In this document: piece after piece, positions 1 to 45,554 of the stretch
Position numbering within the stretch: position 1 is the stretch's first letter
How the letters are laid out: every line of letters begins with the position of its first letter
From: a bacterium
GTDB lineage: Bacteria > SZUA-182 > DTGQ01
DNA length: 45,554 nt
Reading direction: 5' to 3'
Assembly (NCBI GenBank): GCA_040752695.1
Contig: JBFMGO010000036.1
Coordinates: forward strand, 1-45,554
Translations under genes and position numbers: made by a program
The notes under the pieces: model-generated
The model's database searches: none
The model's input: only the letters and a program-made list of their open reading frames with translations
Told to the model about the DNA's origin: nothing

Positions 1-320
1 AGGATCTCTCGATGAATTTACCCGCATCGTTCAACTGATATTGCAATAGCAGGACCTATTCTTTTATGAGGGAGCGTATCGGGGTAATTGAGAAATACAA
101 AGGACATCATCGTTGATTTCCTGGAAATGGAGTCCAAATTTTCTCGGAGCCTGCAACGAGGGAGGAGTAGCCCCTCATGGCAAACATGCCTTTTTGTAAG
201 TGTCATTCTACCTATAGTGGTTTCCACTTGAGTAAACTACAATAGTTGCCTCTGAAGCGGCAATAACAGTATATGAGGTGCAGTGCATACGATTGCAAAC
301 CGCTATAAAGGAGTATAACC

Positions 321-896
321 ATGGATTACCTGATTTGGGAGGCAAATCCGGCTGGAGGGTATTGTACCCTGGAAGATTTAAGAAATGTGGATGATTCATA
401 CGAGCTCACAAGAGGCGTCTCCCGATCTGACGGCTTTCCAAAAGAGGCATGCTTTACGATGGATGCCTCTCATCCAAAGGAGATTAAACTCGCTGACACT
501 ATTTACACGTTAGATAATTTGTTAGTTATCTCGCGGCAACTCAAAGAGTTTATCGAGTCAAAAACCCCCTCCTTCATCGAGTTCTTACCGGTTACTCTTT
601 TCAATCACAAGGGAAGAGTTGCCAGTAAGGATTATTTTATCCTGAATCCGTTCCATCTCCAGGACTGTATAGATAAGGATAAATCAGAGCTGGTATGGAA
701 TGAGATCGATCCTGAGCTTATCTCAAATTGTTTCCAACTGATCGTTATTCCAGACAGAATCGATACTTCTTTTCTTCTGTTCAGGCCAAAGTATATGCCA
801 ACCGTCGTCATGGTCAGGAGAGACCTGGCTGAGGAGATTGCAGAGAAAGGATTTACCGGAATTGATTTTGTGGAGCTCGATGAGTTCGAGCTCTAG
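321..896 (+). CDS. Imm11/DUF1629-like immunity protein
   Basis: 191 aa with RBS AAGGAG; pattern LVISRQLKEFIE..IEFLPV..YFILN..DCID..S..LFR..VMVRRDL..GFTG typical of DUF1629/Imm11. Confidence 0.75.
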   Translation: MDYLIWEANPAGGYCTLEDLRNVDDSYELTRGVSRSDGFPKEACFTMDASHPKEIKLADTIYTLDNLLVISRQLKEFIESKTPSFIEFLPVTLFNHKGRVASKDYFILNPFHLQDCIDKDKSELVWNEIDPELISNCFQLIVIPDRIDTSFLLFRPKYMPTVVMVRRDLAEEIAEKGFTGIDFVELDEFEL

Positions 897-1031
897 CTTT
901 TCGTGCATCATAAGGGGCGGCTTTCATGAGAACAGAGGGATCAAGAGGGATCAGCTTTCACAAGATTATAAGGTCCAGCTTTTACTAGATCATAATGCCC
1001 AGCTTTCATTGAACGTAAGGACTAAGACCTG

Positions 1032-1835
1032 GTGAGTTTATCGGAAATAAGAGAAGATATCATTGATCAAATCAAGGAGAACCTGTCCGTAGTAGCAGGA
1101 GGATATCCGATGGGGAAAGTGGGAAACCTGTTTGAAGAAACAGCCTCCTGCTTTCAGGCGTTGGGGATATGCAATCTTTTACTGTCCCTGGACCTGGCAG
1201 GCTTTTCACGAAACCTGATTTTCAGCGGATATACACGACGTTATTTTCTGAATCAAAGCCGGTTGGAGGGGAACATTTCCGATGAGCATCTGGCCATCAG
1301 CCGGAATGAATCTTTTTTCGATGCAATTGCAGCAGGGGCAGTGGAACTGGCACGAGAGATTGCGGACCTGTCTTTTGACGAATGGATGAAAGATGGTGAG
1401 TATGAAGATGATTTCTGCTACTACCTTTTCTTTCATAATTATTTGAAAGGATCTGAAAACTTCGACCGGGCATTCCTGAAAAAAATCCTCGCCCGCTTTG
1501 AAAAATCGTTAGAGCGGAGCTCTTCAGGCAGGTTGAGCATCTGCTGTGCATTCTACACGCTTGATCAAAGGGGTTTTGAAGAGGGGTTTCAGGAATTGGT
1601 CAATGAGCGTCAAAACCAGATCGAAAGTTACCGCCTCAGCAATGACCTGACATTTGAGCCGAAGAGCCATGTCTTTGTCGAAGGGCTGGCTTTATTGAGA
1701 ATTGCCGAAAAGGCTGGTTTTCCCATCCAGAGAGAATATCAATATTGTCCGGCCATTGCCCGCGTCCCCGCGAGCGCGTCTCTTCCGGGTGATATTTATG
1801 GGGAAATCGAAAGAATAATTCATCGAAAAATATGA
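1032..1835 (+). CDS. Imm49-like immunity protein
   Basis: 267 aa helical protein; FFDAIAAG..LA.EI, EYEDDFCY and VFVEGLALLRIAE..G...EYQYCP motifs resemble myxobacterial Imm49. Confidence 0.7.
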   Translation: MSLSEIREDIIDQIKENLSVVAGGYPMGKVGNLFEETASCFQALGICNLLLSLDLAGFSRNLIFSGYTRRYFLNQSRLEGNISDEHLAISRNESFFDAIAAGAVELAREIADLSFDEWMKDGEYEDDFCYYLFFHNYLKGSENFDRAFLKKILARFEKSLERSSSGRLSICCAFYTLDQRGFEEGFQELVNERQNQIESYRLSNDLTFEPKSHVFVEGLALLRIAEKAGFPIQREYQYCPAIARVPASASLPGDIYGEIERIIHRKI

Positions 1836-1844
1836 TGGGAACTA

Positions 1845-1911
1845 TAGTTTTGCACTTTTTATCATTGTGAAACTATCAGCATTTCAAGCACTTAATAAAA
1901 AAGCAAAAGTA
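1845..1911. mobile_element. 67-bp MITE, IS630-like (TA duplication in CTAG target)
   Basis: TIRs TAGTTTTGC...GCAAAAGTA, flanked by TA at 1843-1844 and 1912-1913; inverted homologous copy at 26020-26160. Confidence 0.7.
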
Positions 1912-1948
1912 TAGATTGGGAAGTCGAACGGGAAATAGAACGGAACAT

Positions 1949-3562
1949 ATGGAAAAGGAAATGCCCGAAATTATCAGAGTACACTCTCAGGAAGAACTGC
2001 TCGCTCTATCGCAGCCACTCTTGTCAGAGGAGACTGGCAAAAAACCGGCGAAAAAGCCCAGACTTACCCCCAGCCCGTCTGATGGGGGTTTTACTATCGG
2101 CCTCTATCAGGAGCATCTTGAGGAGATAAGCTTTCTTTTCGCCCAGTGCCAGGCCCTTTTCTCCGATCCTGAAATACCGTGGCCTGAGGTGGCAGAGTTC
2201 GAGGAGCGTTTGGCGGCACACATCGATGCCATAGAACTGGGCGAAGATCTGGCGCGTCGATGCACCCTGGAATTGCTGGAGAGCCATCTGGAAGGTGATG
2301 ATGGAGATGAAGAGGAAATACGCGGTGCAGTCTACACCCTGGCTACAGCGGGTGGCCCGGAAGCTATCGACGAAGTGTTGAAAATCATGGAGGCCGCCGA
2401 TGAAAAATTTATCCCCTGTTTTGTAGACGCTCTCAAATACACACCCCGCCAGGGAACAGCCGAGCGGTTATTCCCTCTCCTCTCCCACGGACGGCCTGAG
2501 ATCAGGGCTGCGGCGGCCAGGATACTCGGCTATCGCCGTGAAGGTCAGGCAGGAGGATCAGTCCCTTTGCTCATCTCCTTGCTTCAGGATGACAACCCGC
2601 AGGTTATTTCTGCTGCTGCCTATGCTCTTGGACATCTCGCCGGACAATTGCAGTACAGAGCGGCCATTCCCGGCCTTGAGCGATCCTTAGCCCACCAGGA
2701 TCCGGCAGCGCAGCATTATGTGGCCCTTGCCCTGTTCCGCATGGGACATCATCCTGCTTTGGAGTACCTGACAACACTTTGCCAAACGGCAAATCTTTCT
2801 TTCCCCTGGCCTGTTCTTTCTTTGGCTCTTTGCGGACGGGCCGATGACCTTCACGTTTTTATCGGGCTTATCAGGCACCGTCAAAAAAACCGGCACATGA
2901 GATACGATCAGAATGACCGGCACGTGACTTCCAATATTCTCCTGGCTATGGGTATTCTGGGAAATGTGCAGGCAGTAGAAATTCTGATCGATGAACTCAA
3001 GGTCGTCTGGGGTGAAGGAGTTCAGGGAGAAGAAGGAGAAGGGGGAGCATATGATAAAAATCTCCAGAGCGAAGTTGGCACGTATGATGAATCATGGAAA
3101 GTATCCGCCGGGGAAGCATTGGAGCTTATAACCGGTGCTGGCTTAAGGGAAACGGTCACTTTGGTCGATCCCGTTGATCCTGACGAGCTGCTTGAAGGAG
3201 AAGAAGAGCCTTCTGTGCCGACCGTACAGAAACTAGAGCGTGTGTGCACCTCATATGAGGAGTGGGCCATTTGGTGGCAAAAAAACCGGTCCCGTTTCCA
3301 TCCGGCTATCCGCTGGCGCTACGGCAAGCCGTTCGATTTCGGCCTCTGCATCGATGAAATGGCTTCAGAAAAGGCCAGGTATGCTGATCGTCAAAGGGCT
3401 TATCTTGAAGTTACCATCCGGTCCGGCCATGATATACCCTTCGAACCTGACTGGTTTGTGGGCAGGCAAAAGGAAGCCCTGCATCGATGGCAGACCTGGT
3501 GGCAGGAGAAGAGCAGGAAATTTCCTCCTGGAAGATGGTACTTTCAAGGGAGAGAAACATGA
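1949..3562 (+). CDS. TIGR02270-like HEAT-repeat protein (T6SS/PAAR-locus associated)
   Basis: EHLEEISFLF..W.E..EFEERLAAHIDAI N-terminal motif, HEAT repeats, AGEALELITG and RWRYGKPF; start may be 1949 or 1961. Confidence 0.7.
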   Translation: MEKEMPEIIRVHSQEELLALSQPLLSEETGKKPAKKPRLTPSPSDGGFTIGLYQEHLEEISFLFAQCQALFSDPEIPWPEVAEFEERLAAHIDAIELGEDLARRCTLELLESHLEGDDGDEEEIRGAVYTLATAGGPEAIDEVLKIMEAADEKFIPCFVDALKYTPRQGTAERLFPLLSHGRPEIRAAAARILGYRREGQAGGSVPLLISLLQDDNPQVISAAAYALGHLAGQLQYRAAIPGLERSLAHQDPAAQHYVALALFRMGHHPALEYLTTLCQTANLSFPWPVLSLALCGRADDLHVFIGLIRHRQKNRHMRYDQNDRHVTSNILLAMGILGNVQAVEILIDELKVVWGEGVQGEEGEGGAYDKNLQSEVGTYDESWKVSAGEALELITGAGLRETVTLVDPVDPDELLEGEEEPSVPTVQKLERVCTSYEEWAIWWQKNRSRFHPAIRWRYGKPFDFGLCIDEMASEKARYADRQRAYLEVTIRSGHDIPFEPDWFVGRQKEALHRWQTWWQEKSRKFPPGRWYFQGRET

Positions 3563-3643
3563 ATAGATATGCTTGAATTGACAATCACTGCCACAAGGGA
3601 AACGGGAGAAATTCTCTTACGTAGTGCAGAAATCTATTCTTTA

Positions 3644-3742
3644 ATCCTGTAGCCTATCCTTAAGCGTATGGCTTATTCCTTAAAAATCCTGTAGCCTACT
3701 CCAAAATCCTGTAGCTTACTCCTTGAGCCTGTAGCCTACTCC
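3644..3742. repeat. Five imperfect ~20-bp tandem copies of CCTGTAGCCTACTCC overlapping the regulator 3' end
   Basis: Units visible directly; the last two lie in the GVGYRLKE* codons. Confidence 0.75.
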
Positions 3743-4402
3743 TCGCACGGTTTCGATATGCTCGCCAGCGCTGCCCAGTTTTTTGCGAAGCCCGGCAATT
3801 TGAACGTCGATGGACCGGTCTGTCACTACGTAATCATTTCCCTTCACTGCGTTAATGATTTGATTACGGCTGAATACCCATCCTGGTTTCCGGGTCAGGA
3901 AGCACAGGATACCAAACTCGGTGGCGGTAAGCTCAACTGCCTTGCCGTTTACCAGGACCTGGTGCCGGGCAGGATGAATAACCAGGTTGTGTACGGCAAT
4001 GATGGATGCATCTTCCTGCTCATCCTTCTTGCGTCTGCGAAGGGCCGCCCTGATGCGGGCAATCAGAACTCTTGGACTGAAAGGCTTGACCACATAATCA
4101 TCTGCACCAAGCTCAAGGCCGGTTACGATATCGGCATCCTCCCCCTTAGCTGTAAGCATGATGACCGGGATATGAGAGGTTTTGACGCTGTTTTTTAAAA
4201 TTCTGCATACTTCAAGGCCATCAACTCCCGGCAGCATAAGATCGAGCACGATAAGGTCTGGCATTTCTGTTTTGGTTTTGGCCAGGGCTTCTTCACCGGA
4301 GGTGGCTTCTTCCACAAAATATCCTTCCCTGACCAGGTTGTATCGTACTAACTCCAGAATATCTTCCTCATCATCAATGACCAGAATTTTGCTTTTGGCC
4401 AT
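3716..4402 (-). CDS. phoB: OmpR-family response regulator, PhoB/PhoP-like
   Basis: REC (ILVIDDE, DLMLPG, GADDYVVKPFSPR) + winged helix (DRSIDVQI..LRKKL, IETVRGVGY); RBS AGGAGG before ATG 4402. Confidence 0.8.
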   Translation of the reverse strand: MAKSKILVIDDEEDILELVRYNLVREGYFVEEATSGEEALAKTKTEMPDLIVLDLMLPGVDGLEVCRILKNSVKTSHIPVIMLTAKGEDADIVTGLELGADDYVVKPFSPRVLIARIRAALRRRKKDEQEDASIIAVHNLVIHPARHQVLVNGKAVELTATEFGILCFLTRKPGWVFSRNQIINAVKGNDYVVTDRSIDVQIAGLRKKLGSAGEHIETVRGVGYRLKE

Positions 4403-4418
4403 GATGCACTTCCTCCTT

Positions 4419-5189
4419 CTAGCGGCTTTGCGGCAGGGACGATGATGCGGAGCCCGCCTTGCCGGATGCCCCATGCAGCTTTTGTTGTTCAATTTTATCG
4501 TGGTATTCCTGCATAAGTTCATCGACTTCAACCCTTCTGATCTGCGTAAAGGGCTCCTTCTGCAAAAGAGTGTTGACCAGACCCTTTGTCTGATACTTAT
4601 TGATCAGTTCATCGGCAATTGCGCAAAGTCTGGCATTGTGGGCCTCACATTGGCCAAGCTTTTGACGCACTTTTTCGACCTCCGATTCCAGGGTCTTCTT
4701 CATGTTTTGTTTTTCTTCGGCGAGTTGCATTAAGTCCTGCTTTGCCTTCTCATGCATTGCAGTTAACCCGGCCAGTTCTTTTTTATTGTTTTTCCAGCTT
4801 TCTATCACTTCCTCCATCCTGCAGGCGAGTATCTGAAGCTCATGTTCAAGCTTATTTTTCTGCTCGAGCAAAGATTCATACTCCTGCATAATCAAGCTCT
4901 TTTCCTTTTGAAACGCTGCAACACGGGCTTCGGCAGTCTGTATTTGCGCGACCAGAGAAGATCTTTCCCTCAGTTGCTGTGCCTGAATAACCTGACTCTC
5001 CTCAGCCTTTTTCTTTTTTAAAAGATCCGTTTTTTTCTCGGCTGTTCTCAACTCCTTTTGCAGCATATCCCGCTGCCTGGTGAGTTGAACCGTGTTATAC
5101 CACCAAAAAACAGCCGTTATTCCGAGACTGAACACCAAGAGCAGGTAAGCTGACCTGGTTGTTACTCTTGTTACTCCGGCCTTATCCAT
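4419..5189 (-). CDS. Membrane-anchored coiled-coil protein of the DUF2341/ExbBD-TonB cluster
   Basis: N-terminal TM helix, long heptad region, C-terminal LLQKEPFTQIRRVEV..MQEY.DKI. Confidence 0.65.
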   Translation of the reverse strand: MDKAGVTRVTTRSAYLLLVFSLGITAVFWWYNTVQLTRQRDMLQKELRTAEKKTDLLKKKKAEESQVIQAQQLRERSSLVAQIQTAEARVAAFQKEKSLIMQEYESLLEQKNKLEHELQILACRMEEVIESWKNNKKELAGLTAMHEKAKQDLMQLAEEKQNMKKTLESEVEKVRQKLGQCEAHNARLCAIADELINKYQTKGLVNTLLQKEPFTQIRRVEVDELMQEYHDKIEQQKLHGASGKAGSASSSLPQSR

Positions 5190-5381
5190 ACTTTTTCTCT
5201 CCACTCTTTTCTCCGATCCGAGGGCTCAAATCCGTGAGATCGAGATCCGTAAGCGCAAAACTGATTGTTCTGCGGGCTGAAAGCTGGTGCTTACATCCAA
5301 AAAACATGAAAAAGCTTTTCAGCCGCTGGAAAAAGCTTTCTGGCCGCTGGAAAGGAGAGCTTTTAGCTTCTGACAAAAAGG

Positions 5382-5429
5382 AATACAGGAGTCAGGATAA
5401 AAGCGGGGCCTTCTCCTGACTCCTGTATT
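5382..5429. repeat. Perfect 16-bp inverted repeat (hairpin) inside the operon
   Basis: AATACAGGAGTCAGGA ... TCCTGACTCCTGTATT. Confidence 0.7.
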
Positions 5430-5493
5430 TCTGGCTCTTTCTTTTTCAAAAAAACATGCCAGACTGCTCCATTAAATCCCCGAGTTCCTCCTT

Positions 5494-6201
5494 TTACCCG
5501 GTAAGAGATATCCGCAAGTTTATTGACCGCGGCATACCCTCCGGCGGGGGTTCACTCATCGCATGCATTTTTTCCATAGCCAGCTTTACAGCCTTATCCA
5601 TGTAATCATTTCCGGAAAAATCATAGATTCGATAATTAATAACTTTCCCCTCAACATCGAGGACAATTTTAAGCAGCACCTGGAGCTTGCCTTTAGGAAT
5701 TTCTCCACCCTGAATCATTATCCTTTTCTTGATTTCCCCCTCAATCATTCGGGTATACCAGGCGAATTTCTTCATCGGAGGGCATCCATGGGAATCTCCT
5801 CCGATCAAAATGGATCTTCCCCCTTTTTTACTCAGAAGGCCGAATGCGTCCGATCCTGCTGTGCCGTCGGCATCCAGTCCAAGGTTGTCGTCGGTGGCTG
5901 CATTTTCCTGGGAGTCATCGGTATTGGCCTGATCAAGGGGCGGTGCTTCCTCAGGCTCCGGTTCCGGCTCTATAATCTCCTGTTTTTGGACTTCTTGCTT
6001 TGGTTCCGGTGTTTTCTCAGGTATTTTGGGAGGGGGCTGGGTTATCAATCTCACTTCCTGAATCTGACGTACTCGCTGTGGCCCATGATCGGCCATCAGC
6101 ACCCTTATGGTTACAATAACCAAACCAGCGAGGGCGAGAAGAATGAAACCGCACACTACTCCAACAACTGATTGCAAGGGGTTTCTCTTGCATTGGGGCA
6201 T
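5494..6201 (-). CDS. TonB/TolA-family energy transducer
   Basis: N-terminal TM, Pro/Glu-rich linker (QPPPKIPEKTPEPK, EPEPEPEEAPP), TonB_C-like C-terminus (SGN..MD.AV..A, PPPEGMP). Confidence 0.8.
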   Translation of the reverse strand: MPQCKRNPLQSVVGVVCGFILLALAGLVIVTIRVLMADHGPQRVRQIQEVRLITQPPPKIPEKTPEPKQEVQKQEIIEPEPEPEEAPPLDQANTDDSQENAATDDNLGLDADGTAGSDAFGLLSKKGGRSILIGGDSHGCPPMKKFAWYTRMIEGEIKKRIMIQGGEIPKGKLQVLLKIVLDVEGKVINYRIYDFSGNDYMDKAVKLAMEKMHAMSEPPPEGMPRSINLRISLTG

Positions 6202-6250
6202 ACATTATCCTCCGGGAAAATTTATGTGGTTAAAAGGTATCCTGCCGGTG

Positions 6251-6658
6251 TTACTTGACAACTTTTTGAGTAACAAGCCCTAACTGATTGATCTCGAGCT
6301 TGGCTAAAATGTTCAGTACCTCGATGATCGATTTATAGGCGATTTTCTCATCCCCCTTGATAATGATTGGCAGATCAGGATCTGCGGCTTTATATTGACG
6401 CAATCTGGTCTCCAGCTCTTCCATTGTCACCCGGAATGTGTCAAGGTAAATAGAACCCTCAGCGGTGATGCTTATCGCCTTGGTTTTCGGTTTCGCCATA
6501 CTTGGCGAATTACTGGCAGTGGGCAGATTTACCTTGATGCCCTGGACCGTGGCCGTAATGGCAACAATAAAGACCACCAGAAGGTTCCAGGCCAGATCCA
6601 TAAGCGGTGTAATATTGATTTCGGTATAAGCGGCGCTTTGATAAATGTTTCTTTTCAT
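6251..6658 (-). CDS. exbD: ExbD/TolR biopolymer transport protein
   Basis: EINITPLMDLAWNLLVVFIV, VNLP, IIKGDEKIAY..I.EVL..L. Confidence 0.9.
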   Translation of the reverse strand: MKRNIYQSAAYTEINITPLMDLAWNLLVVFIVAITATVQGIKVNLPTASNSPSMAKPKTKAISITAEGSIYLDTFRVTMEELETRLRQYKAADPDLPIIIKGDEKIAYKSIIEVLNILAKLEINQLGLVTQKVVK

Positions 6659-6689
6659 GCTCTTTCTCCATTCATGCTCTCTTTGCCGT

Positions 6690-8525
6690 TCATGCTCTTT
6701 CGCCGTATTTTTCTTCCACTTTACAGATAAATTCATCAACGAATAAATACATGTCAGCCGTCAGGTTTCTGATCTTGCCAACCAGATAATTGTAGCCGAA
6801 CAACGCCGGTATAGCGACAATGAGGCCGATAACAGTAGTGGACAAAGCTGAAGCAATACCCGGAGCAATAACCACGATGTCTGCCTCACCAGCCATGGCC
6901 ATGCCTGCAAAGGTGTTCATAATACCCCAGACCGTACCCAAAAGCCCCAGAAAGGGGCCTCCGCTGATGGCCAGGGTCAGAATGAGCAGCCATTTGTTGA
7001 GCCTTTGCTCCTCTTTGGTTGTGCCTTTTTCCAGCGATGCCTTGAATGAAGTGATTTCTTTTGATTTAAGGATTCCCTCCTGAGACTTTGAACCACCGGC
7101 GCTCCCGATACGGCCTTTCAATTCCTGTTTCCCTTCGCAATAGATCTGATGAAGGGGGGAATCCTGAAAGTTTTTGTCTGTATTTTCAAAAGCAAGCATG
7201 TCGGACGATTCCCGGAATACTTCAAGAAACTCCTTGTTTCCCTTGTCCGCCAAAAAGAGCGTAAGGGTTTTGGCCAGCAGTACGATCCAGCTCAAGGCCA
7301 GCATGATAACGAGAATAATATTGATAACCCAGCCATCCAGGGTGGTATATCTGATAACCGTTCTGGTGTATGCCCAATAATTGGAAAGAGCCCTCTTCAG
7401 CCCGCTCTCTTCGACATTTCGCTCCTCCCCGGCATAGGCAACGAGGCTGCTCTCCGGTCCCTGTCCTGTAGCAGCCAGCCTGATCCATGCACCCGGTCTG
7501 GCCAGATTCGAGATTTGAATCTCGTCCAACTCGCCTAAGAGAAAATGCCCTCCTGCGGTTGAAGCTCCCAGGGCACAGGTGCCGGTCAAGTCGGGTAAAG
7601 CCGCAGGCAAATCCCTGGTGCAGACTGAAGTTCCATCGAGATATATGTCCAGCTTCCCGCTTTGATCAACCGAAACGGCAACATGGTACCATCTTCCAGC
7701 AGAAAGATCCGTATCCGCTTCAGCCACCGCAGCCTGATCCTTGTCTTTTGCAATCCGGCAATAGACTTTCTCCTGATTGATGCCAATCACCAAAGATCCG
7801 CTCTGCTCTTCTCTGGCGAAAAGGTAAGCGTCTTTTTGAGGGCCGGCGATCCTGAGCCAGGTACTGAAGGTGAACCCGCCGGAAGTGCCGGGAAAGTTCA
7901 AGGGTGGTGAGGCAGGGATGATCATCCTGTCTGAAATTCCGTTCAGGGAGAGGCCGCTGCCGATTATTGCAGGGACCGGCATGCCCAAAGACCCGCCGCC
8001 AGAGTCTGATATGTTGTTATCATAAGCTGTCTGGTCCTTGAAAAGACCTTCAGACTCCTCCAGGTGATAGACAGCAGCCTGATTCAGATCATAGGTTCCT
8101 TTGGCATCCTGGCCGTCCTCAGCCGCCTCGTTTCCATAGTACATCCAGATGAAATTGCTGCCGGATGCATCCGCGAGGCTGGTCACCTTTACCCAGATCA
8201 GGGCCATCTCATAGAGTGTGTCATACTTTTCAAAGTGATACTTAAGGAGCGTCTTATCATCGCTGCTCACAAAACGAAGGTCTCTTCCTTTCTCTTTCAC
8301 TCTGGTAAAGTCCAGGTTACCCGAATGCAATCTTAAAAGAACCGTTGGCTGGCCTAAATTTTCTTTCAGGTCGATTCCAGACGAAGAAGTGTCGAGAATA
8401 ATCTTCTTGCGATACATCCACTGATCGTTCCACCAGGCTTGTGCCGGTGATGCAAGGGCAATCAGGATGAACAGCACCATAAAGGCGGACAGCCAGGGGA
8501 ATGGATAGGTAAGTTTTTTGGTCAT
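6690..8525 (-). CDS. DUF2341 + LamG + MotA/TolQ/ExbB fusion protein
   Basis: Signal peptide (AQA-WWNDQW.YRKKI), DLRFV..D, LamG (WYHVAV, LDEIQIS), ExbB motif GPFLGLLGTVWGIM..APGIASALSTT..GL.VAIPAL; RBS GGAGG. Confidence 0.9.
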   Translation of the reverse strand: MTKKLTYPFPWLSAFMVLFILIALASPAQAWWNDQWMYRKKIILDTSSSGIDLKENLGQPTVLLRLHSGNLDFTRVKEKGRDLRFVSSDDKTLLKYHFEKYDTLYEMALIWVKVTSLADASGSNFIWMYYGNEAAEDGQDAKGTYDLNQAAVYHLEESEGLFKDQTAYDNNISDSGGGSLGMPVPAIIGSGLSLNGISDRMIIPASPPLNFPGTSGGFTFSTWLRIAGPQKDAYLFAREEQSGSLVIGINQEKVYCRIAKDKDQAAVAEADTDLSAGRWYHVAVSVDQSGKLDIYLDGTSVCTRDLPAALPDLTGTCALGASTAGGHFLLGELDEIQISNLARPGAWIRLAATGQGPESSLVAYAGEERNVEESGLKRALSNYWAYTRTVIRYTTLDGWVINIILVIMLALSWIVLLAKTLTLFLADKGNKEFLEVFRESSDMLAFENTDKNFQDSPLHQIYCEGKQELKGRIGSAGGSKSQEGILKSKEITSFKASLEKGTTKEEQRLNKWLLILTLAISGGPFLGLLGTVWGIMNTFAGMAMAGEADIVVIAPGIASALSTTVIGLIVAIPALFGYNYLVGKIRNLTADMYLFVDEFICKVEEKYGERA

Positions 8526-9005
8526 GTAACCTCCAGAGGTTAACTCTTTCCTTATGTTTTTATTCATATTTTTATTCATATTTTTATCCATGCTTTTATT
8601 CATGCTCTTATTCACGTCCATAGTTTATATTCTTTGCTCTTTATGTTTTCTTTTCCGATTCGACCTCTTCCATTGACAACGGTACATTATTTGCAAGAGG
8701 TGTGATGGTCTGCCTGTTTCCAGGGAATTCACAAGGTACGGCAGGGGTGATTGGACACGCAGTCTGAACGAGAGCGGGAAAGGTGATCCGCCACGAGAAG
8801 ATAATCAGTACAAGGCGGCTGAGCATCTTTCTCAGGCTTCCTCTCCTCATGGAAATCCTTGTGTTCTTACTCCGCCATCTTCTCCACTCATGACTTTTAT
8901 AATTCTTGCACTGGTAATGCATAGATTAAATTTTTATGAATAGTATGTTAATTTTTCAGTTTTAAATCTCTTTCATTAAAAGAGTTCAAAAAACTGATCA
9001 AGCCT

Positions 9006-9060
9006 ATCTTAATGAGTAATTGTTAAACGATTCTTAAATGAATATTAAATATTCGTTAAG
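9006..9060 (-). promoter_or_regulatory. Putative Pho-box array plus -10 element
   Basis: Minus strand cTTAAC-tTTAAT-tTTAAG-tTTAAC at exact 11-bp period (units begin 9022, 9033, 9044, 9055 on +), then TAAGAT 10 bp downstream. Confidence 0.6.
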
Positions 9061-9131
9061 AAATTATTATAATGAATTGAGAAACTGGTTTGATTAATAT
9101 CGAAGGGAAGATGATCTCCCGGCTTTATTGA

Positions 9132-10229
9132 TTATTGTATTTCCAAAGCGGCACGCTGCAATCCTTCCCCTGACGGAGGACAGGTCCTGACCACATGAAA
9201 CGACATGGCTGCTTCGGTCACCTGACTTCTGCCGGTAAAAAGAAAGATACTCATCCACAAAAATTGCAGGAAAAGGATCATAACCGGATTCCAGAGGGAG
9301 CGTAATCCTGCCACGATATTTGCATTCTGAAGGTGTGGTATCGCAAACCACCATGATATAAATACGGCGTAGGGAACCGATATCATTCCCATTATCTGAT
9401 AGGCTGAAAAGTCTCCCTTCCCCCGGTAGTCGGCCCGGAAGAACTCCGAGATTATCCTCCAGGCTTGAGTCGTGATCAGCGTCTGCAAAAAGGCGGCTGC
9501 ATAGTAACCGTTCAGAAAAAGATACACACCCAAGAGCCCGGAGCCGGTATAAATGATGGAAGTTATGGCCTGGATCGGTATCACCTTCTGGCCATCGAGC
9601 CCGCCTTCATAAGCCACTTTTTTGGTGTGTCCAAAGAAGATAAAGTTTCGCTTCTCGAACAGTTTCTGGAAAAAGGGATGACTTTTGGCCAGAGGCTTTC
9701 CGTAACAGCAGCCAAAGCTGATGCAGGCGAGCCTTCCGATACCCTCGCCAAGTGCATAGGAGGAGGTGAGTGCAGCCAGGGAAGTCAGGACCGGTACCTG
9801 CACCCCTGCCCCTTTGCCCAGAGTCTGGTTGATCAGCCAGAAGACCCACGGCGCTGTCACCAGTCCGGCGAATGAGGCTCCGCCGACCGTAAAGGTATTC
9901 GGCTGTTTTTCAACCAGCCTGGCTATGATCCTGGAGGCAGGAACGCAGACAGCCAGTATGACCGCTGCTTCAACCATGCTGATATACATCGGCACGGCCA
10001 GGGAGCCTAAAAGGGCAAACATAATGGCTACCGCTGCAACATATGCGTTGGCGGTGAATAAACCATAATAGGTGAAATTGATTCCTTTCCAGATGCCGCT
10101 TTCTTCTTTCATTTTCGGCATGGAGACGAGAATCTGCCATTTCTCCTGCGGCAGGGCACTGAATCCCCATAGCAGCATAAGGGCTAAAATAAGAGCAAGC
10201 GTTAAGATAAAAAGCTCGTTTATCATCAT
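9132..10229 (-). CDS. Divergent prolipoprotein diacylglyceryl transferase (Lgt)-family membrane protein
   Basis: Multi-TM; YYG, GEGIGRLAC..FGCCYG, PIQ, WRIISEFFR match Lgt signature regions; SFHGG motif is altered. Confidence 0.75.
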   Translation of the reverse strand: MMINELFILTLALILALMLLWGFSALPQEKWQILVSMPKMKEESGIWKGINFTYYGLFTANAYVAAVAIMFALLGSLAVPMYISMVEAAVILAVCVPASRIIARLVEKQPNTFTVGGASFAGLVTAPWVFWLINQTLGKGAGVQVPVLTSLAALTSSYALGEGIGRLACISFGCCYGKPLAKSHPFFQKLFEKRNFIFFGHTKKVAYEGGLDGQKVIPIQAITSIIYTGSGLLGVYLFLNGYYAAAFLQTLITTQAWRIISEFFRADYRGKGDFSAYQIMGMISVPYAVFISWWFAIPHLQNANIVAGLRSLWNPVMILFLQFLWMSIFLFTGRSQVTEAAMSFHVVRTCPPSGEGLQRAALEIQ

Positions 10230-10328
10230 GGTCCAGTTCCCTCTGATGTTCTAAATGTTCTATAAGGTTTCATGATAAGAAATGTTTCATGATACGGATG
10301 AAACTGCCCTCTTGTGAATCCGGCCTCG

Positions 10329-11405
10329 TCACTGAATTGCGGCTGCGATCTCGGACCGTACCTTGAGATCTGTTTCTGCCAGGGGTCTTCCGAACCCCTT
10401 TGAAAAGCGGCTCCTTACATCCTGATGATGCAGATTCGAGACAAGGTCACCGGAAAATTTCACTCTCCCTTTCTGGAAGATGAGTACATCAGTGGAGCTT
10501 CCCGGCCGGTAAAGGCTTTTCGGCTGACCTTTATGCAGGAGCATTCCTTTATGAATGTCCTTCGGGTGATCATATCTGCTCTCGCTGTAGCACTGAGTGA
10601 TATCGCCGATCATCAGGGCAACGATTTCGATCATGGCCACCAGCCCTGCGCCGGTTCCGCCTTCGACATCGGTGTCGATGATGGTTACCACCCTTTTATT
10701 TTTCGAATAGGGAGTGGCCATGATGACGACCGCAGACGGATTGCAGGAATGATATCCTCCGGGGATCTGGTAGACGTCCAGAACCTTCCCGCAGACAGGT
10801 GTATGATTGTAATGGTATTTTTCAGGCGTCAACCTGAAGATGGCAAAATCTCCTCCCTTAAAAGCCGTAAGCCAGGATTGTTTATCCCTTCCCAACAGAT
10901 CCTCGAAATGGAAAAATTTCTCTTTGAGGAAAAGGTGAGAAGTCTCGTCAAGGGAGCCGAGCAGCACTTTCGCATCAGCCGCAGAGACAATGGCTGAAGG
11001 CTCTTTTGGCATGGGACGTGTTTCCCAGTACCTGATCTTTCTTTCGAATATCTTTTTGGCTGTATTTAAATTTCCGGGATAATCAAGGCATTCGGAAAAA
11101 TCGATTCCCAAAGCTGCCATGAGTTTTTTCCCTTTGGTAATTCTTGTCTCAAGACAGAGGTCATAGTTGAAAAATCCCAAAAAGCTGGACATTCGGGCAG
11201 AGGTCAACATCTTGAAAAGGAGTTGTGAATTCTCTCTCGCGGCAGAGTAGATAAACCGTATCATCGGGTCGGCATAGAGCTTTTCCGTCTTGACCGTGCC
11301 TGTTTCCCGCTCGATATACTGATGTATTTCCCTATACTGATGTATTTCCCGCTCGATATTCCGCCCGATATTCTGGTGAGACATAACGTTTTGTTTTAAT
11401 ATCAT
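10329..11405 (-). CDS. Phosphatidylserine decarboxylase-family (pyruvoyl) proenzyme
   Basis: FERKIR..RP, SAADAK, IFRLTPEKYHYNHTPV.G, SKNKR, RPGSSTDV cleavage motif; ATGA overlap with upstream stop. Confidence 0.85.
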   Translation of the reverse strand: MILKQNVMSHQNIGRNIEREIHQYREIHQYIERETGTVKTEKLYADPMIRFIYSAARENSQLLFKMLTSARMSSFLGFFNYDLCLETRITKGKKLMAALGIDFSECLDYPGNLNTAKKIFERKIRYWETRPMPKEPSAIVSAADAKVLLGSLDETSHLFLKEKFFHFEDLLGRDKQSWLTAFKGGDFAIFRLTPEKYHYNHTPVCGKVLDVYQIPGGYHSCNPSAVVIMATPYSKNKRVVTIIDTDVEGGTGAGLVAMIEIVALMIGDITQCYSESRYDHPKDIHKGMLLHKGQPKSLYRPGSSTDVLIFQKGRVKFSGDLVSNLHHQDVRSRFSKGFGRPLAETDLKVRSEIAAAIQ

Positions 11406-13822
11406 GACCGGCACTCCGCCTCGGACTGCCTGATATCGCTGTGAATGGTCAGGAGCGTAAGATGGATAAGCTTCCTTAAAACCTCTGCCGGTGCTCTTTC
11501 CTCAATCACCTCTCTCCTGACGGCTCCCAGAAAAGCCAGAGGACTTTTCCCGTCCAAAAGAGCAATAAGGGCTTGCTGGTAAAAAGTGTCTCCATCGAGA
11601 GCCGCACGTGCTTCGATTCTCCTGAAATCGTCTTCCAGAAGAGCGAAAGCCTCTTTCATCTGGCACATTCTCAGGGTATTTCGATAGTAACTCTCGGCAG
11701 CCTGATTGAACTCAATACCGGAAAGATGAAAAGGTGTTGCAGCATGGGCTTCATGCAAAATGCCCCGGCTGAGCTTTCCTGCTGCCGAGTACAGGTGAGG
11801 GTTTTCGATCCTGCTTTCAAGTTCGCTCAAGGTTGTGTGCAATCCCATAAGCTCTATGAGGTCTGCGGCATCTTCTTTGATAATCTTGATGAGTGCCCGC
11901 CGGTATTCGAGGTTGTGAGCCCGCAGATAGCCGGGATAGCGGTGACTCAGACGGATTTTGTCCATTTTCTTCAGAATCTTCATCATGAACTGGTTTTGGG
12001 TACCTTTTCGAACATAGAAAGTGGGAATGTTAATCGCGGTTCCAAAGAATACCTGCCTGCGCTCGCTCTCCGTGGAAGGGTCGTCCGGTATGTAGGCATG
12101 AGTGACATCTCCCTTCAGGATATATTTGTAAGCCAGGGCTGTAATCAGGGCCTGTAGGCTGGCGGCTTCTCCCATGTCGCCGCTGATGCTTTCGAACAGG
12201 CTGTAGTGCCGCCCCTCGAACCCCGAAAAGCCCAGGGATGAAAATGCACGAAGCCGGTAGAGCAGATAGATTGACATATTCGTATCGAACACGCCAAGAT
12301 CGGCCAGATCCTTTTTCAGCCTCTTTTCATTCCCCAGCGTGCCATCCAGCGCCGGGCTCTGGTCTGTGCTCATAAGAGATGCCAGATAATCGATAAGCCT
12401 GAAATCCGGAATAAAGTCACCTTTAAGACGAAATATCTTGCTGATGAATACATCGAGCCATTTCGGTCCGAAGGGTGTGATCGGGTTACCGAAGATTTTC
12501 AGTCTGGCCTTTCCCTTCCATCTGCGCCAGATCATGCGAAGATGAGTGTAGTCGAGCTCATGGGGCAGATACCCCAGCGCCTTCTCAGGATGAAAATCCC
12601 AAAAATCGAGCCTGTATGGTGCAGCGCTGTAGGAGCCGACAAACAGGGGCAGGAAGTGCTCGATGATCTTTATGGCCAGATCGCCAAGGTATTTCTCCTC
12701 TTGAGCCCCGAACCCCGATGCTGCATCACCCACAAGACCGCTCAGTTTACGGCTGCCAAGACTCAGGTGCGTTCCATTGTTAGCCAGGCTGACATTCGAC
12801 AGATTGGGAAGCACTACCAGATTTCTGGTGATGATGCCGGCATCCTTTAATTTGGTCAGAGTGTTCAGGTGGCTTCTGGATAAAACCTGATGACAGAGAA
12901 TCATGTAATGATGTTTGACTTCACCCCTATCCCACCCGGAGAGGCAGGGACTCATGAAAAGTTCCCTGTAAAACGAGTCGGATATGAGATCGTTTAAATA
13001 CTTCTGCCGTACAGGCGGGTGCGGCGCAAAATAGATCATGGCCCTCTGCCCGTTTTCGATAAGCTGGAAACTTCTGTTGGCGTACATGGTAAGAAACTGA
13101 GTCAGTAAAAAGCGTTTTGAGGTTTCCCTGGCTATACCTTTTCCCATTCCGGTGCCGGGACTTAACAAAACCGTTTGAAAGGAATGGGTTTCCGGCGAAG
13201 TATTATCGTTGAGGAAATGATGCATGATCCGTTCACTGGTTGCCCTGACCGCTAGGTGAAGCTCAGGGCCGGAGCTCACGGCATCTGCCAGGGATAATTT
13301 GAGGAGATAACTGAGCGGAATTCTTATATGTTCCTCCCCGTTTTTGTAAAAGGTAAACCTGCCCGCGTCCCCGCGCGTGGTACCTGCGGGATCGTTTTTA
13401 TCAGCCAATAGATCGCGGCTGAAGACGGTATTGGCGTAAGGGCTCAACACCGAGCGGGGGAACCTTACCCAACTGTTTTCCCAAACCTCCTGATGATTGT
13501 CATGAAGATACTTTTCCAATTCGGTGATTATTCTCTTGGGAGTATCTCCTGCAATGGTTCTTTTAATCATGTTTTGGTAATAATTGGATTCCTCTATGGT
13601 TATGGGAAGATCAATATCATTTTTTCTCCCGGTAACTACCGTTTGAAGCTCAGTTTCTGAACCAGCGGTGGTATCGTTGAGCGAAAAAGGAATGGATTCG
13701 ATGAACGCTTCAGGTGACTTTTGATTTATTTCTAATAGATTCAAGATTCTTGCCAAACCGTAAGGCGTATAAATCTCGCTCTTTGCACTTTCTCCCCTCA
13801 ACAGTATATCCATACGAACCAT
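11402..13822 (-). CDS. Uncharacterised 806-aa protein with glutamate-cysteine ligase/YbdK (GCS2)-like motifs
   Basis: Ordered motifs TAGSETELQ, APHP, NGTHLSLG, LPLFVGSYSAAPY, YRLR..GFEGRH; RBS GGAGG. Confidence 0.6.
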   Translation of the reverse strand: MVRMDILLRGESAKSEIYTPYGLARILNLLEINQKSPEAFIESIPFSLNDTTAGSETELQTVVTGRKNDIDLPITIEESNYYQNMIKRTIAGDTPKRIITELEKYLHDNHQEVWENSWVRFPRSVLSPYANTVFSRDLLADKNDPAGTTRGDAGRFTFYKNGEEHIRIPLSYLLKLSLADAVSSGPELHLAVRATSERIMHHFLNDNTSPETHSFQTVLLSPGTGMGKGIARETSKRFLLTQFLTMYANRSFQLIENGQRAMIYFAPHPPVRQKYLNDLISDSFYRELFMSPCLSGWDRGEVKHHYMILCHQVLSRSHLNTLTKLKDAGIITRNLVVLPNLSNVSLANNGTHLSLGSRKLSGLVGDAASGFGAQEEKYLGDLAIKIIEHFLPLFVGSYSAAPYRLDFWDFHPEKALGYLPHELDYTHLRMIWRRWKGKARLKIFGNPITPFGPKWLDVFISKIFRLKGDFIPDFRLIDYLASLMSTDQSPALDGTLGNEKRLKKDLADLGVFDTNMSIYLLYRLRAFSSLGFSGFEGRHYSLFESISGDMGEAASLQALITALAYKYILKGDVTHAYIPDDPSTESERRQVFFGTAINIPTFYVRKGTQNQFMMKILKKMDKIRLSHRYPGYLRAHNLEYRRALIKIIKEDAADLIELMGLHTTLSELESRIENPHLYSAAGKLSRGILHEAHAATPFHLSGIEFNQAAESYYRNTLRMCQMKEAFALLEDDFRRIEARAALDGDTFYQQALIALLDGKSPLAFLGAVRREVIEERAPAEVLRKLIHLTLLTIHSDIRQSEAECRS

Positions 13823-13923
13823 GCCTCCATGAGTTTTGTACCTGAAAATCCATCTACGTTCTCTATTGTATTACTCAAGTATTACAAGTATTACACATCT
13901 GTGTTGAGATTCAGTAAGGATAG

Positions 13924-13940
13924 TGTTAAAAATTGTTAAA
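13924..13940 (-). promoter_or_regulatory. Possible Pho-box-like direct repeat TTTAACA-N3-TTTAACA
   Basis: Perfect 7-bp direct repeat about 100 bp upstream of the 806-aa gene; period 10, not 11. Confidence 0.35.
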
Positions 13941-14128
13941 TGTTCCTTTCGAGAAATCGCCTGACAGCGTATTACCGCTGCACAGAAGGGAATGAGAAAA
14001 AGGGGTGGATAGGCCACGACCTTGCAGGCTGTAAGGTCGTGGAAATAGATGCTCAATGCACGTCAAGGGAATTTGCCGGTTATTGATTGGAGGGTTTTGA
14101 AGCGGCTGCGGTGATAGAGGTCATCATG

Positions 14129-14176
14129 GCTAAACTTTTTTGCAGCTAAACTTTTTTGCAGCTAAACTTTTTTGTA
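14129..14176. repeat. Three tandem 16-bp repeats GCTAAACTTTTTTGCA
   Basis: Directly visible, one mismatch in the third copy. Confidence 0.9.
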
Positions 14177-14185
14177 GAAAGAGGC

Positions 14186-14215
14186 TCAGCATTCGGGAAA
14201 AATCCCGAATGCTGA
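14186..14215 (-). terminator. Hairpin, probable terminator of the Rho_N-domain gene
   Basis: 13-bp perfect stem TCAGCATTCGGGA/TCCCGAATGCTGA, followed on minus strand by GCCTCTTTCT. Confidence 0.55.
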
Positions 14216-14301
14216 ACGTTCCTGGACTGATTTTATCGGCAAAGCGGTGAGAAACGGCCAGTCAAAGGCAGTCCTTAGAGGGAGCAATGAGAAATGAATG
14301 C

Positions 14302-14646
14302 TTAGGCAGCCTTAGTTGCACGCTTGATCTTTCGTTTGAGATACTTGATCTTTCTTCGCAGCCGTTTCACCTTATCCTTGTCTTTTTCTTTGAGGGCTTC
14401 GCCCTTATCTTTTTGTCTGGCTCTCATTTCCTGTTTCAGCGATCCCTTGGCCTGTAATACCTTTTTCTTTTTCGCTTTCGCTGTGGCCGCGGCCTCTTCT
14501 TCTTTGATTCCCAGAACGTCCATGAGGACTTTAATCAGTTGATCCTTTTCCATCTCATGGATTGTGCCGGAAATCTGATCCTTGTGCTTGAGGGCCTCGT
14601 CTCTTAACTTAGATATGGGCATTTTTTCTAAGTCTTTCTTTTCCAT
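14302..14646 (-). CDS. Small basic protein with Rho N-terminal (HEH)-like domain
   Basis: LEKMPISKLRDEA..HEMEKDQLI pattern plus Lys-rich helical tail; RBS GGAGG. Confidence 0.65.
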   Translation of the reverse strand: MEKKDLEKMPISKLRDEALKHKDQISGTIHEMEKDQLIKVLMDVLGIKEEEAAATAKAKKKKVLQAKGSLKQEMRARQKDKGEALKEKDKDKVKRLRRKIKYLKRKIKRATKAA

Positions 14647-14766
14647 CTGATCGATCCTCCATCAATGAAAAGATTTTAGAGAGTAAAGTAAAAGAATCAA
14701 GGCAATAAGCTATAATATCACCTTTCTTTTCGTTCGTAAAGGGGAACGGTTGAATTATCGGCTGCC

Positions 14767-16347
14767 TCATTCGTGCGCATCTTCTTCGCTCTGCCTCAAA
14801 GGAAGCGTAATAATGAACGTCGAGCCTTTGCCCGGTGTACTTTTTGCTGTAATGGTCCCGCCATGATGTTCGGCAATTTTTTGGCAGATGTAAAGCCCCA
14901 TCCCTGTTCCCTCGGCCTGGCTCCGGCTCTGCAACCTCTGGAAAGGGCGGAATATTTTGTCGAGATACCGTTCCTCAAAACCCATGCCATTATCTTCAAC
15001 AAAAATATGGCACAGGCTGCCTTCGGTATGCCCGTAGATCTTTACCGTCAGCTTCTCGTCCTGCCGGCGGTACTTTATGGCATTGCTCAAGAGATTCTGA
15101 AAGAGCTGTCGCATCTTGTGCGGATTAATCCAAGCCATGGGGAGTTCATCGATTTCTATGAGCGCTCCTGCCTGCGCGACGGCAAGATCAAGATCACTGG
15201 CCGCTTCCCTTGCAACGTGAGCCAGGTCCCTCAGTTGGAACGGATTCGGCCTCCTCCCTAGACGGGAATAGTCAAGAAGTGCCCCGATCAGGTTATTCAT
15301 TCGCTCTGCTGACCTGGTCATCCGCTCCAGGTAGTCCTGCCCTTGTGCTCCGAGGGAATCATGGTAGCTGGTTTTCAGCAATTCACCGAAGGTCGTAATT
15401 TTCCGCAAGGGCTCCTTGAGATCGTGGGAGGCGACGAAGGCAAATTCCTGAAGCTCTTTATTCAATCGCTCAAGCATGGTTGCATAGGCATTGAGGTCCT
15501 GGTTCGCTCTTTCAAGTTCGGCAGTTCGCTCCTTAACCCGCACTTCCAGCTCGTTCCGGTATCTGTAGATTTCTTCCATAGCCTTCTTGCGCTCGGTTAT
15601 ATCACGAAAGACCAGAATCTGGCCGCTTATGTTCCCCCTATCATCCTTGATGGGTGCAACGCTGTCATCTATCGGTATTTCCGTACCGTCTTTGGCTATA
15701 AGTATGGTATGGTCATCCAGACCGACAATGGTGCCCTCGCCTATTATCCTTGTTATCGGATTCTCTACGGGCTTATGCGTGTCCCTGTTTACGATGTTGA
15801 ATGCCTCTGTCAGCCGTTTTTGGAAGACCTCTTCCTGCTTCCATCCTGTCAAGACCTCGGCAACTGCATTCATGAACGTTATCAGGCCGTTTTTATCGGT
15901 GGCGATCACAGCGTCTCCGATGCTTCTGAGCGTTGTTGCCAGCCACTTTTCACTCTCTTTTAATTTCCTTTCCATTCGGTGTTTGTACAGGGCCATATCG
16001 ATGGTTATATGTAATTCCCTTTCCTTGAAAGGCTTGAGTATATAGCCGTATGGCTCTGTTACTTTTGCACGCTGCAGGGTATTTTCGTCCGCATAAGCGG
16101 TAAGGTAGATAATCGGAATATCCAAGCTGGTCTGGATCTTTTCGGCGGCTATTACGCCATCGATTTCACCATGCAGCATGATGTCCATCAACACCAGATC
16201 AGGACACATTTCTTCTGCTTTTTGGATACCTTCCTCACCGGAAAGGGCAATATCAGGGGCAGGATACCCCAGGCTTATCAGCCTATGCTGTATGTCAAGG
16301 GCTTCAATGCCTTCGTCTTCAACAATCAGTATCCTTGCTTCAGACAT
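14767..16347 (-). CDS. REC-PAS-HisKA-HATPase hybrid histidine kinase
   Basis: ILIVEDE/DIML/EPYGYILKPF, PAS (SIGDAVIATD), FAFVASHDLKEPLR, NLLSNAIKY, GTGMGL. Confidence 0.92.
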   Translation of the reverse strand: MSEARILIVEDEGIEALDIQHRLISLGYPAPDIALSGEEGIQKAEEMCPDLVLMDIMLHGEIDGVIAAEKIQTSLDIPIIYLTAYADENTLQRAKVTEPYGYILKPFKERELHITIDMALYKHRMERKLKESEKWLATTLRSIGDAVIATDKNGLITFMNAVAEVLTGWKQEEVFQKRLTEAFNIVNRDTHKPVENPITRIIGEGTIVGLDDHTILIAKDGTEIPIDDSVAPIKDDRGNISGQILVFRDITERKKAMEEIYRYRNELEVRVKERTAELERANQDLNAYATMLERLNKELQEFAFVASHDLKEPLRKITTFGELLKTSYHDSLGAQGQDYLERMTRSAERMNNLIGALLDYSRLGRRPNPFQLRDLAHVAREAASDLDLAVAQAGALIEIDELPMAWINPHKMRQLFQNLLSNAIKYRRQDEKLTVKIYGHTEGSLCHIFVEDNGMGFEERYLDKIFRPFQRLQSRSQAEGTGMGLYICQKIAEHHGGTITAKSTPGKGSTFIITLPLRQSEEDAHE

Positions 16348-19300
16348 CAGGCCAGCCTCCTTTCTTCTTTCGATGTATCGAAGGATGTCTCAGATGTATC
16401 GAAGGATGTCTCAAAGGTAATGGTAAATTCGGTCCCCCCTCCTTTATCGGGATGACCGAGCTGCAAGGTGCCTTTAAGCTGTTTTACCAGCACATGTACC
16501 AATCTCAGTCCCAGTGATTCGCACTTCTCTATCTCAAGGCCCTCTGGCAGTCCTACACCATTGTCGCCGACGGTCAGCAGGTATTTATTGCCGCCTGCCC
16601 GGCGCAGGTCAATGCGGATTTCACCCATCCTGCCTGTACGCTGAGGGGAATCCAAAAAGGCATACTTCAGCGAATTCGAGACAAGCTCATTGATGATCAG
16701 GGCGCAGGGGATTACCGTATCAATACCGATCGTGACGTTTTCGACCTTTATATCCGGTCTTACGGTCCTCTCGCTCACCCCGTAGGAAAGGAACAGGCTG
16801 GTTACAAGACTTCGTATATATTCGGCAACGTCAACTCTGGCCAGCGACCTGGACTGGTATAATTTTTCATGAATGAGAGCCATGGTGTAAATCCGGTTTT
16901 GGCTCTCCTTGAAGGTCGCGATAGCCTGTTCATCCCTGATATAAGGCAACTGGAGATTGAGCATGCTATGGATGATCTGGAGATTGTTCTTGACGCGGTG
17001 ATGTATTTCTTTAAGAAGCACCTCTTTTTCTCTCAGCGATCTTTTGATCTGCTCCTCGGCCTGCTTGCGGCCGGTGATGTCGCTGACGGTGACAGCAAGG
17101 CCAATGATCTGTCCGCGCACCGTCACCGGATACCAATTGTCCACCCAATGGTGTATTTCGCCCGGATGGGCCGGAGTCGAGCCACTGATTTCGACGTTGA
17201 TCATCGGCTGGCCGGTTTCCAGGATGCGCCGCCATTTGGCGATCAGTTCGCTGGCAGCGCAGACGTCGGGTACAATCTCATCTACGGTCTTGCCCAAGTG
17301 TTCGTGGATGGGCAGGCCATTGATGTCTGCCAGGGCCTGGTTCAGCCGGACAAAGCGCAGGTTCTTGTCATAGAACCCGAGACCAATGGGTGCGGAGTCA
17401 AAAATGGCATCGAGCAGAGCCAGAGTTTCCTCTTTGGCCTGCAAGGCCTGGTGCAGCTCTTTCTCGGCCTGCTTCTGCCGGGTGATGTCCCTGAAGATAA
17501 TTGCGAACCTGCCCTCATCCGGCCTGTAGCAGAATACATCGTAGTGCCTGTTGGTGTCCCTGCTATAGTTCTCGAACCTGACTGCCTTGCCGGTCAGGGC
17601 AACGTTGCAGAAAGTATCGATCCAGGAGCGCTCCAGGTTGGGGAGCACTTCGGTCATAGGTCTTGCCACTACTGCCTCCCGCTTCAGGCCGGATTGGTGC
17701 TCGAAGGCATCGTTGAGCTCAAGGAAACGGTAATCCTTTGGAACGCCGTCTTCCCCGAACAAAGCCTCGCCAAGGGCAAAACCTTCGGTCATGTTCGTGA
17801 ACAGTCTCCGGTAGCGCTCTTCGCTCTCTCTCAGTGCCTCTTCCGCCCGCTTCTTTCCGGTGATGTCCTGGGTCGTGCCGAATCCGCCCTTGAGCACTCC
17901 ATCCGCATCAAATTCCAGTTCGGCCCGCTCGCGCACCCATTTGATGGTGTCACCGACGACGAGGCGGTGCTCGATATCGTACGGTTCGCCGCGAAGTCCT
18001 GCCATCCACTTCTCGTCAACGTATTGTCGGTCTTCCGGGTGAACAATGGCCAGGAACGCCTCATAGGTCATGGGCATTCCCCTGGGGATACCGAAAATCC
18101 GGTGGTTCTCGTCGGACCACAGCAGCACGTTTCGCCGGACATCCAATCGCCAGCTCCCGGTTTGAGCTACGGCCTGGGCACGGTTCAGGTCCTCCCGGCT
18201 CTCTCTCAGTGCCTCTTCCGCCCGCCTGCGTTCGTTTTCCCGCATCTCTTTTTGAATCTGTGCATAGAGGACCGGTGCTATCCGGTTTGCGATCGCTTCG
18301 ATAAACTCCCGGTCTTTCTCGGTATAGTCGGTTTCCTTGTTTGCCAGGTTGAGCAGCCCGATCACCGTGCCCTGAAACAGTATCGGTGCTGCCAGGTTGC
18401 GCCGGATGGGCACATGACCGTCTGGGACCACGGCTGGCTCGTTGGAGTAGAGGGTTCTTTTTTCCAATAGCGCACGGCCCCACAGCCCCTTCCATGTGGC
18501 TGCCGGATAACAGATGCACTTTTGCGCCATATCGCACTGGTCAAATATCTTTGACATGGTCGGACAGATTAAATCACCATTTTCATCAACATAGCCAAAC
18601 ACGCCATACTCGCTTTCCATTCTCTCGAGCACGATGTCAAGTATCTTGCCGTACAGCTCATCACCTGCCTCTTTGACAAATACCTGAAGAACCCTGTTTG
18701 CAAACTCCGTCTCGCGGCTTTCTTTGTAAAGATACTCCTCCGCTCGCTTGCGCTCCTCTACTTCTTTGCTCAACGCATTCCTCGAAACCGTGGTAGCTTG
18801 TAATTGCTCCGTCATAAGGTCAAAAGCCCTGGAGAGTTCCCCGATTTCATCGCCTGCTGCTATACCGGTGTGATGGGTCAAATTGCCGGCGGTGATGATC
18901 TTGACTCCTTTACTGAGTGTTGCCAGAGATGTACTGATATTTTTCATCATATGGATAAGAACAGCAGTGAGAGGTAAGGTTATGATAACGATAAGAAAGA
19001 AAACAAATGCAGCGGTTCTTCTCTGTGTCGTGGTTATCTCATCATCGATCAGGCTTTCAAGGCGGAGCGCATCTTTAGTGATTTCACGCGGCAGGGCAAG
19101 GACACGGCCTGCCAGTGCCTCCTCCTTTGCACCTTTGAGCGATGCAGTATTCTCCACCGGACCAGGGATTTCATAGGTGGAGACCAGTTCGAGGAACAGG
19201 TCTTTCATCGATTCGCTGCTACGGCGAATGTTTTCCAAAAGCTGCCGCTGCCCGCTGTCGCTGAGCCTTAAGGTTGCGATAAGCCCGGTTACCGTATCGT

Positions 19301-19523
19301 GCTCTGTCAGGAATTGCGCCCTCATCTGGTCTTCATGATAGAGCGTAGTGGAAAGGGCCAGGCTGTTGAGCTCATTCGCACCGTTCATGATTTGTAGAAC
19401 TATCTTACTTTTCTGCTGCATCTTTTCCATCACTCGATAGGAGATATGGAAGACGAGGCCGATAGCGAGCGCCATGAGCGCAGGCACCGATGCGGCAAGC
19501 TTTAATTTCGTGCTGATTCTCAT
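16347..19523 (-). CDS. Membrane sensor kinase HAMP-GAF-3xPAS-HisKA_2-HATPase
   Basis: Two TM helices, DEIGELSRAFD HAMP, GAF, three PAS, LLKEIHHRVKNNLQ, NELVSNSLKYAF, SLGLRLV. Confidence 0.92.
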   Translation of the reverse strand: MRISTKLKLAASVPALMALAIGLVFHISYRVMEKMQQKSKIVLQIMNGANELNSLALSTTLYHEDQMRAQFLTEHDTVTGLIATLRLSDSGQRQLLENIRRSSESMKDLFLELVSTYEIPGPVENTASLKGAKEEALAGRVLALPREITKDALRLESLIDDEITTTQRRTAAFVFFLIVIITLPLTAVLIHMMKNISTSLATLSKGVKIITAGNLTHHTGIAAGDEIGELSRAFDLMTEQLQATTVSRNALSKEVEERKRAEEYLYKESRETEFANRVLQVFVKEAGDELYGKILDIVLERMESEYGVFGYVDENGDLICPTMSKIFDQCDMAQKCICYPAATWKGLWGRALLEKRTLYSNEPAVVPDGHVPIRRNLAAPILFQGTVIGLLNLANKETDYTEKDREFIEAIANRIAPVLYAQIQKEMRENERRRAEEALRESREDLNRAQAVAQTGSWRLDVRRNVLLWSDENHRIFGIPRGMPMTYEAFLAIVHPEDRQYVDEKWMAGLRGEPYDIEHRLVVGDTIKWVRERAELEFDADGVLKGGFGTTQDITGKKRAEEALRESEERYRRLFTNMTEGFALGEALFGEDGVPKDYRFLELNDAFEHQSGLKREAVVARPMTEVLPNLERSWIDTFCNVALTGKAVRFENYSRDTNRHYDVFCYRPDEGRFAIIFRDITRQKQAEKELHQALQAKEETLALLDAIFDSAPIGLGFYDKNLRFVRLNQALADINGLPIHEHLGKTVDEIVPDVCAASELIAKWRRILETGQPMINVEISGSTPAHPGEIHHWVDNWYPVTVRGQIIGLAVTVSDITGRKQAEEQIKRSLREKEVLLKEIHHRVKNNLQIIHSMLNLQLPYIRDEQAIATFKESQNRIYTMALIHEKLYQSRSLARVDVAEYIRSLVTSLFLSYGVSERTVRPDIKVENVTIGIDTVIPCALIINELVSNSLKYAFLDSPQRTGRMGEIRIDLRRAGGNKYLLTVGDNGVGLPEGLEIEKCESLGLRLVHVLVKQLKGTLQLGHPDKGGGTEFTITFETSFDTSETSFDTSKEERRLA

Positions 19524-19825
19524 ACCCTGATTTTATCCCCTGGATTTTCATATCCTGATTTTCATAATCTGTTCCTGCCTGTCAGCCATCCTGACGGCAA
19601 GTGTTTTCAATTCTGGCAATATGATGACAGAAAAGGTGGGCAATCACTTTTATTTTTATTAATATGTTTATTTTTTTTAAAATCTCTCTATGAGCTAGTT
19701 TGCCATAATCCGGTCAATTTTTCAATATGGGTATGATAAAAACTAGTTGTTTTTCAATCAGGTTGGTTATATAATTAATCTCAAAAAGAGGTTACGTTAT
19801 TACTTCATTTAGTTAAAATCGAAAC

Positions 19826-21424
19826 ATGAAAACCACGGATCAGGAAATTGTCTTGAGCAGTAAAATGCAGGGTCATCTCAAGACATCAGGTATAGATTAT
19901 GCTATCAGGGAAATTCACCAGGGTACGCATTTGTGCCAATTTTATCGAACCGAGGAAGATCTGACCGATATTCTTATACCATATTTCAAAGCCGGTATAG
20001 AACATAAGGAACTCTGCCTCTGGTTCGTCGCGGACCCTTGTCGTGAACGCGCGATCCAACAGGCAATACAAAGGATCTGGCCGGATTTTAATGAATATGT
20101 AAAAGAAGGCCGGATTGAGATTATTTCCCCTGGCCGCTGGTATCAGGAAGGGGAGAAGGTTAACCCGCAAGGTGCGGTCGACAGGCTGCTTGGGGAGTTA
20201 GGTGGAAAGATCGGGCAGGCCGCAACCGGCGGTTATCATGGTTTGAGATTTGTCCAGGATGCAGCCAGCCTTGACGAACAAGACCGGCCTGAATTCACAG
20301 ACTATGAAAAGGAAATGAGCAGGATCGTTGATCAATGCCGAATGACCGCTCTGTGCTGTTATCCTCTCGATAGATGGAGTGCAGCCAAAATAATCGATAT
20401 TGTCAGCAGTCACCGGCTAACCCTGGTCAAGCGGGATGAAGAATGGAAAATGATTGAGAATTCCGGTATTTTCACCGCGCCTGAGAAAGCGTGTGAGGGA
20501 TACGGGAAATCCTTCCCGGAAGGCTCTGGCAGATCTGGTATGGATTATCCTCCCGCCCCCCGCCACACCCAAGGCCGGAATGCCGAAGTCCCCTGCTGCA
20601 ATGTCAGCCTCTTTGGGGGTGAAGTTGACGAGGTTCAAGGCACTTTTGCTGCGGGCCGTGATATTGATGAATTGAGGCGCGCCGAGAAGAAGCTGAAGAC
20701 GTATATGGCCAAACTTGAGAAGAGCAATCAGGAGCTTCAGGACTTTGCCTTTGCAGCTTCTCACGATCTGCAAGAGCCGCTTCGTAAGATCCAGTCTTTC
20801 GGGGACCAGTTGAAAGTCAAATACTTCGACCATCTCGGAGCTGAAGGCCGCGATTACCTGGAGAGAATGCAGAGCGCAGCGAAAAGGATGCAGGCCCTTA
20901 TCCGGGCACTGCTCAGCTATTCCAGGGTCACCACCATGGCCGAACCTTTTTCCACGATATCTTTGACGGGCCTGGCCCGGGAAGTGGTCGCTGATCTGGA
21001 AACGAGAGTGAGAGAAACCGGCGGCAGGGTCAGGATCGAGGACCTGGCAGACCTGGAAGCTGACCCGAATCAAATGCGCCAGCTCTTCCAGAACCTTATC
21101 TGCAATGCCTTAAAATTCCACGGCCGGGAAAAACCGCTTATCAGGATCTATGGGCAGAAAAACCATTCATCAGCCCAATACCGGATTTTTATCCAGGACA
21201 ATGGCATCGGCTTTGACGAAAAATATCTCGATCGCCTCTTTATTCCTTTCCAGCGATTGCACGGCCGCAGCAGCGGCTATGAAGGGACAGGTATGGGGCT
21301 GGCCATTTGCAGAAAGATCGTGGAACGTCACGGCGGAACTATTACCGCCAGAAGCACGCAGGGGAAAGGATCGACCTTTATGATTACCCTGCCTGTGAAA
21401 CAGTTCAAAGAGGAAGAGGTATAG
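19826..21424 (+). CDS. MEDS-domain histidine kinase
   Basis: GTHLCQFY..DL.DILIPYFKAG MEDS signature; ASHDLQEPLRKI; NLICNALKF; GTGMGL. Confidence 0.9.
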   Translation: MKTTDQEIVLSSKMQGHLKTSGIDYAIREIHQGTHLCQFYRTEEDLTDILIPYFKAGIEHKELCLWFVADPCRERAIQQAIQRIWPDFNEYVKEGRIEIISPGRWYQEGEKVNPQGAVDRLLGELGGKIGQAATGGYHGLRFVQDAASLDEQDRPEFTDYEKEMSRIVDQCRMTALCCYPLDRWSAAKIIDIVSSHRLTLVKRDEEWKMIENSGIFTAPEKACEGYGKSFPEGSGRSGMDYPPAPRHTQGRNAEVPCCNVSLFGGEVDEVQGTFAAGRDIDELRRAEKKLKTYMAKLEKSNQELQDFAFAASHDLQEPLRKIQSFGDQLKVKYFDHLGAEGRDYLERMQSAAKRMQALIRALLSYSRVTTMAEPFSTISLTGLAREVVADLETRVRETGGRVRIEDLADLEADPNQMRQLFQNLICNALKFHGREKPLIRIYGQKNHSSAQYRIFIQDNGIGFDEKYLDRLFIPFQRLHGRSSGYEGTGMGLAICRKIVERHGGTITARSTQGKGSTFMITLPVKQFKEEEV

Positions 21425-21428
21425 AGGT

Positions 21429-21890
21429 ATGATGATAGACAGGATGGCGAATCCTTCGATATTGATGGCTGATGATGATCAGGATGATTGCCTTTTGGTA
21501 AAAAATGCCTTTACCGCCGGACGGATTGCCAATAGCCTTTACTTTGTCGAGGATGGCGAAGAATTGATGGATTACCTTTATCATCGCGGCAAATATGGCG
21601 ATATCGCTGCTTTTCCATCTCCGGGACTGATTTTGCTTGATTTGAATATGCCAAGAAAAGATGGCCGTGAGGCCCTCAGGGAGATAAAAGCCGATTCCGG
21701 TCTTAGAAAGATTCCTGTCATTATCCTGACTACCTCTGAACGGGAGGAGGAAATAGTGCGCAGCTATGAGATGGGCGCCAATTCATTCATCACTAAGCCA
21801 ATGTCCTTCCAGGGATTGGTGGAGATCATAAAAACCCTGAGCAGGTACTGGTTTGAGATCGTGGAACTGCCAGACATACAAGAAGGATAA
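21429..21890 (+). CDS. Single-domain response regulator (Rcp1-like)
   Basis: ILMADDD, LLDLNMPRKDGREAL, LTTS, GANSFITKP, YWFEIVELP. Confidence 0.92.
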   Translation: MMIDRMANPSILMADDDQDDCLLVKNAFTAGRIANSLYFVEDGEELMDYLYHRGKYGDIAAFPSPGLILLDLNMPRKDGREALREIKADSGLRKIPVIILTTSEREEEIVRSYEMGANSFITKPMSFQGLVEIIKTLSRYWFEIVELPDIQEG

Positions 21891-21892
21891 TA

Positions 21893-23461
21893 ATGGGCAC
21901 TTTCCCTTTGTCAATACATGTTTTGCTTATTGAAGATGATGAGGATGATTATATTCTCATCAGACAGATGCTGGCCAGCATTCCGGGCAGGCGGTACGAT
22001 CTTGCATGGGTTTCAACCTACGAGGCTGCCCTTTTGGCCATGCAGGAAAATAGACATGAGGTTTATCTCCTCGATTACCGGCTCGATCAGCGTACCGGGC
22101 TGGAACTTATGCAGGAAGCTGTCAGGAAAGGCTGCTGCCACAGCCCTGTCATATTTCTTACCGGCCACGGAGGGTATGAAATCGATATAGAAGTGATGAA
22201 AGCGGGAGCAGCGGATTACCTCACCAAAGGAGAGTTTAACTCATCGCTCCTTGAACGTTCCATTCGGTATGCTATCGAGCGGAAAAAATCTGAGGAGGCT
22301 TTGATTCGAAGCGAGAAGGAATTACAAAAATTAGAACGGCTTGAATCCATAGGTATTCTGGCTGGTGGTATTGCTCACGATTTTAACAATGTCTTAACAG
22401 CCGTTGTTGGAAATCTCTCCTTGGCTAAATGCTATATAGACCCGGAAAGCAAAGCGGCCCAATTGCTGGCTCAGATGGAAAAATCGCTTTCGCAAGCCAA
22501 GAGCCTGACTCAGCAGTTGTTAACCTTTGCCAGGGGCGGTGCGCCGATAAAGAAACTTGCTTCAATCTCAGAGTTAATAGAGGATACAGTAACTTTTGTC
22601 CTCAGAGGCTCTAACGTGAAAAGCGAATTGCAGATACCCGATGCCCTTTGGCCGGTCGAAATCGATGAGGATCAGATCAGCCAAGTTTTGCATAACCTGG
22701 CTATCAATGCCAAACAGGCTATGCCCTGCGGGGGAGTAATAAGAATTTTTGCCGAGAATGTAACCATCGGAGCACAGGATACGATCCCCTTGAAGGAAGG
22801 ACGATATCTCAGGATATCACTGAAAGACGGGGGAGTCGGAATCCCTGAAGAAAACCTTACACATATATTTGATCCTTATTTTACTACCAAGAAGGACGGA
22901 ACCGGCCTGGGATTAGCGGCAGTATTCTCAATTGTGAAAAGGCATGAGGGCTATATTACCTGCGAATCTCAAAAGGGGGTTGGAACCACCTTTCATATTT
23001 ATCTACCAGCTTCGGAGAAAGAGCAGGGAAAAGAAAGTGAAAAGAAAGAACTCTATTTTTGCCAGGGCAGAATATTGGTTATGGACGATCAGGAATATGT
23101 CAGAAACATTACCGGTGAGATACTCGTCTTTCTTGGCTATCAGGTTGCATTTTCAGCCGATGGGGAAGAAGCTATAGAGCTTTATAAAAAAGCCCGCGAG
23201 TCAGGGAATCCCTTTGATGCAGTTATCCTGGACTTAACCATACCTGGTGGTATCGGTGGCAAGGAGGTTATTCAGGAACTGCGGAAAATAGACCCTTTCG
23301 TGAAAGCGATTGTTTCAAGCGGGTATTCCAATGATCCCATTATGGCTGATTACAGAAAATACGGCTTCAGTGGAGTAATTACCAAGCCTTATGATATCGA
23401 AGAATTCAGTAAAAGGCTGTGCGAGGTAAGGGGAAATCCCCTATCGAACTCTTGCAGTTGA
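21893..23461 (+). CDS. REC-HisKA-HATPase-REC hybrid kinase
   Basis: N-terminal REC, LAGGIAHDFNN, FDPYFTTK..GTGLGL, C-terminal REC (ILVMDD, LDLTIPGG). Confidence 0.92.
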   Translation: MGTFPLSIHVLLIEDDEDDYILIRQMLASIPGRRYDLAWVSTYEAALLAMQENRHEVYLLDYRLDQRTGLELMQEAVRKGCCHSPVIFLTGHGGYEIDIEVMKAGAADYLTKGEFNSSLLERSIRYAIERKKSEEALIRSEKELQKLERLESIGILAGGIAHDFNNVLTAVVGNLSLAKCYIDPESKAAQLLAQMEKSLSQAKSLTQQLLTFARGGAPIKKLASISELIEDTVTFVLRGSNVKSELQIPDALWPVEIDEDQISQVLHNLAINAKQAMPCGGVIRIFAENVTIGAQDTIPLKEGRYLRISLKDGGVGIPEENLTHIFDPYFTTKKDGTGLGLAAVFSIVKRHEGYITCESQKGVGTTFHIYLPASEKEQGKESEKKELYFCQGRILVMDDQEYVRNITGEILVFLGYQVAFSADGEEAIELYKKARESGNPFDAVILDLTIPGGIGGKEVIQELRKIDPFVKAIVSSGYSNDPIMADYRKYGFSGVITKPYDIEEFSKRLCEVRGNPLSNSCS

Positions 23462-23685
23462 TTTCTCCTCTTTTAGAGCAGCCCCTATCAAAAATCACTC
23501 CCAAGGACATTCCCGCCATTTTTTAAAACAGCTACCTGGGCCAAAAAGTTGTCCTTGAAAACCAGAGCTTATACCGAGCGATATACTATAAAATACTGAC
23601 CCCCAGCTTGTTTTTTCTGCCGGTTGTTGTTGGCTGATATTGGTTCCGGCTTGTCCGGGCCGGGGATATTACAAAATGCAAGCGA

Positions 23686-24840
23686 ATGGAGAAATCAGTG
23701 TGTGAGCTTAAAAAAAATAATTATTCCAGCCTGATCGAACAGACTAAGGATGGAATAATTATTATTGATGAGGAAATCATTCAGTTTACCAATGAGGCTG
23801 CGGCGGAAATTATCGGCTGTGATATTGAAGAACTTATCGGAAAATCCTACATTTCTATCGTTGTCCCGGAGTTGAAAGAAATCAGTGCCCAAAGATGCAG
23901 GTTGTGTCAGGCTGGCAAATATATCTCATTCCATGAAACAAAATTTATCGGTACGAACCGTAAAACCAGTGAGGTGGGAATTTCCGCCAGTCCCGTCCGA
24001 TGTCACGACAAAACCATGGTGATGGCAATTGTTCACAATCTCACCGAACACAAAAGACAGCAGGAAGAGGTGCAGAAGAACCAGAAACTCGAATCCCTTG
24101 GTCTTCTCGCTGGCGGCATTGCCCATGACTTCAATAACCTTTTGGCTGTAATTATCGGCAATTTGTCTTTGGTCAGGACGTATGGCCAGCCAGGATATGA
24201 CCTTTTGGCCATACTGGAAGAAACCAGAAAAGCAGCCTGGCAGGCCAGAGATTTAACGCAGCAGCTATTTACCTTTGCCAGGCCTGCCATACCAGTCAAG
24301 AGAGCAGTTTCCCTTTCGAAATTGATCAAAGAGATAGCCGCTTCTACCTTGAGCGGCTCTAAAACGAGGTGTGAGTTTTCACTCCGGGACGATCTGTGGT
24401 GTTCTGAAATTGATGAGGGACAGATCGGCCAGGTCATCAGGAATCTGATTATGAATGCCGATCAGGCCATGGCCGGGGCCGGGCTCATTGAAATACGCGC
24501 CGAAAATGTCATAGTCAAGGCAGAGGACGATCTTCCCCTCAAAAAGGGGAAATACACCAGGGTATCGGTGAAAGATTACGGGATCGGTATCAGGGAGGAA
24601 AATCTTCAAAAGATATTCGATCCGTATTTCACCACCAAGCAAAAGGGAAGCGGCTTTGGCTTGGCCATAAGCTATGCTATTGTCAAAAGGCATGAAGGAT
24701 ACATAAGCGTCGAGTCCAAGCCAGGAGGCGGAACCACTTTTCATGTCTACCTCCCTGCAATAGAAAAATGTTTCGGCAGTGAAGGTAGTAATGAGGGGGA
24801 AAATCGTCGCTGCCCGGGAGAAAATGTTAGCCCTGGATAA
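23686..24840 (+). CDS. PAS-HisKA-HATPase kinase lacking a C-terminal receiver
   Basis: PAS, LAGGIAHDFNN, FDPYFTTK..GSGFGL; paralog of the upstream kinase core. Confidence 0.88.
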   Translation: MEKSVCELKKNNYSSLIEQTKDGIIIIDEEIIQFTNEAAAEIIGCDIEELIGKSYISIVVPELKEISAQRCRLCQAGKYISFHETKFIGTNRKTSEVGISASPVRCHDKTMVMAIVHNLTEHKRQQEEVQKNQKLESLGLLAGGIAHDFNNLLAVIIGNLSLVRTYGQPGYDLLAILEETRKAAWQARDLTQQLFTFARPAIPVKRAVSLSKLIKEIAASTLSGSKTRCEFSLRDDLWCSEIDEGQIGQVIRNLIMNADQAMAGAGLIEIRAENVIVKAEDDLPLKKGKYTRVSVKDYGIGIREENLQKIFDPYFTTKQKGSGFGLAISYAIVKRHEGYISVESKPGGGTTFHVYLPAIEKCFGSEGSNEGENRRCPGENVSPG

Positions 24841-24925
24841 TGGGGAAGGCCGCAAGCCGGCGGGCACGGGGACTGGACACCCCGGTCTTGGATGTCGGGC
24901 TGCTCCGGACTTGGACGTCTTTTCT

Positions 24926-24964
24926 CCCTCGTCCCTTTGGGGAGAGGGCTTCGGGTGAGGGGGG
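24926..24964. repeat. BoxC-like palindromic repeat unit
   Basis: CCCTCGTCCCTTTGGGGAGAGGGCTTCGGGTGAGGGGG resembles the widespread CCCTCTCCC-GGGAGAGGG-GGGTGAGGG unit. Confidence 0.55.
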
Positions 24965-24976
24965 ATTGAAGAATCA

Positions 24977-25045
24977 GATGCTGGATGCCGGATATGGGGA
25001 TGCCGGAAGCTGGATTCCGGCTGCTGACGGGATGCTGGAAGCTGG
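24977..25045. repeat. Degenerate heptamer tract (GATGCTG/GATGCCG/GAAGCTG)
   Basis: About eight 7-bp units between convergent genes. Confidence 0.65.
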
Positions 25046-25095
25046 CCTGGATATTCGGCCATTGATTAACCGGCTTTTGTGAATCCTGCCTTATC

Positions 25096-25776
25096 TCACC
25101 TTCTCATGAAGTAGTTGACCAGCATGCCGGGGTCATTGCTCCCGATGCCGTCAACCTGCATTTCGACATATGGTTTCAGCAGGGCAGGGTGATCAATATT
25201 CCAAACGAAAACCTTTACTTTTTCCCTGTGGGCTGCCTCGACCAGTTCCTTATTGACAAAGGCATAGTTCATGACCAATGCCTCGGCGGATACCTGTCTG
25301 GCAAGGCAGGCATCCACCGGACACCCGACCAGAAGCACACCTGTTTTGATGCGGCTTTCCATCTCCTTGACTCTTTTGACCAGCATGTGCCAAAAGGAAA
25401 TGACAAAGACGCTGTCAAAAAGCTCACTTTTTCTGATCAGGTCGACTACTCCCTCCTCGGTGCCTTCCTCTTTCAGCTCAACTACCAGCATGGCCCTTGA
25501 GCGGACATGATCAATTACTTCCTGCAGGCTGGGTATGCGCTCTCCCTTGCCTGCATCGAATTGTTTTATCTCTGAAAGGGTGTAGCCGCTGACCGGGCCG
25601 GTTCCATCGGTGGTTCGGTCGAGCGTTGAATCGTGGATAACCGCAAGTTCCCTGTCCCTGGTCAGATGGACATCGATTTCTACCGCATCGACCCCCAACT
25701 CCAGGGCCAGGTTGATCGAACGTAAGGTATTTTCAGGCTCAAGCGCAGCAGCCCCCCGGTGTCCCATCAGGATCAT
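25096..25776 (-). CDS. Glycerophosphodiester phosphodiesterase (GDPD)
   Basis: GHRGA..PENT, EIDVHLTRD..VIHD.TLDRTT, VELK, VDGIGSNDP. Confidence 0.93.
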   Translation of the reverse strand: MILMGHRGAAALEPENTLRSINLALELGVDAVEIDVHLTRDRELAVIHDSTLDRTTDGTGPVSGYTLSEIKQFDAGKGERIPSLQEVIDHVRSRAMLVVELKEEGTEEGVVDLIRKSELFDSVFVISFWHMLVKRVKEMESRIKTGVLLVGCPVDACLARQVSAEALVMNYAFVNKELVEAAHREKVKVFVWNIDHPALLKPYVEMQVDGIGSNDPGMLVNYFMRR

Positions 25777-26019
25777 AGCCGTTCTCCTTTTTTTGTTTCT
25801 TTTCCGTTTTCCTTATTTCATTATCCTCTAACAAATATATCCGATTGTCAAGGGGGGAAAATATCCTTTGTGGCGCGTAGATTCCATAATAGAAAGACAG
25901 TAAAAAAAAGTGGGCGAAATATGGTAATCTTCCCTGATAATCACTTATAATGTCAGATATACTATATCTTGCATATGGTTGAGGCAACTGCATAACCCAG
26001 TTTATAATTTTAATAACTA

Positions 26020-26160
26020 TACCTTTGCATTTTTTATTAACTGCTTGAAATGTTGATAGTTTTGCAATGACTGCCTGTCATTCCCGCGAAGGCGGGAATC
26101 CAGGCTTTTCAAGGGCTTCTAGATTCCTGCCTTCGCGGGAATGACAAAAGTGCAAAAGTA
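26020..26160. mobile_element. 141-bp IS630-like MITE carrying a dRS3-like REP hairpin
   Basis: TIRs TACCTTTGCA...TGCAAAAGTA, TA duplication at 26018-26019 and 26161-26162; homologous to 1845-1911. Confidence 0.7.
26076..26146. repeat. dRS3-like REP doublet
   Basis: TGTCATTCCCGCGAAGGCGGGAATCCAG and its inverted copy; fits ATTCCC-N8-GGGAAT. Confidence 0.85.
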
Positions 26161-26246
26161 TAGATAGTTAAAATAGCAGATTGATTTATTACTCCTCTTA
26201 TACTATAGTCAGAGAAAGCCAACCAGTAACCAGAGGAGAAAAAATT

Positions 26247-26528
26247 ATGGAAAAGATGAATGATATCAAAGTCGATAAGCTGAACCAGGAAGAACTGACA
26301 AAAAGGGATGTTTTTTCCTGGCCTATATGGGAAAAGGAAGTATCCCGTTTTGACTGGCATTATGATGGTACCGAAGAGTGCTATCTTTTGGAAGGGAAAG
26401 TTGTGGTTGAGACAAAAGATGGGAAAAAGGTGGAGTTTGGCAAAGGGGATTTTGTTACCTTTCCCGATGGCTTGTCCTGTACCTGGGACATCAAGGAGCC
26501 GGTCAGAAAGCATTATAATTTCAGATGA
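26247..26528 (+). CDS. Cupin (DUF861/cupin_3-like) protein
   Basis: WPIWEKEVSRFDWHY..EECYLLEGKVVV..GDFVTFP.GLSCTWDI..PVRKHY; RBS GAGGAG. Confidence 0.9.
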   Translation: MEKMNDIKVDKLNQEELTKRDVFSWPIWEKEVSRFDWHYDGTEECYLLEGKVVVETKDGKKVEFGKGDFVTFPDGLSCTWDIKEPVRKHYNFR

Positions 26529-26625
26529 TAGCCTGCTGCATGGTACAGGCATGATGGGTGATGCATTGCCTATCGCACATAATGCCTGATGAATCCTGAG
26601 GAGGAAAAAGGGATGAGAGGTTTTC

Positions 26626-26856
26626 ATGTTAGCCGTTAAAGGGATGTATGAGAATGGTAAAATAATTTTGCAGGAAAAGGTGAAGGCAACCAAGCCAGTC
26701 GAGGTTATTGTTACATTCTTGGAAGATGTTGAAATACCTACACCGAAAAAACTCGATTTAGGGAAATTTTCATTCAGCAAGGCCAGAGAATTACTAAAAG
26801 ATTACCAGGGATCATTAAGTGATGCGATTTTAGAAGAGCGACGGAGCGAGATATGA
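26626..26856 (+). CDS. Putative antitoxin (VapB partner)
   Basis: 76 aa, KGMYENGKI N-terminus, SLSDAILEER C-terminus, ATGA overlap with PIN gene. Confidence 0.75.
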   Translation: MLAVKGMYENGKIILQEKVKATKPVEVIVTFLEDVEIPTPKKLDLGKFSFSKARELLKDYQGSLSDAILEERRSEI

Positions 26857-27278
26857 GAGCATTTTTAGATACATCTTCCCTCTTGAAGCTATACCATCAT
26901 GAAATAGGTTCCGATGCAATAGAGGATGCTCTTTTAAGTGACGTTGAAGAGATATTTTTATCAGATATCGCCATTTTGGAGTTTCGTTCCGCTATCTGGA
27001 AAAAGGTTAGGAAAGGCGAGATTAACGAGAAGGTTGCTATAGAAGTTATTTCGTATTTCCAGGATGATTATCATAACTTCCAATGGATAAAGATACAGTT
27101 CGAGACTCTTGAGGCAGCATCAAAGCTACTCATGAAATATGGTCATAAGGGATTGAGGACATTGGATTCTTTGCAGTTAGCATCCGCCTTAACTTTAAAA
27201 AATGATGAATGTATTTTCCTGACTTCAGATAATTTGTTGAAGTCACTGTTTAAAGAAGAAAGCCTTCATGTAACATAG
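26853..27278 (+). CDS. vapC: VapC-family PIN-domain toxin
   Basis: FLDTSSLLKLY..E.GS, LEFRSA, LRTLDSLQLASAL, FLTSD. Confidence 0.9.
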   Translation: MRAFLDTSSLLKLYHHEIGSDAIEDALLSDVEEIFLSDIAILEFRSAIWKKVRKGEINEKVAIEVISYFQDDYHNFQWIKIQFETLEAASKLLMKYGHKGLRTLDSLQLASALTLKNDECIFLTSDNLLKSLFKEESLHVT

Positions 27279-27304
27279 GCAATTGGAAAACAAAAAAAGA
27301 GCTC

Positions 27305-28579
27305 TTATTCAGCTAACCGCCAGTAACGAAAACCGCCACCGCCCTTCCATCCTACGGCCTCGGAAATACCGCTCTGGTCGGTCCCGTCGATGACCTTCCG
27401 AAGGCGCGGGATGATGTGCGTATGGCAGTGCTGGCCGAGTTCACACATGATCCAGCGACGACCCATCTTCTGGGCAACAGCGCCTGTGGTGCCGCTGCCC
27501 GCAAAGGCATCCAGGACCCAGTCCCCTTGTGTGGTCGAGATCTCCAGGATACGGCGGATAAGCTGTTCTGGCTTTTTCCCTCGCTGGAAGCCGATGCCAC
27601 CCTCATTGGCCAGGTCAGCTTTGGGGATATCGGCATGAACCCAGATATCGGTGAGTTTATTTGCCTTGAGTATCCGGTTTTCCTTTAAGACAGCGCTCTC
27701 TCTCAACCAGGCGAACAGTTCGGCATTATAGTAGTACAAAGTTATGCGCTTATCCTTGTATTTTCCCCGACTGGGTACATAGTCCACGGTGTAGAGGGAT
27801 TTTGGACTCATACCGGAAATAAGCTCATTCTGGAAGACATTTTCCTTTTGAGGATTGGTAGTGCGAAAGAGTTTATCGAAATGTCGGATGAATTCTGCCT
27901 GAATCTCCTCTTTTCGCACTCGGTAATTCCGAAGAGATACGGTCTGTATGGAAAAGTCCGTATGCAGGTAAACCCTGACCGGAAGGCCATTCGATTTAGA
28001 TTTAAACTCCCGGGCGAGCCTTTTTTCCCCCTCGGAAACGAGGACCTTATTGTATCTTCTCATCACCTTATAATCCAGGGGAGTATATGCCTGTATATCG
28101 CCCCCTAGCCAGAGCGTGCCCTTTTTATAGAGCAGGATATATTCGGCTGTATTGACCAGGAACCCTCCCTGCCCAAGCCCGGCGCTCCCTGATCGCTCGT
28201 AGGTAACGTGGGCAACGAAATTCCTGCGGCCAAAGACCTCGTCCATCAGGACCTTGCAGTAATGAACTTCAGTGCTGTCAAGATGGACCCATAAGAGCCC
28301 TGTTTCTGCCAGCAAGCCGTGGAGTACCAAAAGCCGGTCCCGCATCATGCTGAGCCAAAGAGAATGCTCCAGTTCGTCATCATAGTGGCCAAGACTTTGT
28401 CCGGTATTAAAGGGCGGATCGATATAAATGCACTTGATTTTTCCTGCAAAGTCCTGCTCCAATGCCCTGAGACAGGTGAGATTTTCTCCGAAGATGAGCA
28501 TATTCCCGTCACCCGGATCGCCGTAGGATAGGGCGGGATCTTCGATGAAGGATAGGCTTTTTTGGCCGCTGCTGTTCAT
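27305..28579 (-). CDS. Adenine-specific DNA methyltransferase (beta class, type III Mod-like)
   Basis: IYIDPPFNTG motif IV precedes KPEQLI..VLDAFAGSGTT motif I; ends WKGGGGFRY. Confidence 0.9.
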   Translation of the reverse strand: MNSSGQKSLSFIEDPALSYGDPGDGNMLIFGENLTCLRALEQDFAGKIKCIYIDPPFNTGQSLGHYDDELEHSLWLSMMRDRLLVLHGLLAETGLLWVHLDSTEVHYCKVLMDEVFGRRNFVAHVTYERSGSAGLGQGGFLVNTAEYILLYKKGTLWLGGDIQAYTPLDYKVMRRYNKVLVSEGEKRLAREFKSKSNGLPVRVYLHTDFSIQTVSLRNYRVRKEEIQAEFIRHFDKLFRTTNPQKENVFQNELISGMSPKSLYTVDYVPSRGKYKDKRITLYYYNAELFAWLRESAVLKENRILKANKLTDIWVHADIPKADLANEGGIGFQRGKKPEQLIRRILEISTTQGDWVLDAFAGSGTTGAVAQKMGRRWIMCELGQHCHTHIIPRLRKVIDGTDQSGISEAVGWKGGGGFRYWRLAE

Positions 28580-28649
28580 TTTTCCCTGTCCTTGGGATGA
28601 GTTCGGGTTTGCCTTGGCTGGCCAATGTCTCTACATTCTTTAATATGGT

Positions 28650-28792
28650 CGCTCATATATAGTAGACATCACAACTGTTCTTTGTCATTCCCGCGAAGGC
28701 GGGAATCCAGTATACCAGGGTTTCTGGATTCCCGCCTTCGCGGGAATGACGGAATTTGAATCCTTTGGTTTGTTGTCTTATACATAAGAGCG
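28650..28792. mobile_element. 143-bp MITE, IS1595-family (ISH4-like ends), carrying a dRS3-like REP
   Basis: Imperfect TIRs CGCTCATATATAGTAGACA...TGTCTTATACATAAGAGCG; perfect 8-bp duplication AATATGGT at 28642-28649 and 28793-28800. Confidence 0.75.
28684..28750. repeat. dRS3-like REP doublet
   Basis: GTCATTCCCGCGAAGGCGGGAATCCAG...CTGGATTCCCGCCTTCGCGGGAATGAC perfect inverted pair. Confidence 0.85.
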
Positions 28793-28946
28793 AATATGGT
28801 TTTGTAACTCTTTGAGTAATCCTCGACAAGCGGCCTCATCTATCCTGGTGGGCTATCAACAAAAAGGGCTTGGGTAAAGGCCAGGAGGCTGAAAAAGCCC
28901 TGCCGCCCTTATCCTCAAGCCCTTAATAACTACATACACCGTGGAG

Positions 28947-29453
28947 CTATTGTGTAAAATTGCAAACCATGCATCTGTACCCGTCTTCAAACAGGACTTC
29001 CATTTTTTGAGGGGTAATTAAATGGGTTACAATTCCCATACCGAATCTGTTGTGGTTGATTACATCCTCAAGCTCATATGAGTCTGCCATGGTATAGGGC
29101 TTGGCGGAAGACAGATCCTTCTTGGCCAGGGTTTCTCTCCAGAGTTCTTTCTCTTTTTCCTGCATGCGCTTCAACTTGGCCCGTTTCTTTTCCTGTTCTT
29201 TTTCCTGTTTGGAAACGGCCGAAGTTCCTGCTGAGGCTGCCCTGACCCGGCTGCCCGGCTCGCTGGCCCGATAAACATGCTGGCTGTGGCAGGTAAGGCA
29301 CTCCACCTTTTTGGGCCGCGTTCCTACCATGGCTGCTACCACATGATTTAAGATCAACCGGCACTTAGTGCAATAAGCATCGATTTCTGTACCAACCATA
29401 ATTTCCTTTTTTATCGTGGTCTCCCCCTTCCTTTGATAGTTAAGGTAGATCAT
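28947..29453 (-). CDS. Zinc-ribbon protein with C-terminal Tudor/SH3-like domain
   Basis: CTKC..H..CLTC..H; C-terminal DVINHNRFGMGIV..KMEVLFEDG; start could be 29399. Confidence 0.65.
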   Translation of the reverse strand: MIYLNYQRKGETTIKKEIMVGTEIDAYCTKCRLILNHVVAAMVGTRPKKVECLTCHSQHVYRASEPGSRVRAASAGTSAVSKQEKEQEKKRAKLKRMQEKEKELWRETLAKKDLSSAKPYTMADSYELEDVINHNRFGMGIVTHLITPQKMEVLFEDGYRCMVCNFTQ

Positions 29454-29543
29454 TCATCAGCTTTTGTGAAGTCTTATTATATCAAAGATCAGGAAAAATT
29501 TGAATATGGATTGAAAAATTTTTCCATAATCCTTGTTTTGTCT

Positions 29544-30515
29544 TCACGGCAGTGGATTTGCCAACTGCTGGTGAATCGCTTTTGATATCTGCTCCAAGAT
29601 TAAGGTAAAATTTCCCTTTATTTTGGCTCCGGCAGCATTACGATGTCCGCCTCCTCCAAAATGTTCCGCAATCGCGGCTACGTTAACCTTCTTCCTGGAC
29701 CGAAAGCTGACTTTGAAAAAACCTTCCGACATCTCCTTGAACAGCAGGGATACCTCAACCGAAGCAATCGTAAGGGGATAGTTAACGATTCCTTCAGCAT
29801 CGGCAAATGTCGCTCCATGCCTTTCAAAGGCTTCTCCCTTCAAAAGGATCGTGGCAATTTTCTGGTCCTCACTCATAGTTAAATTCGAGAGTGCGGCCCC
29901 CAGGATAAGAAGCTGTCCCGGCTTCTTCCTGCCATAAATCTGGCTTGAAATCTGGGACGGCTGCACCCCCGCTTCCACCAGGGCGGCTGCTATCCGCAAG
30001 CATCGCGGGGAAGTGCTGTTATAGGTGAAACATCCGGTATCGGTCAAGATACCGGTATAGAGGTTACTTCCGATAGATGTATCCGGAGGAATGGACAGAG
30101 CATCCGCCAAAAGATAAACCATTTCAGCCGTTGAAGACATACCTGCATCCACCCAGTTCAATTCACAAAACCGGTCATTATTGAGGTGATGGTCAATATT
30201 GAGGCATGGGACCGTATCGGGGATCGTCAGCCCTGTTCTCTCGGTGGATCCGCAATCGAGATAAATACCTGCCTCAAACTCTTCGAGCTTTCTGTTTGGG
30301 CTGGTCCTGATTTTTTCCGCTCCGGGAAGGAAATCGTATATCTCAGGCACGGGATCTTTGTTCAAGATCAGAGCATCCTTTTTCATAGCTTGCAGAACAA
30401 AAGCCATGGCGATCTGTGAACCGATTGAATCCCCGTCACCCGCCTCGTGTGATGTAATCACGAAAGAACGATATTTTCTGATCCATCCTGCTACTTCGTT
30501 AATGATAGCGGTCAT
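29544..30515 (-). CDS. nrnA: Bifunctional oligoribonuclease/PAP phosphatase (DHH/DHHA1)
   Basis: SHE.GDGDSIGS, NIDHH, GILTDTG.F, SFRS, GGGGH..AAG; follows rbfA. Confidence 0.92.
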   Translation of the reverse strand: MTAIINEVAGWIRKYRSFVITSHEAGDGDSIGSQIAMAFVLQAMKKDALILNKDPVPEIYDFLPGAEKIRTSPNRKLEEFEAGIYLDCGSTERTGLTIPDTVPCLNIDHHLNNDRFCELNWVDAGMSSTAEMVYLLADALSIPPDTSIGSNLYTGILTDTGCFTYNSTSPRCLRIAAALVEAGVQPSQISSQIYGRKKPGQLLILGAALSNLTMSEDQKIATILLKGEAFERHGATFADAEGIVNYPLTIASVEVSLLFKEMSEGFFKVSFRSRKKVNVAAIAEHFGGGGHRNAAGAKIKGNFTLILEQISKAIHQQLANPLP

Positions 30516-30517
30516 TT

Positions 30518-30886
30518 TTACTCTTCATTCTTCAGCTTTTCCTCATTTTTTATTTCTCCCAGTAACTCGTAGATATGCATTCCCCGCTCAAATGATTCAT
30601 CGATCTTGAAGGCAATTTCCGGCGTATAGCGCAAGCGGAGTTTTCTGCCCAGATTTCTCTGAATAAACCGCTGGGCGCTTCTCAGCCCCTCGAAGGCTTC
30701 CTCTTTTTTCTCTTCAGATCCAAGTGCGCTGAAGAAAACCTTGGCATGTTTAAAGTCCTCGCTCACCTCCACCCGCGTAATGCTTACGAACTGGATCCTC
30801 GGGTCGTTGGTCTCCTCAAGGAGAATGGAAGAGATTATCTCTCGGATAAGTTGTCCAACTCTGTCTGTGCGTTTATACTCAAGCAT
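30518..30886 (-). CDS. rbfA: 30S ribosome-binding factor A
   Basis: R..RV..LI...IS, DPR..FVSITRVEVS.D..HAKVF, LRYTPEI.F..D.S. Confidence 0.95.
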   Translation of the reverse strand: MLEYKRTDRVGQLIREIISSILLEETNDPRIQFVSITRVEVSEDFKHAKVFFSALGSEEKKEEAFEGLRSAQRFIQRNLGRKLRLRYTPEIAFKIDESFERGMHIYELLGEIKNEEKLKNEE

Positions 30887-31053
30887 TCTCTCTCCTCCTC
30901 TTTCTGGTGTGTACTTCCTTACCCTCGACGGTGTATATTCACCTCGGAGCGGATAGTGACCGGCCTCAAAACACGAAAGATCCGGCCTTCATGTGCCCTG
31001 ACTCCCCGCTTTCCAGGAATTTCCATGATATGTATAAATGGGTAAATGAACAC

Positions 31054-31338
31054 TCACCAGACTTCTATTTCATAATGTCCAACAATGGCCAGATCCGTAT
31101 GTTCCACGAATGAAACTACCTTAGCTAAGGTTATATCTACTTGTTTTCTATCATTACTGAGAGTGACAATTCCCAGGATTGACCGCTGCCATAAATCCTG
31201 GAACTCGATTTCTGCAATAGCCACATTGAACCTGTTTCTCACCTGATCCTTCAGGCTTTTGATAACCTTTCTCTTTGCCTTGAGGGAGTTGGATTCAGGG
31301 ATATAGAGCTCTATTCTGCATGTAGCAACAACCATCAT
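31054..31338 (-). CDS. DUF503 (YlxP-like) protein
   Basis: IPESNSLKAKRKVIKSLKD..RNRFNVAIAEI..QDLWQRS.LG; upstream of rbfA. Confidence 0.9.
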   Translation of the reverse strand: MMVVATCRIELYIPESNSLKAKRKVIKSLKDQVRNRFNVAIAEIEFQDLWQRSILGIVTLSNDRKQVDITLAKVVSFVEHTDLAIVGHYEIEVW

Positions 31339-31816
31339 ACCTGTCAGCTTATAGAGAAGGGAGCACGCTTCCTGCCTCTCTCTCCTCACTCTCTCCTGTC
31401 CGTTACAATCTGCGATCCATAGTATCGATGAGATACCAGAAGCATCTGCTCATATTATATTATAGCACAAAATTTACGCTTAATGGATATCTAAACAACA
31501 TAACTTTCAATATAATCTCAAGGGGAAATTCCCTTACGGCAGAGCCTGCAATGCATGTTCGAAAAGTCCGCCAAGGCTTCTTTTTTTTCCCTTTCCAGAA
31601 GGATTGAATGTTACGGTTACAGACAAAATCGTCAAAAACCGAATGTCATATAGGAGCACAAAAAAGAAGTGAGCAAAAGAGAATAGAGTGCAGCAGCTAT
31701 GGACAAGAAGTGCAATTGATTCCAGATTGTTGATATGTTATCATAGTAATGAAAAAAAGGAAAATAAATTCTATCGGAATCTCGCTGAGGAGATCGATAG
31801 CGTGGTGATAAGGCGC

Positions 31817-33580
31817 ATGAGAGACGAAAAAGTTCCAACTAAGAAAGAGTTAGAAAAAGAGTTAAATGATTTTTTGCAGAAGAAATACGGGGGGCGCGTT
31901 CTCGGAGTCCCAATTTTTCCCAGAGAAACAGGCCAGGAGGAAACCGGCGACTACCAGCCATCATCAAATCACCGGCCACCTGACAGGAATATCAATTTTG
32001 ATCTTCGCCCTCGGGAACTTAAGGAATTCCTTGACCAATACGTTATCAAGCAGGACGATGCCAAAGAAGTCCTGGCCACAAAGGTGTGCACCCACTACCA
32101 CCGGATTCAGTTACTGCGGAGCGGGGAGCGGTTTCACCAGTTCCAGGACGTGGGAAACATAAAGAATAATATCATCATGCTTGGCTCTACTGGAGTCGGC
32201 AAGACCTATCTGGTCAAGCTGATCGCCAATAAGCTCGGGGTTCCTTTCGTCAAGGGGGATGCCACCAAATTCAGTGAGACGGGATATGTGGGCGGCGATG
32301 TAGAGGACCTGGTCCGTAACCTCGTTCGCGAGGCCAACGGCGATATCCAGTGGGCTCAATATGGAATCATCTATATAGACGAGATTGATAAAATCGCCTC
32401 TCGCGGTACCCATTACGGCCTGGATGTTTCAAGAACTGGTGTTCAGAGGGCCCTGCTGAAACCCCTGGAAGAGACGGAAGTCAGCCTAAGGGTGCCCCAT
32501 GACCCCCTGTCTCAGTTGCAGGCACTGGAAAACTACCGCAAGACGGGCAAGAGCGAAGCCCAGACCATCAACACCAAGTACATCCTCTTCATCGTCAGCG
32601 GCGCCTTCAACGGGCTGGAGGAGATTATCCAGAAGCGGCTGCACAAAAAACAAATCGGCTTTGGTGCCCCGCCTCCGCCTAAGGATAAAGAGCGTACTTC
32701 CATACTGAAGAAGGTCAAGGCGGAAGACTTTATCGAGTACGGATTCGAGTCGGAGTTCATCGGCCGGTTACCCATCGTGACTATTCTGGAGGATCTTGAA
32801 GAAGATGATCTTTTTCAGATCCTTAAAAATAAAAATTGCTCGATCACCGTTAATAAAAAGTTTGACTTCAAGTCTTATGGCATTGACATTCAGTTCGAAA
32901 GTGAAGCCCTGAGAGAGATAGCCAGACAGGCTTTTGAGGAAAAAACCGGGGCCAGAGGGCTGGTCAGCGTCATGGAGAGATCGCTTATCAAATTCGAGCA
33001 GTTGCTGCCCTCCAGCAACATCGATAAATTCGTAGTCACTCCGGAAATCATCCAAAACCCGCAGGCCGAGCTCGACAAGCTGGTGAAAGACCCCTCCAGC
33101 GTGGACCTGATGGATCGCTACGAATGCCTCCTGCGGGAGGAGAAAAACGCCATCCGCCAATCGATCATTAAACGAAGAGTGGAACTGCAGGGGGTCTATC
33201 ACGAACTTCTGGACAACGAAACCATCGACATGATCGTCGATAATGTCGTGACCAGAGGATACACCATCGATCAGATCCTTGAAAAAATCAACAAGGTCCA
33301 CCGTGCTCTCAAAGGTTACGAGAGAGAATTCTTTCTCAGATGGGGCATCGAAATTACCCTGGATCAGAGCGCCATTAACTATGTCACCAGCGAGGTCCTG
33401 CGCAGAGAGGTTTCTCCCCAGTTCCTGTGCGAACAGATCTTTCGAAACTACGAGCATGGACTCCGGCTGGTGGAAGAGAAAACAGGACAAAAGAGGTTTC
33501 TTCTCGACAAGGAAGCGATCCTGGACAGTGAAAAGTTTTTGAATCACCTGATTCAAGAATCCTTCCGGCAGGGTTCCTGA
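31817..33580 (+). CDS. ClpX-like AAA+ ATPase without zinc-binding domain, with C-terminal extension
   Basis: GSTGVGKT, DATKFSETGYVGGDVE, IYIDEIDKI, DVS..GVQRALLK, IGF loop, EFIGRLP, TGARGL. Confidence 0.85.
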   Translation: MRDEKVPTKKELEKELNDFLQKKYGGRVLGVPIFPRETGQEETGDYQPSSNHRPPDRNINFDLRPRELKEFLDQYVIKQDDAKEVLATKVCTHYHRIQLLRSGERFHQFQDVGNIKNNIIMLGSTGVGKTYLVKLIANKLGVPFVKGDATKFSETGYVGGDVEDLVRNLVREANGDIQWAQYGIIYIDEIDKIASRGTHYGLDVSRTGVQRALLKPLEETEVSLRVPHDPLSQLQALENYRKTGKSEAQTINTKYILFIVSGAFNGLEEIIQKRLHKKQIGFGAPPPPKDKERTSILKKVKAEDFIEYGFESEFIGRLPIVTILEDLEEDDLFQILKNKNCSITVNKKFDFKSYGIDIQFESEALREIARQAFEEKTGARGLVSVMERSLIKFEQLLPSSNIDKFVVTPEIIQNPQAELDKLVKDPSSVDLMDRYECLLREEKNAIRQSIIKRRVELQGVYHELLDNETIDMIVDNVVTRGYTIDQILEKINKVHRALKGYEREFFLRWGIEITLDQSAINYVTSEVLRREVSPQFLCEQIFRNYEHGLRLVEEKTGQKRFLLDKEAILDSEKFLNHLIQESFRQGS

Positions 33581-33646
33581 GTTCTCCAGGGAAAGTCACC
33601 TCAAGGGGGGCTTTCATGTGTGGCGGGTTTTTCTTCGGGACTCAAC

Positions 33647-33728
33647 GCTCATGTTCTGGTTTTCGTGAAAGTATTTGACCATGCCCCCCTGCAAGGCATC
33701 GACCCTTGCTGAAAACCAGAACATGAGC
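33647..33728. mobile_element. 82-bp MITE-like element with 18-bp perfect terminal inverted repeats
   Basis: GCTCATGTTCTGGTTTTC...GAAAACCAGAACATGAGC; no clear target duplication. Confidence 0.55.
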
Positions 33729-33995
33729 AAGGGAATTCAGGCCATGCACATAGCCTGTACATGGCCTAACCTGAATTCAAGGGGCCTTGGGATGGACCTC
33801 CCCCTTGTTATCCTTCAACGTTATTAAATCCGGTCCCATGAAACCTTATCTTATGATCATTAATCCGCGTGGAAAGATCGCTCAAGGCTGCTTCCAGATC
33901 AATCCCCATTTCCTCCGCGCGGGCCCGTAATCCTTCGGGAGCACTCTCGGCCAAAGCCGCCGCATCATCATCAATCGATGGATTTTGGGATAGCC

Positions 33996-35390
33996 TTAAA
34001 ATACCGCTAACTCCAAGGCCAGGATGCCAAGACAGGCTATCAGGGTCAATGGTGTGATTATCAGGCCATAGCGCATGAACTCTTTGAAAGAAATGCGAAA
34101 ATCTTTGGTATGCAAAATGCTCATCCACATGATTCCAGCCAGGGCTCCAATGGGGGTCAGGTTGGCACCCAGGTTTGAGCCTGCTGCCGTAGCCAGGGCA
34201 GCGGCAAGGAGATTTTTCCCTGAAAGTCCGCGAATAATCGACACAAAAGCGACACTCATGGGGATATTATTCAGAAAATTAGCCGAAAGGGCTGAAGACA
34301 CACCGTAAACAAGCCCATAGGCAGCACTTGAGGTGCCGCAGATGCTTTTGAAGAAGAGCCCAACCTCACTGGTTATTCCGTAAAGATGCAGGGCCTCCAC
34401 GGTGATGAACAAAGAAAGCACAAAAGGAACAACCGTCCAGGGCATTCTTCGGAGGGTGGAGCCGACCGCTGATCCGCCTTTATTACCTGCCGCCCTCATG
34501 TCTTTGCGGAGCCAGGCCACTGACGAATCCCGCAGGATAAGAACTGCGAGCAGAGCAAGGGCAAAGGCGAGCGAAATAACCCACATGGCAACACCCAATC
34601 GAGGTGCAACTGCCAGAGCGAAAATGCATCCCCCAAGCAGCAGGAGACCAAGGAGCGCGCCGGTCTTATCGGTCAGTGCTTCGAGAGGATCCATCGTTTG
34701 ACTGACCGGGACGATCGGCCTGGAAACGCTTTTTCTGAAAAGAGCGAAGAGCCCAAACATATTGATCGCTCCCGCGGCCAGCGTCGGAAAAACCATCCAC
34801 TTGAAATACCTGTCGAAGGGCAGGCCAAAAGCCGCTGCCAGCAGGATATTGGTCGGATTGCCGATGTACAGCATCATACTCCAGGTGTTGGCAGCGAAAA
34901 ATTCGGCAATCAGGTATGGCTTCGGGTCTATTCGGGCACTCGTGGCAAAGTAATAGATAAATGGAGTAAAGGTAAGGATAATAATATCATTTGATGTGAA
35001 TACCGTGAGCAGTGAAACCACAACGTACAGTGAAAAGAAGAGCCGTTTGCCATCCGCTCCGGCCCACTTGAGGGCGATGCGGGCGCAGCATTCGAAAAAG
35101 CCGGTTATGTCAAGGAATATGCTCATGAAAACCATGGACAGGAATAGGATTAATATCCCGCACGGGTTCAGACCATGTCCCCCCTTTAATCCATTGACCA
35201 CCTGATGATAATCCAATACACCGAAAGTCGTGATGAGAAGGGGGCCGAGGAGTGCACCGAGGAAATAACTTTCAATCTTCAGATTCCGCCTGCCCAGCCT
35301 CAGATAGAGATAGGGCCTCCTGAGAATGAGGTAAATGGTAAGCAGGCAGGTAATGATAAATATGCCGTGAACAGCGACCTTTCCCGTCAT
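33996..35390 (-). CDS. ArsB/NhaD-family ion transporter
   Basis: Multi-TM; TSNDIIILTFTP, AANTWSM..IGNPTN, NNIPM, GSNLGANLTPIGALAGIMW. Confidence 0.85.
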   Translation of the reverse strand: MTGKVAVHGIFIITCLLTIYLILRRPYLYLRLGRRNLKIESYFLGALLGPLLITTFGVLDYHQVVNGLKGGHGLNPCGILILFLSMVFMSIFLDITGFFECCARIALKWAGADGKRLFFSLYVVVSLLTVFTSNDIIILTFTPFIYYFATSARIDPKPYLIAEFFAANTWSMMLYIGNPTNILLAAAFGLPFDRYFKWMVFPTLAAGAINMFGLFALFRKSVSRPIVPVSQTMDPLEALTDKTGALLGLLLLGGCIFALAVAPRLGVAMWVISLAFALALLAVLILRDSSVAWLRKDMRAAGNKGGSAVGSTLRRMPWTVVPFVLSLFITVEALHLYGITSEVGLFFKSICGTSSAAYGLVYGVSSALSANFLNNIPMSVAFVSIIRGLSGKNLLAAALATAAGSNLGANLTPIGALAGIMWMSILHTKDFRISFKEFMRYGLIITPLTLIACLGILALELAVF

Positions 35391-35426
35391 GTGAGTCCAT
35401 CCTGATTTTTTTTAAGCAGATTACGC

Positions 35427-35456
35427 ACTATAGCCTGATGATATCCCGGTTGTCAA
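35427..35456 (-). promoter_or_regulatory. Sigma70-like promoter of the transporter
   Basis: TTGACA-N18-TATAGT, ending 36 bp upstream of the start codon. Confidence 0.5.
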
Positions 35457-35640
35457 GCTTCATTCTGATACCCTTCCCCTGTTTTCAACCATAGCCTAAC
35501 CATTCACGCAGCCAGCCTTGTGATTGAAATTACTCCGCAAAATTGAAAAAAAATTCATCAATAAATTATTATTATTTGAAATAAATACCTTGATATGCTA
35601 AATTGTTATTAATCCATGAAAATAAGAAGGAGATAAAAAG

Positions 35641-38600
35641 ATGGATAAAAAACCATATCATCCAAATTATATAAAAATCATAAAATCAAACAAAAATAAT
35701 CGTATTAAAATAGATTTATTTCGAACGCTCCTGCCCTGTTTTCTTTTTTCTCTGGTTATAGGGATAGGGACTGTCAGGTGGTTTTCCCTGGACGCTGATG
35801 GCATTCTCAGCACATACGCCTTCGCCGGCGGCTTGGACATGCAGGATAAATCTTACCAGGCCGGAGAAGAATGCGTTAAGAGCTGGCAGGTCAATCCAAA
35901 CGGGATTGATTCTCCAGTTATACTCTCCAGCAGGGGGAGTGAAAGAGGCGGATACCTTGATGACAGTATAGCTATTATATCTCCTTACGCAGGCAATCCG
36001 CCATGGATCGGGGATGATCCCAACCAAGATCCTGTCAGCATCATCACTATGATTGAAGAAGATCCGCCCCTCGTTATTACTCTAATCTCAGGCCATGATG
36101 ATGAGGGCGATCCCCTCAGCTATCGCATATCTTCCTTCTCCGCCGTGGGGAAGCTTTACCAATACATCAGTGCGGATGATCATAAAGGTGACCCGATCGA
36201 TACATTCCCAGCAGAAATTACAGACCCTGACCACCAGGTGGTTTATGAACCTGTAAACCGCACCATGCCCTACACGGACACGTTCTATTGCCGGGTGAGC
36301 GATGGAACATCGGACTCAGTAAACGAGGCAAGAGTTGAAATAAGGGTAGCCGCTGATAACGACAGGCCGTGGATCGGTGATAATCCTGCGATAGACCCGT
36401 ACATAGGCTGCACGATAGATGAAGAGGATGATCCGGCCAGGATCACTTTTGGCCCCTGCCGTGACGCCGAAGGTGAGCCTCTCACCTTTTTTGTCTCCAC
36501 GAATATTGATTTTCATGGCAGGCTCTATCAGTATAGTGCCGGTGGCGAAAACTACAAGGGTGCCCGGATTTATCCAAACACAGCCTATCCGGTGGCGGCG
36601 CCCGATCCCAACCTGACCATAGTCTATGAACCTGTAAACCGCACCGGCACCTATACGGACACGTTCTATTGCCGGGTGAGCGATGGAACATCGGACTCAG
36701 GTAATAAGGAAAGGGTGGACATCAGAGTAACCGCTGATAATGACAAGCCGTGGATCGGTGATAATCCTGTGCTGGACCCGAACATGGCCTGCACGATAGA
36801 TGAAGAGAATAATCCGGTCATGATCACCTTTGGCCCCTGCCGTGACGCAGAGGGTGAGCCTCTTACCTTCTTTGTCTCCATGAATATCAGTTTTTATGGC
36901 AGGCTCTATCACTATAGTGCCAGTGGCGAAAATCACAAGGGCGCCCCTATGTATCCAGATACAGCCTATCCGGTGGCGGCGCCCGATCCCAACCTGACCA
37001 TAGTCTATGAGCCTGCAAACCGCACCAGCACTTACACGGACACGTTCTATTGCCGGGTGAGCGATGGAACATCGGACTCGGGTAATAAGGAAAGGGTGGA
37101 CATCAGAGTAACCGCTGTCAATGACAGACCGTGGATCGGTGATGACTCTGCTGCAAATCAGACCTTGGCCTTCACGATAAATGAAGAAGATCCTCCGATT
37201 ACCATTATCCTGAGCTCCAGCCATGATAAAGATGAAGATGCCTCGCTCAGTTATTGTATCCTTTCGTTACCCTTTTTTGGCAAGCTTTACCAATACATCC
37301 ATGATGGCAATCATACAGGTGACCTCATCAATACATTCCCAGCCGTTGTGAAAGACTCCGGCCATAGGATAGTCTATGAGCCAGCCAATCGAATCAGCCC
37401 TTATACGGACACCTTCACCTGCAAGGTGAATGACGCCTTCCTGGATTCGAACAATACCGAGATCGTGCATATCGACGTGACTGCCGATAATGACAGACCG
37501 TGGATTGGTATTAATCCCAATCGAGATCCTAACAGGACCTTTACTACGGATGAGACTTCCCTGCTCGAAATCCCCTTGATCCCGGGGCATGATAAAGAGA
37601 GCGGTAATGATCTTGATTACAGGATCTCTTTGCTGCCCTCTGTGGGCAAACTCTACCAATACAAGAGCGGGGACGATCATAAAGGCAATCTGATCGACCC
37701 GAATCACAGTATCGTGGAAGACCACAGGGTGGTCTATGAGCCGGCTAATGGCAGTAATACATACAGTGTCACCTTTTCCTGCAAGGTGAACGATGGTTCT
37801 TTGGATTCAAGCAACACCGATATCGTGCATGTCACCGTGAATGCTGGTAACGAAGCGCCGGAGTTCAGCACGCAGGATTTGAAAAAGGAATTCGAATTGG
37901 CAGTAGGGGACATGTATCTGTATACGGTTGAAGCGACTGACAGGGATATAAATAATACACTGAAATTCAGCCGGGAGATTCTTCCTGGCTGGCTGAAGCT
38001 GGAGGATAATGAAGATGGCACGGCAACTTTATTGGGCCGGCCCACAATCTATAATACAGGTAAGGCCGGCAATATGGTAAAGATCAGGGTAGATGACGGG
38101 CATGGCGGCTTTAGCCTGCTGGAATTCACCATTAACGTAATCATTCCCGGTATTACGGAAATATATGTTAATCCCAATAATAATGTGATCGAATCAGACG
38201 AGGAGTGGCGTGATGAAAAAGTAGTAATAAAATCAGAAGGGGGAGATGTCCAGGCTGTTATCGTTAGGCCTGACAGCACACTGAAAATTGCTCCAGGGAC
38301 CACCGTAGAATTTCAAAATAATTTAGGATTGATTGTATATGGAACCCTGGAGGCAGACGGATCTTCTGGAGAAATCGTCTTTAAGGGCGAAGACTGGAAA
38401 GGGATAGCGTTTGTTGATCCCAATATGTATGAAGATCCCAATAAACAGAGAAACGATCCCAATTCCGTTTCCGTACTTTCCTATTGCACGCTGGAGGGCG
38501 TAAAAGGTGTTATTGGTGCTGTCAGTGCCACGAATTACGCTCACCTGAAAGTCGATCATTGTACTCTCAGTGATAATGAGGCTATTTGGGGTGGCGGAAT

Positions 38601-41469
38601 TTATCTATTTAACTCAAGCCCACCGCTGATGCATATTACTATCAGTCATAATAATGCCTTGATGTATGGCGGCGGGATTTATTGCGTAAATTCCGAGCCG
38701 GATATGAGGGATATTATCCTCACCGGAAATAAAAGTTCCCAGATGGGCGGCGGAATCTATATTGCGGACGCAAATTGTCCGACCTTGACCAACATCACGA
38801 TTAGCAATAATAGTGCGCCGATAGGCGGCGGGCTTTATTGTTCGAAATCCAATCCCGTGCTGATCAACAACCTCATCACGAATAATTACGGCAGGCGTAA
38901 GGGCGGCGGGATTTATGGTGAGAGTTCTGATCTGAAGCTGATACACAGCACCATCGCCATGAATTCATCTATTCAAGGTGCAGGAATTTACTGTGATTCA
39001 TCGAGCCCGGTAGTGAGAGATACTATTTTGTATGGCAATATCAAGACTGATTTATACGGCAATATCATCAAGACCAATGGCCAGACCGATAGTCAGTATG
39101 AACAGGTTTATCTCGACGCTAACTCGAATCCCAAATTAAAATCGAACCCTGCTTTTTATTATTGCGATGTACAGGGTGGCAGAAAACAGTTCGGGGGGTC
39201 TCTTCTTGGATTTGACGAAAAGCGCTATGACAATGAAAAGAATATGGAAAAAGACCCGCTGTTTGTTTCACTCCCTCCTCAAGCAGGGGTGATCGATGAT
39301 TTCGTACCCAACTGGTCCTTGCAGTCGACTTCCCCCTGTATCAATGCAGGGAATCCTGATCCGAATTCCGTCATAAGCAATTTAAAAGACCCGAATTCCA
39401 TAGAGGCTGTCAAAAAGGATCTGGTGGGCACGAAGAGGCCGTATAACGCAACGGACAATGGCGATATAAACCGGCGTTACCTGATTTACCCCGATATCGG
39501 AGCTTATGAATGTAAAAATAATCCTCCCTTTATCGGCATGGACCCGAATACTGTCATCGATATCCAAAGCACCACAGATGAGGATACCCAGATTATTATC
39601 ACTTTATCGGGAGGCAATGACGTTGATGATCCCGACTTCCGGCATAACATGTTCAGCTTCCCCGAACTTTCCAACCCCGATCTTCCGGTCAAGATGGTTC
39701 TCATGCCGCCCTGGTCATCAGGCACTCTCTATCAGTATGTCCCTGATGATGCTTCGGGTACATACAAAAGAGGCGCTGCCCTGTCAGTCTCAAATCCGGT
39801 CGTAACGGATACTGACCGTCGGGTAATCTATGTACCAGCCAACCGCAGTTGCGATTACACCGATACTTTCATCTTCAAGGTGAATGACGGACAAATGGAT
39901 TCTTCGAACACTGAAGCGGTAGATATCGATGTAGAAGCGAATAACGAAAAGCCAACCTTTACAACGCTCCCGGTTACCGGTGTTCAGGCTTCGGGTGAGT
40001 ATCATTACCGGATCGGAGTAGCCGACCCGGACCTGGACGATTCTTTGACCATCAGGTGCACAACCAGCCTTCCCGCCTGGCTGAACCTGGTCGATAACAG
40101 GGATGGTACGTCGGTGCTCCTGGGCAGGCCGCCATTTGATTCAGCAGGCGACTATCCCGTAGTACTTCGTGTTCTCGATCAGAAGGTCTATACGGACCAG
40201 ATTTTTACCATTACGGTAGCCCCAAATCTGTTCTCCGTGAACGCTGGGCCTGACAAAAGTGGCAGCCCTGGTTCCCCCATTGTTTTGGAAGCATCGGTCA
40301 CAGGGTGTGATATGGCCGCTTTCAACTGGGAATATAGATGGGAAATTCGCGAATTAGGTGCCGATGGAAGCACGTCGGATGCAAATAGTATCGCCGTTGC
40401 CTATCCGGCCAGACCATTCACCTGGACCCCTGCCTGGGAAGGAATCTTTACGGCAACGGTTACCGTCGGCAATGTTATGGATGAAGTGAAATTGATCATT
40501 GCCGATGGTTTTGCTAATGACGATGATCATTCACTCGATTTCAATGGCCGTGAAGGCATCCTGGATACATGGGAGGCTGGCACAGGTCCGAACAGCGTAA
40601 ACAGACAACTTGGGCTATTGGACAATTTAGTGATCGAGAATCCGACACCTTCCAATGCCTCCGCTGAGACATTGACAGACGGGCAGAGAAATAAGATTTT
40701 GGCCATTCTGGAAACAATAGCCGATTCTCCTGACACTGGTGTTATGGACAAGAAGCAGATTTACAAGGCTGTTGAAGTGCTGAACGAGATGGTTCACCAG
40801 CGAGGGGGCAGCTATCTTTCATCCGATCAGGCAGCCCTGCTCAGAAGTGTGGTCAAAAAGATAGCCAGGGAAGGAGCCCGTCTCGGCGGAGATCTGCAAG
40901 CCAACAGCTATGACTCCATCCAGATTTCGATTTCCACGATAGATTTGACGAAAGTAAAATGCGATGATCCGAATGCCACTCATTGTATCGGCGGCCCAGC
41001 CAAGACTGACGCGAGAGTACTTTTCCCGGCAAGCACCCTGTGTGAGATCAAGAAGAGGTTCGGTAACAATGAGGTGACAGCGAGTGTGACTGCCAATAAA
41101 GCTACCGGAAGCGGCCCTGGAGTCATTGTCTCTGTCTCCTTGACCCAATCCGATGGTACAACGGATCTTCCCGTCACTCATCTGGACAATCCTTTTGAAA
41201 TACATATACCGGTGACCGATAAAGCCAAAAGGACGCCGATGTGTTTTGACGAGGCTTCCGGTATCTGGGACAGCAAGGGAATCTCCGAGACCATCGATCT
41301 CAAAGGTGATGTCATTATCTTCAAGGCCAGCTATCTCAGCGACTTTGCACTTTTCAGCTACCAGGATGAAGGCGAAGACAGTGAAACCGGCCAGTTTATC
41401 TCGAGGCTCGATTCAGGGTGCTTTATCCGGACCGTTACTCACCGGTATAAGGGTGAAGACACACGGTGA
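35641..41469 (+). CDS. Large surface protein: Ig/cadherin-like repeats, beta-helix, PKD-like region, GPS/ZU5-like end and GCFI motif
   Basis: N-terminal hydrophobic segment; repeats ending DTF.C.V.DG..DS; LP.WL..DN.DGT..L.G.P domains; GGGIY beta-helix; LQSTSPCINAG..DIGAYE; terminal SGCFI. Confidence 0.85.
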   Translation: MDKKPYHPNYIKIIKSNKNNRIKIDLFRTLLPCFLFSLVIGIGTVRWFSLDADGILSTYAFAGGLDMQDKSYQAGEECVKSWQVNPNGIDSPVILSSRGSERGGYLDDSIAIISPYAGNPPWIGDDPNQDPVSIITMIEEDPPLVITLISGHDDEGDPLSYRISSFSAVGKLYQYISADDHKGDPIDTFPAEITDPDHQVVYEPVNRTMPYTDTFYCRVSDGTSDSVNEARVEIRVAADNDRPWIGDNPAIDPYIGCTIDEEDDPARITFGPCRDAEGEPLTFFVSTNIDFHGRLYQYSAGGENYKGARIYPNTAYPVAAPDPNLTIVYEPVNRTGTYTDTFYCRVSDGTSDSGNKERVDIRVTADNDKPWIGDNPVLDPNMACTIDEENNPVMITFGPCRDAEGEPLTFFVSMNISFYGRLYHYSASGENHKGAPMYPDTAYPVAAPDPNLTIVYEPANRTSTYTDTFYCRVSDGTSDSGNKERVDIRVTAVNDRPWIGDDSAANQTLAFTINEEDPPITIILSSSHDKDEDASLSYCILSLPFFGKLYQYIHDGNHTGDLINTFPAVVKDSGHRIVYEPANRISPYTDTFTCKVNDAFLDSNNTEIVHIDVTADNDRPWIGINPNRDPNRTFTTDETSLLEIPLIPGHDKESGNDLDYRISLLPSVGKLYQYKSGDDHKGNLIDPNHSIVEDHRVVYEPANGSNTYSVTFSCKVNDGSLDSSNTDIVHVTVNAGNEAPEFSTQDLKKEFELAVGDMYLYTVEATDRDINNTLKFSREILPGWLKLEDNEDGTATLLGRPTIYNTGKAGNMVKIRVDDGHGGFSLLEFTINVIIPGITEIYVNPNNNVIESDEEWRDEKVVIKSEGGDVQAVIVRPDSTLKIAPGTTVEFQNNLGLIVYGTLEADGSSGEIVFKGEDWKGIAFVDPNMYEDPNKQRNDPNSVSVLSYCTLEGVKGVIGAVSATNYAHLKVDHCTLSDNEAIWGGGIYLFNSSPPLMHITISHNNALMYGGGIYCVNSEPDMRDIILTGNKSSQMGGGIYIADANCPTLTNITISNNSAPIGGGLYCSKSNPVLINNLITNNYGRRKGGGIYGESSDLKLIHSTIAMNSSIQGAGIYCDSSSPVVRDTILYGNIKTDLYGNIIKTNGQTDSQYEQVYLDANSNPKLKSNPAFYYCDVQGGRKQFGGSLLGFDEKRYDNEKNMEKDPLFVSLPPQAGVIDDFVPNWSLQSTSPCINAGNPDPNSVISNLKDPNSIEAVKKDLVGTKRPYNATDNGDINRRYLIYPDIGAYECKNNPPFIGMDPNTVIDIQSTTDEDTQIIITLSGGNDVDDPDFRHNMFSFPELSNPDLPVKMVLMPPWSSGTLYQYVPDDASGTYKRGAALSVSNPVVTDTDRRVIYVPANRSCDYTDTFIFKVNDGQMDSSNTEAVDIDVEANNEKPTFTTLPVTGVQASGEYHYRIGVADPDLDDSLTIRCTTSLPAWLNLVDNRDGTSVLLGRPPFDSAGDYPVVLRVLDQKVYTDQIFTITVAPNLFSVNAGPDKSGSPGSPIVLEASVTGCDMAAFNWEYRWEIRELGADGSTSDANSIAVAYPARPFTWTPAWEGIFTATVTVGNVMDEVKLIIADGFANDDDHSLDFNGREGILDTWEAGTGPNSVNRQLGLLDNLVIENPTPSNASAETLTDGQRNKILAILETIADSPDTGVMDKKQIYKAVEVLNEMVHQRGGSYLSSDQAALLRSVVKKIAREGARLGGDLQANSYDSIQISISTIDLTKVKCDDPNATHCIGGPAKTDARVLFPASTLCEIKKRFGNNEVTASVTANKATGSGPGVIVSVSLTQSDGTTDLPVTHLDNPFEIHIPVTDKAKRTPMCFDEASGIWDSKGISETIDLKGDVIIFKASYLSDFALFSYQDEGEDSETGQFISRLDSGCFIRTVTHRYKGEDTR
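36001..37860 (+). repeat. Five tandem intragenic ~366-381-bp repeats
   Basis: PWIG units start at 36001, 36367, 36748, 37129, 37498; units 2 and 3 are highly similar in DNA. Confidence 0.85.
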
Positions 41470-41689
41470 CGGCAAATGGCCGATGAATGCCGGCGGCAGG
41501 TTTTTGGAGTGGTGGAAAAGGATAGTTCAGTTAGGCGGGTGATTCTTGCGGCATTTACTTAGCGAGAGAACCACTTAGAAGGGTAATTCATATACTGAAA
41601 TAAGCGTTTTATTGATAATAACTTGTTAGCGTGCTAATAAAAATGATTCAAAAAGCAACTTCTTTAATCAGGAAAAATGGAGGACCTGG

Positions 41690-42364
41690 ATGCTTGAACT
41701 GAAGCTGATAGTAGACAGATTAATCAACCTCAACATAGTGCCTGTGCCGCGGCCGCCATACGTGAACGGCCAATTTGTGACGGTTCCGTTACAACAGTAT
41801 CATCTTCAGGAGTCGACCGGCGTATTCACGAAAACCACCAATGTTCAGCCGGGGTTATGCCCGAAGGCACACAGAAATTTCAGGTGGCTGCCATGGCTGC
41901 CCGGAGCGATAAGCGAAGTCGCTTTGGCTGGTGAGGACGTGCTAACCGGCCCAATGAGTGGATGCTGGCTAAGGCGTGTACGCAAAGTCCTAATAATGGG
42001 ATTCCTGCAAAGCTCGAAATCGTTCCCTGATGCGGAACGAGCATGAGTTTGCATACACAGCCTAGTCACGTACACAAGAGCCGGCGTCCGTTATGCCGGG
42101 CATCTCGGCACTAACATCGACGATCCAGATCAAACGGCGGCAGTCAATAGAGAATGGAACCGATTCGCTACCAACCTGGCCAACGCCGCAAATGGCTACA
42201 GAGGCTTCAATCCTTTACGACATTGGTAAGGACTCTTTCCCGCGCAGCGGATAGGCGAAGTTCCCATAATCTTCGGCTTATACACGACGACCGATCTGTT
42301 TTATGTGATATTTACTTATCAACAGAATAATTCAACCCTGTATCGGATAGCCGGTATTCAATAG
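41690..42364 (+). pseudogene. CNF1/BLF1-like deamidase gene interrupted by a MITE and a premature stop
   Basis: Removing the insertion restores WLPW..LTGPMSGCWLVTYTRAGVRYAGHLG; in-frame TAA at 42227-42229, TAG at 42362-42364. Confidence 0.65.
41972..42062. mobile_element. 91-bp MITE, IS5-family-like (TA duplication in CTAG)
   Basis: TIRs AGGCGTGTACGCAAAGTC...GAGTTTGCATACACAGCC; TA at 41970-41971 and 42063-42064. Confidence 0.75.
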
Positions 42365-42393
42365 GTTCAATCGGCGAGCCAGCATAAAAGCAG

Positions 42394-42437
42394 AAGGGTA
42401 GAACCAATATTTTCATTTGGTTCTACCCTTTTTTTTT
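42394..42437 (+). terminator. Rho-independent terminator
   Basis: AAGGGTAGAACCAA/TTGGTTCTACCCTT stem followed by a T run. Confidence 0.8.
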
Positions 42438-42660
42438 ACCAGTTTGGACAGGTGCGAACAAATTTAGCCACGCGAAAATAATTTCTACCGCTGCTGTCTT
42501 CCAATCCCTTGGCGCTCTGTTCGGTCAGTTTGATTTAGATTCTCAATTGGGTCTTATCGACCTTCCCAATTCATCGTCTTTTGGACGTGAAACCGATCAA
42601 TCAGATCAAATCTCTCATGTCAAATCTCTTATAGCAATTCCCTTTTGGGTATGCTACAGA

Positions 42661-42689
42661 AGGGGAACAGATTTCAAATCTGTTCCCCT
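42661..42689. repeat. REP-like palindrome
   Basis: AGGGGAACAGATTT-C-AAATCTGTTCCCCT, perfect around a central base. Confidence 0.65.
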
Positions 42690-42836
42690 TCAAGCGGTAG
42701 TTCACTCAAGTGGGAACCGCTATAGTATATTCGCTACCATAGTCAAATGCTGTTGAGAGCTCAATAAAGAGTCTCTTGCGGTTATCATAATCAATCCGAG
42801 CTTTGCCAGCTCAACACTGGTACGGCTCTCTTCCTT

Positions 42837-43991
42837 TTATTTTAGTAAAGAACCAGGGAATGTTCCTGCCTCCAATGCCCCAACGCGTGCTTGCAGCTTT
42901 TCATTCTCCGTTTTTAGTTCTTCACAGTGAGTCTTCAACTCTTTGACTGCTTCAACGAGAACACCTACAATACCGGCGTAATCAATTGCTTTATATCCAT
43001 CATCGCCGGTCGAGACCACATCCGGCAAGACTTCCTCGACCTCTTCAGCAATCAGGCCAAGGTTTTTACCCTCATTAAACTCTCGATCAGGGAACTCTTC
43101 CGTACGCCACTTAAACCCTACCCCCCGTAAGGCAGAGACTTTATCGAGAGCACCATCTATAGGAACAATGTCCTTTTTTAATTGAGAATCACTGGAAGTG
43201 TACCAATGGTCAGCAAGTGCATCACCGGCCACATGCAACTTATATGATGGTGTCACTGTGCAGATGCCGAGTTTGCCATTCTCATTAAGAATCATCTTTG
43301 CAGTAGTTGGTGTTCCGCTTCCATTATTCTTGGTCATGAACAGTAACCGTCCACCAGCAACGGCACTAGAACAGCCATGAGTATCTCTCTCTGCCCAGAT
43401 TCCGGCAATCTGTCTGTGCGCGTCAACCTGCCCTGCTGTATTGGTAAAGATAATCATTCCTACTTTATCTCCCTCGGCAGGGGCTGCTCCAGCCAGTTCC
43501 AGGACCGAATTATTGGGCTCTCCGTAAATAGTCAATGCCCTATCACTCCCGTTATAAATTTGATATGTAGGATTGGTATTGTATAGTGATCCTGGATTTG
43601 ACGCTCCAATACCGACATCACCTTTGCCACCAAGCACAAGGGTATCACTTGCAGAAGTTGAGTAAAATTTTAGTGTATCATTGTGGGGGTATACCTCAAG
43701 AGATGCAGCAATGGTAAATCTCTGACTATCATCGGAAGCATGAAATTTGATGGTAGGAGCCTGCGTAACGGGATTGAGACTGATTCCGCTATTATCACCT
43801 ATCGGTTGCAGTCTACCCTTCATAGCCCCAATCACATCGAGCTTTATTGCCGGGCTCGTTGTGCCTATACCAACGTTGCCGCTAGAATTGTAATAGATTT
43901 GGGCCACTGCCGAGCTATTTCCAAAAAGCAGAGATACAGCCACGCACAACAGCATCCGAAACGGTATCTGAGCAATCGCGGAGATCTTCAT
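42837..43991 (-). CDS. Secreted fibre-like protein with C-terminal peptidase S74 intramolecular chaperone
   Basis: Signal peptide; GNVGIGTTSP-type repeats; SSD..LKKDI..AL..V..LRGV.F.W..GLIAEEVE.VLP..V..IDY..LVEAVKEL + coiled coil. Confidence 0.88.
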   Translation of the reverse strand: MKISAIAQIPFRMLLCVAVSLLFGNSSAVAQIYYNSSGNVGIGTTSPAIKLDVIGAMKGRLQPIGDNSGISLNPVTQAPTIKFHASDDSQRFTIAASLEVYPHNDTLKFYSTSASDTLVLGGKGDVGIGASNPGSLYNTNPTYQIYNGSDRALTIYGEPNNSVLELAGAAPAEGDKVGMIIFTNTAGQVDAHRQIAGIWAERDTHGCSSAVAGGRLLFMTKNNGSGTPTTAKMILNENGKLGICTVTPSYKLHVAGDALADHWYTSSDSQLKKDIVPIDGALDKVSALRGVGFKWRTEEFPDREFNEGKNLGLIAEEVEEVLPDVVSTGDDGYKAIDYAGIVGVLVEAVKELKTHCEELKTENEKLQARVGALEAGTFPGSLLK

Positions 43992-44296
43992 TTCATGTTC
44001 CTTTCGTACATTTTCGTAAATTGTACATTTTAGGTATAGGAAAGTGAGTGACCGATTTGCACTAATTTTAATGATAAGATCATCTTTGTTCGCGCGTACT
44101 TTTGCTTGCGGGATGAAAGCAAGAAATATGTATCAGTGTATAGTGGGCTACCTCCATTGGTATAAGGTTGCTGGTGTAAAGTTGTTCGTGTGTTACTATC
44201 GAGCAGTATTTGCGTCATCATCAAGCAGCAGTTATTCATTCACTTAGGAAATGCCGACCGGCCAATAGCTTGAGATATGCGCCTTTCCATCCCCAA

Positions 44297-44392
44297 TTAA
44301 GGATTATGGCTGGCTTTGAGCCGGTTGCCAGCCCCGTCATAGAAGTACTCGCAGGGGACTGTTCCGCAGACGGTTTTCAGGCTGATTAAGTT
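44297..44392 (-). pseudogene. RHS/YD-repeat fragment
   Basis: Translates NLISLKTVCGTVPCEYFYDGAGNRLKA. Confidence 0.5.
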
Positions 44393-44400
44393 ATGTGTCA

Positions 44401-44456
44401 TGTCCAGATCCGACACCTATGGACACCTTGTGTCCAGCGACACCTATGGACACCTT
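44401..44456. repeat. Two tandem palindromic units TGTCCA..CGACACCTA-TGGACACCTT
   Basis: Direct repeat of hairpin units joining two RHS fragments. Confidence 0.65.
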
Positions 44457-44626
44457 GGGCTCGGTCATCACGCCGTGCTGGCCCACTACTTGAAGGGCTG
44501 GGGCACGGTTTCCTGCTCGCCTATGATCTCACCGAAGGGGGTATAGGCATAGGTGTTGACGATATTCTTATTCTGGTCAGTTATGGCAATGGTGCTGCCG
44601 ATAGCATTGAAGTGATAGCAATACAT
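44455..44626 (-). pseudogene. Truncated, frameshifted RHS-core fragment
   Basis: MYCYHFNAIGSTIAITD..YAYTPFGE..QPFK/(Y)VGQHGVMTEP; 44455-44491 matches 45517-45554 with one mismatch and a 1-bp deletion. Confidence 0.8.
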
Positions 44627-44635
44627 AGCTTATCT

Positions 44636-45004
44636 TCATTTCTTGTTCTTGCTGCCCACGAAGGGAAGCCATGCATCTGTATCCCCAATCAGTATCATCT
44701 CTGGTTTGGTACCTTTCATCTTTTTGACGATTATTTCAACGCCAACTGTAGTACCTTTCGAACCTATCGCAATCCACTTATAGCTCCTAATGCCATTTTG
44801 ACGGGTTTCAATTGTGGGAGATGAAAATAATGCACTGTCGATTCCATATTCAAAGAGATAATCTTGGTATATTTCATTAGCAGCTTCAAACATCTCGGCG
44901 TCTGTGCGATCTCCCTGAATTGTGCAACTAGCAAGTAGAACAACCACTGCACCGATTACAAGTATCCTTTTCATAATGACAGACTCCATCTTCTTATCTT
45001 CCAA
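44636..45004 (-). CDS. Lipoprotein, probable immunity protein of the RHS toxin
   Basis: MKRILVIGAVVVLLASC lipobox; overlaps toxin stop; AT-rich. Confidence 0.7.
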   Translation of the reverse strand: MEDKKMESVIMKRILVIGAVVVLLASCTIQGDRTDAEMFEAANEIYQDYLFEYGIDSALFSSPTIETRQNGIRSYKWIAIGSKGTTVGVEIIVKKMKGTKPEMILIGDTDAWLPFVGSKNKK

Positions 45005-45554
45005 GTGGTGCGGTTCCGGTAAATTCTATGCGATAGGGCGTTCCAGACCCTGCGTAAATTTTTCCAATAATCGTTTCAACGTTCCTCACGAAAGTTTTTG
45101 ATGACCAAGGCTTCATGTCAAAATTATAGTAATCAAAACCGCCTATAACAGTATTGTTTGGTCCAGACTTGAGTGTTACAGTTCCATATACAAGAGCGTC
45201 ATTTACTGAAGAGAAATTCTTCCCTGCAAAATTCACTTGACCGGATGGAGGCAATTGGGAAACATTGCTTAAATCAAGAGTACCAACATCGACAACTAAA
45301 GGTGACCCACCCCCCTCCTGCCAATGCCTATTCGCTTGGCTTAAAGTCAGTCTACCACTTGAGGCACATAATCCTCTGGGGTCCACCAGCATCATTGGAT
45401 TATTGCTCACATACACATACAGGTTGGTATCCCCGCCCTCAAAGCCAATGGGGTCTTCGCAGATGAACCTGCCCACATGCGGGTCATAATATCTTGCGCG
45501 CATGTAGTAGAGGCCATTGGGCTCGGTCATCACGCCGTGCAGGCCCACGTACTT
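44994..45554 (-). CDS. RHS repeat-associated core protein with C-terminal toxin (5' end outside window)
   Basis: GLYYMRARYYDP..GRF..DPIGFEGGD.NLY.Y..NNP...VDPRGL followed by a 124-aa variable C-terminus. Confidence 0.9.
   Translation of the reverse strand, partial: KYVGLHGVMTEPNGLYYMRARYYDPHVGRFICEDPIGFEGGDTNLYVYVSNNPMMLVDPRGLCASSGRLTLSQANRHWQEGGGSPLVVDVGTLDLSNVSQLPPSGQVNFAGKNFSSVNDALVYGTVTLKSGPNNTVIGGFDYYNFDMKPWSSKTFVRNVETIIGKIYAGSGTPYRIEFTGTAPLGR

Follow-up and report, generated by a model that had tools for sequence, protein, structure and literature searches.

An 806-residue protein with a predicted glutamate–cysteine ligase fold shares a conserved cassette with homologues of phosphatidylserine decarboxylase and Lgt, a candidate pathway for a phosphorus-free, sulfur-containing lipid

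Phosphate-sparing lipid pathways comprise the PlcP/Agt glycolipids, the OlsBA/OlsF ornithine lipids and the BtaAB betaine lipids. They replace phospholipids at low phosphate, which is the role proposed here for a three-gene cassette, but none of them involves a ligase of the glutamate–cysteine ligase (GCL) fold, a pyruvoyl decarboxylase or Lgt chemistry, and the cassette product would be thioether-linked, unlike their lipids. Agt and OlsF are described as mattering under phosphate limitation in Desulfovibrio alaskensis G20 (PMC5193443). In Desulfatibacillum alkenivorans PF2803 (DSM 16219; PMC4703814), PE, PG and CL were almost fully replaced at low phosphate by GlcA lipids and BACys, a phosphorus-free, sulfur-containing 'butyramide cysteine' glycerolipid with a tentative, MS2-based structure (PMC11181052). 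Its head group yields a fragment at m/z 205.064 (C7H13O3N2S+), and BACys-DAG (35:0) is tabulated in the supplement as C45H87O7N2S with 799.6228; no genes are proposed there for this lipid (PMC11181052).

The structural relatives of the first cassette protein, named X806, are GshA of E. coli (1v4g, 1va6, 2d32; PF04262), the GCL domain of GshF (3ln6, 3ln7), YbdK of the GCS2 family (1r8g, 1tt4; PF04107), PafA and Dop (4bjr, 9cku, 4b0r), whose substrates are a protein tag and the lysines or glutamine of proteins, and glutamine synthetase (GS) together with GS-like gamma-glutamyl-amine synthetases (e.g. 8pvg, 9qur). YbdK is encoded by a stand-alone gene and its role is uncertain. The two partner proteins resemble PSD (7cnw; PF02666), which acts on PS, and Lgt (PF01790), which acts on lipobox proteins and has an N-acylated (peptide-bound) cysteine as its natural acceptor.

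The cassette was found on the minus strand of a 45,554-nt stretch (positions 1 to 45,554 of contig JBFMGO010000036.1, assembly GCA_040752695.1), referred to as the window. Its genes and upstream elements are as follows.

11402..13822, minus strand: X806, putative ligase gene and first gene of the cassette, an 806-aa open reading frame with ATG start
10329..11414, minus strand: PSD-like pyruvoyl decarboxylase, second cassette gene, 361 aa from the first GTG (PF02666, E 2.4e-36)
10497..10502, minus strand: G305-S306 (PGSS) of the PSD-like protein, proposed self-cleavage site yielding the pyruvoyl group
9132..10229, minus strand: Lgt-like polytopic membrane protein of 365 aa, third cassette gene (PF01790, 32.8 bits, cut-off 24.9)
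13924..13940, minus strand: TTTAACA-ATT-TTTAACA, a direct repeat 111-127 nt ahead of the M4 start of X806
14184..14217, minus strand: terminator-like hairpin of 15 pairs after the upstream gene

The true start of X806 is more likely M4 at 13813, giving 803 aa, because GGAGG lies about 11 nt upstream of it and the database copy P0001 also has 803 aa. Likewise, the PSD-like gene probably starts later than its first GTG, since conservation begins near residue 31. An intergenic region of 479 nt precedes X806, and the predicted hairpin within it marks the cassette off as a transcription unit of its own. The gene order was conserved in loci from Thermodesulfobacteriota, Nitrospirota and Acidobacteriota, with a patchy distribution across anaerobic phyla. 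A PSD-like gene directly followed X806 at 67 of the 70 loci with enough flanking sequence (two more had overlapping starts), and an Lgt-like gene lay at most 2.2 kb downstream at 58 of 65 loci and at a greater distance downstream in five more.

Both partners match their family HMMs and retain the cleavage and catalytic motifs, but their proposed substrates, a glutamyl head group and a small thiol, differ from those of PSD and Lgt. The PSD-like protein matched E. coli PSD (7cnw_A, E 6e-11) with its D and YH..H motifs aligned and stayed below all NCBIfam PSD equivalog cut-offs (129.6 versus 371 bits). Of the 68 members of its family, at least 98% retain P304 and G305 and at least 90% retain S306 and S307; we take this PGSS site to be analogous to the LGST site of PSD. 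Two further, shorter PSD genes elsewhere in the source genome are housekeeping copies. The Lgt-like protein contains several hydrophobic segments and missed the NCBIfam Lgt equivalog (25.7 versus 334 bits). A canonical Lgt encoded elsewhere in the genome scored 241.7 bits. Aligned with this canonical Lgt, the Lgt-like protein reached an hhalign probability of 95.6% (E 1.2e-8) and shared the motif G-x-G-I-G-R-x-x-C-x-x-x-G-C-C-Y-G-K; judged by this alignment, it is paralogous to Lgt, the lipoprotein diacylglyceryl transferase.

X806 itself gave zero matches against Pfam, NCBIfam and PDB sequences, and a search of the ESM Atlas with the whole protein returned no named neighbour. No hydrophobic 19-residue window was detected in it. 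The earlier note, written from the DNA sequence alone, had described this 806-aa reading frame as about twice as long as YbdK and as carrying the active-site motifs of GCS2/YbdK in order, with large insertions that may bind membrane or a partner. The reading frame is present, it is twice the length of YbdK or more, all of the motifs were recovered from the translation in the order given, and the YbdK strings quoted for comparison (TLGIELEMQ, GQHVHVG, FVPHFIALSAASPY and WDIR...TVEVR) are truly in YbdK of E. coli K-12. The motifs include APHP (residues 266-269), NGTHLSLG (349-356), FLPLFVGSYSAAPY (390-403), YRLR (522-525), GFEGRH (534-539) and AASLQALITAL (553-563). Their conservation was assessed in 39 full-length relatives of 30-76% identity, and the following motif regions were placed on the structural model.

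13643..13669, minus strand: strand 1 motif TAGSETELQ, residues 52-60, on model strand 51-58, with conserved E56 and E58
13181..13207, minus strand: DNTSPETHS, residues 206-214, with invariant D206, N207, P210, E211 and S214, on model strand 211-213
12755..12781, minus strand: NNGTHLSLG, residues 348-356, with invariant H352, on model strand 351-357, putative counterpart of YbdK GQHVHVG
12614..12661, minus strand: EHFLPLFVGSYSAAPY, residues 388-403, with invariant E388 and P402, putative counterpart of YbdK FVPHFIALSAASPY
12209..12259, minus strand: YRLR...GFSGFEGR, residues 522-538, with invariant R525, E536 and R538, putative counterpart of YbdK WDIR...TVEVR

E211, H352, E388, R525, E536 and R538 are invariant in all 39 relatives and E56 and E58 are conserved in at least 90% of them; by this comparison, the motif residues are under strong constraint. 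E56 and E58 are proposed as a metal-binding E-x-E pair, and E211 may be a further metal-binding glutamate. NNGTHxS resembles the GS motif 'NGSGxHxH'.

In profile-profile alignments with GCS2/YbdK, the five motif blocks were co-linear but at noise level, with an overall hhalign P of 0.037. The best block (X806 50-62 on YbdK 11-23) reached P 0.0012, with 0.44 in its reversed control, and the others about P 0.02-0.1, against a reversed-profile control that itself reached P 0.003. These others were 350-356 on 134-140 (P 0.02-0.03 in windowed alignments), 390-406 on 157-173 (P 0.016-0.02) and 532-560 on 233-261 (P 0.11, weak though co-linear). At low stringency, P210-E211 and S214 of X806 lined up with 'KpE..qS', a conserved stretch of the GCS2 profile. 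By sequence, the resemblance to YbdK thus exceeds chance only weakly.

By predicted structure, it clearly does so. The AF2 model of X806 had a pLDDT of 92.1 and a pTM of 0.93, and its alignment with VIA-align against 48,161 chains placed exclusively GCL, YbdK, PafA/Dop or GS on ranks 1-18 (Z 15.8, 15.7, 15.1, 14.6, 14.0, 13.9, 11.8 and 10.1, followed by GS with 8.7-6.3). Unrelated matches started at Z 5.9 or below and were confined to the C-terminal helices. E. coli gamma-glutamylcysteine synthetase (1v4g_A) superposed with Z 15.7 over 409 of 509 residues (rmsd 4.1) and the Salmonella YbdK homologue (1tt4_A) with Z 15.1 over 338 of 354 residues (rmsd 3.6). Foldseek, suggested as a check in the earlier note, gave GCL on ranks 1-10 (probability 0.98-1.00) and a probability of 0.94 for YbdK 1r8g_A. 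In the separately predicted ESM Atlas model, the first named neighbour of residues 255-620 was again a GCL (TM 0.53, 252 residues aligned). The GS/GCS cradle, whose absence would have spoken against the YbdK reading, is present in the AF2 model, and the motif residues lie on its strands 51-58, 211-213, 351-357, 399-405, 522-525 and 534-539. The part of that reading which concerns the GCL/GS fold is therefore supported; membership in GCS2 is not, as the Pfam model (PF04107) matched neither X806 nor any of the 39 relatives. The models show X806 to have the GCL/glutamine synthetase fold as a very divergent new family, structurally as near to GshA-type GCL as to YbdK.

GshA and GshF, which hold the top ranks in Foldseek, share this fold with X806 at Z 15.7-15.8, and the E-x-E strand GLERETLRV of GshA aligns with GSETELQTV of X806. 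However, identity is only 10-14% and there is no HMM or profile match. X806 also differs from them in its length of 806 aa, its C-terminal helical domain (approx. residues 620-806) and its long insertions, one of which separates strand 1 from the remaining cradle in the AF2 model. It is encoded with lipid enzymes and not with gshB. GS shares the cradle (Z 8.7-6.3) but is further from X806 than GCL, and no N-terminal beta-grasp domain as in GS was noted.

The D. alkenivorans PF2803 genome contains the cassette, and the composition of its BACys can be compared with what the three proteins might make. Glutamate and cysteine minus H2O and CO2 give C7H14N2O3S, for which the R-S+ ion was computed as 205.0641, and joining this head group to DAG(35:0) with loss of H2O gives, when protonated, C45H87N2O7S+ with a computed 799.6229; both agree with the published values as elemental compositions only, which lie apart from the question of which carboxyl is lost and are the same for an ester or N-link as for a thioether. 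Neither GCS2 nor a GshA-type GCL was detectable in the D. alkenivorans genome, PF04262 was found in none of the 151 genomes sampled from each of two phyla carrying X806, one of them the phylum of D. alkenivorans, and GCS2 was not detectable in the genome of the window. The cassette would therefore need a Glu-Cys ligase of its own.

From fold, context and formula, we consider it probable (roughly 0.6) that X806 is a carboxylate-amine ligase, soluble and dependent on ATP and Mg, and that the cassette makes BACys in the following order. X806 would catalyse the classical GCL reaction, as GshA does, linking L-glutamate through its gamma-carboxyl to the L-cysteine amine. Fold and context suggest these two substrates, for a fold to which the protein ligase PafA, the deamidase Dop and YbdK also belong. 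The Lgt-like protein would then transfer the diradylglyceryl group of a phospholipid, e.g. phosphatidylglycerol, to the cysteine thiol, forming a thioether; this step would release glycerol phosphate and phosphorus would thus be recovered. Finally, the PSD-like enzyme would bind the glutamyl residue at its free alpha-amine as a Schiff base and decarboxylate it at the alpha position, so that the cysteine retains a 4-aminobutanoyl ('butyramide') group. The resulting lipid would be S-(diradylglyceryl)-N-(4-aminobutanoyl)cysteine.

The same cassette and lipid class with another order of steps is unlikely but deserves consideration. The Lgt-like protein would make S-diradylglyceryl-cysteine from free cysteine, the PSD-like enzyme would convert it into S-diradylglyceryl-cysteamine as PSD makes PE from PS, and X806, in the manner of GS-like gamma-glutamyl-amine synthetases, would gamma-glutamylate the primary amine so formed. 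This would give gamma-glutamyl-cysteamine as the head group, an isomer of 4-aminobutanoyl-cysteine with the identical formula C7H14N2O3S. The close likeness of S-diacylglyceryl-cysteine to phosphatidylserine fits a PSD homologue, and amine-acylating GS-fold enzymes such as gamma-glutamyl-methylamide synthetase (9qur_A, Z 7.1) were among the matches. However, these GS-type amine ligases reach only Z 7-9, compared to Z 15-16 for the Glu-Cys ligases nearest to X806, and a start from free cysteine contrasts with the N-acylated acceptor of Lgt. In addition, MS2 was read as butyramide on an intact cysteine in the description of BACys (PMC11181052), which is better explained by loss of the glutamyl alpha-carboxyl.

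It is less probable still that the cassette modifies a membrane lipid or lipid-linked molecule other than BACys, e.g. by glutamylation or aminoacylation of the PE/PS amine and subsequent decarboxylation or by lipidation of a small peptide, and that its occurrence in D. alkenivorans is coincidental. The lipid context does stem solely from the family membership of the two partners, and many genomes with the cassette belong to organisms with unstudied lipids. This reading offers no explanation, however, for the exact match between the head-group formula of BACys, the one new lipid class found in a carrier strain, and the sum of a Glu-Cys-ligase fold, an amino-acid decarboxylase and a thiol diacylglyceryl transferase; no other GCL is detectable in that strain.

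That X806 has the fold but does not ligate small molecules, acting instead as a protein ligase like PafA, an amidase like Dop or a pseudoenzyme that regulates or scaffolds its two membrane-associated partners, is very improbable. Dop (Z 14.0) and PafA (Z 13.9) do come nearly to the level of GCL, and the size of twice YbdK, the insertion after strand 1 and the C-terminal helical domain would suit such functions. A pseudoenzyme is at odds with the invariance of all candidate metal and phosphate ligands over 30-76% identity, and a PafA-like role with the recurrent neighbours of X806, among which no Pup-like or proteasome genes were found. A chance resemblance of motifs in an unrelated fold, to which the lack of significance in every sequence method and the whole-protein ESM Atlas search might point, is hardly credible and already contradicted by two separately predicted models with the GCL fold and by the superposition of the YbdK homologue.

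The cassette is tied to phosphate regulation only in part. At three of 80 loci (L002, L003 and L066) it is adjoined or interrupted by genes for PhoU, a PhoR-like kinase and an OmpR/PhoB-type regulator, PhoD lies inside it at one locus, an HAD phosphatase-like gene is found in the flanks of three and a Zn-dependent phospholipase C downstream at 14. An Agt-type GT4 glycosyltransferase gene is a frequent neighbour (23/80 loci), in three cases between the PSD-like and Lgt-like genes. The repeat at 13924..13940 is a candidate operator for a winged-helix regulator of the OmpR/PhoB type. The pattern [GT]T[ACT]AC[AC]N4-5[GT]T[ACT]AC[AC], derived from the very regions in which it was counted, preceded X806 on the sense strand in 29 of 76 regions and on the antisense strand in one, while 200 dinucleotide shuffles gave 0.3 on average and 3 at most. 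It preceded only one of twelve PstS-like (PBP_like_2) genes in three genomes, and 14 other intergenic hits in the genome of the window had no recognisable Pho gene downstream. At the D. alkenivorans locus, no Pho gene was found within 6 kb and the upstream repeat is absent.

If the preferred reading, in which X806, the Lgt-like protein and the PSD-like enzyme together make BACys, is true, the cassette would be a pathway for a phosphorus-free, sulfur-containing membrane lipid of phosphate-starved sulfate reducers.

X806 is the first gene of a three-gene cassette and is followed by a PSD-like gene and by a gene for an Lgt-like membrane protein.

Genes of the cassette
11402-13822, minus strand, X806, open reading frame of 806 aa
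10329-11414, minus strand, PSD-like gene
9132-10229, minus strand, Lgt-like gene

X806 opens a transcription unit, because a terminator-like hairpin of 15 pairs (14217-14184, minus strand) ends the upstream gene and a spacer of 479 nt precedes X806. Translation more likely starts at the second ATG (M4, 13813), as GGAGG lies about 11 nt before it and the database copy of the protein (P0001) has a length of 803 aa. Rfam gave nothing between positions 8500 and 14800 of the window, and the matches of a sigma-70 promoter scan stayed at chance level. Upstream of X806, a very lysine-rich protein of 114 aa is encoded (14302-14646, minus strand) that showed a sub-threshold HSCB_C match only; in none of 80 loci with X806 relatives was this gene conserved next to X806. 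Elsewhere in the window, the adjacent immunity genes Imm11 (E 1e-13) and Imm49 (E 7e-9) were seen at 321-896 and 1032-1835 on the plus strand with no toxin gene in between, and may belong to polymorphic toxin systems as orphan immunity genes. An ExbB-ExbD-TonB set (5494-8621, minus strand) contains a 643-aa ExbB with N-terminal DUF2341 and LamG/concanavalin-like domains.

The family of X806 comprises at least 2,819 proteins, found by scoring 8,000 candidates. The 120 best of these 2,819 (58-76% identity) are all named 'hypothetical', and none has a Pfam entry. An exhaustive search of representatives gave 770 clusters at E ≤0.001, and a relative is encoded in at least 534 species genomes. The 80 loci that were kept include Geobacteraceae, Desulfobacterales, Syntrophales, Nitrospirales and Acidobacteriota. 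The distribution is patchy: of 20 genomes from the small phylum to which the window belongs, 2 have relatives, and so do 12 of 151 genomes sampled from the phylum that includes Citrifermentans. Together with identities of 55-63% across phyla, this patchiness suggests that the family may have spread horizontally. Fused forms were not seen among proteins of 1,412-4,030 aa, which is weak evidence. There were 475 shorter matches, the best 120 of which are all fragments of X806's own family; as none of these 120 carries a GCS2 or GCL (glutamate-cysteine ligase) Pfam entry, no bridging relative was found among them. In a sister genome of the same genus, which also has a full X806 copy, a 150-aa open frame (G003:C25:1578-1985) gave another, short match, to the last 135 residues of X806, and may be a gene fragment.

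The earlier note had proposed that X806 hides a GCS2/YbdK active site of the glutamine synthetase (GS) fold. The seven motifs on which this was based were all found in the translation in the order claimed, and the YbdK strings given for comparison agreed throughout with E. coli K-12 ybdK, which was fetched and translated. X806 had no match in Pfam, NCBIfam and PADLOC, nor in PDB when searched by sequence (phmmer) or with a profile of 39 full-length relatives (30-76% identity), and the 39 relatives taken singly gave nothing in Pfam, NCBIfam and PDB. PF04107 (GCS2) did not match X806 at E ≤1 or any of the 39 relatives at E ≤10, and a search of the window's whole genome with it gave nothing. As judged from these profiles, X806 is not a member of Pfam GCS2 (PF04107). 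PF04262 (Glu_cys_ligase, GshA type) matched neither X806 nor the 39 relatives; it was found in 0/151 genomes in each of two phylum samples, and a GshA-type profile therefore had no members to be built from.

Profile comparison was carried out with a GCS2 profile of 25 sequences, namely YbdK and 24 GCS2 proteins whose reading frames were recovered from 31 examined loci (L081, a GCS2 locus, and 30 Acidobacteriota loci). In global mode, hhalign gave no match of X806 with GCS2, and neither did single YbdK and GshA sequences; the single-sequence comparison with E. coli GshA was at noise level (P 0.59). In local mode at low stringency, a low-power comparison, the alignment of the 39 relatives matched the GCS2 profile with P 0.037 and a probability of 1.4% over 333 co-linear columns, and passed co-linearly through the motifs. 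Windowed hhalign gave five blocks in the right order.

Blocks shared by X806 and YbdK in windowed hhalign
X806 50-62, YbdK 11-23, P 0.0012 (best)
X806 350-356, YbdK 134-140, P about 0.02-0.03
X806 390-406, YbdK 157-173, P about 0.02
X806 532-576, YbdK 233-273, P about 0.1
X806 654-684, YbdK 320-348, P 0.07

Off-path matches of like strength were also present, a reversed-profile control reached P 0.003 elsewhere, and the positive control, the GCS2 profile against E. coli GshA, failed (P 0.046, in the wrong region). Sequence comparison is therefore too weak here to decide on the fold of X806.

The predicted structure was more informative. AlphaFold2 on the alignment of the 39 relatives gave a model with a mean pLDDT of 92.1, a pTM of 0.93 and disorder only in residues 1-20; the ESM Atlas's own model had a pTM of 0.84. 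Searching the ESM Atlas with whole X806 returned no named neighbour. With residues 255-620, the first named neighbour was the PF04262 GCL cluster (TM 0.53 by query, 252 residues aligned), followed by a glutamine synthetase cluster (TM 0.37). Foldseek against PDB placed GCL structures on ranks 1-10, with 3ln6 at E 1.1e-3 and 1v4g_A at E 2e-3 (TM by target 0.50), and gave probabilities of 0.94 for YbdK (1r8g_A) and 0.66 for Dop; no match reached E 0.001. The model was also searched with VIA-align 2 against 48,161 representative chains.

VIA-align 2 matches of the X806 model
3ln7_B, Z 15.8, 384 residues aligned
1v4g_A, Z 15.7, 409/509 aligned
1tt4_A (YbdK homologue), Z 15.1, 338/354 aligned, rmsd 3.6
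3nzt_A, Z 14.6
Dop, Z 14.0
PafA, Z 13.9
Plant GCL, Z 11.8
Yeast GCL, Z 10.1
Ten GS-type entries, Z 8.7-6.3

Ranks 1-18 (Z 15.8-6.3) all belong to the GCL/GS superfamily (GshA, GCS2, eukaryotic GCL, PafA/Dop and GS). From rank 19 on (Z ≤5.9), the matches are nearly all unrelated helical proteins that cover only residues of about 715-806, with one more GS type III entry at rank 24 (Z 5.5). The antiparallel beta-sheet 'cradle' fold of this superfamily of carboxylate-amine ligases, on which the earlier note had made its proposal depend, is present in the model according to both searches. In the alignment, 39 columns are invariant, including E211, H352, E388, R525, E536 and R538, and at least 90% of the sequences retain E56 and E58. 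These residues, which are candidate metal (Glu/His) and phosphate (Arg) ligands, lie on predicted strands; the strands 51-58, 211-213, 351-357, 399-405, 522-525 and 534-539 of the AlphaFold2 model carry motif residues. The reading of the earlier note is supported for the fold and for a probable active site. X806 almost certainly has the GCL/GS fold and is probably active as a ligase. It is about equally distant from GshA-type GCL and from YbdK, and its family forms a new branch of these ligases that has diverged very far.

The second gene was assigned to PF02666 (E 2.4e-36) and did not reach equivalog level in NCBIfam (NF001941, 129.6 bits vs a cut-off of 371). Its family keeps the PG-SS self-cleavage site in 68 sequences (67 of 89 cluster members with 300-420 aa, and the window's own), and in an alignment with E. 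coli PSD (7cnw_A) its D and YH..H motifs have their counterparts. The third gene passes the cut-off of PF01790 (32.8 vs 24.9 bits) and stays below that of the NCBIfam Lgt equivalog (25.7 vs 334 bits). Its family, represented by 59 sequences that passed a length filter (320-400 aa), keeps G-R-x-x-C-x-x-x-G-C-C-Y-G-K, a motif that the genome's canonical Lgt also has; hhalign related the two proteins with a probability of 95.6%, only residues 50-181 being matched. Both partners are extra copies, as two short PSD genes and the canonical Lgt (241.7 bits) lie elsewhere in the genome. The arrangement is well conserved. Among the 70 of 80 loci with at least 1.2 kb of flank, the PSD-like gene directly follows X806 in 67; two more have overlapping starts, and in L066 it lies 5.5 kb away. 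Where at least 2.6 kb of flank was available, the Lgt-like gene starts within 2.2 kb of X806 in 58/65 loci, lies further downstream in five and was not seen within 6 kb in two.

Several loci carry further genes in or next to the cassette.

Inserted and neighbouring genes in variant loci
L066 (Citrifermentans bremense): X806, histidine kinase, OmpR/PhoB-type regulator, PhoR-like kinase, PhoU, then the PSD-like gene
L002 and L003: PhoU, PhoR-like kinase and regulator directly upstream, same strand
L064 (Acidobacteriota): PhoD phosphatase between the PSD-like and Lgt-like genes
L067: HAD phosphatase-like gene between the PSD-like and Lgt-like genes
L053, L068 and L076: GT4 glycosyltransferase of 817-819 aa between the PSD-like and Lgt-like genes, same strand

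A GT4 gene lies within the flanks in 23/80 loci, and downstream genes for a Zn-dependent phospholipase C (PF00882) and a DUF2062 membrane protein were found in 14 and 16 of the 80, respectively. The recurrent GT4 protein of about 815 aa (L077:1580-4024 and 22 other loci) has about 430 N-terminal residues without Pfam match that begin with MRIDLHVHSKHS, which we take to resemble a PHP-type phosphoesterase motif. If so, such a phosphoesterase-glycosyltransferase fusion would suit lipid remodelling. In some Geobacteraceae loci (L068:9532-11547, L053:8088-9701, L016 and L026), a protein of 537-671 aa without Pfam match is encoded between the PSD-like and GT4 genes or nearby, and it may be a further component of the pathway.

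Upstream of X806, the direct repeat [GT]T[ACT]AC[AC]-N4-5-[GT]T[ACT]AC[AC] was found in 29/76 regions in sense and in 1/76 in antisense orientation (dinucleotide shuffles: mean 0.3, maximum 3), a count that is descriptive only because the pattern was taken from k-mers enriched in the same regions.

Repeats in the spacer before X806 of the window
14125-14170, minus strand, AAAAAGTTTAGCTGC three times in tandem, immediately after the terminator-like hairpin
13940-13924, minus strand, direct repeat TTTAACA-ATT-TTTAACA
13868-13894, minus strand, GTAATAC three times with a spacing of 9 and 11 nt, about 55-80 nt upstream of the start

A second direct repeat is formed by GTAATAC, with the TTTAACA repeat on one side and the ribosome-binding site on the other. 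In Geobacteraceae loci (e.g. L021, L029, L037, L047, L055 and L079), the upstream repeat is nearly identical, GTAACACAAC-ATTTACA, and lies either about -50 or about -230 relative to the open frame's first ATG. Such a split suggests that starts were wrongly set or that two promoter architectures exist. None of the 14 other intergenic matches in the window's genome precedes a recognisable Pho gene, and in three genomes the repeat was found before 1 of 12 PBP_like_2 genes. The repeat is therefore not called a Pho box. The locus of Desulfatibacillum alkenivorans (L080) has neither Pho genes within 6 kb nor a copy of the repeat. An association of the cassette with phosphate starvation is suggestive and not established.

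A possible product of the cassette came from published lipid data. According to the available parts of Ding et al. 2024, D. alkenivorans PF2803 exchanges nearly all of its PE, PG and cardiolipin, when grown at 0.5-1.5 µM phosphate, for glucuronosyl glycerolipids and for new sulfur-containing aminolipids, tentatively named 'N-butyramide cysteine glycerols' (BACys) (PMC11181052). These have a head-group fragment of m/z 205.064 (C7H13O3N2S+) and occur with DAG, acyl/ether and diether cores; BACys-DAG (35:0) is tabulated in the supplement as C45H87O7N2S, 799.6228, and these parts of the paper propose no genes for BACys biosynthesis (PMC11181052). No other relevant paper or follow-up on BACys or butyramide cysteine was found in the literature searched. 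PF2803 is DSM 16219, as stated in the part consulted of PMC4703814, and this BACys-making strain carries the cassette (L080; X806 6001-8316, PSD-like 8366-9355, Lgt-like 9416-10450). Its genome had no match to PF04107 and PF04262; X806 is therefore the sole GCL-fold enzyme detected there. The GT4 neighbour would match the glycolipids induced alongside BACys, by analogy with Desulfovibrio alaskensis G20, where lipids of this kind require Agt (PMC5193443, available part).

The masses were then computed. Glutamate and cysteine minus water give gamma-Glu-Cys (C8H14N2O5S), and loss of CO2 leads to C7H14N2O3S, with an R-S+ ion at 205.0641 compared to the reported 205.064. Joined to DAG (35:0) with loss of water and protonated, it gives C45H87N2O7S+ at 799.6229 compared to the tabulated 799.6228. 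A Glu-Cys-type ligase, an amino-acid decarboxylase and a diacylglyceryl-to-thiol transferase would exactly account for the composition of BACys. The head-group formula leaves the linkage to glycerol unfixed, and the structure of BACys is tentative.

In the proposed pathway, X806 would make gamma-Glu-Cys. The Lgt-like protein would move the diradylglyceryl group from a phospholipid onto the thiol, by which glycerol phosphate would be freed; the normal acceptor of Lgt is an N-acylated cysteine. The PSD-like enzyme would finally remove the alpha-carboxyl of the glutamyl residue, which would supply the free alpha-amino acid group needed by a pyruvoyl enzyme. The resulting 4-aminobutanoyl-cysteine would fit the 'butyramide linked to a cysteine' described in the available part of the paper (PMC11181052). 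That the cassette is the BACys pathway, in either order of steps, is given a probability of about 0.6 to 0.65. There is an even chance that the three genes form a complete, self-sufficient pathway, and the exact order X806, Lgt-like, PSD-like is put forward tentatively. In the rival order, cysteine would be lipidated first, decarboxylated like PS and then gamma-glutamylated, and the product would be an isomer with the same formula as that of the preferred order. A much less likely reading is that X806 acts as a protein ligase or amidase of the PafA/Dop kind; in the match to its model, the scores of PafA and Dop come close to those of GCL, which limits the proposal. An anti-phage defence system was rejected in view of the lack of a PADLOC match and the lipid-enzyme context, as was a RiPP-lipoprotein hybrid like the one in the available part of PMC13056109, there being no precursor peptide or MNIO enzyme at the cassette.

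With the BACys pathway as the preferred reading, the conserved partners and the published lipidome suggest a specific, testable route to a lipid class without known genes. The three genes are the first candidates for this class, which was described in 2024 without a biosynthetic proposal. A large protein family without annotation is given a fold and a testable chemistry; every sequence method failed for X806 and only structure prediction worked, so that the GCL/GS superfamily extends beyond the reach of HMMs. If the proposal is true, BACys would be the first free membrane lipids built on thioether-linked S-diradylglyceryl cysteine, and they would be made by a private Glu-Cys ligase together with Lgt chemistry of the lipoprotein type on a small molecule and a PSD-type decarboxylase on a glutamyl head group. 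Lgt-type diacylglyceryl transfer would go beyond lipoproteins and a PSD homologue would work on a non-serine head group, which would widen the search scope of both families. The Lgt-like reaction would at the same time release glycerol phosphate from phospholipid. The cassette would then be a phosphate-sparing module that has spread horizontally among anaerobic bacteria of sediments. It would also serve as an environmental genetic marker for BACys lipids, and its genes would let geochemists map the makers of lipids that use sulfur and nitrogen in place of phosphorus in anoxic sediments.
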